From assembly GCA_965231875.1 (NCBI GenBank), contig CBDDOM010000002.1, positions 4,690,487-4,754,486 on the forward strand: a DNA stretch of 64,000 nucleotides, read 5' to 3'. This DNA is from Alphaproteobacteria bacterium. Lineage in GTDB: Bacteria > Pseudomonadota > Alphaproteobacteria > MPNO01. Below the pieces are notes generated by a model. That model saw only the letters and a program-made list of their open reading frames with translations, made no database searches and had not been told where the DNA came from. This document shows, piece by piece, positions 1 through 64,000 of this stretch; within the stretch, counting starts at the first letter, position 1; each line of letters begins with the position of its first letter. Position numbers and translations under genes: made by a program.

Positions 1-39
1 CGTCCGTCGCCGGAAGAGCTGGCCTTTCTCCGCGGGATC

Positions 40-5757
<5,718 letters not shown>

Positions 5758-5763
5758 CGTCGC

Positions 5764-6591
5764 CTAGAACACCCAGTCGAAGGCCCGCTTCAGGAAACCG
5801 CGCTCGTCGGGCTTGGGCAGAGAACCGCCTCCGACCAGGGCGTAACTGTCGGCGTACCATTCACTGCCGGGATAATTGTGCCCCAGGACGGCCGCCGCCT
5901 TTGTCGCCTCGTGCTCGAGACCCAGTGCGAGGTAAGCCTCCGTCAGCCGGTGCAGCGCCTCGGGAATATGGGTCGTGGTCTCATAGGTCTCGACCACGCG
6001 ATGGAAGCGTCGGACAGCGGCGAGATAGTGACCGCGCGTCAGATAGTATCGGCCGACTTCCATCTCCTTGCCGGCAAGGTGGTCCCGGGTGAGGTCGACC
6101 TTGAGCCGCGCATCGCGGGCGTATTTGGTGTCCGGGAAGCGGCGAACCACGTCCTGCAGCGCGGTCAGAGCCTTTTCCGTGTTGAGTTGGTCCCGCACGA
6201 CGTCCGAAATCTGCTCATAAAAGCAAAGACCGCGCAGGTAGTAGGCGTATGCGATGTCGGAGTTGCCCGGATGGAGCTGGATGAAGCGGTCGAGCGCGAG
6301 GACCGCTTCGTCGTAATCGGTCGCCTGATAGTGCGAGAAGGCGGACATCAGCGACGCCTTGACGGCCCACACCGAGTACGGGTGCTGCCGCTCGACGTCG
6401 TCGAAACGCTCGGCGGCCTGGCCATATTGCTTGTTACGGAGCGCGTCGACGGCTTCGTTATAGAGCTCCTGGACCGGCCGTTCGACGTAGCGTTCCGCGT
6501 CCTTGTCGTCGTCGCTCGCGCAGGCCGAAATGGCCAAGGCCGCGAGCAACACCGCGGCAATCCGAGCTACACGATCCGGCAAGGGCGACAT
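5764..6591 (-). CDS. bamD: outer membrane protein assembly factor BamD (YfiO) lipoprotein
   Basis: 275 aa. Signal peptide plus lipobox (LAISAC), TPR-like repeats, and the conserved position downstream of lpxC. Confidence 0.85.
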   Translation of the reverse strand: MSPLPDRVARIAAVLLAALAISACASDDDKDAERYVERPVQELYNEAVDALRNKQYGQAAERFDDVERQHPYSVWAVKASLMSAFSHYQATDYDEAVLALDRFIQLHPGNSDIAYAYYLRGLCFYEQISDVVRDQLNTEKALTALQDVVRRFPDTKYARDARLKVDLTRDHLAGKEMEVGRYYLTRGHYLAAVRRFHRVVETYETTTHIPEALHRLTEAYLALGLEHEATKAAAVLGHNYPGSEWYADSYALVGGGSLPKPDERGFLKRAFDWVF

Positions 6592-6711
6592 TGGCGGCCG
6601 CGGACCCTCATTCTGGGCTGCGCGTTGCGCGCAACGGGCGCGCAGTCTAGAGCATTTTTGCGTGGTGTCGACCCGGCCCGCGGAGGCGCGAACGGCCGCC
6701 GGGAAAGGACT

Positions 6712-7671
6712 TCAGCCCGCCGCCGCGGCTACCGCGGGACAGGCCGTTCCGTTCGGTTCCGGCGGAATGTCCCACCACGTCCAGCTGTCCCGGTCGGCGA
6801 ACATCGCGCGCAGAAGGTCGTGGTTGGCGGAATGCCCGGACCTGACGGCCACGATACGGGCCAGGATCGGCGCGCCGGCAAGGTAGAGGTCGCCGACGCA
6901 GTCCAAAATCTTGTGGCGGACGAACTCGTCGTCGAACCGGAGGCCATTGCGGTTCACGACGCGATCGCGGTCGATGCCAATGGCATTGTCGACGGACGCG
7001 CCGAGCGCGAAGCCGGCCTCCCGCAGCCGGTCGACTTCGTCGACGAACCCGAAGGTTCGTGCCGGCGCGATGTCGTCGACAAAAGCGCCGTTCACCAGCG
7101 CAATAGACATTTCCTGGCGGGCGATGACGGACGAATCGAATTCGATCCGGAAATCGATGGAAAAGGCATCGGCGGGCATCATCGAGATGCAGGTCTCGCC
7201 ACGATCAACGGTAACCGCCTTGCGCAGCCGGATCGCGCGCCGGGGCGCGTCTTGTTCCTCGATGCCGGCCCGTTCGATGAGTTCCACGAACGGAGCCGCG
7301 CTGCCGTCCATCGCGGGGATCTCGGGTCCGTTCAATTTCACGATCGAGTTGTCGATACCCATGCCGGCGAGCGCGGCCATCAAGTGCTCGACCGTCGCAA
7401 CCGTAACGCCGTGGCGATTCCCCACCACGGTCGACAACCGGTCGTTCACCACATGTGCGAGATCGACGGGCACCTCGCCCGTTCCCAACGGTACGTCGGT
7501 ACGGCGGACCCGGATACCATGACCGGGAGGCGCCGGGAGCAGGGACATGGCGATATCGACGCCGCTATGGAGGCCGATCCCCCGGCAATGGACCGCACGC
7601 TCGACCGTCGCCTGGCTTGCCCGCACACACCCCTCCTCTTGACGCAGTTCCTTCGCTGCCGATCCGGGCAT
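6712..7671 (-). CDS. lpxC: UDP-3-O-acyl-N-acetylglucosamine deacetylase LpxC
   Basis: Aligns by eye to E. coli LpxC (QATVERAVHCRGIGLHSG; TVEHLMAALAGMGIDN; RTFGF; GLRFDDEFVRHKILD..GDL). The true start may be a few codons inside the track ORF. Confidence 0.9.
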   Translation of the reverse strand: MPGSAAKELRQEEGCVRASQATVERAVHCRGIGLHSGVDIAMSLLPAPPGHGIRVRRTDVPLGTGEVPVDLAHVVNDRLSTVVGNRHGVTVATVEHLMAALAGMGIDNSIVKLNGPEIPAMDGSAAPFVELIERAGIEEQDAPRRAIRLRKAVTVDRGETCISMMPADAFSIDFRIEFDSSVIARQEMSIALVNGAFVDDIAPARTFGFVDEVDRLREAGFALGASVDNAIGIDRDRVVNRNGLRFDDEFVRHKILDCVGDLYLAGAPILARIVAVRSGHSANHDLLRAMFADRDSWTWWDIPPEPNGTACPAVAAAAG

Positions 7672-7869
7672 CTCGGAACTCTACTCCACCCCGAGGCGGG
7701 CGCCATTCTAGGTTGTATTTTGCGGCGCCCACCGATCCGGTCGGACGAGGATGGTTTACCTTCTCCAGGCCCCCTCGGGCAAATCAACAATTGTTGCAGA
7801 TTGTTACCGTCCCGAGGGTAGAACTCCGCGAGCGATTTTCAAATCAAGGTCGAAGTCGGTTCAATCCCT

Positions 7870-9483
7870 TCAATTCGCCTGGCGCCGCAGAAAGGCGGGG
7901 ATGTCGAGCAGATCCTCATCGTTCACCGCGCCGGGCTCCACCGCCTCCGAGTCGACCCCCTCGAACTCCGGTTGCCGTGGCGGGGGAGACCCCGCCGCGA
8001 CGGCACCGCCCTGAGAGGCCGGTTTCGGCGCCACCGTCGGTTCACGGGGCGGAGCTTCCGCGGGCGCGGGTTGCGCATTCTCGGGATGACGCTGGTTCCG
8101 GGATTGGCCGACACCCGCCATTCTTTTCAGCAGGCTGGGGCGGCGGCGCAATTGCGGCGACCGCTGGGGCTGCTCAACCGCGCTGTCCGTATCGGCCCGC
8201 ATGCCGGAATCCGCCACGGGAGACTCGTCGACCGGCTCTTCTTCGAATTCCGGCTCTTCGCCCCCTTCGAAGAAGCTTTCCTGCGCCGCCGCGCTCTCCT
8301 CTTCCAGCACGGGCTCGTCCGTCCGTTCGATCGTCAATGCGTCCCCGCCGGGGGACGCATCGACGGCAGCCGGCGAAGGCAGGTCCTCGTACGGATGCGC
8401 GGGCAGCGCCGCTTCCGTGTGGATATCCGGTGCAAGCCCGGACATCGGCGCGGGCGGGAGCTCAGTCTCCGCGCCGGGCACGACGCTGAGAACGGGGCGC
8501 GGCTGCATGCCCACATCGGTATCGATCCCGGTGGCTACCACGGAAACCCTCATCTTGCCCTCAAGGACCGGATCGAGAGTGGAACCGAAGATTATGTGCG
8601 CCTCGGCATCCACCTCGTCACCGATGCGGTTGGCGACCAGATCGACCTCGAACAGGGTCATGTCGGGACCGCCGGTAATGTTGATCAGCACACCGCGCGC
8701 GCCCTTCATCGACACCTCATCGAGCAAGGGGTTGGAAATCGCCGCTTCGGCGGCGGCCATGGCTCGATCCTCGCCCTCCGCTTCGCCGGTCCCCATCATC
8801 GCCTTGCCCATCTCGCCCATCACTGTGCGGATATCGGCGAAATCGAGGTTGATGAGCCCGGGAACGACCATGAGGTCCGTGATTCCCCGCACGCCGCAGT
8901 GGAGCACCTCGTCGGCCTGGGAGAATGCGTCGGCGAACGTCGTCTTTTCGTTCGCCACGCGGAACAGGTTCTGGTTCGGGATCACGATAAGCGTATCGAC
9001 ATGCTTCTGCAGTTCCTCGATGCCCGCGTCGGCGACCCGGGCGCGCTTGCTTCCCTCGAACTGGAACGGCTTGGTGACCACACCGATCGCCAGGACCCCC
9101 TGCTCGCGCGCGAGGCGCGCAATGACCGGCGCGGCCCCCGTCCCGGTGCCTCCGCCCATACCGGCGGTGACGAACACCATGTTGGAGCCCGCGAGATGCT
9201 CGGCAATCTCGTCGATCGTTTCCTCGGCCGCGGCCCGCCCGATATCGGGCCTCGATCCGGCGCCGAGCCCATGCGTGATGTTGTGGCCAAGCTGGAGCTT
9301 GCGGTCGGCGAGGGACTGCACGAGCGACTGGGCGTCCGTGTTGGCGACGAGGAACTCGACGCCTCCCAGCTTCGCATCGATCATGTTGTTGACCGCGTTG
9401 CCGCCGGCGCCGCCAACGCCGACGACCATGATCTTCGGCTTGAGAGTGGCATCCGTCTCGGGTACCGAAAGATTGATAGTCAT
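7870..9483 (-). CDS. ftsZ: cell division GTPase FtsZ
   Basis: 537 aa. Tubulin signature GGGTGTG, an N-terminal GTPase core, and a long Pro/Glu/Ala-rich linker before the C-terminal peptide, as is typical of alphaproteobacteria. Confidence 0.97.
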
Positions 9484-9581
9484 GGGTGCCTCCTTGCTCC
9501 CGGGACACAGCGTCCCAAATGTTGCGTTCCGGCCGATCGCTTTCGGCTATGTCTCGGCCAGGTTTGAATTTCGTTCACGAC

Positions 9582-10823
9582 TCAGATGCTCTCCTTCAGC
9601 CATTGCCCCAGCCTGCCCAGCCGGCCGGTGCGCTCCGCGGTGCCGCGAATGGCGATATCCGTCTCGCCGCGGCGCTGCGCGGCGAACCGCAGGAGCCCGG
9701 CCGCGGTGGAGAAGGCGGGGCCGCTTACCGCATCGGCGAGCCCGTTGATGGAGATCGGACGACCGAGCCGGACCTTCTTGTTCATAATCAGCGCCGCGAC
9801 TTCCGGCGCTCCGGCCAGCTGGCTTGCGCCGCCCGTAAGCACCATGCGCCGGCCGGCGAGCTTTCCCATGGGGCTGGCGTCAAGACAGGCTTTAACCTGC
9901 TCGAAGATTTCCTCCAGTCGAGGGCGGATTATTCCCACGATCAACGAACGGGGCACGTGATTGGGCTGGTTGCGGTCTTCCTCACCGACCAACGGGACGT
10001 CGATCAGCGCATGTTCGTCCGACGCGGAGGGAAGTGCGGAGCCGTAGAGCACCTTGATCCGCTCCGCATGCACCAGGGATGTCGTCAGGCCCCGGGCAAT
10101 GTCTCGCGTCACATGGTCGCCGCCGATCTGCACGACCTGCGCATGGACCACCTGGCCGCCGTAGAACACCCCGACATTTGTGGTGCCGCCGCCCATGTCG
10201 ACCACGGTGGCACCGAGATCGATTTCGTCCTCGACGAGGCACGCCAGGCCCGCGGCATAGGGCGAGACCACGACATCCTCGACATCGAGATGACAGCGCG
10301 CGACGCAGGTAATCATGTTTCGCAGCGCGGCGGCTTCGGCGCTCACCAGATGCATGTCGACGCTGAGACGCTGGCCGTACATCCCGCGCGGGTCCTTGAT
10401 GCCGCTGCTGCCGTCGATGTGGTGGGCGACCGGGATACAGTGGATCAATTCCCGCTCGACATGGCCGTTGTGTTCGAGCCCCTGCCCGTAGATCCGGCGG
10501 AGGTCGGCGTCTCCGACCTCGTGGCCGTCGATTTCAACCTCCACGCTGAGGTTTCTGGAGTTCGGGCGGCCGGCGGATACGTTGATCACCACGCCGTGCA
10601 GCCGCTCCCCGACGCGCTCCTCCGCGGCGCTGACGGCCGTCAGGATCGCAGATTCCGCCGAATCCATGTTGACGATCGCACCGCCGCGGACCCCGCGGGA
10701 GGCGTGATGCCCCACGCCAAGCACCCTCACGTCTCCGGGGGCGCCTGACTCCGCGACCAGGCAGGCGATCTTGCTGGTGCCGATATCGAGCGCGGTCAGC
10801 ATGCCGCTTCCTGGCTTCGCCAT
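9582..10823 (-). CDS. ftsA: cell division protein FtsA
   Basis: 413 aa. Actin-like fold motifs (ALDIGTSKI, DMGGGTT). Its start shares 1 nt with the ftsQ stop. Confidence 0.95.
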   Translation of the reverse strand: MAKPGSGMLTALDIGTSKIACLVAESGAPGDVRVLGVGHHASRGVRGGAIVNMDSAESAILTAVSAAEERVGERLHGVVINVSAGRPNSRNLSVEVEIDGHEVGDADLRRIYGQGLEHNGHVERELIHCIPVAHHIDGSSGIKDPRGMYGQRLSVDMHLVSAEAAALRNMITCVARCHLDVEDVVVSPYAAGLACLVEDEIDLGATVVDMGGGTTNVGVFYGGQVVHAQVVQIGGDHVTRDIARGLTTSLVHAERIKVLYGSALPSASDEHALIDVPLVGEEDRNQPNHVPRSLIVGIIRPRLEEIFEQVKACLDASPMGKLAGRRMVLTGGASQLAGAPEVAALIMNKKVRLGRPISINGLADAVSGPAFSTAAGLLRFAAQRRGETDIAIRGTAERTGRLGRLGQWLKESI

Positions 10824-11656
10824 CAGCGCTCCTCCTTGTTCGAGCCGTTATCGGTGACGGCGTCATGGAAGGGGGTAACCACAATGCGGCTCGGAATGCG
10901 CAGATCGATGGTCGAAATCCGCCTTGCGAGCAGCGCATGTCGACGGTCGAGTTGAGCGAGCTCGCTCCATGCGGCCGCGGGTTCGGACTCCGGCAGGCGC
11001 ACGTCGATGCCGTTGTCGATGCGTATATTCCAGCGCCTGCCACCGACCTCGATCAACGCCCGCACCCGGCGCTTGAGATCCGGCTCGCGCCCGAGCATTT
11101 CGAGCATGGGCCTGGCGCGCGCGGGCTCCGACCGTGCCACGACCAACGGCAGGTGTGCATATCGATGCAGGTTCCGGTCGGTGATCACCTCGCCTTCTTC
11201 GTCGATCAACCGCAACCGGCCGTCGCGCTGCCAGAGCGCGAAGGGACGGCGCTCCTCGATCTCGATGAACACGGTGTCCGGCAATCGGGTCGTCACCCTG
11301 GCCCGTTTGATCCAGCGGTTGCGTTGCAGCCGCGCGCGCATGAGGTCGGCATCGATCCCGAGCGTGGGACTCCCCAGTTCGAGCGCCGAGGCGGCAAGCA
11401 CCGCTTCCCGCGAAACCTGCTCGCGCCCCGCGAGCAGAACTTCTCGAAGTCGGAAGCCGAGGTGCCCGGACGCCGCGATGACCGCCGTCCTGGCCTGCTC
11501 GACGTAGGCTTCAAGCAAGCCGGTCCGCCACATCCACCCGGCCCCGCCCAGGACGACGACCAGAAAGGCCGCTGCAAGGGCGGTTGTCCCGGCGCGCCCG
11601 GGGAAAGAGCGTCGGGCCGGAGTCCGTCGGTTGGAGTTACGGTCTACGCGTCGCAT
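10823..11656 (-). CDS. ftsQ: cell division protein FtsQ
   Basis: 277 aa. Single N-terminal transmembrane segment and a POTRA-like region. Its position between ddl and ftsA matches the expected order. Confidence 0.85.
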   Translation of the reverse strand: MRRVDRNSNRRTPARRSFPGRAGTTALAAAFLVVVLGGAGWMWRTGLLEAYVEQARTAVIAASGHLGFRLREVLLAGREQVSREAVLAASALELGSPTLGIDADLMRARLQRNRWIKRARVTTRLPDTVFIEIEERRPFALWQRDGRLRLIDEEGEVITDRNLHRYAHLPLVVARSEPARARPMLEMLGREPDLKRRVRALIEVGGRRWNIRIDNGIDVRLPESEPAAAWSELAQLDRRHALLARRISTIDLRIPSRIVVTPFHDAVTDNGSNKEER

Positions 11657-12561
11657 GCGGCGTGCTCCACCATCCAGCTCACCAATGAGGAGAAATCGAT
11701 TCCGGCATGGGCCGCGAGCTCGGGCACGAGAGACATCGGCGTCATCCCGGGCTGGGTGTTGACTTCGAGCAGAAAGACCCCCTCGGCGCCGCCGACCGCG
11801 TCGTCATATCTGAGGTCGGCGCGCGAAACTCCGCGGCAGCCGAGGGCCTTGTGGGCATCCACCGAGAACTGCATTGCGGTGGCGTAGGCGTCGGCCGGAA
11901 GCGGCGCGGGCACCAGATGTTCGGTGGCGCCCTCGGTGTACTTGGCGCGATAGTCGTAAAAGCCGGCGAGCGGGCGTATCTCCGTTACGCCCAGGGCGCG
12001 GTCGCCCATGACCGCCACGGTGATTTCCCGTCCCGGGACGTAGCGCTCGACCATTACGGTGTCGCCGAACGCCCAGCGATCTGTCGGGAAATGGGAATCG
12101 CACCCCTCGGTAACGATGATCACTCCGAGGCTCGATCCCTCGCTGAGCGGTTTGACCACGTAAGGGCGGGGCAGGGCGTCTCCCGAAGCCGCCGCCGACC
12201 GGCTGACGATGACGTGCTCGGCGCAGCGGATGCCGGCACAGCGGAACAGGCGTTTCGCCATCGGCTTGTCCATCGCGAGCGCCGAGGCCAGAACGCCGGA
12301 ATGGGTGTAGGGAATCTCCATGACATCCAGAATCCCCTGCACCCGGCCGTCTTCTCCGAACGGGCCGTGAAGCGCGTTGAATACGACATCCGGACGGGGA
12401 TCGAGGGCGGAGGCGATCGCGCGGATGTCGCGCCCGATGTCGACGGAGCGAGTGTCATATCCGGCATCGGCGAGCGCGGACGCAACGTTGCGTCCGCTGA
12501 CCAGCGAGACCTCGCGCTCGCCCGACCACCCGCCCATGAGCACTGTCACGGACTTACCCAT
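11644..12561 (-). CDS. ddl: D-alanine--D-alanine ligase
   Basis: 305 aa. ATP-grasp fold with the Ddl N-terminus (VLMGGWSGEREVSLVSG). Overlaps ftsQ by 13 bp. Confidence 0.9.
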   Translation of the reverse strand: MGKSVTVLMGGWSGEREVSLVSGRNVASALADAGYDTRSVDIGRDIRAIASALDPRPDVVFNALHGPFGEDGRVQGILDVMEIPYTHSGVLASALAMDKPMAKRLFRCAGIRCAEHVIVSRSAAASGDALPRPYVVKPLSEGSSLGVIIVTEGCDSHFPTDRWAFGDTVMVERYVPGREITVAVMGDRALGVTEIRPLAGFYDYRAKYTEGATEHLVPAPLPADAYATAMQFSVDAHKALGCRGVSRADLRYDDAVGGAEGVFLLEVNTQPGMTPMSLVPELAAHAGIDFSSLVSWMVEHAACDA

Positions 12562-13486
12562 AAGCCCGCCCCCGCGCGGTGCCGACGCGCTGGATTTCCC
12601 ATTCGAGCCGAATGCCGGTCGCGGCTTTCACCCTCTCGCGAACCTCCTCGCCGAGGTCTTCGAGATCGGCCGCGGTGGCACCGCCGGTGTTGATCAGGAA
12701 GTTGCAGTGGAGCGGCGAAACTTGCGCGCCGCCGCGGGTCAACCCTCGGCAGCCAGCCTCTTCGATCAATTCCCAGGCGCTTGCCTCCGGCGGGTTCTTG
12801 AACGTGCTGCCGCCGGTTCGTTCCCGGATGGGCTGGTCCTGGTTTCGGGCATCGGCGATCTCCGCCATTCGGGCGGCGACCTCCTCGTGCGTCCCGGGCA
12901 CGCCCCGCAGCGCCGTCTCGGTGAATATCCACCCCTCCGGCACCGCGCAGTTGCGGTATGAGAGACCGAGATCCGCCGCGCCCAGCCGATGCGTCCCCCC
13001 CGTCCTGTCGACTGCTTCGGCCGAGACGATGACGTCCCCGATCTCACGGCCGTACGCGCCGGCATTCATGCGCAGCGCGCCGCCGACGGTGCCCGGAATG
13101 CCGCTCAGAAACTCAAGACCCGAGACGCCGGCATCGCGCCCCTGGCGCGCCACCGTTACACCCATCGCAGCGGCGCCCGCCCGTATCTGCGTTCCGTTGC
13201 ACGCTATCGCCGCGAAAGGCCGGCCAAGACGGATCGCCACCCCCGGGATTCCGCCGTCCCGAACCAACAGGTTGGAGCCCACTCCGATCACGGTCACGGC
13301 GATGTCGAGGGGCAACGCTTCCAGAAATCGCGCCAGGTCCTCGCGGTCCGCGGGCTCGAACAGAAATTCCGCGGGCCCGCCGACGCGAAACCACAGCGAC
13401 CCGGCGAGCGGTACGTTCTGGCGCAGCGAACCGCGCACGGCCGGCAGGCGATCGATCGTCCGGGTCGGGGCGGCTGTCTCAATCAT
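12554..13486 (-). CDS. murB: UDP-N-acetylenolpyruvoylglucosamine reductase MurB
   Basis: FAD-binding PCMH domain ([16 protein letters not shown]). The true start MIETAAP at 13486 lies 2 nt after the murC stop. The track ORF (444 aa) is over-extended. Confidence 0.9.
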
Positions 13487-14936
13487 GGCCTGCCCCGGTG
13501 TTTCCCGCGGCGGCGACGGCGGGCTGCTCGTCCAGGATCGCCGACAGCCGGCCGGGCAGGGAATTGGCCCATGAGGTGATGTTGCCGGCGCCGAGACAGA
13601 CGACCATGTCGCCCGGAACGGCGAGCCCGGCGACCAGCGGGGCAAGCGCGTCCGGCGATTCGAGCGCTTGCACGTCGCGGTGCCCGCGTGCCTGCAGTCC
13701 GGCCGCCAGCGCGTCGCGGTCCACCCCCTGGATCGGCTCCTCGCCGGCCGGATAGACGTCGGCGACGACAACGGTGTCGGCGTCGTTGAAGCAGGTGCAG
13801 AACTCCTCGAACAGGTTCGCGAGCCGGGAATAGCGATGGGGTTGCACGACCGCGATGACATTGCGGCGACTGCTGGCCCGCGCGGCACCGAGCACGGCGG
13901 CGATCTCGACCGGATGGTGGCCGTAATCGTCGACGACCGTGATCCCGGCGACCTCCCCGGTCCTGGTGAAGCGTCGCTTGACCCCGCCGAAAGCCGCCAG
14001 CGCCCCTCGGATGGTGTCGTCCGCGATCTCCATCTCGATCGCTATCGCGATCGCCGCGAGCGCGTTCAGGACGTTGTAGGTCCCGACCATGGGCAGAACG
14101 AGACCGGAGAGGGTCCGGTGGCTTCCGCTCGTCCGGTCCGCGACTTCGACATCGAAGCGCGAACCGTCCGACAGGGTCTCGATCGCGGTGGCCCGGATAT
14201 CGGCCTGCGGACTGACGCCGTAGGTCACCAGGCGGCGGTCCGGCACGTCCCCGATCAGCCCCTGAACCTCCGGGTGGTCGATGCAGAGCGCGGCGAAACC
14301 GTAAAACGGGATGTTGGCGACGAAGGATTCGAACGCCCGGCGCAAATCGGCGAAGGAGCCGTAGAAGTCGAGATGTTCCGGGTCGATATTTGTCACGACC
14401 GCGACGGTGGCCGGAAGCTTGACGAAGGAACCGTCCGACTCGTCGGCCTCGACGACGATCCATTCTCCTTCGCCGAGGCGGGCGTTGGTGCCGTACGCGT
14501 TTATGATTCCGCCGTTGATGACGGTCGGGTCCAGATCGGCGGCTTCGAGTACGGCGGCGACGATAGAGGTTGTCGTCGTCTTTCCATGCGTCCCTCCGAC
14601 CGCGATCGACCATTTGAGACGCATGATCTCGGCCAGCATTTCAGCTCGGCGAACGACGGGAATCATCCGCGCGCGCGCAGCCGCGACTTCGGGATTGTCG
14701 GCGACGATCGCCGAGCTTGCGACGACGACCGATGCGTCGCCGAGATTTGCCGCGTCATGACCGACGCGGATCTCGATGCCGAGGGACCGCAGCCTGAGCA
14801 CATTCGCGCTATCGGCGATATCGCTCCCGCGAACCCGGTATCCGAGATTGTGCAACACCTCGGCGATGCCGCTCATACCGATTCCGCCAATGCCGACGAA
14901 ATGGATCGTTCCGACAGAGAGAGGGAGGGTTCTCAT
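13479..14936 (-). CDS. murC: UDP-N-acetylmuramate--L-alanine ligase MurC
   Basis: Mur ligase motifs ([25 protein letters not shown]). The start MRTLPL at 14936 overlaps the murG stop (ATGA). Confidence 0.9.
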
Positions 14937-16054
14937 GCCGCCCACCTCGGCGCGCCGCCATTGGCCCGGGCCAGCGCGTGAACCCGGTCGGCAAGGCGCG
15001 CGGCGGAATCGGGGATCGCCCAACGGAGCGCCGCCTGGGACGCGTCGGAGAGAAGGCCGGGAGTACGCAACAGGGTCTCGATCCGGCTGGCCAGGGTATC
15101 GGCGGCCAGATCCATCTCGGTCATCACCCATGCGGCGCCGTAACGCTCGATCTCACGGGCGTTCCGGTGCTGGTGACCCCCAGCCGCGCGCAGAAAAGGT
15201 ATGAGGATTGCCGGGCGCCCGATCGTGGCGAGCTCGGCGATTGTCGACGCACCCGCGCGCGAAATTACCAGCGACGCTTCGGCCATCCGCGCGGGCAGGT
15301 CACCGAAGAACGGTGCAACCTCGGCCGGGATATCGAGTTGACGATAGGCGGCGGTCACGCGCTCCACGTCCTCGGGCCGTGCCTGCTGGACGATGCGGAG
15401 GCGCTTCTTCAGCCCGGCCTCGACCGCAGCGATCGCCGGCGGCACCAGATCGGAGAGAATTCGCGCGCCCTGGCTGCCGCCGACCACCAGCAGTGAAATT
15501 GGCCCATCCGCGACAATGGGATCCGTATAGGGAGCCCCCGCAAGAGCCGCGACCGCGTCGCGAACGGGATTGCCGGTCCTGACCAGCTTGGAGAGATCCT
15601 CGACCCGTACGCCATGGACCTCGTCGAACGACGTGGCGATAGCGGATACCCTGGGCGCCAGCGCGGCGTTGGCCCGCCCCAGCATGGCGTTCTGCTCGTG
15701 GATCATGCTGGGTATGCCCGCCCGGAGCGCGGCAAACATGGTGGGCAGCGTGGGATAGCCGCCGAAGCCGACGACGGCTCTCGGCTGTATCCGCGCGAGC
15801 AGCCTGCGCGCCTGCAACCAGCCGTAGCAAAGCGTCATGACACCGCGCGCGGTGCCGCGAATACCGCCGCCCACCTGCCGGGCGGCGATGCAATGGACGA
15901 CGGCTCCGGCTCCGGCGTCGAAGCCGGCTCCACGGCCATCGGTGACGATCGCCACATGATGTCCGTGGCGGCCGAGTTCGCGGGCAAGCGCGGCGGCGGG
16001 GAACATGTGCCCTCCCGTGCCCCCGGCGGCCAGAACCACTGGACCTTCGATCAT
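14933..16054 (-). CDS. murG: UDP-GlcNAc:undecaprenyl-PP-MurNAc-pentapeptide GlcNAc transferase MurG
   Basis: GT28 motifs ([16 protein letters not shown]). The start MIEGPVV at 16054 overlaps the ftsW stop (ATGA). The track ORF (804 aa) is a fused artefact. Confidence 0.9.
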
Positions 16055-17172
16055 GGCCGTTCGTCCCCGATACGCCGCCTCGTGAGGGCGAGCAAAAGGC
16101 CCATCGCGAAAGCCACCGCGATCAACGACGACCCGCCATAGGAAATGAACGGCAGCGTCATCCCCTTGGCCGGCAGCAGCCTGAGCGAGGACCCCATGTG
16201 CACCACCGCCTGCAGGCCGAACTGGACCGCGAGCCCGGCGACGGCGACCATTACGAAGAGGTTGGTTTCGTGCAGTGCGTGGGCGAGGCCCCTGAGCACC
16301 ACGAACGCGAACAACCCCAGTATCACAAGGCAGGCGACGAGACCGAACTCCTCGCCTGCCACGGCGAAGATGAAGTCCGCGTGGCCGTCCGGCAGCACCC
16401 CCTTGATCGTGCCCTGACCGGGCCCACGGCCAAGCACGCCGCCGTTCATGAAGGCCTGGAGCGAGGTTTCGACCTGGAAGTTGTCGCCCAGGCTGGGATC
16501 GAGGAAACGGTTGACCCGGCTGGTCACGTGCGGAAGCAGCGAATAGGCCGCGACGGCCACGGCTCCGGCCCCCGCGGTGAGGGCGACGGCCCAGGGGAGC
16601 GACAGTCCGGCGATCAGCAGTTGCACGTACCAGGCGACCAGGACCACGGTCGCCATGCCGATATCCGGTTGCAGGAAGAGGAGCCCGAGGACGGACACCA
16701 CCAGAGCCGTCGCCATGAGGCCCATTCCCGCGCTGCCGGTCTCGCGATGCCGCGCGAGCAGCCAGGCGACCACGACGGCGCAGGAAGGCTTGACGAATTC
16801 GGAGGGCTGGATCGAGACCGGGCCGAGATCGATCCATCTCTGCGCGCCCTTGGTTTCGGTGCCGAGCAGGAGGGTTGCGGCCACCCCTGCCACGGAGAAG
16901 AGAAGGACCGCGGCGGAGAGCCAACGGGTAGGTGCCGGAGACAGCAGGGAAACGCCCAACAGGACCGCAACGGCAAGAGGCAGGTAGGAGATGTGGCGCC
17001 AGACCAGATGATACGGATCGAGTTGGAGGCGTTCGGCCACCGGCGGGCTGGCCGCAAGGACGAGAAGCACTCCGATCGCGAGCAGCATGGAGAGCGCCGT
17101 CACGGTCCATCGGTCGACAGTCCACCACCAGCGGCCCAGCGGGGATGTATCGTTGCGGGCGAACACCGTCAC
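16051..17172 (-). CDS. ftsW: peptidoglycan glycosyltransferase FtsW (SEDS family)
   Basis: Ten-transmembrane SEDS protein (PDGHADFIFAV, GGSSL). The GTG start at 17170-17172 overlaps the murD stop (GTGA). Confidence 0.9.
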   Translation of the reverse strand: MTVFARNDTSPLGRWWWTVDRWTVTALSMLLAIGVLLVLAASPPVAERLQLDPYHLVWRHISYLPLAVAVLLGVSLLSPAPTRWLSAAVLLFSVAGVAATLLLGTETKGAQRWIDLGPVSIQPSEFVKPSCAVVVAWLLARHRETGSAGMGLMATALVVSVLGLLFLQPDIGMATVVLVAWYVQLLIAGLSLPWAVALTAGAGAVAVAAYSLLPHVTSRVNRFLDPSLGDNFQVETSLQAFMNGGVLGRGPGQGTIKGVLPDGHADFIFAVAGEEFGLVACLVILGLFAFVVLRGLAHALHETNLFVMVAVAGLAVQFGLQAVVHMGSSLRLLPAKGMTLPFISYGGSSLIAVAFAMGLLLALTRRRIGDERP

Positions 17173-18542
17173 GGCCCGTCCTCCACCAGGCTCTCGGCCG
17201 CGGAGCGAAACGCGTCGCCGCGTGCAGCGAAGGACGGCCATTGATCGAATGAAGCGCAGGCGGGCGAGAGCAGGACGGTGGCCCCGGGGAGCCGCTCGCC
17301 TTGCGCATCGCGATGCGCGGCTTCGAGCGCGCAAGCGAGGTCGCCACAGCGCTCGACGGGCGCGCGCAAGCCGATCTCGTCCGCGAACGCGGCCTCGGCC
17401 TCGCCGATCAGATAAGCGCGCCGGACGCGATGCAGTTCCGGCAAGACAGCCTTGAGTCCGTCCGCCTTGGGCCGTCCGCCGGCAATCCAGTAGATCGCGC
17501 GATAACAGACCAGGGCGTTGCGGCTCGCTTCGCCGTTGGTGGCCTTGGAGTCGTTGACATAGCGGACCGCGTCGATGACGGCGACGGTCTCCTGGCGGTG
17601 CGGCAGGCCGGGATAGGTTGCGAGAGCCGCGGCGGCCTGCGCGCGGGAGAGCCCCAGGGATCGGGCGGCCGCGAAGGCGGCGGCGGCGTTCTGGTGGTTG
17701 TGAGCGCCGGGCAGGGTGTCGATGCCGGAGAGATCGGCGACCCGACACTTGTCCTCGAACAATGTGCCGCCGATGACGGAAACGCCGCCATCGATCGGGC
17801 GCCCCACGGCGATGGGGACCAGGCTCCACCCGGCGCGTTTCTCCAGGTCGGCGAGCACGGCGCGGCTGGCGGCATCGTCGGCCCCGACGATGGCAACCTG
17901 TCCCCCACCCGGCTTGTCGCGGAAAATCCGCCGTTTCGCGGCGACGTATCCGGCCAGATCGCCGTGCCGGTCGAGATGGTCGGGGCTGATGTTCAGGAGA
18001 ACGGCGGTGTCGAACCGCATCCTGTCGATCAGGTCGAGCTGGTAGGACGAGCACTCGACCACGTAGATACCCTCCGGTCCCAGGGCGGGAAGCGAAAGGG
18101 CGGGCGGTCCGAGATTGCCGCCGACGGCGACCGTCCGACCGGCCTCCGAAAGGAGGTGTCCCAGCAGCGCGGTGGTGGTCGATTTTCCGTTGGTCCCGGT
18201 GACGCCGACCATTCGCGCATCCGGCGCCGCCTCGCCCAGAAGCTCGATATCCCCGATGACCGGGCAGTCGGCCCGCCGGGCGCTGCGGACCACGGGGTGG
18301 GGCTCGGGATGGGTCAGCGGAACGCCGGGGCTCAACACGAGCGCGTCGAGACCGGGCCAGTCCCAGGCCGTGGGTTCGCACAACCTGATTCCGGCCGCGG
18401 CCGCGGCGCGGCGCGTTGCGGGGGCGTCGTCCCATCCGACGATCGCCGCGCCGCTGTTCCTGAGAGCGCCGGCGGTCGCCAGACCGGAACTGCCGAGGCC
18501 GAAGACGGCAAGGTTCTGGGTGCTGCGCGTGGGTAATTGCAT
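17169..18542 (-). CDS. murD: UDP-N-acetylmuramoylalanine--D-glutamate ligase MurD
   Basis: Mur ligase (GVTGTNGKSTTT). The start MQLPTRS at 18542 lies 4 nt after the mraY stop. Confidence 0.9.
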   Translation of the reverse strand: MQLPTRSTQNLAVFGLGSSGLATAGALRNSGAAIVGWDDAPATRRAAAAAGIRLCEPTAWDWPGLDALVLSPGVPLTHPEPHPVVRSARRADCPVIGDIELLGEAAPDARMVGVTGTNGKSTTTALLGHLLSEAGRTVAVGGNLGPPALSLPALGPEGIYVVECSSYQLDLIDRMRFDTAVLLNISPDHLDRHGDLAGYVAAKRRIFRDKPGGGQVAIVGADDAASRAVLADLEKRAGWSLVPIAVGRPIDGGVSVIGGTLFEDKCRVADLSGIDTLPGAHNHQNAAAAFAAARSLGLSRAQAAAALATYPGLPHRQETVAVIDAVRYVNDSKATNGEASRNALVCYRAIYWIAGGRPKADGLKAVLPELHRVRRAYLIGEAEAAFADEIGLRAPVERCGDLACALEAAHRDAQGERLPGATVLLSPACASFDQWPSFAARGDAFRSAAESLVEDGP

Positions 18543-18546
18543 CGGC

Positions 18547-19635
18547 CTAGCGCAGCTTGAGGGTGGACAGGCCGGCGAGCGCGAGCACCGCCGCGATGAT
18601 CCAGAACCGGATGACGACCGTCGATTCCGCCCATCCCTTCTGTTCGAAATGGTGGTGCAGCGGCGCCATCCGAAAGATCCGGCGCCCGGTGAGCCTGAAC
18701 GAGACCACCTGGACGATGACCGACACCGCTTCGAGAACGAACAGTCCGCCAATGATGACGAGCACGAGCTCGTGCTTGGTGATCAGGCTGACCGCGGCGA
18801 GCGCGCCTCCGACCGAGAGCGCGCCGGTGTCGCCCATGAACACCATCGCCGGCGGCGCGTTGAACCACAGGAAACCGAGCCCCGCGCCGACCAGCGCACC
18901 GCAAAACACCGCGAGCTCGCCCGCGCCCCGCACGAAATGGATTTGCAGGTAGTTGGAAAAAACCGCATTGCCCACGAGGTAGGCAATCATCGCGAAACAC
19001 CCGGCCGCGATCAGCGCCGGCATGATCGCGAGCCCGTCCAGGCCGTCGGTGAGATTGACCGCGTTGGACGTTCCGATCAGCACCAGCACCGCCCAGGGCA
19101 GGAAGAACCAACCGAGCGGAACGAGCACTTCCTTGAGGAACGGCACGGTGAGCCCCATCGCGAGCGGCCCCGCCGTGGCCTCGGTCATCCAGTACGCCGC
19201 GACCGTTCCGACCGCGATCTGGGCGAGCAGCTTCATGCGCGCCGACATCCCGCCGCTCGATCGTCGGCTCACCTTCAGATAGTCGTCGACGAAGCCGATC
19301 ACGCCGAAGCAAAGGGTCACGAACAACGCGATCCACACATACTGGTTGGCGAGGTCGGCCCAGAGCAGAGTCGCGATCAGAATGGTGGCCAGAATCAGCA
19401 CGCCACCCATGGTCGGCGTGCCCTTCTTGGTCAGAAGATGCGACGGCGGTCCGTCCTCGCGGATGGGCTGGCCGTCGCCCTGTTGCAGTTTGAGCCAGCG
19501 GATGAGCGAAGGGCCGAGGATCAGCGACAGGGCCAGGGCGGTGACCGCGGCGCCTCCTGTCCTGAGCGTGATGTACCGGATCAGGTTCAGAACGCCGCCA
19601 TCGTCGGCGAAGGGGAGGAGCGCATTGAATAACAT
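18547..19635 (-). CDS. mraY: phospho-N-acetylmuramoyl-pentapeptide transferase MraY
   Basis: 363 aa after trimming. Integral membrane protein with MraY motifs ([18 protein letters not shown]). The track ORF (556 aa) is over-extended. Confidence 0.92.
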
Positions 19636-19649
19636 GCCGACGGAACCCC

Positions 19650-21077
19650 TCAGCTTCCCACGGCCGCGGCTGGTGCCGGGTGGGGGATGCCGGCATCCAT
19701 CAGTCGCGCGACGACCGCATCCATCCGGCTCGCGTTGGAGCCCTTGACCATCACCACATCGTCCGGCCGGACCAGCGCCACGGCGGTATCGGCCAGCGCC
19801 GCGCCTGTCTCCGCGGCGGCTCCCCGCATGCCGACGGGCAGCCGATCCAGCACCGCCCGCATGTCGCCGGCCGCGAATACGGTGTGGATGCCGCTCTCCA
19901 CCAGCGGGTCCGCGAGGCCCTCGTGGAACGCGGCGGCCTCGGGCCCGAGCTCGAACATGGGGCCCAGGATGGCGATCCTGCGACCCTCGCCGCGCGGCGA
20001 AATCCGGCCCAGCGTCTCGATCGCCGCGCGCATCGAGGCGGGATTCGCGTTGTAGCTCTCGTCGATCAACGTGAAAGTCCCGCCGGCGCAGGCGACGCTG
20101 TGAGGCTTGCCGCGCCCCGCCATCGGAGCGAGGGTTCGCAGGCTCCCGGCAGCCTCCTCGGCATCCGCCCCGAGCGCCTCGACGGCGGCAAGTACGGCGA
20201 GTGAGTTGAGCACCCAATGCCGACCGGGAAGCCCGATCCGGTAGTCGATCCTGCGGCCGAGGAGGTCGGCGGTCACGTCGCTCCCGTCCGCGTCCAGGGA
20301 AACCGCGCGGGCGGTCACGTCGCCATTGCAGAGTCCGAAGGAAACGATCCGGGTGTCGGGTCTGCGCACCGCCGACGCGCGCAACCGATCGAAGAACATG
20401 TTGTCCCGATTGAGCACGCAGGCCCCGCCCGGATCCACGCCCTCGAAAATTTCAGCCTTCGCGTCGGCGACAGCTTCCAGAGAGGAAAAGAAAGCGAGAT
20501 GGGCGGCCTCGACATTCGTAACGACCGCGACATGCGGGCGGATGAGGCGCGAGAGCGGCGAGATTTCGCCGGCATGGTTCATGCCGACCTCGAACACGCC
20601 GAACGCGGAGCCGGGAGGCATGCGCGCGAGCGAGAGGGGAACCCCCCAGAGATTGTTGTAGCTTGCCGCGCTCGCGGAGGTACCGCCTTGACCGGCGAGC
20701 GCGTGGCGCAGCGCTTCCTTGGTCCCGGTCTTGCCGACGCTGCCGGTGACGGCAACCACGCGGGCCTTGCCGCGGTCCCGCCCACGGCGACCCAGGGCGG
20801 TGAGCGCGGCAAGGGTGTCTTCGACAAGCAGCAGCGGCGCGTCCGTTCCGATGCCGTCGGGCCGACGGTGGACCGCGGCGGCGACGGACCCGGCGGCGAG
20901 GGCGTCGCCGACATAGTCATGGCCGTCCTTCTCGGGGCCCTCGATGGCAACGAACAAATCGCCGGGTGCGGCGGTCCGGCTGTCGATCGATACGCCGCCG
21001 GCCTCCCACGCGCCGGTTGCGCTGCCGCCGGTGACCGCCGCTGCTTCGGTGGAAGTCCAGAGAGGGGTCGCGCTCAC
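19650..21077 (-). CDS. murF: UDP-MurNAc-tripeptide--D-alanyl-D-alanine ligase MurF
   Basis: Mur ligase ([12 protein letters not shown]). The GTG start at 21075-21077 overlaps the murE stop (GTGA). Confidence 0.85.
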
Positions 21078-22543
21078 GCTCGAACTCCCCCCAATGCCCG
21101 CACCGCCTCGCGCGCGGTTTCGACATCGTCGAAGGGGCGCGTGGTATTGCCCACGATCTGCCCGGTCTCGTGCCCCTTGCCCGCGACGATCAGCACATCG
21201 TCCGCCGCCAGCCCCGCGATAGCGGCGCGAATCGCTTCGCCCCGATCGCCGATCTCGACCGCGTCGGGACAACCGGAAAGAATTTCGCGTCGGATCGCGC
21301 CGGGATCTTCGCTGCGCGGGTTGTCATCGGTCACCACCGCCCGGTCGGCGAACCGGGCGGCTGCCTCGCCCATCAGGCGCCGCTTGCCGGAATCGCGGTC
21401 CCCGCCGCAGCCGAACACCACGACCAGTGCCCCCGCGGCGTGGAGCCTCAGGGCCTGCAACGCATGGACCAGCGCAACCGGGGTGTGGGCGTAGTCCACA
21501 AAGATCACCGCCCCGGTGGGGCCGCGGCCCACGGGCTGCATCCGCCCCGGCGGCGCCTCGAGCGTGCCCAGGGAGTCGATCGCGGCGCACCGGTCGTCCC
21601 CGCCGCCGACAACGAGACCGGCGGCGCAGAGGGCGTTGCCGATCTGGAATTCGCCGATCAGGCCGAAGCGCTGCCGCCGGGTTTCGCCGAACGCGACGAG
21701 CTCGGCGACCTGGCCGTCCATATCGGGCTCCACCGAGACCAGGCGCAGCTCCTGGGCGTTGCGGCCGTAATCGATAACCGGGCATCCGCGCGCCCGGCAG
21801 GTTTCGGCGAAGAGGTCGAACTCCGGGCTGTCGGCATTCAGCACGGCGGTGCCGCCCGGCGGGAGGAGCTCGCCAAAGAGGCGCAGCTTGGCGGCGCGAT
21901 AGGCATCGAACGAAACGTGGTAATCGAGATGATCGCGGGACAGGTTGGTGAAACCGGCGGCGGCAAGCGGGACACCGTCGAGACGGCACTGGGCCAGCCC
22001 GTGGCTGGAGGCCTCGAGCGCCGCGCGCTCGACCCCCGCATCGGCGAGCGCCGCGAGATCCCGATGCAGCGTGACGGGGTCGGGCGTCGTCAGGGCGCCG
22101 GCGCGCTTGCCGGACGGGCCGACGACACCGAGTGTGCCGACCGCGGCCGCCCGCAAGCCGGTCGCGCCCCAGATCTGACGCACGAAGGACACCACGGAGG
22201 TCTTGCCGTTGGTGCCGGTCACCGCCACGCAGCGCTCGGGCGGATCGGGGTAGAAGCGCGCGGAGAGCTCGGCCAGGCGAGCGCGCGGATCGGCATCGAC
22301 GACCGTTCGGACCCGGCCCTCGGCCGCGCCGAGGTCGATCGCTTCGGGAACCAGGATCGCCGCCGCGCCGCGCGCTACGGCATCGGCGACAAAATACCGG
22401 CCATCCGTTGCCAGGCCCGGCAGGGCCGCGAACAGGAAGCCGGGCCGGACCTGCCGCGAATCGCTGGCGATGCCCGTGATCTCGACATCGCCTTCCGGCG
22501 GTCGGCGGGGCATGTCCGGGCCAAGAAGATCAACGAGACGCAA
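21074..22543 (-). CDS. murE: UDP-MurNAc-L-Ala-D-Glu--2,6-diaminopimelate ligase MurE
   Basis: 489 aa. Mur ligase (VTGTNGKTS) and the DNPR motif typical of meso-DAP-adding MurE. Confidence 0.88.
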   Translation of the reverse strand: MRLVDLLGPDMPRRPPEGDVEITGIASDSRQVRPGFLFAALPGLATDGRYFVADAVARGAAAILVPEAIDLGAAEGRVRTVVDADPRARLAELSARFYPDPPERCVAVTGTNGKTSVVSFVRQIWGATGLRAAAVGTLGVVGPSGKRAGALTTPDPVTLHRDLAALADAGVERAALEASSHGLAQCRLDGVPLAAAGFTNLSRDHLDYHVSFDAYRAAKLRLFGELLPPGGTAVLNADSPEFDLFAETCRARGCPVIDYGRNAQELRLVSVEPDMDGQVAELVAFGETRRQRFGLIGEFQIGNALCAAGLVVGGGDDRCAAIDSLGTLEAPPGRMQPVGRGPTGAVIFVDYAHTPVALVHALQALRLHAAGALVVVFGCGGDRDSGKRRLMGEAAARFADRAVVTDDNPRSEDPGAIRREILSGCPDAVEIGDRGEAIRAAIAGLAADDVLIVAGKGHETGQIVGNTTRPFDDVETAREAVRALGGVRA

Positions 22544-24248
22544 GCCTCCCGCTCCCTTGCTGCGCCTTCACGACCTCGAGCCGCATTCGCTGCTCGATCT
22601 GCAACGACCGTTCGTCGACGGGCTTGACACCGAGCAGCGGGCCGATGCGCGCGACCGTCCTTCCGACCACCGGCGCGGCAACCCACCCGCCGGTGGCATA
22701 GCCATGGGTCTCGCGGGTGCCGCGCGGCTGGTCGACCAGCGCGAGCACGACATAGCGGGGCCGGTGCATGGGAAACGCGGCGACGAAGGAAGACAGGAGG
22801 CGCTTCTTCTTGTATCCGCCCCGTCCCGCCTGTTCGGCGGTGCCGGTCTTGCCGCCCACCAGATAACCGGCGGCCGCGGCCTTGGAGCCGGTTCCCTCCA
22901 CGACGACAAGCCGCATCAGCCGCCGCATCTTGTCCGACGTGGCCCGGGACAGCACCCGTTTGCCCTCCGGACTCGCCTGCGGCTCACGCTTCAACAGGGT
23001 CGGCGGGTGAAGGGTTCCTCCGTTCACCACCGCCGCGACGGCACTCGTGAGATGGAGCGGGGAGACGGCGACGCCGTGACCGAACGCCACCGTCATCGTG
23101 TTGATCTCGCGCCAGCGGCGGGGATACAGCGGCCAGCCGTTCTCGCTGATCTCGACCGGCGTCTTTCGGAACATTCCGAGATCGGCGAGGAAATGCCGCA
23201 TTCTCTTGCCGCCGACCGCCAGGCCCAGCTTGGCCGCGCCGATATTGGACGAATAGATGAAAACCTCGGGAACGGTCAGCACCCGGGCCTTGGCATGGAA
23301 ATCGCTGATCTTGTACCTGGCGACGCGGATCGGCCGGGTCGCGTCGATCCGGTCGGAGAGAGTCACGGCGCCGACGTCCAGCGCCAAGGCGGTGCTCAGG
23401 ATCTTGAAGGTCGAGCCCATCTCGTAGATGCCGAGGGTCGCCCGATTGAAGCGGAACCCGGCGTTTGCGGAATGCGCCCGGTTGGGATCGAAGTCGGGTA
23501 GCGACACCATGGCGAGCAACTCGCCATTCGCGGTGTCGAGCACGATGCCGGCCGCGCCGACCGCGCTGTGTTCGGTCATCGCCCGGAAGAGCTCGTTTCT
23601 CAGCACGTGCTGGACGCGAATATCGATGCTGAGAGACAGAGAGCCACTGCCTTCTCGAAGTTTGACATCGAATTGTCGTTCGATCCCGGCCAGCCCCTTT
23701 CCGTCGGGATCGGAAAATCCGACCACGTGAGCGGCGAGTCTTCCCATCGGGTAGACCCGGCGCTGGTCGGGCTCCAGTACGAGGCCGGGCATTCCCAGGC
23801 GGAGAATCGCGTATTGCTCGTTCGGGGTCAGATGCCGGCGCAGAGATACATAGCGCTTGGGAATGCGAAGCCGCTCGGAGATCCTTCCGCGGTCGAGATC
23901 GGGCAAGACTGTCGCCAGCGCCTCCAATGTCGCGTCGGCATCGGCGATCCATGCCGTATTCGCGTAGAGCGCGGCGGTTCCGAGGCTGACGGCCAGAACG
24001 ACGCCGTTCCGGTCCGTGATCTCGGTCTTGGCGGCCGCGCCGCGGGCGATCTGGGCCGGCGGCAAGTCTCTCGGCTCGACGCCCGCCTGCAATACGGTGA
24101 CATCGAAGAGCCGGACGCCGATCGCAACGAATGCGGCGGACAATACGGCGCCGGTCAGGAGAAGCCGGCCGCGACCGACTTCGATCGCCCGCTTTCGATC
24201 TCCCTCGATCCGCATGTTCGCTCCGTCGTAGCGTCCGCGATCGGTCAT
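22530..24248 (-). CDS. ftsI: peptidoglycan D,D-transpeptidase FtsI (PBP3)
   Basis: STFK, SSN-like and KTGT motifs with an N-terminal transmembrane segment. The start MTDRG at 24248 overlaps the ftsL stop (ATGA). The track ORF (741 aa) is over-extended. Confidence 0.9.
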   Translation of the reverse strand: MTDRGRYDGANMRIEGDRKRAIEVGRGRLLLTGAVLSAAFVAIGVRLFDVTVLQAGVEPRDLPPAQIARGAAAKTEITDRNGVVLAVSLGTAALYANTAWIADADATLEALATVLPDLDRGRISERLRIPKRYVSLRRHLTPNEQYAILRLGMPGLVLEPDQRRVYPMGRLAAHVVGFSDPDGKGLAGIERQFDVKLREGSGSLSLSIDIRVQHVLRNELFRAMTEHSAVGAAGIVLDTANGELLAMVSLPDFDPNRAHSANAGFRFNRATLGIYEMGSTFKILSTALALDVGAVTLSDRIDATRPIRVARYKISDFHAKARVLTVPEVFIYSSNIGAAKLGLAVGGKRMRHFLADLGMFRKTPVEISENGWPLYPRRWREINTMTVAFGHGVAVSPLHLTSAVAAVVNGGTLHPPTLLKREPQASPEGKRVLSRATSDKMRRLMRLVVVEGTGSKAAAAGYLVGGKTGTAEQAGRGGYKKKRLLSSFVAAFPMHRPRYVVLALVDQPRGTRETHGYATGGWVAAPVVGRTVARIGPLLGVKPVDERSLQIEQRMRLEVVKAQQGSGRLASR

Positions 24249-24598
24249 CGGGCGTCCCTCCCGGACGTCGCCGAGGCTTTCAGCGGGGCGGCCGAAGAGG
24301 GCGTCCAATCCGGATCCGGCCGCACGGCAAATGGGAGATCGGATACCTGCATCGTCTGCGCCGCCTCGGGCACCCGCAGATCGAGATGCCGGCGAGCCAG
24401 CGCCTCGAGCCGTTCCGGCCGGTTGAGATAGCTCCATTCCGCGCGCAGCACGTGCAGCGCCTCCTGTTCGCGCGCGATGTCCCGGTGGATGCCGGCGAGC
24501 CGGTCCTCGAGATCGTGGACCTCGGTCCCGATGACGATCGAGGCCGCGCCCATCACCACGGCAAGCAGCGCGAAAAGCACGGTCGAACTTCGTCTCAT
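24245..24598 (-). CDS. ftsL: cell division protein FtsL
   Basis: 117-aa bitopic protein with a transmembrane segment (VLFALLAVVMGAASIVIG) and a coiled coil, between rsmH and ftsI with ATGA overlaps at both ends. Confidence 0.7.
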   Translation of the reverse strand: MRRSSTVLFALLAVVMGAASIVIGTEVHDLEDRLAGIHRDIAREQEALHVLRAEWSYLNRPERLEALARRHLDLRVPEAAQTMQVSDLPFAVRPDPDWTPSSAAPLKASATSGRDAR

Positions 24599-25566
24599 CC
24601 CGTCCTCGCTTCCGCAACGGGGGCTTCGGTCCGCTCCGCGGCGCGCATGCGCGCCGAACGGGCACGCGGATTTGCGGCGATTTCGGCCGCGCTGGCACGA
24701 ACGACGCGGCGCCCGAGCAGGCGGAATCTTGCGGACCGGCCGGGCGCCTCGGCATCGGGCGCGTGGCGGGAGGGCCGCGGGCGCGCGGCGGAGCGTTCCA
24801 CCAGAAAGCGCTTGACCGTCCGGTCCTCGAGAGAGTGAAAGGTGACGACGGCCAGCCGCCCGCCGGGGCGCAGCAGGGCCTCGGCCGCGCTCAGTCCGCG
24901 CGCGAGCTCCCCAAGCTCGTCGTTCACGTAAACGCGAAGAGCCTGAAACGTGCGCGTGGCCGGGTCGATCCGATCGGTCGCGCCACCGCCGGCCTGCCCC
25001 ACCGCCCGGCGCACGATCGCGGCGAGCGCCGCGGTCCGGTCGATGCGCGCCTCGCGGCGCGCATGGACGATAGCCCGGGCGACCCGCCTGGCGCGCCGCT
25101 CCTCGCCATAATCTCGGATGATCCTCGCAAGGTCCCGCTCGGCCTCTTCGTTGACCACGTCGGCGGCGGTTCGCCCGGTCGAGGACATACGCATGTCCAG
25201 GGGGCCGTCGGCGCGAAACGAGAACCCGCGTTCGGCGGTGTCGAGCTGCATCGAGGAGACGCCGACATCGAGCGCCACGCCGTCCACTCCGTCGATCCCG
25301 TGCGCGGCGAGCAGCGGCGCCATGTCGCCATAGCGCCCGGCGACGAACAGGAACCGGTCGGCATAGCGGCGCCCGAGGGCCGCGGCGGCCGGCGCGGTCG
25401 CCGGATCGCGGTCTATGCCGCAGACCCTGCACCGGGCACTGCCGAGGATCGCCCGGCTGTACCCGCCGGCCCCGAATGTGCCGTCGACATAGATCGCCCC
25501 GTCGCGCGGAGCGATCGCGGCGAGCACCTGGTCCAGCATCACGGGCCTGTGGGCGGCTTCGGTCAT
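24595..25566 (-). CDS. rsmH: 16S rRNA (cytosine1402-N4)-methyltransferase RsmH (MraW)
   Basis: 323 aa. SAM-dependent methyltransferase with MraW motifs (DGTFGAGGYS, VTFHSLEDR). Confidence 0.92.
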   Translation of the reverse strand: MTEAAHRPVMLDQVLAAIAPRDGAIYVDGTFGAGGYSRAILGSARCRVCGIDRDPATAPAAAALGRRYADRFLFVAGRYGDMAPLLAAHGIDGVDGVALDVGVSSMQLDTAERGFSFRADGPLDMRMSSTGRTAADVVNEEAERDLARIIRDYGEERRARRVARAIVHARREARIDRTAALAAIVRRAVGQAGGGATDRIDPATRTFQALRVYVNDELGELARGLSAAEALLRPGGRLAVVTFHSLEDRTVKRFLVERSAARPRPSRHAPDAEAPGRSARFRLLGRRVVRASAAEIAANPRARSARMRAAERTEAPVAEARTG

Positions 25567-26033
25567 CCGCCGCCTCCGTTCCCTATACGCTGGCGCAGCG
25601 CGTCGATCGCCTGACCCTGATGGTCCTGGAACGCGTCCGGCGCCCAGATCTGGAACCGGTTGCCGCGCCCCACGAAGGTCGCCCGGTCCGAGATGCCGGC
25701 GTGATCGGCGAGCGCGGGCGGGATCACGATGCGGCCCTCGCTGTCGAAGGGCAGTTCGTGAACCAGGGCCATGATCGTTTCGACCAGGCTATCGCCGCCG
25801 CCGAGCAGGACCTGCTCGAAATCGTCGCCCTCCAGGGATCGGCTCATGCGCCGGCTGTTGAGCTGGTTGAGCACGTCGCGGCCGATCGCCTCGATGGCGG
25901 GTTCGCGAAAAGAGGGGTAGACGATCAGCGCGCTGGAACTCGATTCCGCGAGCACCGCGCGGAAGGGCGCCGGAACCGAAACGCGCTTCTTCCGGTCGAC
26001 CTTGTTCACATATGTCGACAGAAACGCGGTCAA
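25563..26033 (-). CDS. mraZ: transcriptional regulator MraZ
   Basis: 156 aa. Two MraZ/SpoVT-AbrB-like halves, and the N-terminus aligns to E. coli MraZ (VDRKKRVSVPAPFR). ATGA overlap with rsmH. Confidence 0.9.
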   Translation of the reverse strand: MTAFLSTYVNKVDRKKRVSVPAPFRAVLAESSSSALIVYPSFREPAIEAIGRDVLNQLNSRRMSRSLEGDDFEQVLLGGGDSLVETIMALVHELPFDSEGRIVIPPALADHAGISDRATFVGRGNRFQIWAPDAFQDHQGQAIDALRQRIGNGGGG

Positions 26034-26136
26034 ACCCTTCCCTCCAAGCCGTCCACGGTGCCGTCGTACCGGTCACCAACGGAGCCCCAAGCTCGTCCTG
26101 CCGAACCTTGGCAGGAATGGGACTAACTGCCTTAGC

Positions 26137-26161
26137 ATGGGAAATTATGGGGGTCAATGGG
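26137..26161 (+). promoter_or_regulatory. three direct TGGGN repeats at 10-bp phase (putative MraZ operator)
   Basis: ATGGGAaattATGGGGgtcaATGGGAcaaa, located 104-128 bp upstream of mraZ. The architecture (TGGGN with 5-nt spacers, three copies) matches the described E. coli MraZ operator. Orientation relative to mraZ is not resolved. Confidence 0.45.
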
Positions 26162-26289
26162 ACAAACAGCAAGACTTAAAGCAGAACTTTATTGTCATCG
26201 GGCATGAGAAAAAGGAGTTAGAGCGCACATTTTATGAGGCAAAGTCGGCGTTGGGACAGCTACGGTCGTCGTTGCCCTAACAGTGTGTC

Positions 26290-26330
26290 TCAATTATGTT
26301 CTTATTATGTTCTTTATTGGTCAATTGCCC
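26290..26330. promoter_or_regulatory. AT-rich tandem repeat TTATGTTCTT x2 flanked by CAATT/CAATTG
   Basis: caaTTATGTTCTTaTTATGTTCTTtattggtcaattg, within the 460-bp divergent intergenic region between mraZ and the oxidoreductase operon. This is the most AT-rich stretch seen in the window. Candidate regulator site or UP element. Confidence 0.3.
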
Positions 26331-26495
26331 GGCAACGCCTGCCAGGGATGGGCAACCCGCGGGCCAGTTAATAATGTCCACAGGTCGTTGCGAACTACGG
26401 CAATGCGGGTTGGTTGAGTCGCAAGAGGGACGGTAGGTTTCTCCGATACCCGCCCCGGCATCGGCTCGGGAGGGGCTTTCGATGAGGGAGACGTC

Positions 26496-27224
26496 ATGAC
26501 CGAGAACCGTCAGGACGAGGCGTTGGGGTTCGAAGCCTTCGAATTTCCCCCGGATCCGGCAGATGATTTCGAATGGGTTCCAGCGACGCCCGAAATTGCG
26601 GGCAATCTGACCGAACCGCGGGAGGCCGATTGGCGGACCGCCGGCACCAGCCGCCGGGCGTTCCTGCGCGGCGTCGTCTGTTCGGGTGTCGCCGTCTCGG
26701 CGTCCGCCTACATGTTCACCGTGCAATCGGGCGAGGCGCGCGCTGCGGTGCGCGGCGTCGAGCGTCTGATCTCGCTGAACATCAACGGGAAGACGCGTCG
26801 CGTCGATGTCCCGCCCAGCGAAACGCTGGCCCAGACGATCCGCTACCGGCTCGGCCTTACCGGCACCAAGATCGGCTGCAACCGCGCCGAATGCGGCGCC
26901 TGCACCGTCCTGGCCGACGACACCACGATCTATTCCTGCTCGACCCTGACCCACCAGGTTCGCGGCAGGAAGATCACGACGGTGGAAGGCGTCGCGGCGC
27001 CGGACGGCACGCTCCATCCGGTGCAGCAGGCGTTCATCGACGAGCTCGGACCGCAATGCGGCTTCTGCACGCCGGGCCAGGTGATGGCGGCGGTCAGCCT
27101 CCTGAAGAAAAACCCGAAGCCGACCGTGGACGAAGCGCGCCGCGCGATGTCCGGCAACCTGTGCAGATGCGGCGCTTACCCACATTACCTCGCCGGCGTC
27201 ATGCGCGCGGCAGGGAGGGCATAG
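26496..27224 (+). CDS. Tat-exported (2Fe-2S)-binding small subunit of a xanthine dehydrogenase/aldehyde oxidoreductase-family molybdoenzyme (PaoA-like)
   Basis: Twin-arginine signal SRRAFLRG, and two [2Fe-2S] cysteine clusters (CNRAECGACTV; CGFCTPG..CRCG). Confidence 0.85.
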   Translation: MTENRQDEALGFEAFEFPPDPADDFEWVPATPEIAGNLTEPREADWRTAGTSRRAFLRGVVCSGVAVSASAYMFTVQSGEARAAVRGVERLISLNINGKTRRVDVPPSETLAQTIRYRLGLTGTKIGCNRAECGACTVLADDTTIYSCSTLTHQVRGRKITTVEGVAAPDGTLHPVQQAFIDELGPQCGFCTPGQVMAAVSLLKKNPKPTVDEARRAMSGNLCRCGAYPHYLAGVMRAAGRA

Positions 27225-27227
27225 ATC

Positions 27228-29642
27228 ATGGCCTATACACTGCTCGGCAAGAACTTCACCCCGCCGGATATCCACGCCAAGGTCACCGGCGCCGCCAAAT
27301 ACGCCGAGGACTTCCGTGCCGACGGCATGGTGTTCCTCAAGACCTACCCCTCTCCGATGCCGCATGCCAGGGTCAAGGCGATCGACGTCGAGGCCGTCAA
27401 GAAGATGCCCGGCGTGGTGGGCGTGCTGCTGCCAAGCGAGCTGAAGCAGCCCAAGGACGCGGGCCACGCGATCCTGACCGCCTACCCGGTGTTCGTGGGC
27501 CAGCCGATCCTCGCGGTCGCGGCGAAGACCGAACAGCAGGCGGAAGACGCGATTCAGGCGGTCAAGGTCGATCTCGAACCGCTTCCCTTCGTCACCGATC
27601 CGCTGGAGAGCCTGAAGCCGGACGGGCCGAACGCCCTTGTCGGCGGCAATGTCGCCAACCGGCGCGGCGTCAAGCTGCAGCAGATCAAGTGGACCGGCAA
27701 AGACTTCGCCAAGGCCGGCGACGATACCCTGCCGATGGGCAAGCCAGCGAGCGAGTGGAGCTTCGGCGACATCGAGGCCGGTTTCGCCAAGTCCAAGGTC
27801 GTGGTCGAGGAATCCTTCGTCAGCGCGGCGAACGCGCATCACGCGATGGAGCCTCGCTCGGCGTCCGCGTACTGGGAGGGCGGCAAGTGTCATGTCTGGG
27901 GGTCGACCCAGTCCTCGTCCTTCGCGGTGCCTAGCCTCGCCAAGCTGATCGGCATCAAGCCGACCGACCTCAACCTGGTCAGCGAGTTCTGCGGCGGCGG
28001 CTTCGGCGGCAAGGCCTATTCCTACCCGTTGATGGCCCTGCCGGCGCTGATGTCGAAGAAGCTCAACGGCCGGCCCGTGCTGATGCGGGTAAGCCGCGCG
28101 GACGAGTTCATCAACGGCTCGGCGCGGGCCGCGTTCCAGGGCTGGGTCAAGATCGGCTTCGGCGCCGACGGAAGGGTGCTGGCGCTCGACAGCTACATCG
28201 TGCAGGACAACGGCTCCACCGCCGGGTTCTGGGACTTCCAGAATTTCGGCATGGCGTCGTCGGTGATCCTGCAGCCCGAGGCGATGCGGTTTCGCGGCAT
28301 CCCGGTGCTCACCAACACCCCGCCGAAGGGCGCGCAGCGCGGCCCGGGCGAGAACCAGACGGCCAACATCCTGGAGCCGATCCTCGACAGGGCGGCGCGC
28401 GAGCTGGGCATCGACCGGCTGGCGCTGCGTCTCGCGAACGCGCCGGGCGGCGGGCCGAACGGCAAGATCGGACCCAAGCAGGGGCCGCTCACCAGCGCCT
28501 TTCTCAAGGAAGGGCTGGAGCAGGCCGCCGCGAAGTGGGGCTATGCGGAGCGGATCAAGAAGACCGGCAAGCAGGCCAACGGCAAGATCAGGTCGGTCGG
28601 TATCGGTCAGGCTTATCACGCCGCCGGCTATAACGGCTTCGACGGCATGGTCCGCATCACGCCGGACGGCAAGCTTCACATTCACACCGGCGTCGGCAAT
28701 CTCGGCACCTACTCCTACGGGGCGACCTCCCGGGTCGCGGCCGAGGTGCTGGGCTATGACTGGAACAACACGGTCATAGAACGCGGCGGAACGCTGAAGG
28801 CGATGCCGTTCAATATCGGCCAGTTCGGGTCCAACACCTCGTTCACCATGACCCGGACGAACTATGCCGGGGCAATGGACGCCAAGCAGAAGCTGCTCGA
28901 AATCGGCGCGGCGATACTCGGCGGCAAGGCCGACGACTACAAGCTCGACAAGGAGCGGGTGGTTGCCAACAACGGCTCGGGATCGATCACTTTCGCCCAG
29001 GCGGCGAAAAAGGCGATCGAGCTCGGCGGCAAGTATTCCGGCCACGAGGTCGACCCGAAGCTCAACGGGCTGACCAAGGCGGCGGTCGGGATGATCAAGG
29101 GCACCGGCCTGATCGGCGTCGCCAAGGACAAGCTGCCCAAGAAGGGGACCGTCCCGGCGCTGGCGGCGGCGTTCATCGAGATCGAGCTCGATCCGGAGAC
29201 CGGCAAGGTCGAGATCCTCGACTATATGGGCGTCGCCGATGTCGGCCAGGTGCTGCACCCGCAGGGGCTCGACGCCCAGATCCGCGGCGGCGCGGTGATG
29301 GGGTTCGGTCTGGCGGCGATGGAGCGCTACATCTACGACCCCGCCTATGGCCGGCCCAACGCCATCGGATTCCACCAGGCGAAGCCGCCGACCTATCTCG
29401 ACGTTCCGGCCGAGCTTGGCTCGCTCGCTGTCGAGGGGGCGGTGGACGAGCAGAACCCGGTGGGGGCCAAGGGCATCGGCGAGCCGGTTCAGGGGTCGGC
29501 GTCATCCGCCTATCTGAGCGCGGTATCCGATGCGCTGGACGGTCACATGTTCAACCGGGTCCCCGTGGTCGCGGACATGATCGTCAACGTGGTCGCGAAA
29601 CGGCCGCAATCCTACAAGCCGTTGCAGGTCAACAATCAGTGA
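27228..29642 (+). CDS. molybdopterin-binding large subunit, xanthine dehydrogenase family (PaoC-like)
   Basis: 804 aa, starting 4 nt after the FeS subunit. Ald_Xan_dh hammerhead and Moco-binding motifs (GGGFGGK, the QGxGxxT-like QGLDAQIRGGAVMGFG). Confidence 0.85.
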   Translation: MAYTLLGKNFTPPDIHAKVTGAAKYAEDFRADGMVFLKTYPSPMPHARVKAIDVEAVKKMPGVVGVLLPSELKQPKDAGHAILTAYPVFVGQPILAVAAKTEQQAEDAIQAVKVDLEPLPFVTDPLESLKPDGPNALVGGNVANRRGVKLQQIKWTGKDFAKAGDDTLPMGKPASEWSFGDIEAGFAKSKVVVEESFVSAANAHHAMEPRSASAYWEGGKCHVWGSTQSSSFAVPSLAKLIGIKPTDLNLVSEFCGGGFGGKAYSYPLMALPALMSKKLNGRPVLMRVSRADEFINGSARAAFQGWVKIGFGADGRVLALDSYIVQDNGSTAGFWDFQNFGMASSVILQPEAMRFRGIPVLTNTPPKGAQRGPGENQTANILEPILDRAARELGIDRLALRLANAPGGGPNGKIGPKQGPLTSAFLKEGLEQAAAKWGYAERIKKTGKQANGKIRSVGIGQAYHAAGYNGFDGMVRITPDGKLHIHTGVGNLGTYSYGATSRVAAEVLGYDWNNTVIERGGTLKAMPFNIGQFGSNTSFTMTRTNYAGAMDAKQKLLEIGAAILGGKADDYKLDKERVVANNGSGSITFAQAAKKAIELGGKYSGHEVDPKLNGLTKAAVGMIKGTGLIGVAKDKLPKKGTVPALAAAFIEIELDPETGKVEILDYMGVADVGQVLHPQGLDAQIRGGAVMGFGLAAMERYIYDPAYGRPNAIGFHQAKPPTYLDVPAELGSLAVEGAVDEQNPVGAKGIGEPVQGSASSAYLSAVSDALDGHMFNRVPVVADMIVNVVAKRPQSYKPLQVNNQ

Positions 29643-29664
29643 CGGGCGGAACGGAGGCAGACCA

Positions 29665-30654
29665 ATGACCGACTATATGCACGCATTCGACCTCTACACG
29701 CCCGCGAGTCTGGCGGACGCGGCAAAGCTGCTGGACGAGCACGGCAAGGACGCCTGGATCGTGGCCGGCGGCAAGGACAGCTTCGACTGGTTCAAGGATC
29801 GGCACAAGCAGCCCAAGGCGGTCGTGGACGTCAGCGGGCTCAAGGAGCTTCGCGGGATCCGGGACGGCGGCGACCACATCGCCGTCGGCGCGGCGACCAC
29901 GCTGACCGAGATCGAGGAGAGCAAGCTGCTGCGGGACAATTTCCCGTTGCTGGTCCAGGCCGCCGCCAAGGTGGCAAGCCCGCAGATCCGCAATTCGGGA
30001 ACCATCGGCGGCAATGTCTCGCAGGACACGCGCTGTACCTATTACAGGGACGGCTTCCCCTGCTACCGCGCGGGCGGCAATACCTGCTACGCCAACACGC
30101 CGACGGCGATGAACCGGGAGCATGCTCTGTTCGAGGCGGTACGCTGCGTCGCGGTGACGCCGTCGGACACGGCGCCGGCGCTCGTCGCGCTGGACGCCCA
30201 GATGGCGATCTCGCGGGACGGCAAAATGCGGACCGTGCCGGCGGAGAAGTTCTTCATCGGCCCGGACGTCGACATCACGCGGATGACGGTCCTCGAAAAA
30301 GGCGACATCCTGACCGAGATCCGGCTTCCCAAGGCGTGGGCGGGCGCCAAGACGTATTTCGAGAAGGTCGCCGACCGCGAGACCTGGGACTTCGCCCTGG
30401 TCAATATCGCGATGGCGGCCAGGACCGACGGCGGCATGGTGAAGGACGTGCGGGTCGCGTGCGGCGGAGTTCAGTGCACGCCGAGGCGGCTGACCGAGGT
30501 CGAGGACCTGATGAAGGGGGAGAAGGCGGGGGCGGAGCTCGAAAAGCTCGCGCAGCGGGTTGCCGCGCGAGGCGCGAAGGCGCTCAACTTCAACCACTTC
30601 AAGATCCCGCTGATGGGGAACCTCGCGGCGCGCGCGGTCAGATCGCTCGCCTGA
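29665..30654 (+). CDS. FAD-binding subunit of the molybdopterin dehydrogenase (PaoB/CoxM-like)
   Basis: 329 aa. FAD_binding_5 pattern (AGGKDSFDW, AVGAATTLTEI, GTIGGNV). Confidence 0.8.
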   Translation: MTDYMHAFDLYTPASLADAAKLLDEHGKDAWIVAGGKDSFDWFKDRHKQPKAVVDVSGLKELRGIRDGGDHIAVGAATTLTEIEESKLLRDNFPLLVQAAAKVASPQIRNSGTIGGNVSQDTRCTYYRDGFPCYRAGGNTCYANTPTAMNREHALFEAVRCVAVTPSDTAPALVALDAQMAISRDGKMRTVPAEKFFIGPDVDITRMTVLEKGDILTEIRLPKAWAGAKTYFEKVADRETWDFALVNIAMAARTDGGMVKDVRVACGGVQCTPRRLTEVEDLMKGEKAGAELEKLAQRVAARGAKALNFNHFKIPLMGNLAARAVRSLA

Positions 30655-30658
30655 GGGT

Positions 30659-30805
30659 ATGGAGGTTTTCCGCTTCTCGAAGAACGTCTGGGGCCAGGAG
30701 ATACTGCTCGGGATGTCCTGGGATCTGCTCTGGGTCCCGGTCGCGGTGGCATTCGCCTGCATCGCGGCGCATCGACTCCTTCGGCTGGCCCTGCGGCGGA
30801 GCTGA
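30659..30805 (+). CDS. possible 48-aa hydrophobic small protein
   Basis: ATG at 30659, 5 nt after the FAD subunit stop. Encodes MEVFRFSKNVWGQEILLGMSWDLLWVPVAVAFACIAAHRLLRLALRRS, which has one predicted transmembrane helix. Below the track's length cut-off, no homology recognised. Speculative. Confidence 0.2.
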   Translation: MEVFRFSKNVWGQEILLGMSWDLLWVPVAVAFACIAAHRLLRLALRRS

Positions 30806-30820
30806 GTAACCCTCGCGGAC

Positions 30821-31414
30821 ATGTCGGGAAGCGCGGCTGAAGACATTCGGCACCGATGGCCGGACCGTTCGTTCCACTGGGCGATGGCGGCGCTGGTTGT
30901 CGTTCTCCTGGGGACCGCGTTCCTGCCTGTTCTCGGGGTTCGTTTCGACTGGGTTCCGATCCACTGGATTTCCGGTGTGTTGCTGACGATCGCGATCGTC
31001 TTCCACCTCTACCGGGCGTTTCTGGTGCACGGCATCCGGTCGATGATGCCGACGGGCCAGGACCTGCGGGTCGCCCTGAGGCGGGAGCCGGAGGACGGCA
31101 CGGTCAAGTACGACCTCAACCAGAAGCTCTACCACTGGTCGGTAGCGGCGGTGATGCTCGTCCTCGTGGTCTCCGGTTGCATCATGCTCGCCAAGATCGA
31201 CACGCCTCTCTGGCGGCGCGACCCGTCGATCCTCTCGGACGGGAATTGGGGCGTGGTTTATGTCTGCCACGGGGCGGCATCGCTGGCGCTGATCTTCTTC
31301 TTTATCCTGCATCTCTATTTCGCGTTCCTCCCGGAGCACCGGCGGCTGCTCGCGGCCATGGTGCTGGGCCGCGAAACCTGGAGGCCGGAACGAACGCCGG
31401 AGCGGCAATCATGA
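30821..31414 (+). CDS. membrane b-type cytochrome (Ni/Fe-hydrogenase / FdnI-like cytochrome b561 family)
   Basis: 197 aa. Four predicted transmembrane helices, each with a conserved His (SFHWAM, IVFHLY, LYHWSV, YVCHGA/ILHLYF). Likely the membrane anchor and quinone-reducing partner of the upstream periplasmic molybdoenzyme. Confidence 0.6.
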   Translation: MSGSAAEDIRHRWPDRSFHWAMAALVVVLLGTAFLPVLGVRFDWVPIHWISGVLLTIAIVFHLYRAFLVHGIRSMMPTGQDLRVALRREPEDGTVKYDLNQKLYHWSVAAVMLVLVVSGCIMLAKIDTPLWRRDPSILSDGNWGVVYVCHGAASLALIFFFILHLYFAFLPEHRRLLAAMVLGRETWRPERTPERQS

Positions 31415-31791
31415 GCAGTCCCGAAACCATCCGGACGCATATCGAGCGCGTCGAGGAAGCCTATGAGTTCATGCTCGCCTATGCCGCCCAGGGCCGCGGC
31501 GACGAAGGCGCGGGCCCGGACGGAACCCATATCAGGACTTTCCTGAATCAGTTCGACGCGGCGGTCGCCGCGATTGTCGGCGAACTCGACACGGTGCCCG
31601 GCGCCGGGGAGGAGGCCGCGGCGTTCCTGGCCGCGCTGAGGGCGGATTCGGAGATCGTGACATCGGTTCTCCGGGCCATGCTCGCGCGCGACCGGATCAC
31701 CTCCGAGGTGGTGGACAATGCGAACGGGCTGATCTCGGTCCGCTCTTACCTGACCGGGCTGTTCTTTCTCGACAAGGCGTTGCTCCCGTGA
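31411..31791 (+). CDS. hypothetical 126-aa protein translationally coupled to the cytochrome b gene
   Basis: The ATG at 31411 overlaps the TGA of the preceding gene (ATGA). In the track it is buried in the over-extended ORF 30856..31791. No recognisable motif. Confidence 0.45.
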   Translation: MSSPETIRTHIERVEEAYEFMLAYAAQGRGDEGAGPDGTHIRTFLNQFDAAVAAIVGELDTVPGAGEEAAAFLAALRADSEIVTSVLRAMLARDRITSEVVDNANGLISVRSYLTGLFFLDKALLP

Positions 31792-31821
31792 TCCGCCCCG
31801 TCGTCGAACCGTGCAAGGCTG

Positions 31822-32205
<384 letters not shown>

Positions 32206-32233
32206 GCTAACGTGGGTTCGCGACGGCTCGGCG

Positions 32234-32980
32234 TCAATCCAGTCCGCGCGCGACATCGTCGATCCGCGACATCGTCTCGCCGTCGAGCTTCCCGTCGCAG
32301 CGGGACGGGCGGAAGCGTCTCTGGAAGGCGGCGAGCACGGCGGCAAGTCCTCCCGACTCGTCGCAGAACCCGTAGCCGATACGGGTGAACGCCGCGCGGG
32401 CCCGGTCCTCGTCGGGCGATGCGGCGTCCCCGGTTTCACCGGGCCAGTATGCGTGCCCCTTCGCGGCCAACCGCCGCCAGGGGAAAAGCTCGCCCGGGTC
32501 CTGCTTGCGGAGCGGCGCCACGTCCGAATGCCCGACCACGCGGACCGGATCGATCCGCCAGCGCTCGCGGATACCGCCGAGCAGCCCTTCCAGCGCAACG
32601 AGCTGGGCATCGGGGAACGGGATGTAGCCGAACTCGTGCCCCGGATTGGCGAGCTCGACCCCGATCGACCGGCTGTTGACGTCCGGCTCCCCCGCCCAGG
32701 ACGAAACGCCGGCGTGCCAGGCGCGGCGATCCTCGTCGACAAGGCGGTAGACCGTGCCCGCCTCGTCGATCGCGTAGTGCGCGCTCACCCCCGAAGCCGG
32801 ATCGCACAACCGCGCGAGAGCCGCCTCCGCCGTGGGCATGCCGGTGTAGTGAAGAACGACGAGGTCGACCGGCACGCCGGCGGATCTCTTGCCGTGATTG
32901 GGCGACGGGCGCTCGATCACGTCCGGGCGGCTGTCGCCGGCAACGCGAAACGCCGCGCGCCGCTGACGGCGCGCGGGCAT
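32234..32980 (-). CDS. ampD: 1,6-anhydro-N-acetylmuramyl-L-alanine amidase AmpD (amidase_2 family)
   Basis: 248 aa. The HYTG..H..RAWHAGVS motif region aligns to E. coli AmpD, with Zn-ligand His/Asp positions present. Confidence 0.8.
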   Translation of the reverse strand: MPARRQRRAAFRVAGDSRPDVIERPSPNHGKRSAGVPVDLVVLHYTGMPTAEAALARLCDPASGVSAHYAIDEAGTVYRLVDEDRRAWHAGVSSWAGEPDVNSRSIGVELANPGHEFGYIPFPDAQLVALEGLLGGIRERWRIDPVRVVGHSDVAPLRKQDPGELFPWRRLAAKGHAYWPGETGDAASPDEDRARAAFTRIGYGFCDESGGLAAVLAAFQRRFRPSRCDGKLDGETMSRIDDVARGLD

Positions 32981-33014
32981 ACCGCGCTTCGATAGGCCTT
33001 TGGCGTTGTCTCGA

Positions 33015-33326
33015 TCAGGCGGCGCTGCGGCGCAGTGCCGCGTCGCGCCGGCTCTCGGGCTCGCGATAGGCCATCTTCACGTGGGCGGCGCAGTAGGAAA
33101 AGCCTTCCGAGGTCTTCCGACCGCAGAAATGGAAATCCTCCGTGCCGGGCTCGCCGTAGGGCCACTGGCACGTGCGGTACGGGGAGGTCTTGCTCACTCT
33201 CATCAGTGAGACGAGTTCGGATCGGTCCGACATTCTGGCGTGTCCTAAGATTGGAACGCGCGATAGATATGGTCGGCTCTTTCCAACGTCAAGATTCGCG
33301 ACCGGAATACTGGGCAACTGCGTCAA
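33015..33326 (-). CDS. GcrA-like protein containing only the GcrA C-terminal domain
   Basis: 103 aa. CQWPYGEPGTEDFHFCGRKTSEGFSYCAAHVKMAY matches the conserved GcrA C-terminal CKWPIGDP..F.FCG..PYC..H...AY block. The N-terminal DNA-binding domain (MSWTDE...) is absent, and only 45 bp separate the gene from the upstream ABC gene. Confidence 0.55.
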   Translation of the reverse strand: MTQLPSIPVANLDVGKSRPYLSRVPILGHARMSDRSELVSLMRVSKTSPYRTCQWPYGEPGTEDFHFCGRKTSEGFSYCAAHVKMAYREPESRRDAALRRSAA

Positions 33327-33371
33327 TTTGTTGCATGTGGACCGCCGAAACCGGCGTTGCGGGCGGCGATG

Positions 33372-34454
33372 TCAGTTGAGGCGGCCGCCATTCCCGGCAT
33401 CGAACAGATGCACGTTCGCGGTATCGAGCGTCACGTGGATGGCGTCGCCGGCGGCGGCCGGCAGGTCCGGATCGACCTTGGCGACCAGGCGGCGCGCGCC
33501 TCCGTGCTCGAAGAAGAGGAGCGTCGCGTCGCCGAGCGGCTCGATCAGGCTGACGGTCGCGGCGGTTGCGCCGGGCGTGTCGGCATCGACGACCAGGACG
33601 TGCTCCGAACGCACGCCGAGCACCGCGCCGCGCCCGGCGAGGCCGGAATCGACCGACGCGTCGAGCGCGGTCGTCAACCCGGCGCCGCGAAACTCCATCG
33701 CACCGTTCGCCTCCTCCACGGTGCCGTCGAGGAAATTCATCGTCGGCACCCCGAAGAAGCTGGCGACGAAATGCGACACGGGGCGCCGGTAGATTTCGAG
33801 CGGCCCGCCCACCTGCTCGATGCGTCCGGCATTCATCACCGCGATGCGGTCGGCCATGGTCATCGCCTCGGCCTGGTCGTGGGTGACGTAGACGAACGTG
33901 CCGCCGAGCTGTTCGTGCAGATGCTTGAGCTCGGTGCGCATGTCGACCCGCAGCTTGGCGTCGAGGCTGGAGAGCGGTTCGTCCATCAGATAGACGGACG
34001 GGTTGGTGACGATGGTGCGCGCGAGCGCGACGCGCTGCGCCTCGCCGCCGGAGCACTGGCCGGGCCGCTTGTCGAGTAGCGGGTCGATATGCATCGCCTC
34101 GGCGGCCTCCTGTACGCGGCGGCGGATCTCCTCGGCGTCGACGTTCTTGACCCTGAGGCCGAAGGCGATGTTCTCGAACACCGTCATGTGGGGGAACAGG
34201 GCGAGATCCTGGAACACCATGCCGAGCCCGCGCTCGCCGGCCTCGGTGTGGGTGACGATGCGATCGCCGATCACGATATCGCCGCCGGTCGGCTCGACGA
34301 GCCCGGAAATCATGTTGAGCGTCGTCGTCTTGCCGCAGCCCGACGGACCGACCAGGATCAGGAACTCGCCGTCGTGGATCTCCAGGTCGATTCCCTTGAC
34401 GGCGGCGAAGCTGCCGAATTCCTTCACCAGATCCTTGAGCACGATACCCGCCAC
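33372..34454 (-). CDS. ABC transporter ATP-binding protein (UgpC/MalK-like, carbohydrate uptake type)
   Basis: 360 aa. Walker A GPSGCGKTT, signature LSGGEAQRV, Walker B, and a C-terminal TOBE/MalK-like regulatory domain. Confidence 0.9.
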   Translation of the reverse strand: MAGIVLKDLVKEFGSFAAVKGIDLEIHDGEFLILVGPSGCGKTTTLNMISGLVEPTGGDIVIGDRIVTHTEAGERGLGMVFQDLALFPHMTVFENIAFGLRVKNVDAEEIRRRVQEAAEAMHIDPLLDKRPGQCSGGEAQRVALARTIVTNPSVYLMDEPLSSLDAKLRVDMRTELKHLHEQLGGTFVYVTHDQAEAMTMADRIAVMNAGRIEQVGGPLEIYRRPVSHFVASFFGVPTMNFLDGTVEEANGAMEFRGAGLTTALDASVDSGLAGRGAVLGVRSEHVLVVDADTPGATAATVSLIEPLGDATLLFFEHGGARRLVAKVDPDLPAAAGDAIHVTLDTANVHLFDAGNGGRLN

Positions 34455-34481
34455 GCGTCGCTCCTTTCTCGCCCGGCGCCG

Positions 34482-35429
34482 TCAGCGGCGCATCATGCCG
34501 AAGCTGAAACCCTTCACCAGGTGCTTCTGGATCAGGATACCCATGATCACCACGGGGACGGTGATAACCGTGCCGATCGCCGCCTGCGGGCCGTAGAGCC
34601 GTCCTTCCGACGCGCTCTGGTACTTGTTCAGCAGCACCGGCAGGGTCGACACGTCGGGATGGGTCAGCGTCAGCGCCAGCAGGAACTCCCCCCAGCTCAG
34701 GATGAACACGAACAGGAAAGTGACCACCATGCCGGAGGCAACCAGCGGCAGCACCACCTTGCGCAAGGTATAGATGCGCCCCGCCCCCATCAGCCGGGCG
34801 GCGTGTTCGAGGGTGTAAGGCACCTCGTCGATAAAGCTCAGCATCATCCAGATGACGAAGGGGAGCGTCACCGTGGTGTAGAGCGCACTGACCCCGGTGC
34901 GCGTGTCGAACAGGCTGATCCGCGTGTCCAGCAGCGTCTCGGTCGCGAAGGGCACCATGATCGCGTAGTACATCAACAACGGGATCGCGATGACGATGGG
35001 TGGGATCATGCGGATCATCAGCACCATGTGGCGGAAGGTCGAGCCGCCGACATTGAAGCGCGAGATGGCATAGGCGAGGAAGGTGCCCATGAAGAGCGCG
35101 ATCAGCGAGGAGATGGTGCAGATCAGCATCGAATCGAGCAGCGAGCCCCAGATGTTGAACGGCTGCTCGGTCGCCTCGCGCGCGACGCCGGCCTGCTGCA
35201 CGTCGAAGGTGAAGACCTGCTCGTAGTTTTTCAGCGTCGGGTCCTGCGGAAGCCAGTTCGGCGGCCAGGTCACCCACTCGCCGGAATCCTTGAACGACGT
35301 CTGGATCATCCAGTAGATCGGGAACATGATGATCGCGCCCCAGCCGATCAGCACGGCGTGGCGGAAGGCCGCCCGACGCCGGCGCAGCCGGCCCGCCGCG
35401 GCCCTGCTCGCGGAGTCGACGGGGTTCAC
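34482..35429 (-). CDS. ABC transporter permease (UgpE/MalG-like)
   Basis: The GTG at 35427-35429 overlaps the upstream permease stop (GTGA). EAA-like loop present. The track ORF (617 aa) is fused with the antisense frame of the neighbouring gene. Confidence 0.85.
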   Translation of the reverse strand: MNPVDSASRAAAGRLRRRRAAFRHAVLIGWGAIIMFPIYWMIQTSFKDSGEWVTWPPNWLPQDPTLKNYEQVFTFDVQQAGVAREATEQPFNIWGSLLDSMLICTISSLIALFMGTFLAYAISRFNVGGSTFRHMVLMIRMIPPIVIAIPLLMYYAIMVPFATETLLDTRISLFDTRTGVSALYTTVTLPFVIWMMLSFIDEVPYTLEHAARLMGAGRIYTLRKVVLPLVASGMVVTFLFVFILSWGEFLLALTLTHPDVSTLPVLLNKYQSASEGRLYGPQAAIGTVITVPVVIMGILIQKHLVKGFSFGMMRR

Positions 35430-36397
35430 GACGCGCGCTCCCGGTCGAGCCGCGTGCGCTCGCGCATCATGAACCAGATGCCGGTGAAGATCAGCGTCGA
35501 GAACAGGATCAGCAGCAGCATCGACGCCGCCGCGCCGAAGGCGAACTTGTTGAACTGCCAGACCTGCTCCCACAGGTAATAGGCGACCGTCTGGGTCGAG
35601 GTGCCCGGGCCGCCGAAGGTCAGCAGCACCACGGGGTCGAACAGCTTCAACGCCTCCATCGAACGGACCACCACCGCGATCACGATCGCCGGCTTGAGCA
35701 ACGGCAGCTCCACCCACCAGAAGGTCTGCCAACGCGAGGCGCCCATCACCCGCGCGGCGTTGATCAGCTGCGGCGGGAGCGCCGCGAAGCCGGACAGGAA
35801 GATCAGGAAGGTGAGCGAGGTCCACTGCCAGACATCGGCCAGGATGATCGCCCACTGCGCGGCCAGCGGGTCGGACAGCCAGCGGATGCGCGGGTCGATG
35901 CCGAGCAGCGTCGTCAGCGGCGACAGCAGCTGGTTCAGCGGCCCGTGGTCGATATAGATCATCGAAAAGTTGTATCCGACCACCACCGGCACGACCATCA
36001 TCGGGATCAGGAAGACGGTGATGTAGATCCGGCGCCCGCGTACCACCCGGTGCACCAGCATCGCCAGCACGAAGCCGATCGCGAGCTCGAACACCACGGC
36101 GAAGCCGGCGAAGTAGAAGGTGCGTCCGAGCGCCGCCCAGAAGCCGGTGTCGGACAGCACCGCCTCGTAGTTCCTGAAGCCCGACAGATAGGCCTGCTCG
36201 AACGGCCGGTTGGCGCGCCAGCGCAGGAAGCTGATGTAGATGGTCAGCAGGAACGGGATGATGATGACCAGGATGAACGTGCCCTCGACGAGCACGAACG
36301 GGATCCAGCGGAACACCCGCTCCTGCGACAGCCACGCGCCCAGCCGGGCGAGCGGGCCGTTGCGTGCGCGCACCTCTACTCCGCTGAGCGCGGTCAT
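35426..36397 (-). CDS. ABC transporter permease (UgpA/MalF-like)
   Basis: 323 aa, six transmembrane segments, BPD_transp_1 pattern (EAA motif region ...AARVMGASRWQTFWWVELP). Confidence 0.85.
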   Translation of the reverse strand: MTALSGVEVRARNGPLARLGAWLSQERVFRWIPFVLVEGTFILVIIIPFLLTIYISFLRWRANRPFEQAYLSGFRNYEAVLSDTGFWAALGRTFYFAGFAVVFELAIGFVLAMLVHRVVRGRRIYITVFLIPMMVVPVVVGYNFSMIYIDHGPLNQLLSPLTTLLGIDPRIRWLSDPLAAQWAIILADVWQWTSLTFLIFLSGFAALPPQLINAARVMGASRWQTFWWVELPLLKPAIVIAVVVRSMEALKLFDPVVLLTFGGPGTSTQTVAYYLWEQVWQFNKFAFGAAASMLLLILFSTLIFTGIWFMMRERTRLDRERAS

Positions 36398-36477
36398 CGT
36401 CGACTATGCTTCCTCGGCGGGCGGTTGCCCGGACGACGGATTGCCGCCGTCCGGGCCGCCGCTGGACGAGATACGGA

Positions 36478-37950
36478 CTACAGCTTGTCTATGTAGAGAC
36501 CTGCCGCGACGCCCTTGCGCCACGCCTCGATCTGCTCCTTGCGGCCGATATCCTCGGTCACGCGGTTCCAGCCCTTTTCGACCCGCTTGGCGGCCTCTTC
36601 GGGCTTGATATTGCCGTTCATCACGTCGGCGAGGTTGTTGTCGAGAATCTTCATGTACTCGTAGTGACCCTCGATATAGAGCAGCGACGTGGTGTACTGC
36701 GCGTTCTCCAGCGTGGTGTCGAGGAACTCCTGCGAGAACTTCTTGAGGATGCCCGCGTCGCCCTTGTTGGCCTCGCGGAACGGGTCCCAGAAGCCCTTCG
36801 GATGGGCGATCGCCCGATTGCCCACCGACGGGCTGGTCAGCCACTGGATGAACAGATAGGCGAGCTCGGGATGGTCGCTATAGGCGTTGACCATGTAGCT
36901 CGTGCCGGCGGCTTCCGCGGCGCGCCGCACCGGCTTCCCGCCCGCATTCGTCGCCGGAATGACGCAGGGAAGCTGCTTGCCCTTGACCATGCTCTTCGGG
37001 TTGGCGTTGCCGTAGCCGAAGATCGACGGGAACGACATCACCGAATAGGCCTGGCCCGAGCCCCAGAACGGGTAGATCTGCGGCGTGCCCCAGCCCTGGA
37101 TGTCCTTGGCCATGTACTGGACGATCGAGGAGAACGCCGCGATCGCCTTGGTCCCCTGGGCCGAGTTGATCCGGGGGTTCATGTCCTTGTCGAACAGGAG
37201 CCCGCCGAAATAGGCCGGGAAGTGGCGGTGCGAGAAGTTCACCGACCGGTAGCCCATCGCGCCGTAGAGAGGCTTGTCGAACTTGACGCCCCAGCGCGTC
37301 TGGCCGGCCTCGGTGTGGAAGAACTTCGCCTGCTCTTCCCAATCCGCCATGTTGGCCGGGCAGCCGAGCTCCTTGCCGGTCGCCTTCTTGAACTCCGCCC
37401 GCGCCTTCGGGTTTTGGACGATGTCCTTGCGCAGCACCAGGATGATGTGGTCGCCGTCCAGCACGAAGGAATACTGCTTGCCGTTGTAGAACTGCTGGGC
37501 GATGAAGGCCTCCGGTACGCCGGAGAAGTCGGGCTTGTACTTCGCCGCGTACTCGTCGAGCGGCTTGAGCACGCCGGCGCTCGCGGCGTCGGGCTGGGTG
37601 TAGGGGAAATCGTTGAACATGTCGAAGGCGCCGGTCTTGGCCACCGCCTCGCCCATCACCTTGCTCGGAATGTCGGTGTAGCCGAGCGGCTCGGCCTTGA
37701 TCGAGACGCCGGTCAGCCCCTGCCACTCCTTCGCGAAGTCGGGGAAGGAGTTGCGGTAAAGCGAGTTCAGAAGAATGTCGAGCTCGGGATCCTTCAGCCC
37801 CTTGGCCTTGACATAGGCCTTGGCGCCGTCGATCGCACGCTGGGCCACCGGCCCGTACTCGGCCGCGGTCGCCGCGCCGGCGGCCAGCAGCAACCCGGCG
37901 GCGCACGCGGCGGCGATCGGCGCGCGCAACAGTACACGGTCAATTCGCAT
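36478..37950 (-). CDS. ABC transporter periplasmic substrate-binding protein (SBP family 1, sugar-type)
   Basis: 490 aa with a signal peptide (AAACAAGLLLAAGAATA). First gene of a four-gene SBP-permease-permease-ATPase operon. Confidence 0.85.
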   Translation of the reverse strand: MRIDRVLLRAPIAAACAAGLLLAAGAATAAEYGPVAQRAIDGAKAYVKAKGLKDPELDILLNSLYRNSFPDFAKEWQGLTGVSIKAEPLGYTDIPSKVMGEAVAKTGAFDMFNDFPYTQPDAASAGVLKPLDEYAAKYKPDFSGVPEAFIAQQFYNGKQYSFVLDGDHIILVLRKDIVQNPKARAEFKKATGKELGCPANMADWEEQAKFFHTEAGQTRWGVKFDKPLYGAMGYRSVNFSHRHFPAYFGGLLFDKDMNPRINSAQGTKAIAAFSSIVQYMAKDIQGWGTPQIYPFWGSGQAYSVMSFPSIFGYGNANPKSMVKGKQLPCVIPATNAGGKPVRRAAEAAGTSYMVNAYSDHPELAYLFIQWLTSPSVGNRAIAHPKGFWDPFREANKGDAGILKKFSQEFLDTTLENAQYTTSLLYIEGHYEYMKILDNNLADVMNGNIKPEEAAKRVEKGWNRVTEDIGRKEQIEAWRKGVAAGLYIDKL

Positions 37951-38069
37951 GATCGTTTCCCCCTTCGGTTATCGGAACGGGCTTCGGCCCTTGTTCTTGT
38001 TCTCCCGATTGTCGGCGTTGCGCACAACCGTTGTCAAAATATATCGCGCGCCCCGATGGGCACGGCGGC

Positions 38070-38807
38070 TCAGCGCAGGCCGCGCTGCTTCCTGATCGTG
38101 TCCCAGGCCGCGTTGATCGCCGCCATCCGCTCTGTCGCGATCTGGACGAAATCCTCCGGCATGCCCTGCGCGGTCAGGCGGTCGGGATGGTTCTCCCGGG
38201 TGAGCTTCAGCCACGCCGCGCGCACCGTCTCGTCGTCGGCATCGCGGTCGACGCCCAGCACGGCATAGGGATCGGACTTGCTGTCGCCCTCGTGGTTCGC
38301 CCGGATTCGCCGGTAAGTGGTCTCGTCGAAGCCGAAGATTCCGGCGACCCGCTCGAGATAGTCGAGCTCGGCCGGATGGAGCACGCCGTCCGCGTTGGCG
38401 ATATAGAACAGCGCGTCGAGCAGCTCCTCGAGCACTGCCGGGTTGGCCGCGAACATCGCAGCGACCTGGCGGGCATAGGGCTCGAAGCCGCGCGCGTCCT
38501 TGCGCGCCTGGTCGAACACGCGACCGACGTTCTTCATCTCCTCCGGGGGCACGTGGAAGATACGGCGGAAGGCCGCGATCTCGTCCCGCGTCACCTTGCC
38601 GTCGGCCTTGGCCATCTTGGCGCAGAGCGCGATCACCGCGATGGTGAAGGCGATCTCGCGGGTGGCGGCCCGTCCGTCCCCGGCACCCTGGGGGGACCGC
38701 ATCCGGTCGACGGCATGGCCCGCCACCGCGCCGAGCAGCGCGCCGATCGGCCCGCCGAGCGCGAACCCGGCGGCGCCGCCGATGATCTTTCCCCAGATGC
38801 CGGCCAT
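38070..38807 (-). CDS. djlA: DjlA-like co-chaperone (TerB-like domain plus C-terminal J domain)
   Basis: 245 aa. Gly-rich N-terminal transmembrane segment, a TerB-like middle region, and a C-terminal J domain with HPD (DPYAVLGV...LTRENHPDR). Confidence 0.6.
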   Translation of the reverse strand: MAGIWGKIIGGAAGFALGGPIGALLGAVAGHAVDRMRSPQGAGDGRAATREIAFTIAVIALCAKMAKADGKVTRDEIAAFRRIFHVPPEEMKNVGRVFDQARKDARGFEPYARQVAAMFAANPAVLEELLDALFYIANADGVLHPAELDYLERVAGIFGFDETTYRRIRANHEGDSKSDPYAVLGVDRDADDETVRAAWLKLTRENHPDRLTAQGMPEDFVQIATERMAAINAAWDTIRKQRGLR

Positions 38808-38925
38808 TGGGTGCTCCTCCGCGCGGGCAATCTAGCACCCGGCAGGCCGCGGCGGAATCGCATCGACCGGGATGGGATTGCGGGAATACCAATATTTGGT
38901 ATCGTCGGCGGAAAGGGGCTGTTCG

Positions 38926-39162
38926 ATGCCACGAAACACTTCGGTTTCTCTCGGCGACCACTTCGCCGGGTTCATCGACGAACGGATCGCGTCGGGACGG
39001 TACAACTCGGCCAGCGACGTGGTGCGGGCCGGGTTGCGGTTACTCGAAGAGCACGAGGCCAGTGTGGAGGCCCTGCGTGAGGCGCTGATCGAGGGCGAGC
39101 GATCGGGCCCCGCCGAACCGTTCGATTTCGACACGTTCATTGCGGGCAAGAAGTCCGGCTGA
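38926..39162 (+). CDS. parD: ParD-type (COG3609/CC2985-family) type II antitoxin, no cognate toxin downstream
   Basis: 78 aa, [42 protein letters not shown]..., a ribbon-helix-helix antitoxin pattern. SD GAAAGGGG lies upstream. It resembles the ParD of the intact pair at 57121..57387. A hairpin repeat follows it instead of a parE. Confidence 0.7.
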
Positions 39163-39191
39163 GGGAAATGTCGGGCGTATCCCCCTCCCCC

Positions 39192-39287
39192 GTCATGCTC
39201 GGCGAAGGCCGAGCATCCACGAGTTTTTCGCTGTGTAAGGGCTACGAAAAAACAAAACGCGGATGGTCGGCCTCCGCCGACCATGAC
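39192..39287. repeat. intergenic hairpin repeat, family 1 (copy A, imperfect arms)
   Basis: GTCATGCTCGGCGAAGGCCGAGCATCCACGAG-TTTTT...AAAAAACAAAA-CGCGGATGGTCGGCCTCCGCCGACCATGAC. Same family as the perfect 31-bp inverted repeat at 43486..43578. Confidence 0.6.
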
Positions 39288-39375
39288 GGGCTACAAGAGA
39301 GGTGCCCAATTCGGATTGACCTGCGGGATCGGGGCGCTTCCGCGCCGCGCGGGCCACGGCTATTCTGATCCGCGT

Positions 39376-40191
39376 ATGGAACGGAGCCAGGCCGCTTTGA
39401 GCAAGGCCATCGAACCCATCGCCGATCCGGCGGAGCTGCGCCGGCTGTGCCGCGAGGGGGCCTATGCCGGCCCGACCTCGGGCCACGCGGCGGGCTACGT
39501 CCAGGCGAATATGGTGATCCTGCCGGCCGCCGAGGCGGAGGATTTCGCCGCCTATTGCGAGCGCAACCCCCGCCCCTGCCCGGTGCTGGAGATACTGGAC
39601 CGGGGCGATCCGGTGCCGCGCCGGACGGCCCCCGGCGCCGACATCCGCACCGACCTGCCGCGCTACCGCGTATTCCGCAACGGCGAATGCGTCGCCGAGC
39701 CGACGGACATAACCGGCCTCTGGCGCGACGACCTGGTGACCTTCCTGCTCGGCTGCTCGTTCATCGCGGAAGAAGCGCTGCAAGGCGCGGGGCTCGAAAT
39801 TCGCCACATTGCCGAGACCGGCTATGTCTCGATGTACCGGACCGGCCGGCGGACCGTTCCGGTGGGTGCCTTCGCGGGGCCGATGGTGGTCTCGATGCGC
39901 CCGTTCACGCCGGACGACGCCGACCGCGCGGAAGAGATCACCGCGCGCTACCCGATGGCGCATGGCGGGCCGGTCCATCGCGGCGATCCGGCGGCGATCG
40001 GCATCCGCGACATCGCCGAGCCGGAATACGGCCGGCCGGTAACCGTCGACGACGACCAGATCCCGGTATTCTGGGCCTGCGGGGTGACGCCGCAGGAGGC
40101 GATCCTCAACGCCCGGCCCTCGCTCGCGATCACCCACATGCCGGGCTGCATGTTCGTCGGCGACCGCACCGCCGAATCGACCCGGGTCTGA
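39376..40191 (+). CDS. DUF1445 / D-glutamate cyclase-like (UPF0317 putative hydro-lyase) protein
   Basis: About 271 aa from the internal ATG at 39376; the track start at 39283 lies inside the repeat. The family assignment is made from memory of its conserved GYVQAN..ILP and NPRPCP-type blocks. Medium confidence. Confidence 0.5.
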   Translation: MERSQAALSKAIEPIADPAELRRLCREGAYAGPTSGHAAGYVQANMVILPAAEAEDFAAYCERNPRPCPVLEILDRGDPVPRRTAPGADIRTDLPRYRVFRNGECVAEPTDITGLWRDDLVTFLLGCSFIAEEALQGAGLEIRHIAETGYVSMYRTGRRTVPVGAFAGPMVVSMRPFTPDDADRAEEITARYPMAHGGPVHRGDPAAIGIRDIAEPEYGRPVTVDDDQIPVFWACGVTPQEAILNARPSLAITHMPGCMFVGDRTAESTRV

Positions 40192-40204
40192 CTGGAGAAC
40201 GCCC

Positions 40205-41608
40205 ATGACCGCGACCCTGACCGCCGACGGCCTCGCCGACCGGCTTCGCGGATTTCTCGGAGAACGGGTCTCGACCTCGGCGGTCGTGCGCGAGGGGCAC
40301 GGGCGCGACGAATCGCACCACCCGCCCTTCCCGCCCGACATCGTCGTGTTCCCCGAATCGGTCGACGAGACGGTCGCCGTCGTCGGGCTCTGCCGCGAGC
40401 ACGACACGCCGATGATCCCCTTCGGCGTCGGAACCTCGCTCGAAGGCCATGTCGCCGCGCTTGAGGGCGGGGTGTCGATCGACATGTCGCGGATGAACCG
40501 GGTGCTCGAAGTCAACGCCGCCGACCTCGACGTCCGGGTCGAGCCCGGCGTGACCCGCAAGCAGCTGAACGCGCATCTTCGCGACACCGGGCTGTTCTTC
40601 CCGATCGACCCGGGCGCGGACGCGACCCTCGGCGGCATGACCGCGACCCGGGCCTCGGGAACCAACGCGGTGCGCTACGGCACGATGCGCGACAACGTGC
40701 TGGGGCTCACCGTAGTGCTCGCCGACGGCCGGGTCATCCGGACCGGCACCCGGGCACGGAAATCCTCGGCGGGGTACGACCTCACGCGCCTCTTCGTCGG
40801 ATCGGAGGGGACGCTCGGCGTGATCGTCGAGGTGACGCTCCGGCTCTCCGGCATTCCGGAGGCGATCTCGGCCGCGGTCTGCGCCTTCCCGAGCGTCGAC
40901 GACGCCGTCGAGACTTCCATCGCGATCATCCAGTCGGGCGTGCCCGTCGCGCGGATTGAGCTCGCCGACGAGGTGCAGATCACCGCGATCAACCGCTGGT
41001 CGAGGACCGAGCTCCCCGAGCGCCCGGTGCTGTTCTTCGAGTTTCACGGAAGCGAGGCCTCGGTCGCCGAGCAGGCGGAGACCGCGCAGGCGATCGCCGC
41101 CGACAACGGCGGCACCGGGTTCGAATGGTCGACCCGGCAGGAGGACCGCAACGTCCTATGGCAGGCGCGTCATGACGCGCATTACGCCAATATGGGGCTC
41201 CGTCCCGGCCGCCGCGCCTGGCCCACCGATGTCTGCGTGCCGATCTCCAGGCTCGCGGAATGCATCGCCGAAACGCAGCGGGACATCGCCGCCACCGACC
41301 TGCTCGCCCCCATCGTGGGCCATGTCGGCGACGGGAATTTCCACATCGATTTCGTGATCGACCCCGACGACGAGGCCGAGCTCGCCGCCGCCACCGGGGT
41401 GAACGAACGCCTGATCGGGCGCGCGCTCGCGATGGGCGGCACCTGCACCGGCGAGCACGGCGTCGGTTACGGCAAGAAGAAATACCTCGCCGCCGAGCAC
41501 GGCGAGGGGGTCTCGGTGATGCGTGCGATCAAGCAGGCGCTCGATCCCGCCAACCTGATGAATCCGGGAAAGATCGTCGATCCGCCTCCGGCGGCCGCGG
41601 CGGAGTAA
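40205..41608 (+). CDS. FAD-linked oxidase, GlcD/D-lactate dehydrogenase (cytochrome) family
   Basis: 467 aa. FAD_binding_4 (PCMH) N-terminal domain (GVGTSLEGH, GSEGTLGV) and a C-terminal FAD-oxidase_C domain (TGEHGVG...K). Confidence 0.85.
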   Translation: MTATLTADGLADRLRGFLGERVSTSAVVREGHGRDESHHPPFPPDIVVFPESVDETVAVVGLCREHDTPMIPFGVGTSLEGHVAALEGGVSIDMSRMNRVLEVNAADLDVRVEPGVTRKQLNAHLRDTGLFFPIDPGADATLGGMTATRASGTNAVRYGTMRDNVLGLTVVLADGRVIRTGTRARKSSAGYDLTRLFVGSEGTLGVIVEVTLRLSGIPEAISAAVCAFPSVDDAVETSIAIIQSGVPVARIELADEVQITAINRWSRTELPERPVLFFEFHGSEASVAEQAETAQAIAADNGGTGFEWSTRQEDRNVLWQARHDAHYANMGLRPGRRAWPTDVCVPISRLAECIAETQRDIAATDLLAPIVGHVGDGNFHIDFVIDPDDEAELAAATGVNERLIGRALAMGGTCTGEHGVGYGKKKYLAAEHGEGVSVMRAIKQALDPANLMNPGKIVDPPPAAAAE

Positions 41609-41627
41609 GGCGCGCGATACGGCATCC

Positions 41628-41731
41628 GCCCTCCCCCGGCCCCTCCCGCAAGCGGGAGGGGAGAAGGCGGGGAGCGCTCGGCGGGCGAGCCTCCCTCTCC
41701 CCCGCGGGGAGAGGGTCGGGGTGAGGGGGCT
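41628..41731. repeat. GC-rich palindromic mosaic repeat, family 2 (copy 1)
   Basis: Contains nested hairpins CCTCCCGCAAGCGGGAGG and CTCTCCCCCGCGGGGAGAG. An inverted copy at about 88% identity lies at 46341..46445. It sits between the convergent genes FAD oxidase and DUF4169. Confidence 0.6.
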
Positions 41732-41791
41732 GAAACCGTCCCCTACGAACCGCGCGCCTCGGCGTCCCCCGAGCGCCTGCCCATACCCTTG

Positions 41792-41827
41792 GTCAAGCTA
41801 TCTATATAAGCCCCTGTCGAAGGGCGG
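41792..41827. repeat. short repeat module, family 4 (GTCAAGCTATCTATATAAGCCCCTGTCGAAGGGCGG)
   Basis: Near-identical copies at 43634..43669 (same orientation) and 43386..43414 (reverse complement). Confidence 0.55.
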
Positions 41828-41836
41828 AACCGGCCC

Positions 41837-42046
41837 TCAGCTCTGCTTGGGTCCGCCCTCGCGGTCGGTCTTGTCTTCGAGCAGCCTGGCGTCGAGGCGC
41901 AGCGCGTCCCGCTCCTTCTGTCGACGGGCGGCTTCCTTGTCCTGCTTGCCGCGCCCATGTCTGGCGCGGTTTTCCGCCGCTTCGTTCTTGCGGGCGAGCC
42001 GTGTCCGCTTCTTCCGGTACTGGTTGAGCTGGATCACGTCGCCCAT
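41837..42046 (-). CDS. small basic protein, DUF4169-like
   Basis: 69 aa from the internal ATG, MGDVIQLNQYRKKRTRLARKNEAAENRARHGRGKQ.... Lys/Arg-rich, and its N-terminus resembles the MxDVINL..RK.RE DUF4169 pattern. Family assignment made from memory. Confidence 0.4.
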   Translation of the reverse strand: MGDVIQLNQYRKKRTRLARKNEAAENRARHGRGKQDKEAARRQKERDALRLDARLLEDKTDREGGPKQS

Positions 42047-42154
42047 CGGATACCCCTCCACGCCGGGTGAGCCGGGGTTGCAGCGGCCTCACGAACCCTA
42101 GCACCCGCCCCGTGGCCGCGCCAACCGCGTAGGGAGAGTCCGGCCCGAAAACCG

Positions 42155-43237
42155 CTACTCCGCGGCCGACCTCAGCTCGGCGGCCGACATGCGGTGGAGC
42201 GCGCGGCGGGCGAGCGCCACCGCCTCGTCGTGGCGGCGGTAGTGCAGCCCGCGTCCGGGATCGCGCGAGATCGCCCGCTGCTGGGCCTCGATCGTCGCCT
42301 TGTCCTCCAGGAACGCCTCGGAGACGTCCTTGTAGAACCGCTCTCCCTCCGGCGAGTCGACGGCGCGGTTGCGGTTGGCGACCGACCAGAAATAGTGGCA
42401 GGTCGTCTCCGTCTCGGGCGTCGCGTGGTGGAACAGACGGAGCGAGAGCCCGCCCTCGCGGTTTCGGTCCTGCCTGGCGCCGCGTCCGACCGCATGCGCC
42501 CCGCCCCATTGCAGCACCGAGGCCGGCGCGACGTACTCGAACTCCGACCAGCGGTCGACCGGCCCCTCGAAGCCGCCGATGGCGACGAAGGACGGCGGCG
42601 GCGGCGAAGCCATCATCCAGCGGACGAACCTGGCGCCGTTCGCGGTAGCGGTCGTGTCCATCTCGGCGTCGACATGGGATTGCGGGAACCCGCCGATGGT
42701 CGAGCCGTGGACGTAGCCGAGATGAGTGAGGTCCATCAGGTTGTCCATCACGAACATGAAGTTCGCCTCGAAGCGGTAGCGGCCGAACCGGAACGGCCAC
42801 TCGGCGCCCGCGTCGTGGAACGGGAAGTCGACGATCCGGGACTCGTCCGCCAGCGCGGGATCGCCCATCCAGGCCCAGACGAAGTTCTGCCGTTCGACGG
42901 CGGGGAAGGACCGCACGCCGTAGAGGCCGCGATCCTCTTCTTCGCCCGGATTGCCGGTGCACGCGCCGTCCGCGCCGAAGACCATCCCGTGATAGCCGCA
43001 CTGCAGCCCGGCTTCCACCACGGTACCGAGGCTGAGCGGCGCGGCCCGGTGGCAGCACCTGTCCTCCAGGATGCCGACCCGCCCGGCGGCATCGCGGAAC
43101 AGCACCGCCTCCTCGCCCAGCAGCGTCCGCGCCAGCGGCTCGTCGCCGACCTCATGCCCCCAGGCCGCGATGTACCACGCATTGCGGACCATCGGCTCGA
43201 TCGGATTGTCGGACATGGGCGGCCCCGTCATCGTCAT
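42155..43237 (-). CDS. Rieske [2Fe-2S] non-heme-iron oxygenase alpha subunit (VanA/phthalate-dioxygenase-like class)
   Basis: 360 aa. Rieske motif CCHRAAPLS..(17)..CGYHG, and a mononuclear Fe site in the catalytic domain (HLGYVHG...). Its size matches single-subunit oxygenases that use a separate reductase. Confidence 0.85.
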   Translation of the reverse strand: MTMTGPPMSDNPIEPMVRNAWYIAAWGHEVGDEPLARTLLGEEAVLFRDAAGRVGILEDRCCHRAAPLSLGTVVEAGLQCGYHGMVFGADGACTGNPGEEEDRGLYGVRSFPAVERQNFVWAWMGDPALADESRIVDFPFHDAGAEWPFRFGRYRFEANFMFVMDNLMDLTHLGYVHGSTIGGFPQSHVDAEMDTTATANGARFVRWMMASPPPPSFVAIGGFEGPVDRWSEFEYVAPASVLQWGGAHAVGRGARQDRNREGGLSLRLFHHATPETETTCHYFWSVANRNRAVDSPEGERFYKDVSEAFLEDKATIEAQQRAISRDPGRGLHYRRHDEAVALARRALHRMSAAELRSAAE

Positions 43238-43290
43238 TCGCGTTCCCTCAAACCTATCAGCGCGAAGAGGTCCGATCCATCGCGACCGGT

Positions 43291-43393
43291 CCCTCGATAC
43301 GCCGCTTCGCGGCTACTCGGGATGAGGGAGAATTCTCGCTACTCCCACGGCAATCCCTCACCCTGAGTAGCGGCGAAGCCGCGTATCGAAGGG
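43291..43393. repeat. palindromic repeat, family 3 (copy 1)
   Basis: CCCTCGATACGCCGCTTCGCGGCTACTCGGGATGAGGGAG with a roughly 25-nt loop and an inverted arm. Second copy at 56719..56810. Confidence 0.6.
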
Positions 43394-43414
43394 GGCTTAT
43401 ATAGATAGTTTGAC
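43386..43414. repeat. family 4 module, reverse orientation
   Basis: CGAAGGGGGCTTATATAGATAGTTTGAC is the reverse complement of the family 4 core. Confidence 0.5.
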
Positions 43415-43485
43415 GAGCGGGAGGTCGACAGACGTTCCGGGAGGCGCCGGGGCATACCCCTTTCGCGCCAGACCGTTCCTCTGTC

Positions 43486-43578
43486 GTCATGGTCGGCGCA
43501 GGCCGACCATCCACGAGTTTTTGCGGCGCCGGAAACAAAAAAACAAATCGTGGATGGTCGGCCTGCGCCGACCATGAC
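43486..43578. repeat. hairpin repeat, family 1 (copy B, perfect 31-bp inverted repeat)
   Basis: GTCATGGTCGGCGCAGGCCGACCATCCACGA-[31-nt T/A-rich loop]-TCGTGGATGGTCGGCCTGCGCCGACCATGAC, with perfect arms. It lies in the P450/Rieske intergenic region. Confidence 0.7.
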
Positions 43579-43633
43579 GGAGGAGGCGGGACAAGTCCCG
43601 CGCCCGCCGGCACCGGGCGCCGGGCCGGTCACC

Positions 43634-43669
43634 GTCAAGCTATCTTTATAAGCCCCTATCGAAGGGCGG
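43634..43669. repeat. family 4 module (copy 2)
   Basis: GTCAAGCTATCTTTATAAGCCCCTATCGAAGGGCGG. Confidence 0.55.
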
Positions 43670-43881
43670 CGGGCCCCCCGCTCCCCCGCAACCGCCCCGC
43701 CTGTCACTCCGAAACACGTCCGGGGTGACATCGGGGTGGGCGGTCTCGTGGTCGATTCGACGAAAATTTGTCCTGTTACGATATTTTTAATTGACCCGGG
43801 ACACGTTTTGAGGTATATTTACCATAGTGGAGAAGTGGGGGCGCCGGAGATTTCGGCGTCCCTTTCCGTTGCCAAGCCTGA

Positions 43882-45207
43882 CTACGCTGGCGGCGTCTTC
43901 GCCGTGTCCCACTCGACCCTGAGCTGCTGCACGCCGCGGAAGGTGAGCGTCGGGATGTATTTCCAGTCCTGGCCCTCGACGAGTTGCATGTGGGGAAGGC
44001 GGCGGGTCAGCTCTTCCAGGATTATGCGCATCTCGAGCCGGGCGAGCGGCGCGCCCATGCAGAAATGCGCGCCGTTGCCGAAGGCGAGGTGGCGCTTGGC
44101 GCCGGAGCGGGCAATGTCGAACGTCCCGCCGTCTGGAAATGTTGCGTCGTCGCGGTTGCCGGAGCCGAGCAACAGCAGGATCTTCGCCCCGGCGGGGACC
44201 GGCACGCCGCCGATCTCCGCGTCCCGCGTCGCGATCCGGCGCCAGGCGAAGATCGAGGCGTCGTAGCGGAGGATTTCCTCCACCGCGCCCGGGATCAGGC
44301 CGGGGTCGTCGCACAGAAGCTGCCACTGCGCGCGGTCCGACAGCAGCGCCTTCAGCCCGTTGGCCGAGGCCTGGGTGGTGGTCTCGTGGCCGGCGAACTG
44401 CATCAGGAACATGACGTTGTAGAGGTAGTTCACCGTGAAGCGCGACGGGTCCTCGCGGTGCAGCCGCACCATGTCGCCGAGATAGTTGTCGCCGGGGTTC
44501 TCCAGCGCGGCGTCGACGAGTTCTTTCGTGAACGCCCAGTGCTCGCCCATGTCGCTCATCATCGCGACCTGCTCGGCCTCGCCGGGCTTGCCCCAGTTGA
44601 CCACCGCCCGGGCCGAGCCGAGGCGTTTGACGAACACCGCGTCGTCGTCCCGCGCGCCGAGGAAGATGAAAATCGCGAGCGCCGGGACCTCGTAGAGCAT
44701 CCGCGACACCAGCTCGGCCTCGCCGTCGCCGGCGAAGCGGTCGATGTAGCGGGTGACGATGGCCCGGATGCGCGGCTCGATCTCGTTGACTCGCCGGGGG
44801 GTGAAGGCATCGCCGAAGATCTTGCGGTGCTTGAGATGCGTCTCCGGGTCCTCGTCGACCAGCGAGGGCTCGATGGCAATGTCGAGGCTGTCGCGCACCT
44901 TCGCCGCGGCCGGGCAGAGCGGCGTCACCGGATGGCGGGCGAGCGCGGCGGAAAACGTCTTCGGGTCGCGGAAGACGGCGACGATGTCGTCATGGCGCGC
45001 GACCGCCCAGTAGCCGGTCTCGGGGCTGTAGAACACCGGCTCTTCCCCGCGCGCGCGCTCGAAAAACGGGTAGGGGTCGGCGAGATAGGCCTCGGAGAAC
45101 GGCCGGAAGCCGGCGCCGAGCGCGCTCGCCGGGCACGCTCGCGGAGCGGCGGCGTCGGTGGCTTCCGGCTCCGACTGGAACATGCCGAGCTGCCCGATCG
45201 TAGACAT
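43882..45207 (-). CDS. cytochrome P450 monooxygenase
   Basis: Heme-binding loop FGNGAHFCMGAPLARLE, I-helix AGHETT, and a K-helix ExxR. About 441 aa from the ATG at 45207 (alternative ATG at 45282). The track ORF begins further upstream. Confidence 0.85.
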   Translation of the reverse strand: MSTIGQLGMFQSEPEATDAAAPRACPASALGAGFRPFSEAYLADPYPFFERARGEEPVFYSPETGYWAVARHDDIVAVFRDPKTFSAALARHPVTPLCPAAAKVRDSLDIAIEPSLVDEDPETHLKHRKIFGDAFTPRRVNEIEPRIRAIVTRYIDRFAGDGEAELVSRMLYEVPALAIFIFLGARDDDAVFVKRLGSARAVVNWGKPGEAEQVAMMSDMGEHWAFTKELVDAALENPGDNYLGDMVRLHREDPSRFTVNYLYNVMFLMQFAGHETTTQASANGLKALLSDRAQWQLLCDDPGLIPGAVEEILRYDASIFAWRRIATRDAEIGGVPVPAGAKILLLLGSGNRDDATFPDGGTFDIARSGAKRHLAFGNGAHFCMGAPLARLEMRIILEELTRRLPHMQLVEGQDWKYIPTLTFRGVQQLRVEWDTAKTPPA

Positions 45208-45365
45208 TTCCCTGTCCCCTTCCGCGCCGCCGCCATCTTGGCGGATCGCCGCCGCGGCCGCCACCGGGGGCTCGATAGACATTTGCACCGCCGGATCGAC
45301 CCGCGTCGGCACGATCCGGCATCGACGCGCCGATAAATGCCGAACCCAACCGAAGGAGAAACGAC

Positions 45366-46304
45366 ATGCAGACAGCGAATGCCTACAGGAATGACGACAC
45401 GCCGGATGCGGCCGGCGCCGGCTGCATCGACCCGAAGGCGCTCAAGGACGCCCGCGAGCGCCGGGGCCTGACCCAGTCGCAGCTCGCCGATGAAGTCGGA
45501 TGCGGCAAGGACACCGTGAGCCGGTGGGAACGGGGCCATTCCCACCGGCTGCAACCGCGTCACCGCGAGTCGCTGTGCGCCGCGCTCGGGGTCCGCTGGC
45601 ATGCTCTGGCGGGGTCCGGTTCCGGCGGGCCGAACGACATTTCCCGCGACACCTGGGTCGGATCGGCGGCCGGAGAAGACATCCGGACGGCATTCCGTCT
45701 TGCGGCCGAACGCTACGACATCGGCGTGCACGACGTGATGAAGACCGCGCCGCTGCTTTTCGTCATCGCCGCCGAGCGGAGCCTGATCGAGCGCAGGCGG
45801 CAGCTCGAAGCGGCCCGCGCGGAGGTCGACGGGACCGCGCGGGCGCTGGCGGACAACGCGCCCTGTCTCGGCCGGGCGGTCGAGGAAGCGGTCCGAAAGG
45901 AGGAAAAATCGATCGCCGAAAACGACATTTTCGGACGCCTCGTCCGGTCCGAAGGGGATGAGGAAGACGACGAAGGGCCGTTCGCGCGCTTCCTCCGCGG
46001 CCTCGCGAGCGACCTTCCGGAGAGCGCGACGCGCGGCTTCCTTCCGGCCCCGGAAAACGCTGTCGGGTCCCCCGCGACCGCGGAGGACGCAAGCCGCGAC
46101 ACCGCGGAAGCCTGGGACGGGAATAGCGTTCTGCGGCGGCTTTTTCCGCATTTCCGCGCGGGCCGGATCGCCATTGGGGAGTATCTCAGGGCGAAACGCG
46201 AGCGCGACGAAGCCGGCTTCCGGCAATGGGTGACCGACGCGCTCGCCCGGGCCGAAGAGCAAGCGCGCAACGCCTCGCGCGCCGGCAAGGAATCGGGGGA
46301 GTAG
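45366..46304 (+). CDS. XRE-family helix-turn-helix transcriptional regulator with a long uncharacterised C-terminal domain
   Basis: 312 aa. HTH_3 region (LTQSQLADEVGCGKDTVSRWERG). Strong SD AAGGAG. Divergent from the P450, with about 160 bp between them. Confidence 0.7.
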   Translation: MQTANAYRNDDTPDAAGAGCIDPKALKDARERRGLTQSQLADEVGCGKDTVSRWERGHSHRLQPRHRESLCAALGVRWHALAGSGSGGPNDISRDTWVGSAAGEDIRTAFRLAAERYDIGVHDVMKTAPLLFVIAAERSLIERRRQLEAARAEVDGTARALADNAPCLGRAVEEAVRKEEKSIAENDIFGRLVRSEGDEEDDEGPFARFLRGLASDLPESATRGFLPAPENAVGSPATAEDASRDTAEAWDGNSVLRRLFPHFRAGRIAIGEYLRAKRERDEAGFRQWVTDALARAEEQARNASRAGKESGE

Positions 46305-46340
46305 GGAATCCATACCGGATCCCGGGCCGGATCGCTTCGG

Positions 46341-46445
46341 CCCCCCTCACCCCGACCCTCTCCCCGCCGGGGAGAGGGTGCTCGCTCGCCGGGCGCTCCC
46401 TGCCGTCTCCCCTCCCGCTTGCGGGAGGGGTTGGGGGAGGGCGGG
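46341..46445. repeat. family 2 mosaic repeat (copy 2, inverted relative to 41628..41731)
   Basis: Reverse complement of copy 1 at about 88% identity. It sits between the convergent genes XRE and MBL hydrolase. Confidence 0.6.
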
Positions 46446-46451
46446 CGTCCC

Positions 46452-47354
46452 TCAGGGCAGGCTGTAGCGGGACTCGGCGGTCGGGGGGCCGTCGCACGCT
46501 ATGCGGCCGGTCTCGACCATGTGCTCCAGATGGGCGAGCGTCGACCTTCCGGCGGCCCAGTGCATGCGCTCCGGCAGATGCGCGTACATGCGCCCGACCA
46601 TCGCGGGCAGCGTCGCGAGCCCGTCGTCGAGGCAGCGCAGGATCTGGCTCTCGCGCATCCGCCGGTGGCCGAGATAGGCGCGGACGAACGGCGCGGGCCG
46701 GTCGATCGGCGGGCCGTGGCCGGGGAGGTAGAGCGCGTCCTTGCGGGCCATGCAGATGTCAAGCGAGCGCAGGTAATCGCCCATATTGCCGTCGGGCGGC
46801 GAAACGATGGTGGTGTTCCACCCCATCACATGGTCGCCTGAGAACAATATCCCGCCCTCGGCCAGCGCGAAGCAGTGGTGGTTCGACATGTGGCCCGGCG
46901 TGAACACCGGCGTCAGCGTCCAGCCGGGCCCCGCGATGGCGTCTCCGTCGGCGAGGTGGATGTCGGGCTCGAAGTCGTGGTCGGTGGCCTCCAGCGGGGG
47001 CTCGCCGTCGCCCGGCGGGGCCGGCAGGGCGCCGACGATGGGGGCCCCGACCGCGCGGGCGAAGGCGCGCGCCGCCGGGGAATGGTCGATATGGGTATGG
47101 GTGACGATGACATGGCTGACCGTCTCGCCCGCCACGGCGCGCGTCAGCGCCTCGACATGGTCCGCGTCGTCGGGGCCGGGATCGATCACCGCGACCTCGC
47201 CCTCGCCCTCGCCCACCACGTAGGAGTTGGTGCCGTGGAAGGTGAAGGGGCTCGGGTTGTTGCAGACGACGCGCCGGACGCCGGGCGCCACGGTTTCGGC
47301 CCGCCCGTATTCGAACGCCATCTGTTTGCGGAACGGAATGTCGGCTTGGGCCAT
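46452..47354 (-). CDS. MBL-fold metallo-hydrolase
   Basis: HxHxDH motif THTHIDH plus downstream His/Asp ligands. About 300 aa from the ATG at 47354. The track ORF (390 aa) is over-extended. Confidence 0.8.
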   Translation of the reverse strand: MAQADIPFRKQMAFEYGRAETVAPGVRRVVCNNPSPFTFHGTNSYVVGEGEGEVAVIDPGPDDADHVEALTRAVAGETVSHVIVTHTHIDHSPAARAFARAVGAPIVGALPAPPGDGEPPLEATDHDFEPDIHLADGDAIAGPGWTLTPVFTPGHMSNHHCFALAEGGILFSGDHVMGWNTTIVSPPDGNMGDYLRSLDICMARKDALYLPGHGPPIDRPAPFVRAYLGHRRMRESQILRCLDDGLATLPAMVGRMYAHLPERMHWAAGRSTLAHLEHMVETGRIACDGPPTAESRYSLP

Positions 47355-47374
47355 CGGGGGCTTCCGGGGAATGT

Positions 47375-48481
47375 CTACTGGATGACGATGCTGGGCGCGG
47401 GCTTCACCGCCCCGCCGGAAACCTTCGCCCAGACCGCGTCGGCGATCGCCCGGTAGGCGTCGGCGTGCATGCCCTGGGGGTCGGTGGCGACGATCGGCCG
47501 GCCGGCGTCGGCGCCCTCGCGGATCGCCATGTCGAGCGGCAGCTCGCCGAGGAAGTCGACCTCCATCGCTTCGGCCGCGCGCCGCGCGCCGCCATGGGTG
47601 AAGACGTCCGACCGACCGCCGCAATGGGGGCAGATGAAATAGCTCATGTTCTCGATCACGCCGAGCACCGGTATGTCGACCTTGCGGAACATGTTGAGCC
47701 CCTTGCGCGCGTCGATCAGGGCCAGGTCCTGCGGCGTCGACACGATCACCGCGCCGGCCAGCGGCACGCGCTGCGCCATGGTGAGCTGCACGTCGCCGGT
47801 GCCGGGCGGCATGTCGACGACGAGAATGTCGAGCTCGCCCCAGGCGACGTCGCGCATCAGCTGCTCCAACGCGCCCATCACCATCGGGCCGCGCCAGATG
47901 GTCGGCGAATCGGCCGGGATCAGGAAGCCGATCGACATCGCCTTCAGCCCCCAGGCGAGCATGGGGTCGAGCACCTTGCCGTCGGGCGAGGTCGGGCGGT
48001 CGGTAATGCCGAGCATCAGCGGCAGGGACGGCCCGTAGATGTCGGCATCGAGAATGCCGACCGAATGCCCGGCGGCGGACAGCGAAAGCGCGAGATTGAC
48101 CGCGGTGGTCGACTTGCCCACCCCGCCCTTGCCGGAGGCGACGGCGACGATCCGCTTCACGCTCGGCATGAGCGGCTGCTGGGGCGCCTGCCGCTCGGCG
48201 GGACGCGGGGCCTCGGGCGGCGGCGCCTGTTCGCTGTGCGCGGTGAGCACGGCGGTCACCGACAGGACGCCCGGCACGGCGGCGACGGCGCGTTCGGCCT
48301 CCTTCCTGAGCGGCTCCAGGGCGGGCCCGCGCTCGGGCGCCACCTCGATCGAGAAGCCGACATTGCCCTGCTTGAGAACCAGGCCCGAGATCATCCCGAG
48401 CGACACGATATCCTCGCCCCGGCCGGGGTCGCGGACCGATTTCAGCGCCTCGAGGATGGCGGTCTCGTTCAACTGCGGCAT
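47375..48481 (-). CDS. apbC: iron-sulfur cluster carrier ATPase ApbC/Mrp
   Basis: 368 aa. N-terminal DUF59-like region, deviant Walker A SGKGGVGKST, and a CPHC motif. Confidence 0.9.
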   Translation of the reverse strand: MPQLNETAILEALKSVRDPGRGEDIVSLGMISGLVLKQGNVGFSIEVAPERGPALEPLRKEAERAVAAVPGVLSVTAVLTAHSEQAPPPEAPRPAERQAPQQPLMPSVKRIVAVASGKGGVGKSTTAVNLALSLSAAGHSVGILDADIYGPSLPLMLGITDRPTSPDGKVLDPMLAWGLKAMSIGFLIPADSPTIWRGPMVMGALEQLMRDVAWGELDILVVDMPPGTGDVQLTMAQRVPLAGAVIVSTPQDLALIDARKGLNMFRKVDIPVLGVIENMSYFICPHCGGRSDVFTHGGARRAAEAMEVDFLGELPLDMAIREGADAGRPIVATDPQGMHADAYRAIADAVWAKVSGGAVKPAPSIVIQ

Positions 48482-48642
48482 TGTCTATTGTCCGATTTGC
48501 AACATATATGCGGGAGTCCGGTCGCGGCGGCTGCGCGGACGCGCCGCCTGCCCTATCATAGCGGGAGCGGGCGTCCGGGACATCCTGTAGGGTGCGGGGC
48601 GCCCGGAGCCGTGTCCGGCGCGCAACAAGACGGTGATCCGAT

Positions 48643-49800
48643 ATGCCATGGAAACAGCAGGGTGGTGGGGGCGGCAGCCCCTTCGGCGGAGGTCAGGGCC
48701 CGTGGGGCCGTCCCGGCGGCGGCGGAGGCGGCGGGGGCGGAGGACGCGGGCCGGGCGGTCCGCCGCCCGACTTCGAGGACATGCTGCGGCGCGGCCAGGA
48801 CCGGTTCCGGCGCCTGGTGCCGGGCGGCCTGCGCGGCGGGCGCGGCCTGATCCTGCTGGTCGTGGGCGCGATCGCCCTGTGGCTGCTGAGCGGGTTCTAC
48901 CGGGTGCAGCCGGACGAGCAGGGCGTGGTCCTGCGCTTCGGCGAATGGACCCGGACCACCCCGCCGGGGCTGAACTACCACCTGCCGGGGCCGATCGAAT
49001 CGGTACTGACGCCCAAGGTCACGAGGGTCAACCGGATCGAGGTCGGCTTGCGCAGCGTCGGAGAAACCACCCGCGGCGTGCCGGTGCGCGACATCCAGGA
49101 AGAGAGCCTGATGCTGACCGGCGACGAGAACATCGTCGACATCGACTTCACCGTGTTCTGGGTGATCAAGGAGGCCGGCAAGTTCCTGTTCAACATCCGT
49201 AACCCGGAAGCGACGGTGAAGCTGACCGCCGAGAGCGCGATGCGCGAGGTGATCGGCCAGACGCCGATCCAGTCGGCCCTCACCGAAGGCCGGAACGAGA
49301 TCGAACAAGGCACCCGGACCCGGGTGCAGGAGCTGCTCGACAGCTACGGCGCGGGCATCGAGGTGCGCCGCGTGCAGCTCCTCAAGGTCGACCCGCCGGG
49401 CCCGGTCATCGACGCCTTCGTCGACGTCCAGCGCGCGCGCGCCGATCTGGAGCGGCTCAGGAACGAGGCCGAGGCTTACCGCAACGACATCCTGCCGAGG
49501 GCGCGCGGCGAGGCTGAGAAGATGATCCAGGACGCCAGCGCCTATCGCGAGGAGATCACCAACCGGGCGAAGGGCGAGGCCGAGCGCTTCATCAAGGTTC
49601 TGGAGTCGTATCAGGCATCCAAGGCGGTGACGACGCAGCGGATCTATCTGGAGACGATCGAGGAGGTGTTCCGCGGCATGAACAAGATCATCATCGACTC
49701 CTCGGCCCAGGGCGGTCCGGGGGTGGTGCCCTATCTGCCGCTGCCCGAGATCCAGAGACGCTCGCAACAGCAATCCACCCAGGAGGAGGCGACGCAATGA
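48643..49800 (+). CDS. hflK: FtsH protease modulator HflK
   Basis: 385 aa. SPFH/band-7 domain with a Gly-rich N-terminal tail before the transmembrane segment. Confidence 0.9.
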   Translation: MPWKQQGGGGGSPFGGGQGPWGRPGGGGGGGGGGRGPGGPPPDFEDMLRRGQDRFRRLVPGGLRGGRGLILLVVGAIALWLLSGFYRVQPDEQGVVLRFGEWTRTTPPGLNYHLPGPIESVLTPKVTRVNRIEVGLRSVGETTRGVPVRDIQEESLMLTGDENIVDIDFTVFWVIKEAGKFLFNIRNPEATVKLTAESAMREVIGQTPIQSALTEGRNEIEQGTRTRVQELLDSYGAGIEVRRVQLLKVDPPGPVIDAFVDVQRARADLERLRNEAEAYRNDILPRARGEAEKMIQDASAYREEITNRAKGEAERFIKVLESYQASKAVTTQRIYLETIEEVFRGMNKIIIDSSAQGGPGVVPYLPLPEIQRRSQQQSTQEEATQ

Positions 49801-50681
49801 ACCGCACCCGCCTTACGATCCTCGGGATCGCGATCATCGTGCTCGGCATCGTCCTGTTCAGCTCGCTGTTCACCGTCCACCAGACCCGCCAGGTGCTGGT
49901 GCTCCAGTTCGGCGAGCCGAAGCGCGTGATCCAGGACCCCGGACTGCAGTTCAAATGGCCGTTCATCCAGAACATCGTCGAGTACGAACGCCGGGTTCTC
50001 GAATTCGACCCGCCGGCCGAACAGGTGATCCTGTCGGACCAGAAGCGGCTGGTGGCGGACGCCTATGTCCGCTACCGGATCGCCGACCCGCTCAAGTTCT
50101 TCCAGACCGTCCTGTCAGAGTCGGTGGCGCGGTCGCGGCTCTCGTCGGTGGTCAATTCGAGCCTGAGGCGGGCGCTCGGCAACGTGACGCTGCTGGCGGT
50201 GCTTTCGGACGAGCGCGAGCAGATCATGTCCAATATCCAGAACGACGTGAATGTCGCCGCCCAGCGGCTCGGGCTGGAGATCGTCGACGTCAGGCTCAGG
50301 CGCGCCGACCTGCCGCCGGAAGCGGCTCAGGCGATCTACGCCCGGATGCGCTCCGAACGCGAGCGCGAGGCCCGCGAGGCCCGCGCGCAGGGCTTCGAGA
50401 AGGCACAGCAGATCCGCGCCGCCGCCGACCGCGAACGCACGGTGCTGATCGCCGAGGCGCAACGCACCTCGGAGATCACCCGCGGCGAAGGCGACCAGGA
50501 AGCGACGCTGATCTGGGCCGACGGGTTCGGCCGGGACCCCGAATTCTTCCGGTTCTACCGGTCGATGCAGGCCTACCGCGAGGCGCTCAAGGCCGACGAC
50601 ACGACGATGATCCTGTCGCCGGACAGCGATTTCTTCCGGTTCTTCGGCAATATCAGCGAGCGCAGGGATCTGGAAGAATAG
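49797..50681 (+). CDS. hflC: FtsH protease modulator HflC
   Basis: 294 aa. SPFH domain, and an ATGA overlap with hflK. Confidence 0.9.
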   Translation: MNRTRLTILGIAIIVLGIVLFSSLFTVHQTRQVLVLQFGEPKRVIQDPGLQFKWPFIQNIVEYERRVLEFDPPAEQVILSDQKRLVADAYVRYRIADPLKFFQTVLSESVARSRLSSVVNSSLRRALGNVTLLAVLSDEREQIMSNIQNDVNVAAQRLGLEIVDVRLRRADLPPEAAQAIYARMRSEREREAREARAQGFEKAQQIRAAADRERTVLIAEAQRTSEITRGEGDQEATLIWADGFGRDPEFFRFYRSMQAYREALKADDTTMILSPDSDFFRFFGNISERRDLEE

Positions 50682-50688
50682 GCGGGCG

Positions 50689-50880
50689 ATGCTGGGCGCC
50701 GACCTGCTGGCCGCGATCGCGGTGGCGCTGGCGATCGAGGGCGCGCTCTACGCCCTGTTTCCCGACGCGATGAAGCGGTTCATCCTGCGCGTCGCGGACC
50801 AACCGGCGAACGCGTTGCGCACCGCAGGTCTGGTCGCGACGGTTGTCGGCGTCGGGCTCGCTTGGCTGGTGCGGGGCTGA
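50689..50880 (+). CDS. small membrane protein, DUF2065-like
   Basis: 63 aa with two hydrophobic helices, located immediately downstream of hflC as in many alphaproteobacteria. Confidence 0.5.
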   Translation: MLGADLLAAIAVALAIEGALYALFPDAMKRFILRVADQPANALRTAGLVATVVGVGLAWLVRG

Positions 50881-50899
50881 GGTCCCGCCGGGCGACCGA

Positions 50900-52408
50900 A
50901 TGAGGAGACATTCCGTGACCGCGAACGACAACGCACACCGGCGCCGGGAAGGGCGCAGGACGGTGCGGCGCATCCTTCCGCTCACCCTCGTTTTGATTCT
51001 CGCGGGGACGCCGCCGGCGCTCGCCAAGGCGCCGCCGGCGAGCTTCGCCGACCTTGCCGCGAGGCTGCTTCCCTCGGTCGTCAACATCTCCACCACCCAG
51101 ACGGCGCGGCCGGACAGCGGTCCCCGCCCGGAAATGCCCCGCCTGCCGCCCGGGTCGCCTTTCGAGCGTTTCTTCCGCGACTTCTTCGACCGCCAGCAGC
51201 AGAACCCCATGCCGCGGCAGGGGGTGACCTCGCTGGGCTCCGGTTTCGTCATCGACGCTTCGGGGGTGATCGTCACCAACAACCACGTCATCGCGGAGGC
51301 GGACAAGATCGCCGTCATCCTGTCCGACAAGACCCGGCTGGAAGCGAAGGTGATCGGGCGCGACGCGAAGACCGATATCGCGCTGCTTCGGATCGATCCC
51401 GGAGACAAGAAGCTGAAGGCGCTCAAGCTGGGCGATTCGGACGGCACGCGGGTGGGGGACTGGGTGCTCGCGATCGGCAACCCGTTCGGGCTCGGCGGCA
51501 CGGTCACCGCGGGCATCGTGTCGGCCCGCCAGCGCGACATCAATGCCGGCCCCTATGACGACTTCATCCAGACCGACGCGTCGATCAACCGCGGGAATTC
51601 GGGCGGTCCGATGTTCAACCTCGCGGGCGAGGTCATCGGCATCAACACCGCGATCTTCTCGCCGACCGGCGGCAGCGTGGGAATCGGCTTCGCGATCCCG
51701 TCGAACCTCGCCGGGCCGATCGTCGACCAATTGCTGAAATACGGCCGCGCGCGGCGCGGCTATCTGGGCGTGCGGATCCAGACCGTCACCGACGAAATCG
51801 CGCAAGGCCTCGACCTGCCCTCCGCGTCGGGCGCCCTGGTGACGAGCCTCTCCGACGGCGGTCCCGCGGCCAGGGCGAAGATCGAGGTGGGCGACGTCAT
51901 CCTGACCTTCGACGGCAAGCCGATCTCCGAGATGCGGAGCCTGCCCCGGATCGTCGCCGAGACCGCGGTCGGGCGCGAGGTCGACGTCGTCGTCTGGCGA
52001 AAGGGCAGCAAGGAGTCCCTGAAGGTCACGCTCGGCGAGTTTCCCGAGGATGAGCCGAAATTCGCTTCTCGGACCCCGACCCAGCAGCCCAAAGACGCGA
52101 CGGTCGAGTCGCTGGGGCTCGCCCTCGCCGCCATCACGCCGGATCTCCGCAAGCGTTTCAACCTGGCGGACGACGCGGAAGGCGTCGTCGTCACGAACGT
52201 CAAGCCGGACAGCCCGGCGGCGGAGAAGCAGATCCGCCCGGGCGACATCATCCGCAAGATCGGGCCCGGGCAATCGGACATCACCGAGCCCTCCCAGGTG
52301 GGAGAGGCCGTGGAGAGCGCCAGGAAGGCGAAACGGGAAACGCTGCTGGTCCTTGTCGAGCGGGAGCGCGGCCAGCACTTCATCGCGCTCAAACTCGCCA
52401 AGGGCTGA
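50900..52408 (+). CDS. degP: periplasmic serine endoprotease DegP/DegQ (HtrA family)
   Basis: Catalytic triad context (TNNHV, DIALL, GNSGGP), two PDZ domains and a signal peptide. The start is taken at the ATG at 50900. Confidence 0.88.
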   Translation: MRRHSVTANDNAHRRREGRRTVRRILPLTLVLILAGTPPALAKAPPASFADLAARLLPSVVNISTTQTARPDSGPRPEMPRLPPGSPFERFFRDFFDRQQQNPMPRQGVTSLGSGFVIDASGVIVTNNHVIAEADKIAVILSDKTRLEAKVIGRDAKTDIALLRIDPGDKKLKALKLGDSDGTRVGDWVLAIGNPFGLGGTVTAGIVSARQRDINAGPYDDFIQTDASINRGNSGGPMFNLAGEVIGINTAIFSPTGGSVGIGFAIPSNLAGPIVDQLLKYGRARRGYLGVRIQTVTDEIAQGLDLPSASGALVTSLSDGGPAARAKIEVGDVILTFDGKPISEMRSLPRIVAETAVGREVDVVVWRKGSKESLKVTLGEFPEDEPKFASRTPTQQPKDATVESLGLALAAITPDLRKRFNLADDAEGVVVTNVKPDSPAAEKQIRPGDIIRKIGPGQSDITEPSQVGEAVESARKAKRETLLVLVERERGQHFIALKLAKG

Positions 52409-52536
52409 GCGTCGCGGAAGCGCGGCCGCTGCGCATCCCACGAGGCCGCGCCGGATCGCGGGCGGCGTCAAGATTGACCGGAAGCGGGGCGGTTTGCCAT
52501 ACAGGCGCCTGACCCGCGCGCCGGCAACGCGGAAGG

Positions 52537-52827
52537 ATGGGGATGCATCCGCTGATCGAGAAACGCCGTGCCGAGATTCTGGCGCTCGCCGAACGGCACG
52601 GCGTCCGCGACGTGCGGGTGTTCGGTTCCATGGCCCGGGGCGACGCCAACGCGGCGAGCGATATCGATCTGCTGGTTTCGCTGCCGCCCGGCAAGACGGG
52701 ACTGGCGCTCGGCGCTCTCCTGGCGGATGTGGAACACCTGCTTGGCCGCCGGGTCGACATCGTGACGGAGGGCGCCCTCCACCCCGGCATCCGGGACCGC
52801 GTATTGAAGGAGGCGCGGCCGCTGTGA
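52537..52827 (+). CDS. MNT-type nucleotidyltransferase (type VII antitoxin MntA-like)
   Basis: 96 aa. GSxxRG...DxD minimal NTase motif (FGSMARGD...DIDLLV). Confidence 0.8.
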   Translation: MGMHPLIEKRRAEILALAERHGVRDVRVFGSMARGDANAASDIDLLVSLPPGKTGLALGALLADVEHLLGRRVDIVTEGALHPGIRDRVLKEARPL

Positions 52828-53189
52828 CGCCGGACGCCAAGTCCGATCGGCTCCTTTTGGAGCACATCCGGCAGTGTATCGGGCGAATCCGGGAATACAC
52901 CGGGGAACGGCGGGCGACCTTCCACGGTTCGCAACTGGTGCAGGATGCAGTCATACGGAACCTGCAAACGCTCGCGGAGTCGACGCAACGGCTGAGCGGG
53001 GCCGTCAAGGCGACCGAGCCGGGCGTCCCTTGGCGCGCGATCTCCGGTTTCCGCAACGTTCTGACTCACAACTATCTCGGGATCGATCCGGCGGTCGTCT
53101 GGAGCGTGGTCGAGAAAGACCTGCCGCCCCTGGAGGCCGCGATCGGGCGGATGCTACGGACGATCGACGCTCCCGAAGACCGTTCCTGA
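52824..53189 (+). CDS. HepT-like (DUF86) RNase toxin
   Basis: 121 aa. The GTG start overlaps the MNT stop (GTGA). Rx4HxY motif FRNVLTHNY near the C-terminus. Confidence 0.75.
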   Translation: MTPDAKSDRLLLEHIRQCIGRIREYTGERRATFHGSQLVQDAVIRNLQTLAESTQRLSGAVKATEPGVPWRAISGFRNVLTHNYLGIDPAVVWSVVEKDLPPLEAAIGRMLRTIDAPEDRS

Positions 53190-53291
53190 GCGGATGACGG
53201 AATCGAGGTTCGACCGGGGTACAGGTGTTTCGACCGGGAAAGACCCGCCGGGCCGCGCCACCGCGCCACCGCGCCGACCGCCTCCACCGCC

Positions 53292-54242
53292 ATGGCCGCC
53301 GCGGCGCCGCTGATCGTCATCGGGGGGCCGACCGCGAGCGGGAAATCGGCCCTGGCGGCGGCGCTGGCCGAGCGCGCCGGCGGCGTCGTGATCAATGCCG
53401 ATTCGATGCAGACCTACCGCGCGCTCTCGATCCTCACCGCGCGGCCCGACGCCGAGACGCTCGCGCGGGCGCCGCATGTCCTGTTCGGTGTCGCCGAGCC
53501 CGACGACATCTGGTCGGCGGGCCGCTGGCGCCGGCGCGCGGCGGACGAGATCGAGGCCGCCCATGGAAGGGGATCGCTGCCGATCGCGGTTGGCGGAACG
53601 GGGCTTTACCTCCAGGCGCTGACCGACGGCATCGCCGAGGTGCCGTCAATCGACCCGGCGATCCGCGCCCGCCTGCGCGGCCTGCTCGCCGAACGCGGCG
53701 GCATGGCGATGCACCGCATGCTTTCCGAACGCGACCCGGAAGGCGCTGCGGCGATCCGGCCGAGCGATCCGCAGCGCATCCTGCGCGCGCTCGAAGTGGT
53801 CGAGACGACGGGCGTGCCGCTCCACGCCTGGCACGCGCGCCAGACTTCGCCGCCGGAGGAAAGCTGGGCGGCGCTGCGGATTCTGCTGATGCCGGACCGC
53901 GATACCGTCTACACCGCCTGCGACGCCCGGTTCGACGGGATGATGGCGAACGGCGCGCTGGAGGAGGCGCGGGAGGTGGGGTCGATGGGGCTCGATCCCG
54001 GATTGCCGATGATGAAGGCCGTCGGCCTCGTCCCCCTGCTCGCCCATTGCCGGGGAGAGCTCGACCTGGATGACGCCGTCGCCGCGGCCAAGCGCGACAC
54101 ACGGCGCTACGCGCGCCGCCAGATGACCTGGTTTCGTAACCGGATGCAGCCGGACCGCGTTATCGAAGCGCAATATTCGGAAAGTATGTTCGCCGAAATC
54201 TTTTCATTTGTTAGCGATTTTCGGTTGACCCTGTCCGAATGA
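53292..54242 (+). CDS. miaA: tRNA dimethylallyltransferase MiaA
   Basis: 316 aa. P-loop GPTASGKS, and IPT-family motifs throughout. Confidence 0.9.
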   Translation: MAAAAPLIVIGGPTASGKSALAAALAERAGGVVINADSMQTYRALSILTARPDAETLARAPHVLFGVAEPDDIWSAGRWRRRAADEIEAAHGRGSLPIAVGGTGLYLQALTDGIAEVPSIDPAIRARLRGLLAERGGMAMHRMLSERDPEGAAAIRPSDPQRILRALEVVETTGVPLHAWHARQTSPPEESWAALRILLMPDRDTVYTACDARFDGMMANGALEEAREVGSMGLDPGLPMMKAVGLVPLLAHCRGELDLDDAVAAAKRDTRRYARRQMTWFRNRMQPDRVIEAQYSESMFAEIFSFVSDFRLTLSE

Positions 54243-54322
54243 CTCATTAGTTTTGCGCACCCTCATCGAGGGACCGACGCCCTGCCCGGCGGCTGTTTCC
54301 GGGCTCGGGCGGCAAGCATTCC

Positions 54323-54350
54323 GCCGGCCTCGACAGGCCGGTTTCGTTTT
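54323..54350 (+). terminator. stem-loop plus T-tract (miaA terminator or ilvB leader structure)
   Basis: GCCGGCC-TCGACA-GGCCGGT followed by TTCGTTTT, between miaA and ilvB. Confidence 0.4.
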
Positions 54351-54413
54351 GCCCACGCGCCGGGCGACGGGTCGATGCAGGACCCGGGCGGCGAACCGCG
54401 AAGGAGTAGCGTG

Positions 54414-56174
<1,761 letters not shown>

Positions 56175-56184
56175 TGGACGGGGT

Positions 56185-56694
56185 TTGGCGGTGAGCGACA
56201 CCGAACGGCATACGATCTCGGTCCTGGTCGACAACGAGGCGGGCGTTCTCGCCCGCGTGATCGGCCTTTTTTCGGGGCGCGGCTACAATATCGAGAGCCT
56301 GACCGTGGCCGAGGTGGACGCCGCGAACGCGCTGTCGCGGATCACCGTGGTGACCACCGGAACGCCGATGATCATCGAGCAGATCAAGGCCCAGCTGGAC
56401 CGGCTGGTGCCGGTCCACAAGGTGGTGGACCTGACCAACGAGGGACCCTATGTCGAGCGCGAGCTGGCGCTGGTGAAGGTCAAGGCGAGCGGCAACCGGC
56501 GGGTGGAATCGCTCCGCATCGCCGACATTTTCAGGGCGCGCGCGATCGACAGCACGGGCGGGTCGTTCGTCTTCGAGATTTCCGGATCGACCGAGAAGCT
56601 CGACGCTTTCATCGGCCTGATGGAGCCGCTCGGCCTGGTCGACGTATCGCGCACCGGGGTCGCCGCGATCGCGCGCGGAATGTCGGCGATTTAG
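56185..56694 (+). CDS. ilvN: acetolactate synthase small (regulatory) subunit
   Basis: 169 aa. N-terminal ACT domain (HTISVLVDNEAGVLARVIGLFSGRGYNIESL). Non-ATG start (TTG or GTG). Confidence 0.9.
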   Translation: MAVSDTERHTISVLVDNEAGVLARVIGLFSGRGYNIESLTVAEVDAANALSRITVVTTGTPMIIEQIKAQLDRLVPVHKVVDLTNEGPYVERELALVKVKASGNRRVESLRIADIFRARAIDSTGGSFVFEISGSTEKLDAFIGLMEPLGLVDVSRTGVAAIARGMSAI

Positions 56695-56718
56695 GGCAAT
56701 ATGCCTTACGGTGCGCCG

Positions 56719-56810
56719 CCCTTCGATACGCGGCTGCGCCGCTACTCAGGGTGAGGGAGCCGGACGTTAGTCCCTCATCCCGAGTAGGCGCGCCAGCGCC
56801 GTATCGAGGG
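56719..56810. repeat. palindromic repeat, family 3 (copy 2)
   Basis: CCCTTCGATACGCGGCTGCGCCGCTACTCAGGGTGAGGGAG...CTCCCTCATCCCGAGTAGGCGCGCCAGCGCCGTATCGAGGG. It ends 5 nt before the parE stop, at the convergent ilvN/parE junction. Confidence 0.6.
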
Positions 56811-56815
56811 ACGCG

Positions 56816-57124
56816 CTATAGATCCTCCCGGAGCCGGCCGATCTGGTGCATGCGCTCGTGCAGCACGGTGACGATGCCGATGTCTCCGTTGCCCAGCCGT
56901 TTCCAGTAGACGAAATGCCTCTCGTACCGGAAGACGTAGCCGTCAACCTCGAACTGGGCCGGAATCGGACGCGAGACTACCTCTCCCGTTGCGATCCCCT
57001 CGAAGGCCTCGAACAGGCCGGTGACGTACGCATCCGCCCGCGCTTCTCCCCAACGCTCCAGCGAGTACCGGTAGATCTCGTCAATACGGAGAGCGGCCGC
57101 TTCCTGTACGCGGACCGACGTCAT
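56816..57124 (-). CDS. parE: ParE/RelE-family type II toxin
   Basis: 103 aa. ParE-like hydrophobic/aromatic pattern (YRYSLERWGEARADAY...YVFRYERHFVYW). ATGA overlap with the upstream antitoxin. Confidence 0.75.
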   Translation of the reverse strand: MTSVRVQEAAALRIDEIYRYSLERWGEARADAYVTGLFEAFEGIATGEVVSRPIPAQFEVDGYVFRYERHFVYWKRLGNGDIGIVTVLHERMHQIGRLREDL

Positions 57125-57387
57125 GGGTCGGCGCGCGTCGCGTTCCTCGCAATGACGTCCGATGCCGATAGCGGACGATACGAGGCGTCCGGCGCAGCGA
57201 AGGCGCGTTCCAGCTCGGCCTTCAGGCGCTCGAACGCCTCGGTCTCCGAACGCTCCTTGTCGCGACGGATCAGATCGCGAATGTACTCGCTGACGTTTTC
57301 GTAGGAGCCGTTCTCGCCGACATTGGCCGACACGAAATCGCTGAGCGCGCCGCTGAGGCGAACCGTCATCGTCGTGGTGCGGCGCAT
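57121..57387 (-). CDS. parD: ParD-type (COG3609) type II antitoxin
   Basis: 88 aa. RHH-like N-terminus (MTVRLSGALSDFVSANVGENGSYENVSEYIRDLIRRDKE), paralogous to the antitoxin at 38926. Confidence 0.7.
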   Translation of the reverse strand: MRRTTTMTVRLSGALSDFVSANVGENGSYENVSEYIRDLIRRDKERSETEAFERLKAELERAFAAPDASYRPLSASDVIARNATRADP

Positions 57388-57543
57388 CGGCCGGTCTCCC
57401 GCAAACAATGCGTACAATATAAACAATATCGAATACAGCAGGCAAGCAGCGGAGCGGCGGCGCTCCGGTTGACCGAAGGCTTGCGGCGCTGGTACAGGTG
57501 GCGGAGAAAACGAGCGCCACGGGGGGATGCGAAGCGTCCCTGA

Positions 57544-58593
<1,050 letters not shown>

Positions 58594-58959
58594 AATCCGG
58601 TGGCGCGCAGCGACATGCCGCGACATATGGATTGAGTAGTTGAGAAAGTCGGCGTAAAGGTGGATTATTAAAGGCTCACGAGACCGCCGGGGCACGCGAA
58701 TCGGTGTCCGCGGCGGGAGCCGTGCGAAGAGGATAGTGGCGCGACGATGCAGCCGGCAATCGGATCGAACCGGAAGATCGCCAGGGCGGCGTCCCTGCGG
58801 GGGCCGCGGCACGGCCTCGCGCGCGTCCACGCCCGCGTCGCGTCGACGGCCGGCGAGGTTGGGCGACTTAGCAGCCCCTGAACGGCGATCGCCGCGAACG
58901 GCACGCCGGGCAGGGGACTTCATAGCCAAGTCCGAGAACCGCGTCACAGGAGCTGCGGG

Positions 58960-60513
58960 ATGAGCCTGAATTCCGAACCCAACCGCGTCATAATCTTCGA
59001 CACAACGCTGCGCGACGGCGAGCAGTCGCCGGGCGCCTCGATGAACCTCGACGAGAAGCTGCGCATCTCCGAGTTCCTCGCCGAGCTCGGCGTCGACGTG
59101 ATCGAAGCCGGCTTCCCGATCGCCTCGAACGGCGATTTCGAGGCGGTGCAGGAAGTCTCGAAACTGGTCAAGGGGCCGATCATCTGCGGCCTCGCCCGCT
59201 CCGGCCGGCCCGATATCGAACGCGCGGCGGAAGCGCTGAAGCCGGCCGAGCGGCGGCGCATCCACACCTTCATCGCGACCAGCCCGCTGCACATGAAGTT
59301 CAAGCTCCAGATGGAGCCCGAAGACGTTTACGCGGCGGTCATCGACAGCGTGACCCACGCACGCCGGTTCACCGACGACGTGGACTGGTCGCCCGAGGAC
59401 GGCTCGCGCACGGAAGCCGACTTCCTGTGCCGCTGCGTCGAGGCGGCGATCCGGGCGGGCGCCACCTGCATCAACCTGCCGGACACGGTGGGCTACGCGC
59501 TGCCCGAGGAGTTCGGCGGCCTCATCCGGATGCTGCGCGAACGCGTACCGAACAGCGACAAGGCGATCTTCTCCGCCCATTGCCACAACGATCTCGGGCT
59601 TGCCGTCGCCAACTCGCTGGCCGCGGTCGAGGCGGGCGCCCGCCAGGTCGAGTGCACCGTCAACGGGCTCGGCGAGCGCGCCGGCAACGCGGCGCTGGAA
59701 GAGATCGTCATGGCGCTCAGGACGCGCCACGACCGGATGCCCTACTCCACCGGCATCGACACCGCCGTGATCACCCGGATTTCCAAGTTGGTCTCGACCA
59801 TCACCGGCTTCACGGTCCAGCCCAACAAGGCGATCGTCGGCGCCAACGCTTTCGCGCACGAGGCCGGCATTCACCAGGACGGAGTGCTCAAGCACGCCGG
59901 GACCTACGAGATCATGACGCCCGAATCGGTCGGTCTGGCGCGCTCGACCCTGGTCATGGGCAAGCACTCGGGACGCCACGCCTTCCGCGAGAAGATCAGG
60001 GAGCTCGGCTACAATCTCGGCGAGAACGCGATACAGGACGCGTTCCGGCGCTTCAAGGATCTCGCCGACAAGAAGAAGGACATCTTCGACGAGGATATCG
60101 AGGCCCTGGTCGACGACGCGGTGATCCGGCGCAACGACAGGATCCGCTTCGTATCGCTCCAGGTGATCTGCGGCTCGGTCGGACCCCAGACCGCGACGCT
60201 CGAACTCGACATCGACGGCGACCGCAGCGGGACCGAGGCGACGGGCGACGGCCCGGTCGATGCGACATTCAACGCGATCAAGGGGCTGTTCCCCCATACC
60301 GCCCAGCTGAAGCTCTACCAGGTGCATGCGGTGACGGAGGGCACCGACGCGCAGGCGGAGGTCACCGTCAGGCTGGAGGAGGACGGAAAGACGGTAAACG
60401 GCCAGGGAGCCGACACGGACACGCTCGTCGCGTCGGCACGCGCCTATGTCAATGCGCTGAACAAGCTGCTGGTCAAGCGGGAAAAGACCGCGCCCCAGGC
60501 ACTTATCGCCTGA
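58960..60513 (+). CDS. leuA: 2-isopropylmalate synthase
   Basis: 517 aa. TIM-barrel HMGL-like domain ([16 protein letters not shown]) and a C-terminal LeuA dimerisation/regulatory domain. Confidence 0.93.
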
Positions 60514-60566
60514 TGGAACGGCGCGCGATCGCGGCGGGCGGCGGCGCTCAACGAGGTATCGAATAG

Positions 60567-61613
<1,047 letters not shown>

Positions 61614-61704
61614 GGCGAATCCGGAAACCCCTGTATTGATTGAAAGACGGGGAAGCGCACCGCTCGAACTCGGGAGCCGAACAGCATAAGGGAGCTTCGC
61701 GTCG

Positions 61705-62583
61705 GTGAAGTACCGGCCGGGATCCATCGTCCGCCTGGCGGTCCCCTCCGGATCGTTCAGCCAGCGTGTCGTGCTCGCCACGCTGATCATGGCGGCGTTC
61801 GGCATCACGCTGCTGGGCAAGGCGGAGACGGCTCTTTACGAGAGGCTGCGCGCGGGCGTGGTCGACTTCGTCGCCCCCATCATGAACGTCATGGCGCGTC
61901 CGGCGGCTACGGTGGCGGACGCCATCGAAGGCATCAACGAGCTGGGCCGGCTGCGCGAGGAAAACGCGAAGCTCCGCGCCCAGAACGAGCGGCTGCTTCG
62001 CTGGCAGGCGGCCGGGCTGAAGCTCACGGGGGAAAACGACCGCCTGCGCGGACTGCTCCGCTTCGTGCCCGAGACCGGGATCGATTTCGTCACCGCCCGC
62101 GTGGTCGGCGATTCCGGGGGCGTGTTCGTGCGTTCGATCGTCGTGGTGGCCGGCGCGCGGGACGGAGTCGCCAAGGGTCAGGCCGCGATGACCGGGGACG
62201 GGCTGGCCGGACGCGTGGTTTCGGTCGGTTCCCGGTCCGCCCGCATCCTCTTGGTCACCGATCTCAACTCGCGGATCCCGGTCATCTTCGCGGAGTCGCG
62301 CGAGCGCGCGATCCTCGCCGGCGACAACACCGCCGCGCTCAAGATCTCGTTCCTGCGCCACGGCGCGCGGGTCAATACAGGCGACCGGATCGTGACGTCG
62401 GGACATGGCGGGGTACTCCCGCCGGGGCTGCCCATCGGGATCGTATCCAGCGTCGCGGGCGAAGAAATCCACGTCCGGCCCTTCGCGTCGCTCGACCGGC
62501 TCGAATTCGTCCGCGTAATCGTCTATCCCGACACGGTCTTGGGCTCGCTCGAGGGATCCGCCCGCGGCGGGACCGGGCGGTGA
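61705..62583 (+). CDS. mreC: rod shape-determining protein MreC
   Basis: 292 aa. GTG start, N-terminal transmembrane segment plus coiled coil, and a C-terminal beta domain. Confidence 0.85.
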   Translation: MKYRPGSIVRLAVPSGSFSQRVVLATLIMAAFGITLLGKAETALYERLRAGVVDFVAPIMNVMARPAATVADAIEGINELGRLREENAKLRAQNERLLRWQAAGLKLTGENDRLRGLLRFVPETGIDFVTARVVGDSGGVFVRSIVVVAGARDGVAKGQAAMTGDGLAGRVVSVGSRSARILLVTDLNSRIPVIFAESRERAILAGDNTAALKISFLRHGARVNTGDRIVTSGHGGVLPPGLPIGIVSSVAGEEIHVRPFASLDRLEFVRVIVYPDTVLGSLEGSARGGTGR

Positions 62584-63092
62584 GCGGACTGCGCAGGCGG
62601 CTCGACGGGCTCGCGACCGACCTCACGCCGTTCATCGTCTCGCTGGTGTTGATCATGTTCTCGGCGATGCCGATCAACGTGTCGTCGATCGGGTCGGTCG
62701 CCCCCAATCTCGGCCTGATCGCGGTGTTCTACTGGACGATTTACCGGCCCGATCTCATGCCAGCCATCGCCGTCCTGCCGCTCGGCCTCTGGCAGGACCT
62801 GATGAACGCGGGACCGATCGGGCTGAACGCGCTGACGCTGCTGATCGTCTACGGCGCGATCGTCTTCCAGCGCGTCTTCTTCCGCGGCAAGTCCTTCCTC
62901 GTCGTCTGGTGGGCTTTCGGTCTGACGGCGGCATTCGCCGCGGTCGTGTTCTGGCTCGCGGTCATGGCCTGGCACCTGCGATACGTCGATCCGGGGCCGC
63001 TGACGTTACAGTTCGGGCTGACTCTCGCGGTCTTCCCGTTTCTCTACTGGGTGCTGTTGCGGATACACCGTTCCCTCACCCGCCGCGCATAG
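62580..63092 (+). CDS. mreD: rod shape-determining protein MreD
   Basis: 170 aa. Polytopic membrane protein. The GTG start overlaps the mreC stop (GTGA). Confidence 0.8.
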   Translation: MSGLRRRLDGLATDLTPFIVSLVLIMFSAMPINVSSIGSVAPNLGLIAVFYWTIYRPDLMPAIAVLPLGLWQDLMNAGPIGLNALTLLIVYGAIVFQRVFFRGKSFLVVWWAFGLTAAFAAVVFWLAVMAWHLRYVDPGPLTLQFGLTLAVFPFLYWVLLRIHRSLTRRA

Positions 63093-63162
63093 CCCGGAGG
63101 GCGGGAACCCCGACGCGACGCAAGCCGTGACCGCGGCGGGACTTCCGCGCTAGGATCGGCCG

Positions 63163-64000
63163 ATGTACCGGGACAACGAACGGCAAAGGCTCTTCACCCG
63201 CCGGGCGGCGGTTCTCGGCGGCGTTCAGCTCGCCGGCGCCGCGTTGCTGGCGGGCCGGATGTATCAGATCCAGGTGGTCGAATCCGACCGCTACAAGATG
63301 CTGGCGGAAGACAACCGGATCAACATGCGCCTGGTCGCGCCGGCGCGGGGCCGCATCCTCGACCGGTTCTCGTCCCCGCTCGCGGTCAACCGCGAGAGCT
63401 ATCGCGTCCTGCTGATCGCGGAACAAACGAGAGATGTCGACCGGACGCTCGACATGCTGGACCGGGTGATCGGGCTCACCGAGGCGGAACGGGCGCGCGT
63501 GCTGCGCGAAGTCAAGCGGCGGCGCGGCTTCGTCCCCGTGACGGTGCGCGAGGGTCTGGACTGGCGTGAGGTCGCGAAGATCGAGGTCAACGCCCCGGAC
63601 CTGCCCGGCATCGCCATCGACGCGGACCTGGTGCGCGACTATCCCCATTCGATGAAGTCGGTCCACGTGCTGGGCTATGTCGCGGCGGTCTCGGAAGCCG
63701 AGTTCGGCGACGATCCGCTGCTTCAACTGCCCGGATTTCGCATCGGCAAGGCCGGGATCGAGAAGACCCGCGACCTCGCGCTCCGCGGCAAGGCGGGCGC
63801 GAGTCAGGTGGAGGTCAACGCGCTGGGGCGGGTCATCCGGGAAGTCGGCAGGGTGGAGGGAGAGCCGGGGAACGATGTCCACCTCACGCTCGACATCGCG
63901 CTCCAGGCTTTCGCCCAGGACCGGCTCGCCGGGCACCAGAGCGCATCGGCGGTGCTGGTGGGGGTGGAGACCGGCGAAGTGCTCGCCATGGCGTCGACGC
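63163..64000 (+). CDS. mrdA: penicillin-binding protein 2 (MrdA), 3'-truncated by the window edge
   Basis: ATG at 63163, and the frame stays open to the window end. The PBP dimer domain pattern follows mreD. Confidence 0.85.
   Translation, partial: MYRDNERQRLFTRRAAVLGGVQLAGAALLAGRMYQIQVVESDRYKMLAEDNRINMRLVAPARGRILDRFSSPLAVNRESYRVLLIAEQTRDVDRTLDMLDRVIGLTEAERARVLREVKRRRGFVPVTVREGLDWREVAKIEVNAPDLPGIAIDADLVRDYPHSMKSVHVLGYVAAVSEAEFGDDPLLQLPGFRIGKAGIEKTRDLALRGKAGASQVEVNALGRVIREVGRVEGEPGNDVHLTLDIALQAFAQDRLAGHQSASAVLVGVETGEVLAMAST

Follow-up and report, generated by a model that had tools for sequence, protein, structure and literature searches.

Identity of the repeats

The 64-kb stretch of alphaproteobacterial DNA analysed here (the window) contains a 4.6-kb block of oxygenase and regulatory genes bracketed by two ~105-bp repeats in opposite orientation, which raises the question of whether these repeats (i) delimit a mobilisable unit, (ii) stop transcription, (iii) allow the block to invert, or (iv) belong to a dispersed repeat family. 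We are confident that they are separate copies of the dispersed, intergenic BoxC/PIT/TM (intrastrand-triplex motif) class and do not delimit a mobile unit. The genes of the block and its flanks are:

40205-41608, + strand, FAD-linked oxidase (D-lactate dehydrogenase-like) gene; left flank, convergent with the DUF4169 gene, orthologues found
41837-42061, - strand, DUF4169 gene (Pfam)
42155-43237, - strand, Rieske/VanA_C oxygenase gene (Pfam)
43882-45312, - strand, cytochrome P450 gene (Pfam)
45366-46304, + strand, XRE-family HTH regulator gene; divergent from the P450 gene, convergent with the MBL-fold gene
46452-47624, - strand, metallo-beta-lactamase-fold (MBL-fold) gene; right flank, start codon uncertain, orthologues ~298 aa

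Copy A (41626-41731) and copy B (46340-46446) are mutually inverted. An earlier note on this DNA had described two inverted copies of about 105 bp, and both a repeat search and BLAST confirmed that the pair is real. The note's figure of ~88% identity captured the similarity but was slightly low: global identity is ~90%, and a BLAST search of the window with copy A aligned copy B at 91.3% over 104 nt (E 2.8e-32). The repeat search resolved the match into inverted arms of 65 nt (41626-41690/46380-46444, 91%) and 37 nt (41693-41729/46342-46378, 97%). No third copy was found in the 64-kb window by BLAST with copy A, whose sole other match was 46444-46342. The gene labels in the note (DUF4169, Rieske oxygenase, P450, XRE) were correct by Pfam, and its report that no transposase is present held for the main ORFs of the block, which yielded only DUF4169, Rieske/VanA_C, p450 and HTH domains. 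Given the gene strands at both sites, each copy lies between convergently transcribed genes, as had also been stated; by gene calls and Pfam, both copies are intergenic, each located between the two stop codons.

Each ~105-nt copy combines two modules, TM1 and TM2, in an inverted doublet; a module consists of a 10-bp G/C hairpin and, after it, a G-rich tract in mirror symmetry to the purine arm. The parts are:

41626-41661, - strand, copy A module TM1: hairpin CCCCTCCCGC-AA-GCGGGAGGGG at 41640-41661 plus outer C-rich tail CCGCCCTCCCCCGG
41662-41692, no strand assigned, copy A spacer, ~31 nt, variable among family members (family alignments)
41693-41729, + strand, copy A module TM2: CCCTCTCCC-CCGCG-GGGAGAGGG-TCG-GGGTGAGGG(GG), an exact match to the TMECO/BoxC/PIT pattern
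41730-41827, + strand, copy A extension (CTGAAACCGTCCCCTACGAACCGCGCGCC...) plus the attached 36-nt 'T' module (GTCAAGCTATCTATATAAGCCCCTGTCGAAGGGCGG)
46344-46378, - strand, copy B module TM2, matching the TMECO pattern exactly
46379-46447, + strand, copy B spacer and module TM1: hairpin CCCCTCCCGC-TT-GCGGGAGGGG at 46409-46430, then G-rich tail TTGGGGGAGGGCGGGCG

Membership in the class is assigned by pattern. The TMECO pattern, CCCTCNCCC-N3-6-GGGNGAGGG-N3-GGGNGAGGG, describes elements known as BoxC or PIT (Holder et al. 2015, PMC4666352), and the window contains two exact matches to it, at 41693-41727 (+) and 46344-46378 (-), where 0.00 were expected (100 shuffles). Further, the TM2 stems and the second (TCG) loop are identical to those of E. 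coli TMECO nos. 12 and 20 (Table 1, PMC4666352). Counting G*G-C, A*A-T and T*A-T as purine-motif triads, we read from the sequence nine canonical triads for GGGAGAGGG/TCG/GGGTGAGGG, with the third strand antiparallel to the purine arm, and eight contiguous ones for TM1 (GCGGGAGGGG/TT/GGGGGAGGGCG). The mirror symmetry of TM1, GCGGGAGGGG / GGGGGAGGGCG, can be read in the same way; on the minus strand of copy A, this module runs from pyrimidine arm to purine arm to mirror G-rich third strand, a class II triplex-type layout. A G-quadruplex reading of the G tracts, which the sequence allows, was set aside, as published NMR favoured the triplex for the E. coli motif; published DMS footprinting did not detect the triplex in vivo. 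Rfam returned no match at the gathering threshold, and relaxed E-values gave only spurious matches to eukaryotic miRNA hairpins.

The resemblance to BoxC/PIT/TMECO elements (Bachellier et al.; Hoyne et al. 2000; Holder et al. 2015, PMC4666352) extends beyond the TM2 pattern, stems and TCG loop. The E. coli motifs are always intergenic, commonly occur as inverted pairs, have no link to transposons, phages or plasmids, and occupy loci that are unusually variable between strains (PMC4666352). Likewise, the elements described here are intergenic, pair in inverted orientation with a second, different triplex-type module, lack an associated transposase, and show presence/absence and rearrangement polymorphism between close strains. 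There are also differences: (i) the stems are 10 bp here and 9 bp in E. coli; (ii) the partner module (CCCCTCCCGC/GCGGGAGGGG, tail GGGGGAGGGCG) is not of TMECO type A or B sequence; (iii) the G/C-rich tails point outward, whereas in E. coli pairs they face each other (Table 1); (iv) copy A has further repeat modules fused to it; and (v) the host is a Defluviicoccus-like alphaproteobacterium. The fusion at copy A, in which doublet, extension and T module form a ~210-bp mosaic, recurs at other loci, and the same order is found in L130, L133 and L135. We recommend that the repeats be labelled BoxC/PIT/TM-type intergenic repeats.

The locus in relatives

Loci in relatives were found via homologues of the window's FAD-oxidase and MBL-fold proteins, exact-sequence look-ups of which gave no match. 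The earlier note had suggested that copies A and B might be the ends of a composite, MITE-flanked unit mobilised in trans with an oxygenase cassette as its cargo, and had stated that relatives keeping the genes without the flanking repeats would refute this option. Such relatives exist: in the syntenic, Defluviicoccus-like loci L001 and L002-L005, DUF4169, P450 and the flanking genes are all retained, as is the Rieske gene in most of them, and both repeats are missing. L001 has the same genes, including XRE, without copy B; the 133 bp that fill positions 46319-46451 of the window (no strand assigned) correspond there to ~8 bp, while site A, the position of copy A, holds a DUF433 gene instead (possibly a toxin-antitoxin remnant). 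In L002-L005, which keep DUF4169, Rieske, P450 and MBL, the gap between FAD-oxidase and DUF4169 is 10 bp, and in L002 and L005 the entire 41608-41834 segment is missing.

Since DUF4169, P450 and both flanks persist in relatives that lack the repeats, the composite-transposon reading is refuted, and we give it almost no credence. It drew on the inverted orientation and ~91% identity of the copies and on a relative, L142, in which the pair likewise brackets a block, one with different cargo; however, the cargo differences are internal insertions and deletions, and in every relative that has the block it lies between the same flanking genes, no other genomic context being observed. Copy A has its nearest relative elsewhere: it shares 93% identity with a copy in L133, an unrelated metagenome locus, against 90% with copy B, and thirteen other doublets are solitary within the DNA fetched around them. 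While the arrangement resembles a composite transposon in having two similar inverted repeats around a gene cassette, the repeats are 105-bp non-coding hairpin elements rather than insertion sequences, and the cassette is syntenic in relatives without them. The genes between the copies are ordinary chromosomal genes, held at the same place by relatives, and it would be wrong to annotate the oxygenase/P450 block as a mobilisable cassette.

Nor did target-site duplications appear where the note had proposed to look for them, outside 41628 and 46445: the outer flanks, ending in ...GGCGCGCGATACGGCAT on the left and beginning with TCCCTCAGGG on the right, share no direct repeat. A AGGCGCGCG...CGCGCGCCT pair around copy A was considered as a duplication and rejected, being partly internal to the conserved extension of the family. 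At copy B, a flanking 4-5 bp direct repeat, TCCC(G), may represent a duplication, but it is weak and at chance level, and a duplication-free alignment fits the empty site of L141 exactly.

That locus, 94-96% identical to the window, is empty at site B, where it reads TAGGGAATCGCTGCCGGTTCCCG followed directly by CTCAGGG; as in L001, the segment 46319-46451 is absent (site B junctions were taken from BLAST coordinates and the raw sequence). In L008, 96-97% identical to the window, the element at site A is in the opposite orientation. By identity matrices the loci fall into three clades, two of which are internally polymorphic, and for these two sites the present, absent and flipped states occur within clades of 90-97% nucleotide identity. 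Variation at one copy is thus independent of the other, and in no case does the block move as a whole. We first took the repeats for recent gains, but L142 carries copies at both sites, and in the orientations seen in the window, so that loss is conceivable as well as gain. Occurrence of the pair in two lineages might be a sign of a linked role; the Rieske gene is absent from L142.

The flipped element at site A of L008 also bears on a further possibility, namely that the inverted copies serve as substrates for homologous recombination and make the block an invertible segment. The copies share exact identical runs of 25 and 26 nt, but identity of this length is at the lower limit for RecA-mediated exchange, and the orientation of the block relative to its flanks is the same in the window, L001, L002-L005 and L142, whether repeats are present or not. 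We consider inversion of the block very improbable.

Copies elsewhere and their gene context

The 22-nt core is found in at least 120 stretches of DNA from many phyla among the matches listed, and exact copies occur outside the Proteobacteria covered by the 2015 survey, in genomes assigned to other phyla. A plasmid search gave partial matches only, mostly on non-mobilisable chromid-like replicons, and no link to mobile elements.

The gene context of the copies is pertinent to a rival explanation, that the doublets stop transcription from both directions at the convergent gene pairs or form hairpins that stabilise 3' ends there, by means of GC hairpins lacking a U-tract or of C-rich tracts that load Rho. 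At the window's two sites, transcripts arriving between the convergent genes from either side would encounter a C-rich tract ahead of a 10-bp GC hairpin. In other genomes, TM copies in convergent, same-strand and divergent gaps number 26/44/5, against 12.7/44.6/17.7 expected (p ~1e-5; the crude GC3-based gene caller behind these counts misses some genes), that is, twice the expected frequency in convergent gaps and few in divergent ones. However, for 59% of the classifiable copies the neighbouring genes are on the same strand, without significant strand bias (27:17), and the convergent genes of close relatives are only 7-21 bp apart by gene calls. No T-run follows the hairpins, and a promoter/terminator scan found no site inside either repeat, none of the eight terminator-like sites predicted between 39000 and 48000 falling within them. 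Fold energies, calculated with tools that consider Watson-Crick pairs only, are just modestly below those of shuffled sequences (z -1.5 to -2.4). Finally, PIT/BoxC elements had neither promoter nor terminator activity in E. coli, according to earlier work as cited in PMC4666352. We therefore consider a role in transcript ends rather unlikely. The earlier note's alternative of REP-like bidirectional terminators was apt in that the repeats belong to a dispersed, intergenic, hairpin-forming family, but its terminator component did not hold up.

That the two copies occupy the short gaps between convergent 3' ends is most likely explained by tolerance of such elements there and selection against them in promoter regions.

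Origin and spread

Copies may arise and be lost through processes to which hairpins or non-B DNA are prone, such as replication slippage or template switching; alternatively, a trans-acting enzyme might act on single-stranded hairpins. The main effect of the copies would then be to make the DNA around them structurally unstable, rather than to serve a dedicated role in regulation. A more specific version of the enzymatic route, which we regard as doubtful, is that BoxC/TM doublets are active non-autonomous, REPIN-like elements whose putative trans-acting enzyme handles single-stranded hairpins and recognises a core conserved across phyla. If the doublets are mobile, the filled, empty and flipped Defluviicoccus alleles (site B in the window versus L141; site A in the window versus L008) would make the insertion chemistry readable. 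The locus provides clear natural alleles (present, absent and flipped) among closely related wastewater Defluviicoccus strains; together with the wider range of phyla, these could help in learning how such long-known repeats spread.

REP/BIME elements and RAYT-mobilised REPINs are likewise short intergenic palindromes that are enriched at the 3' ends of genes, are often arranged as spaced inverted doublets and form mosaics with other modules. Unlike them, the elements described here have a mirror-repeat third strand, which is not a REP feature, and a core common to many phyla, whereas REPs are species-specific. With MITEs (for example Correia/NEMIS, RUP, ERIC) they share a non-coding sequence of ~100-200 bp, insertion polymorphism between strains and an imperfect terminal inverted similarity, but no reliable target-site duplication is present here. 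This terminal similarity, in which the outer tails of an element are complementary at ~14/17 nt, is due to the two triplex tails themselves; as the tails of the doublet face outwards, they are able to pair with each other. We know of no parent insertion sequence for these elements. By analogy only, the arrangement of doublet, extension and T module at site A recalls the RIME/Sm-repeat mosaics of Sinorhizobium, alphaproteobacterial intergenic mosaics of several palindromic modules (mentioned in PMC3738161).

Inverted repeat copies and their neighbouring genes

A repeat of ~105 nt was found by repeat search in two mutually inverted copies in the window, and a BLAST search of copy A against the window returned copy B as its sole other match (91.3% over 104 nt, E 2.8e-32). 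Copy A occupies site A, between the FAD-linked oxidase and DUF4169 genes, and copy B occupies site B, between the XRE and metallo-beta-lactamase-fold (MBL) genes; both are flanked by convergent genes. Repeat search, BLAST and gene calls thus bear out the arrangement described in the earlier note, whose gene labels for the intervening ~4.6-kb block, and its statement that the block lacks a transposase, also agree with Pfam (no transposase domain among the block genes).

41626-41690 and 46380-46444: inverted arms, pair 1 (65 nt, 91%; repeat search)
41693-41729 and 46342-46378: inverted arms, pair 2 (37 nt, 97%; repeat search)
40205-41608, + strand: FAD-linked oxidase (Pfam)
41837-42061, - strand: DUF4169 (Pfam)
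42155-43237, - strand: Rieske/VanA_C (Pfam)
43882-45312, - strand: P450 (Pfam)
45366-46304, + strand: XRE HTH (Pfam)
46452-47624, - strand: MBL protein (Pfam)
47375-48481, - strand: Mrp/NUBPL-like ATPase (Pfam)

The element is a doublet of a long-known repeat class

Read in the direction of copy A, the doublet comprises a C-rich tail (CCGCCCTCCCCCGG), a hairpin (CCCCTCCCGC-AA-GCGGGAGGGG), a spacer of ~31 nt, a second hairpin (CCCTCTCCCC-CGC-GGGGAGAGGG) and TC-GGGGTGAGGGGG. Each half consists of a 10-bp G/C hairpin and, after its purine arm on one or other strand, a G-rich tract mirroring that arm. As the halves are mutually inverted with their tails outward, predicted folds pair the tails as an outer stem enclosing both hairpins; the advantage in fold energy over shuffles is small (z -1.5 to -2.4), in line with the base composition. 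No Rfam family matching the repeat was found.

The E. coli BoxC repeat, later found again as the PIT element and given the name TMECO (Holder et al., NAR 2015; PMC4666352), follows the pattern CCCTCNCCC-N3-6-GGGNGAGGG-N3-GGGNGAGGG. Both window copies match this pattern exactly (0.00 expected by chance), and they share the stems and TCG loop of E. coli TMECO nos. 12 and 20. They differ from E. coli TMECO in their 10-bp stems, in a partner module of other sequence but the same mirror-repeat logic, and in tails that point outward, rather than inward as the Table 1 coordinates indicate for E. coli pairs (PMC4666352). According to the same study, the E. coli motifs are intergenic without exception, frequently form inverted pairs of two differing types, have no link to transposons, phages or plasmids, and occupy loci that vary far more between strains than control regions; their single strands form triplexes in vitro, and none were detected in vivo (PMC4666352). 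The pair is real but ordinary, adding to this class a member whose doublet layout differs slightly and whose host is new.

Alignment of family members showed that copy A is continued by a conserved extension, to which a 36-nt 'T' module is joined (41730-41827), an order of parts also present in three metagenome loci (L130, L133 and L135). Because this extent agrees with the segment missing in full from the relatives L002 and L005 (41608-41834), the site A element is a mosaic of ~210 bp; copy B is a bare doublet.

The AT-rich 'T' module (GTCAAGCTATCTATATAAGCCCCTGTCGAAGGGCGG) lies in direct orientation at 41792-41827 and 43634-43669 and inverted at 43379-43414. It adjoins the doublet extension at site A and in the three metagenome loci, and a third repeat family at 43379, indicating that intergenic repeats of the window form mosaics.

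Distribution of the doublets

A doublet pattern search yielded 12 further copies in metagenome contigs and one more in a genome-scan match (L027). Copy A is 93% identical to the doublet of L133, an unrelated locus, and 90% identical to copy B, so the window copies are not each other's closest relatives. Apart from those of the syntenic L142, the doublets were solitary within the DNA fetched around each. Among plasmids, BLAST recovered comparable one-piece doublets from Sphingomonas, Mitsuaria and Klebsiella, most of them on large replicons that are not mobilisable, with no annotated feature at those positions.

The 22-nt core CCCTCACCCCGAYCCTCTCCCC, scanned in one genome per species, occurred in at least 120 stretches of DNA. 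The matches listed span Alpha-, Beta- and Gammaproteobacteria, Myxococcota, Planctomycetota, Verrucomicrobiota, Acidobacteriota, Dormibacterota and Desulfobacterota, and in all of them a variable loop and then GGGGAGAGGG follow 3' of the core. The survey of 2015 counted 262 proteobacterial genomes with TMECO (PMC4666352). Flanks of the shared core are genus-specific (e.g. CGCGGAGA..GC in Bradyrhizobium; CCACGC..GCATCC in Azospirillum).

Repeats and genes vary independently among relatives

FAD oxidase homologues, which mark the source organism as a Defluviicoccus-like alphaproteobacterium, led us to the syntenic loci; two more were reached via XRE protein homologues. Identity matrices defined three clades.

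Clade 1 (window, L008, L141): 95-97% nucleotide identity
L008: site A, element in reverse orientation, with the contig ending within it; site B not in view
L141: site B empty, reading TAGGGAATCGCTGCCGGTTCCCG followed directly by CTCAGGG; site A not in view
Clade 2 (L001, L142)
L001: site A, a DUF433 gene in the repeat's place; site B absent (~8 bp vs 133 bp in the window)
L142: a doublet at each of sites A and B, oriented as in the window
Clade 3 (L002-L005): site A absent (10 bp between FAD-oxidase and DUF4169 genes); site B absent

Clade 3 retains DUF4169, Rieske, P450 and MBL but is missing XRE, L001 has the same gene set as the window, XRE included, and L142 carries other genes between its copies, with no intact Rieske gene. 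In the more distant L006 and L007, genes 3' of the FAD oxidase are unrelated. Across these loci, then, the state of each copy (present, absent or flipped) does not follow that of the genes; DUF4169, P450 and the genes on either side hold their chromosomal position whether repeats are there or not, and only L142 lacks the Rieske gene. The earlier note had offered an oxygenase cassette, mobile in trans, as one of two readings, and had itself named retention of the genes without repeats as refuting mobilisation; the 4.6 kb between the copies do not form a mobile cassette. Nor did target-site duplications, expected outside the pair, appear convincingly: the outer flanks share nothing, and a possible TCCC(G) direct repeat at site B competes with a duplication-free alignment that fits the L141 empty site exactly. 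Polymorphism occurs within two clades, so each copy may have been gained or lost. This behaviour among Defluviicoccus strains fits the published description of TMECO.

In L008 (5257-5341 vs window 41609-41760) the triplex module is reversed directly after an identical AGGCGCGCG; the flanking gene is ~96-97% identical to that of the window and the element aligns less well than that gene. This may be an in-place flip or a replacement. Site A of L001 (11427-11740) holds the DUF433 gene and then a short piece of an ORF, which may be what is left of a toxin-antitoxin system; the space that follows the FAD-oxidase gene is thus a spot of repeated insertion. Between Rieske and P450, L002-L005 carry four genes (aldo-keto reductase, DUF6064, DAO/GCV_T and GCV_T; ~12780-18750) that the window and L001 lack, their gap being ~640 bp of mosaic repeats (43238-43881 in the window). 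The XRE gene (45366-46304) is 80-82% identical in nucleotides and 64-68% in protein to its clade-2 orthologues (L001, L142), compared with 88-91% identity for its neighbours.

Genomic context and function

Using a crude GC3-based gene caller, we classified 75 copies in GC-rich scan loci among the matches listed, with expectations derived from intergenic length. Convergent gaps were over-represented (26 observed, 12.7 expected), same-strand gaps were as expected (44 and 44.6; strand bias 27:17, not significant) and divergent gaps were depleted (5 and 17.7), a departure with p about 1e-5. The copies thus lie preferentially at gene 3' ends and seldom in promoter regions, and are far from confined to convergent pairs. 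As for the earlier note's alternative of bidirectional terminators, a dedicated role of that kind is unsupported and unlikely: no T-run follows either hairpin, a terminator scan placed none of its eight sites within the repeats, Holder et al. cite earlier E. coli work in which neither promoter nor terminator activity was seen (PMC4666352), and the convergent genes of close relatives are called just 7-21 bp apart. The repeat would best be read as a tolerated, structure-prone dispersed element at an unstable spot.

Other elements of the locus

In each copy of a second palindromic family (~105 nt; window 39184-39289 and 43478-43586; L001 7944-8065), an A-rich centre separates an inverted pair of GTCATGGTCGGC..GCCGACCATCCACGAGTTTTT arms. 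The third family (containing CCCTCACCCTGAGTAGCGGCGAAGCCGCGTATCGAAGGG) occurs at window 43287-43393 and 56719-56758, 98% complementary over 40 nt, and at L001 11744-11836 and 13280-13378. RNase P RNA, bacterial class A, lies at 31823-32200 (- strand; 290 bits). At 43791-43871 (+ strand) a sigma-70-like promoter (TTGACC-17-TATATT) precedes a short GC hairpin; a homologous 80-bp unit in L002-L005 (L005 20175-20253; L002 19907-19985) ends in a canonical terminator and lies on the opposite side of the P450 gene; this may be a very short transcription unit, or a small RNA, whose position has shifted.

Follow-up and report, generated by a model that had tools for sequence, protein, structure and literature searches.

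DdmC, the oxygenase of dicamba O-demethylase, and VanA, the oxygenase of vanillate O-demethylase, are homotrimeric Rieske mono-oxygenases with a VanA_C catalytic domain. CYP116B enzymes, such as P450 RhF and CYP116B46, consist of a heme domain fused to a phthalate-dioxygenase-reductase-like domain. In P450 nomenclature, an identity of at least 40% to a named member places a protein in that family. CYP116A1/ThcB is not fused to a partner and represents a stand-alone heme domain (PMC8449657). In the window (the whole stretch of DNA analyzed here, 64,000 nucleotides), relatives of both kinds of oxygenase are encoded beside an XRE-family protein (Table 1), and the initial annotation described the three genes as an accessory module under a divergent XRE regulator. 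All three open reading frames were confirmed by Pfam and by their GC3 of 0.82-0.92, which indicates that they are coding. Based on the comparison with related loci, it is probable, in our view, that this region represents a mosaic occupying a variable chromosomal slot, and not a co-evolved oxygenase module.

Table 1. Features of the region, with positions in the window.
Feature	Position	Strand	Description
REP-like 37-nt hairpin element, left copy	41693..41729	+	97% complementary to 46342-46378
DUF4169 small basic protein	41837..42046	-	69 aa; Pfam DUF4169 4.4e-14; left anchor of the variable slot
VanA/DdmC-type Rieske non-heme-iron oxygenase	42155..43237	-	360 aa; Pfam, DdmC alignment
Rieske-P450 spacer	43238..43881		644 bp; nested hairpin and REP-like repeats
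Promoter-like element	43791..43870	+	TTGACC-17-TATATT, then GC hairpin and T-rich tail; points into the P450 3' end
Stand-alone cytochrome P450, CYP116-like heme domain	43882..45207	-	441 aa from Met36; Pfam, PDB matches, orthologue N-termini
Divergent P450-XRE spacer	45208..45365		158 bp
XRE-family protein	45366..46304	+	312 aa; HTH at residues 26-76, then ~220 aa unannotated all-helical domain
REP-like 37-nt hairpin element, right copy, inverted	46342..46378	-	complementary to left copy
MBL-fold/BLACT_WH gene	46452-47354	-	Pfam; synteny
Mrp/ApbC-type Fe-S carrier ATPase gene	47375-48481	-	Pfam; synteny

The VanA-like identity given to the Rieske protein was borne out by the Pfam families Rieske (2.6e-16, 59.7 bits, cut-off 20.3) and VanA_C (6.6e-41, 141 bits, cut-off 23.5). 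The protein aligns over its full length with DdmC (3gb4, E 2e-49), with the metal ligands conserved: the [2Fe-2S] motif CxH...CxxH, present as C-C-H-R...C-G-Y-H, falls on the DdmC ligands, as do the DxxxDxxHxxxxH motif and the Asp of the downstream EDK, and the 2-His-1-carboxylate iron site (DNLMDLTHLGYVH plus EDK) matches the DdmC positions. Judged from this alignment, the catalytic core is intact. Orthology at the level of substrate to a characterized enzyme, VanA specifically, was not found, the nearest solved relative being DdmC at moderate similarity; no NCBIfam equivalog was reached (best score 78.7 bits against a 600-bit cut-off), and an exact-sequence look-up returned no entry. The gene appears monocistronic.

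The P450 open reading frame spans 43882-45312(-), as supported by GC3 and by the Pfam p450 family (1.7e-20), which upholds the annotated identity. Its true start is likely Met36 at 45207, in agreement with the N-termini of orthologues, among which the upstream in-frame starts at 45282 and 45312 found no support. The motifs AGHETT (I-helix), EEILR (ExxR) and FGNGAHFCMG (Cys-ligand loop, FxxGxHxCxG) align with those of CYP116B46, so that this catalytic core, too, is intact. The best five PDB matches are all CYP116B enzymes, and the identity to the heme domain of CYP116B46 is 42% over 421 aa; its nearest solved relatives are thus CYP116B heme domains, with an identity right at the family threshold. 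Moreover, the protein stops at residue 441, matching the end of the heme domain within the 786-aa chain 6kbh; it carries no fused PDOR-like FMN/2Fe-2S reductase, the trait of the self-sufficient class VII CYP116B enzymes, and no reductase open reading frame lies downstream.

Among the ~50 genes called in the 64 kb, a Pfam scan detected no gene for a ferredoxin, for its reductase or for a VanB-like reductase, in agreement with the initial annotation, which had seen no redox partner nearby. The only 2Fe-2S and FAD proteins are the subunits of a CoxSML-like molybdenum hydroxylase (26496-30654). Two ferredoxin candidates were discarded: the small open reading frame downstream of the Rieske gene is DUF4169, and a 130-aa one at 43339-43731 has no Pfam match, lies within repeats and was left out by the gene caller, which works on GC3. 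The orthologue group of the P450 is large and tightly conserved (64-92% identity), with no named function, and at 64-76% identity it extends to Alphaproteobacteria, Granulosicoccaceae and Chloroflexota symbiont MAGs. In ~30 other loci with such orthologues (64-76% identity), no conserved ferredoxin or reductase neighbor was found, and a Cys-motif scan of the adjoining small open reading frames gave shadow ORFs only. Similarly, Rieske orthologues elsewhere (61-77% identity) are solitary and lack a reductase, with none beside those in loci L049-L051. Since orthologues of both oxygenases also occur without a reductase, its absence here is not unusual; orphan oxygenases using redox partners encoded elsewhere are commonplace. 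Both the P450 and the Rieske enzyme would then receive electrons from partners, a reductase in the latter case, encoded elsewhere.

In 12 loci of the Defluviicoccus clade, the gene order is GlcD-like, DUF4169, the variable slot, P450, the XRE gene where present, MBL, Mrp, HflK and HflC, with DUF4169 as a conserved neighbor of the GlcD-like gene. The P450 is found in all 12, between GlcD-like/DUF4169 and MBL-Mrp-HflKC, and is therefore a conserved core gene, not part of an accessory module. In L010-L012 the XRE gene is missing, and Mrp and MBL immediately precede the P450 in the same orientation; in L012, MBL, P450 and GlcD-like are contiguous, with gaps of ~50-75 bp. Every outer clade likewise holds P450 orthologues lacking the XRE gene. 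As for the Rieske gene, it is intact in four loci (the window, L005, L010 and L052), reduced to C-terminal fragments in L001/L007 and L008 (two genomes), and absent from L002/L006, L011 and L012, while in L010 it stands 6 kb from the P450, the interval holding GcvT-like and DAO+GCV_T genes; across most of the clade it is thus missing, fragmentary or distant. In L005 the XRE gene no longer encodes the HTH, and in L009 its C-terminal end is cut off, with the P450 intact in both; in L052 (P0027) it looks frameshifted.

Divergence of the P450 and XRE genes is kept in seven loci from six genomes (L001 and L007 belong to one), a retention compatible with a regulatory link, and the spacer is short (115-158 bp) in four of the seven, namely the window and L006-L008. 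The divergent orientation and short spacer would suit an XRE protein acting as a ligand-responsive repressor, a sensor of aromatic or methoxylated compounds controlling a catabolic module of Rieske O-demethylase and P450 with a borrowed reductase; both enzyme families do dealkylate or hydroxylate aromatics (DdmC and VanA_C; CYP116, PMC8449657). We find this reading improbable, as the three genes are adjacent only in the window and in L005, where the XRE protein lacks its HTH, as P450 orthologues stand without the XRE gene in the loci listed above, and as members of the XRE family elsewhere are not beside oxygenases. The XRE gene is divergent to the P450 only, and neither a sigma-70-like promoter nor a clear palindromic operator was found in the 158-bp spacer between them.

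The interval between the Rieske gene and the P450 also counts against common control, with its 644 bp of nested hairpin repeats and its promoter-like element on the opposite strand. It holds the inverted repeats I1 (43478-43586), I3 (43291-43392) and I4 and the direct repeat D4, of which further copies occur elsewhere in the window. Rfam gave nothing in 41.5-46.6 kb beyond sub-threshold matches of the repeats to eukaryotic miRNA hairpins, which were dismissed as chance. The promoter-like element is the sole promoter-like match in 41.6-46.5 kb, with a hairpin of -24.6 kcal/mol (z -2.5); a blastn-short search for copies located it also in L004, L005 and L009, 5' of the XRE gene. This spacer is probably a deletion scar, a reading suggested by the L010 relative, which holds 6 kb of genes at the same place.

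A further reading is that the DUF4169-Rieske-P450-XRE block (41693-46378) moves as a whole, with the 37-nt inverted repeats as its ends; there are only two copies of them in the 64 kb, and they bracket exactly these four genes. This seems very improbable to us: relatives that lack the XRE or the Rieske gene have the P450 and DUF4169 at the same chromosomal position, each repeat forms a REP- or terminator-like hairpin between convergent genes, and in L004 the copies flank the P450 alone, with only the left copy present in L001/L007. Moreover, the block has no transposase or integrase and no GC anomaly, and no plasmid was matched by the region in a megablast search, which leaves a plasmid or mobile origin unsupported.

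We turn to the XRE protein, in which Pfam HTH_3/HTH_31 matches cover residues 26-76 only, identifying a Cro/C1-type HTH. As the initial annotation had noted, no motif can be placed in the C-terminal part: these ~220 aa have no match in Pfam, NCBIfam, PHROG, PADLOC, PDB-sequence or PDB-fold searches, and no recognizable ligand-binding or peptidase domain was found. The domain is predicted to be all-helical, including a 44-residue helix, and a structure model of it alone was too poor for a fold search (pLDDT 62, pTM 0.25). A full-length likeness to phage CI in a viral fold search (TM 0.20) was judged not meaningful, and the search otherwise returned HTH matches only. The domain belongs to a conserved family of ~290 clusters at 50% identity with invariant motifs, a point in favor of a ligand-responsive repressor; the predicted long-helical fold, with no pocket-type match, speaks against one.

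Selection was compared by pairwise NG86 estimates from few genomes, in which dS is alike across all genes (~0.22-0.37). The XRE gene has a dN/dS of 0.50-0.76, against 0.07-0.24 for its neighbors (P450, 0.13-0.21; Rieske gene versus its orthologues, 0.17-0.23). Within it, the HTH is at 0.23-0.38 and the C-terminal core at 0.55-0.69, the latter a further argument against a module sensor.

XRE relatives at 39-41% identity have no adjoining P450, and are followed by a conserved gene of 94-96 aa, with a sub-threshold match to DUF4258 (E 0.003, 18 bits against a 25-bit cut-off). Transposase, AbiEii and BrxC genes surround one of these distant loci, L003. In L005, a remnant of the small gene persists between the P450 and XRE genes; in the window, there is no small open reading frame 3' of the XRE gene, tblastn found no trace of the partner, and no small toxin gene adjoins, as it would in a type II toxin-antitoxin pair. 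It is possible, if on balance doubtful, that the XRE gene is the half that remains, antitoxin or immunity repressor, after decay of a toxin-antitoxin or defense-type cassette, with no role in oxygenase expression and on its way to a pseudogene. The company of its distant homologues, the HTH, nearest to antitoxin, CapH and phage-repressor types, the truncated and frameshifted copies with high dN/dS, and the disappearance of the small gene are all consistent with it; on the other hand, the XRE protein in the window is full length with a still constrained HTH, the DUF4258 match stays under the Pfam cut-off, and no PADLOC model exists for this pair.

Altogether, as far as sequence and predicted structure go, the C-terminal domain resembles less a sensor of small molecules than a domain for oligomerization or partner binding that comes from a mobile cassette of two genes. 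Its helical prediction, relaxed dN/dS and association with the DUF4258-like gene in distant relatives thus tell against the proposed novel effector-binding domain. That it defines a new regulator family, natively a hitherto undescribed two-gene addiction, immunity or defense-type switch with the DUF4258-like partner, of which a solo copy was co-opted to control the P450, strikes us as unlikely.

The analysis establishes what the genes are, that the cores are intact, the synteny, the pattern of indels and the selection regimes. Under the mosaic reading that we prefer, we infer the order of events, as well as operon status, electron donors and substrates; the order was read from gene presence and absence, with no species tree as a guide. 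The P450, a CYP116-related stand-alone heme-thiolate monooxygenase, is a core gene of this Defluviicoccus-like lineage under purifying selection; it would have been inherited vertically, and ancestrally placed after mrp and the MBL-fold gene in one co-directional array. The XRE gene would have inserted later, within a single subclade, into the space separating the P450 and MBL genes. It probably derives from a small cassette, made up of two XRE genes and a small DUF4258-like one, of which erosion has left one copy under weak constraint. This copy may regulate itself and may also act on the neighboring P450 promoter, but retention of the P450 does not depend on it. The Rieske gene, which adjoins DUF4169 across the slot from the P450, would have neared the P450 through loss of intervening genes, leaving the repeat-filled spacer where the slot of relatives holds a GcvT-like and DMGDH-like cluster.

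Two observations on the slot run against a mosaic. The window, L005 and L052 (Rieske side) keep the Rieske gene intact and near the locus. In addition, the GcvT/DMGDH genes of sister loci, together with a demethylase-type Rieske enzyme, hint at a "methyl-group removal" theme and at some functional clustering there.

The main value of these results is corrective. From their adjacency in one genome, the genes had been read as a regulated catabolic module, whereas a dozen sister loci show the P450 as the core gene, with an inserted regulator that is eroding on one side and a Rieske gene of patchy retention on the other. Automated annotation and pathway prediction should keep the three genes unlinked. 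Two modest leads emerge. One is the unannotated helical domain family attached to XRE HTHs, frequently accompanied by a small DUF4258-like gene; the other is the stand-alone CYP116-like P450, which is conserved very widely in marine and host-associated bacteria.

Compared with known systems, the C-terminal ~220 aa of the XRE protein share no dimerization, TPR, peptidase or cupin domain with SinR, phage CI, P22 C2 or CapH, and likewise match no domain of RRNPP-type PlcR/PrgX or HigA/MqsA-type antitoxins, by sequence or fold; this uncharacterized all-helical family is the only mildly new element here. The P450 differs from CYP116B in lacking the fused reductase, and has neither ferredoxin nor reductase genes adjacent, its identity to the CYP116 family being at threshold only, but it resembles ThcB as a stand-alone heme domain. 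Finally, unlike DdmC and VanA, the Rieske gene and its orthologues are not adjoined by a VanB-type reductase or by DdmA/DdmB partners, whereas the enzyme itself has the same two-domain architecture as these two oxygenases, with no beta subunit.

All three genes named in the initial annotation, for a VanA-like Rieske oxygenase, a cytochrome P450 and an XRE protein, were found at 42155-46304 with matching Pfam domains, but its reading of them as one co-regulated module is largely not supported by comparison with loci from other genomes (L001-L053, of which L001 and L007 come from one genome). Instead, the locus is an ordinary case of two orphan oxygenases, accompanied by an inserted regulator that is eroding.

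The 12 loci of a Defluviicoccus-like clade, obtained by scanning representative genomes and by exact-protein look-ups, all share the frame GlcD-like, DUF4169, a variable slot, P450, XRE (present or absent), MBL, Mrp, HflK and HflC. The P450 is present in 12/12 of them (82-92% identity), and it is intact in every locus with an XRE gene, even where the latter is damaged; in L012, it sits directly between the MBL and GlcD-like genes. The XRE gene is limited to one subclade (the window, L001/L007, L002/L006, L004, L005, L008 and L009) and is absent from L010, L011 and L012, where Mrp, MBL and P450 all run in the same direction with gaps of ~35-300 bp. The Rieske gene is patchy. Intact copies occur in the window, L005 (89%), L010 (85%) and L052 (87%); L001/L007 (residues 272-360 at 55%, and a further stretch of 24 residues) and L008 (residues 249-360) retain C-terminal fragments only; and the gene is absent from L002/L006, which carry transposases in its place, and from L011 and L012.

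For all genes, Nei-Gojobori estimates made pairwise with the sister loci gave equal dS (~0.22-0.37), which indicates that the XRE gene, once it had arrived, was inherited together with its neighbours. The dN/dS values were sharply different, at 0.13-0.21 for the P450, 0.17-0.23 for the Rieske gene, 0.07-0.24 for the flanking housekeeping genes and 0.50-0.76 for the XRE gene. Within the latter, they reached 0.23-0.38 in the HTH and 0.55-0.69 in the conserved portion of the C-terminal domain. Moreover, the XRE gene lacks its HTH in L005 (the alignment begins at residue 71), is cut at the C-terminus in L009, and appears frameshifted in L052 (protein P0027). Overall, two intact oxygenases are under purifying selection, the slot is variable, and the XRE gene is weakly constrained and of separate origin.

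Features of the window and of the compared loci
Feature	Position	Strand	Remarks
CoxSML-like molybdenum hydroxylase (2Fe-2S small, Mo large, FAD medium subunit), then cytochrome b561	26496-31414		
ParD-type antitoxin gene	38872-39162		
Small nucleotidyltransferase gene (NTP_transf_2)	52537-52827		
37-nt hairpin repeat (CCCTCTCCCC...GGGGAGAGGG TCGGGGTGAGGGGG)	41693-41729; 46342-46378		inverted pair, 97%
Rieske/VanA_C protein, 360 aa	42155-43237	-	Pfam Rieske 2.6e-16, VanA_C 6.6e-41
Nested palindromic repeats, Rieske-P450 spacer	43238-43881		45-nt arms 43478/43542; 39-nt arms 43291/43354; 36-nt repeat x3
Promoter-hairpin element, ~70 nt, conserved	43791-43870	+	strong sigma-70-like promoter, stable GC hairpin, T-rich tail; antisense into P450 3' end
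Same element in sister loci	L004 9638-9705; L005 9543-9596; L009 8817-8884		upstream of XRE gene, same direction
P450 ORF	43882-45312	-	Pfam p450
XRE protein, 312 aa	45366-46304	+	sole recognisable part: Cro/C1-type HTH, residues 26-76
94-96-aa small gene	L003 9189-9473; L053 1461-1751; L052 9099-9263		
Post-P450 slot: GcvT-like, DAO+GCV_T (dimethylglycine-dehydrogenase-like), DUF6064, aldo-keto reductase genes	L010 11685-15341; L011 11539-17036; L044 977-6432; L009 11499-12416		
Sarcosine-oxidase-alpha-like gene	L030 13759-16722		more distant P450 locus

Beyond the HTH, the XRE protein belongs to a large family. A word-indexed search returned 44 homologues, all with near full-length alignments, and an exhaustive search that used its last 214 residues matched 290 representative clusters, nearly all of proteins of ~300 aa in which the domain starts near residue 95. 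Invariant or near-invariant motifs are RY...APLLFxIAAExSL..R, EExSIxxxDxFG and GPF. No Pfam match fell outside the HTH in any of 49 family members, NCBIfam, PHROGs and PADLOC matched the HTH only, and a profile search against PDB sequences found no match; the domain is therefore unannotated, in agreement with the earlier observation that this region holds no motif that can be placed. The accompanying proposal of a novel effector-binding domain fares less well: given its shape and weak constraint, the domain is more likely to serve oligomerisation or the binding of a protein partner than to form a pocket for a small molecule.

Members of the XRE family at 39-41% identity occur in L003, L053 and L052, none of which has a P450 beside the XRE gene. 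In these loci, the XRE gene is directly followed by a conserved gene for a 94-96-aa protein that begins MTxIxITRHGEARxSQRGIR...; the copies in L003 and L053 share 71% identity, while that of L052 is truncated (54 aa). Its likeness to DUF4258 is sub-threshold (E 0.003, 18 bits against a 25-bit cut-off), and the surroundings in L003 hold transposase, AbiEii and BrxC genes. This small gene may be a toxin or partner in an undescribed two-gene cassette. In the closely related L052, the slot past the Rieske gene contains, in this order, an XRE paralogue, the small gene in its truncated form and the XRE orthologue, and L005 keeps a small-gene remnant between the P450 and XRE genes. The simplest reading would be that three genes (XRE, small gene, second XRE) entered the locus as one cassette, which has eroded ever since.

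Regulatory signals were sought by a simple scan, which found neither a sigma-70-like promoter nor an evident palindrome in the 158-bp P450-XRE spacer; for an alphaproteobacterium rich in GC, such a scan carries little weight. The sole promoter-like site in 41.6-46.5 kb, TTGACC-17-TATATT at 43791-43819(+), opens the promoter-hairpin element, of which L006 and L008 carry the hairpin part alone after the P450. The element may encode a very small sRNA, or it may be the displaced promoter and leader of the XRE gene or a mobile promoter element. The 37-nt repeat has just two copies in the 64 kb, enclosing DUF4169-Rieske-P450-XRE, as transposon ends might. This candidate was rejected, since the copies flank the P450 alone in L004, are placed differently in L001/L007 too, and each sit between convergent genes; the repeat is probably a REP or (bidirectional) terminator-type element. 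The repeats of the 644-bp Rieske-P450 spacer belong, with their copies elsewhere, to a family of hairpin elements dispersed between genes. One palindrome of 22 nt, ATGGTCGGCGCAGGCCGACCAT, is found again near 39.2 kb, and spacer-type repeats also lie at 41792-41827 and 39195-39284.

The position of this spacer corresponds to that of slot genes in L010, L011 and L044, and we read it as the scar of a deletion. In L010, 6 kb between the Rieske gene and the P450 hold a GcvT-like aminomethyltransferase gene and the DAO+GCV_T gene, whereas in L011 and L044 the P450 is followed by the GcvT-like, DAO+GCV_T, DUF6064 and aldo-keto reductase genes. A repeated linkage of the P450 to methylamine demethylation genes was observed across sister genomes and L030. 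The GcvT/DMGDH genes in the slot of sister genomes hint, though not decisively, at methyl-group removal from amines.

The lack of a reductase partner held up: a Pfam scan of ~50 called genes over the 64-kb window found no ferredoxin, ferredoxin reductase or VanB-like reductase. The window (GC ~68%, with real genes standing out by GC3) is core chromosome, in the order dcw cell-division cluster; CoxSML-like hydroxylase and cytochrome b561; amidase and GcrA; sugar ABC transporter; TerB-DnaJ and ParD; D-glutamate cyclase; GlcD-like FAD oxidase and DUF4169; Rieske, P450 and XRE; MBL-fold protein, Mrp/ApbC, HflK, HflC and DegP; MiaA, IlvBN, IlvC and LeuA; MreBCD and PBP2. Its only Fe-S and flavin redox proteins are the CoxSML-like/cytochrome b561 set, which is unlike oxygenase partners. 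The ParD and NTP_transf_2 genes are possible toxin-antitoxin remnants within this core; no ParE-like toxin was called beside the window's ParD gene, and a weak ParE-like gene lies nearby in L052. The missing partner is not special to this locus, because Rieske orthologues in other genomes (77% and 61% identity) are likewise solitary and without a reductase, and, across ~30 loci, the P450 orthologues (64-76% identity) have neither a ferredoxin nor a reductase gene as a conserved neighbour. By record title, these P450 orthologues come from MAGs of Rhodospirillales, Rhizobiaceae, Granulosicoccaceae (Gammaproteobacteria) and Chloroflexota; the title of one record reads "ex Bugula neritina", and several isolate names were taken as invertebrate-host samples. 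So high a level of conservation between phyla points to horizontal spread or to a common substrate under strong constraint. In one Rhodospirillales clade (L018-L022, L043 and L016), three conserved ORFs flank the P450, which by eye look like a phytanoyl-CoA-dioxygenase-like gene, a Gfo/Idh/MocA-type oxidoreductase and a sulfatase.

Each oxygenase would be reduced by partners encoded elsewhere. Phthalate-dioxygenase-reductase/VanB-type flavo-iron-sulfur reductases are the natural donors of VanA-type oxygenases, and a single enzyme of this type could plausibly serve both the Rieske protein and the P450. Reductases of the phthalate-dioxygenase-reductase type are also the natural fusion domain of CYP116B enzymes (PMC8449657).

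Two items are left as new: the family of unannotated C-terminal domains on XRE proteins, and the role of the very widely conserved stand-alone CYP116-like P450. The closest characterised relatives of the two oxygenases, namely DdmC and the CYP116 enzymes that use thiocarbamates and 2-hydroxyphenylacetate, carry out dealkylations or hydroxylations of aromatics, an analogy that is suggestive rather than decisive for the substrate. The Rieske protein aligns along its entire length with DdmC, the dicamba O-demethylase oxygenase (3gb4, E 2e-49), with conserved cluster ligands CCH...CGYH, iron motif DNLMDLTHLGYVH and downstream EDK acidic position. The P450 gene most likely spans 43882-45207 (441 aa), starting at Met36 (MSTIGQLGMFQSE...), as orthologues start at the equivalent position, and its product carries AGHETT, EEILR and FGNGAHFCMG. 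Each of the five solved structures closest to it is a CYP116B heme domain (6kbh, 6ldl, 6gii, 6laa and P450 RhF 6ro8; E 1e-109 to 1.6e-99). With 42% identity to CYP116B46 over 421 residues, the P450 is, judged from sequence, a stand-alone CYP116 relative at the family threshold. The founder of that family, ThcB (CYP116A), is non-fused, and CYP116B members carry a fused phthalate-dioxygenase-reductase-like domain (PMC8449657). The alignment stops at the heme-domain end of the 786-aa fusion protein; thus, unlike the reductase-fused CYP116B enzymes, the window P450 consists of the heme domain alone.
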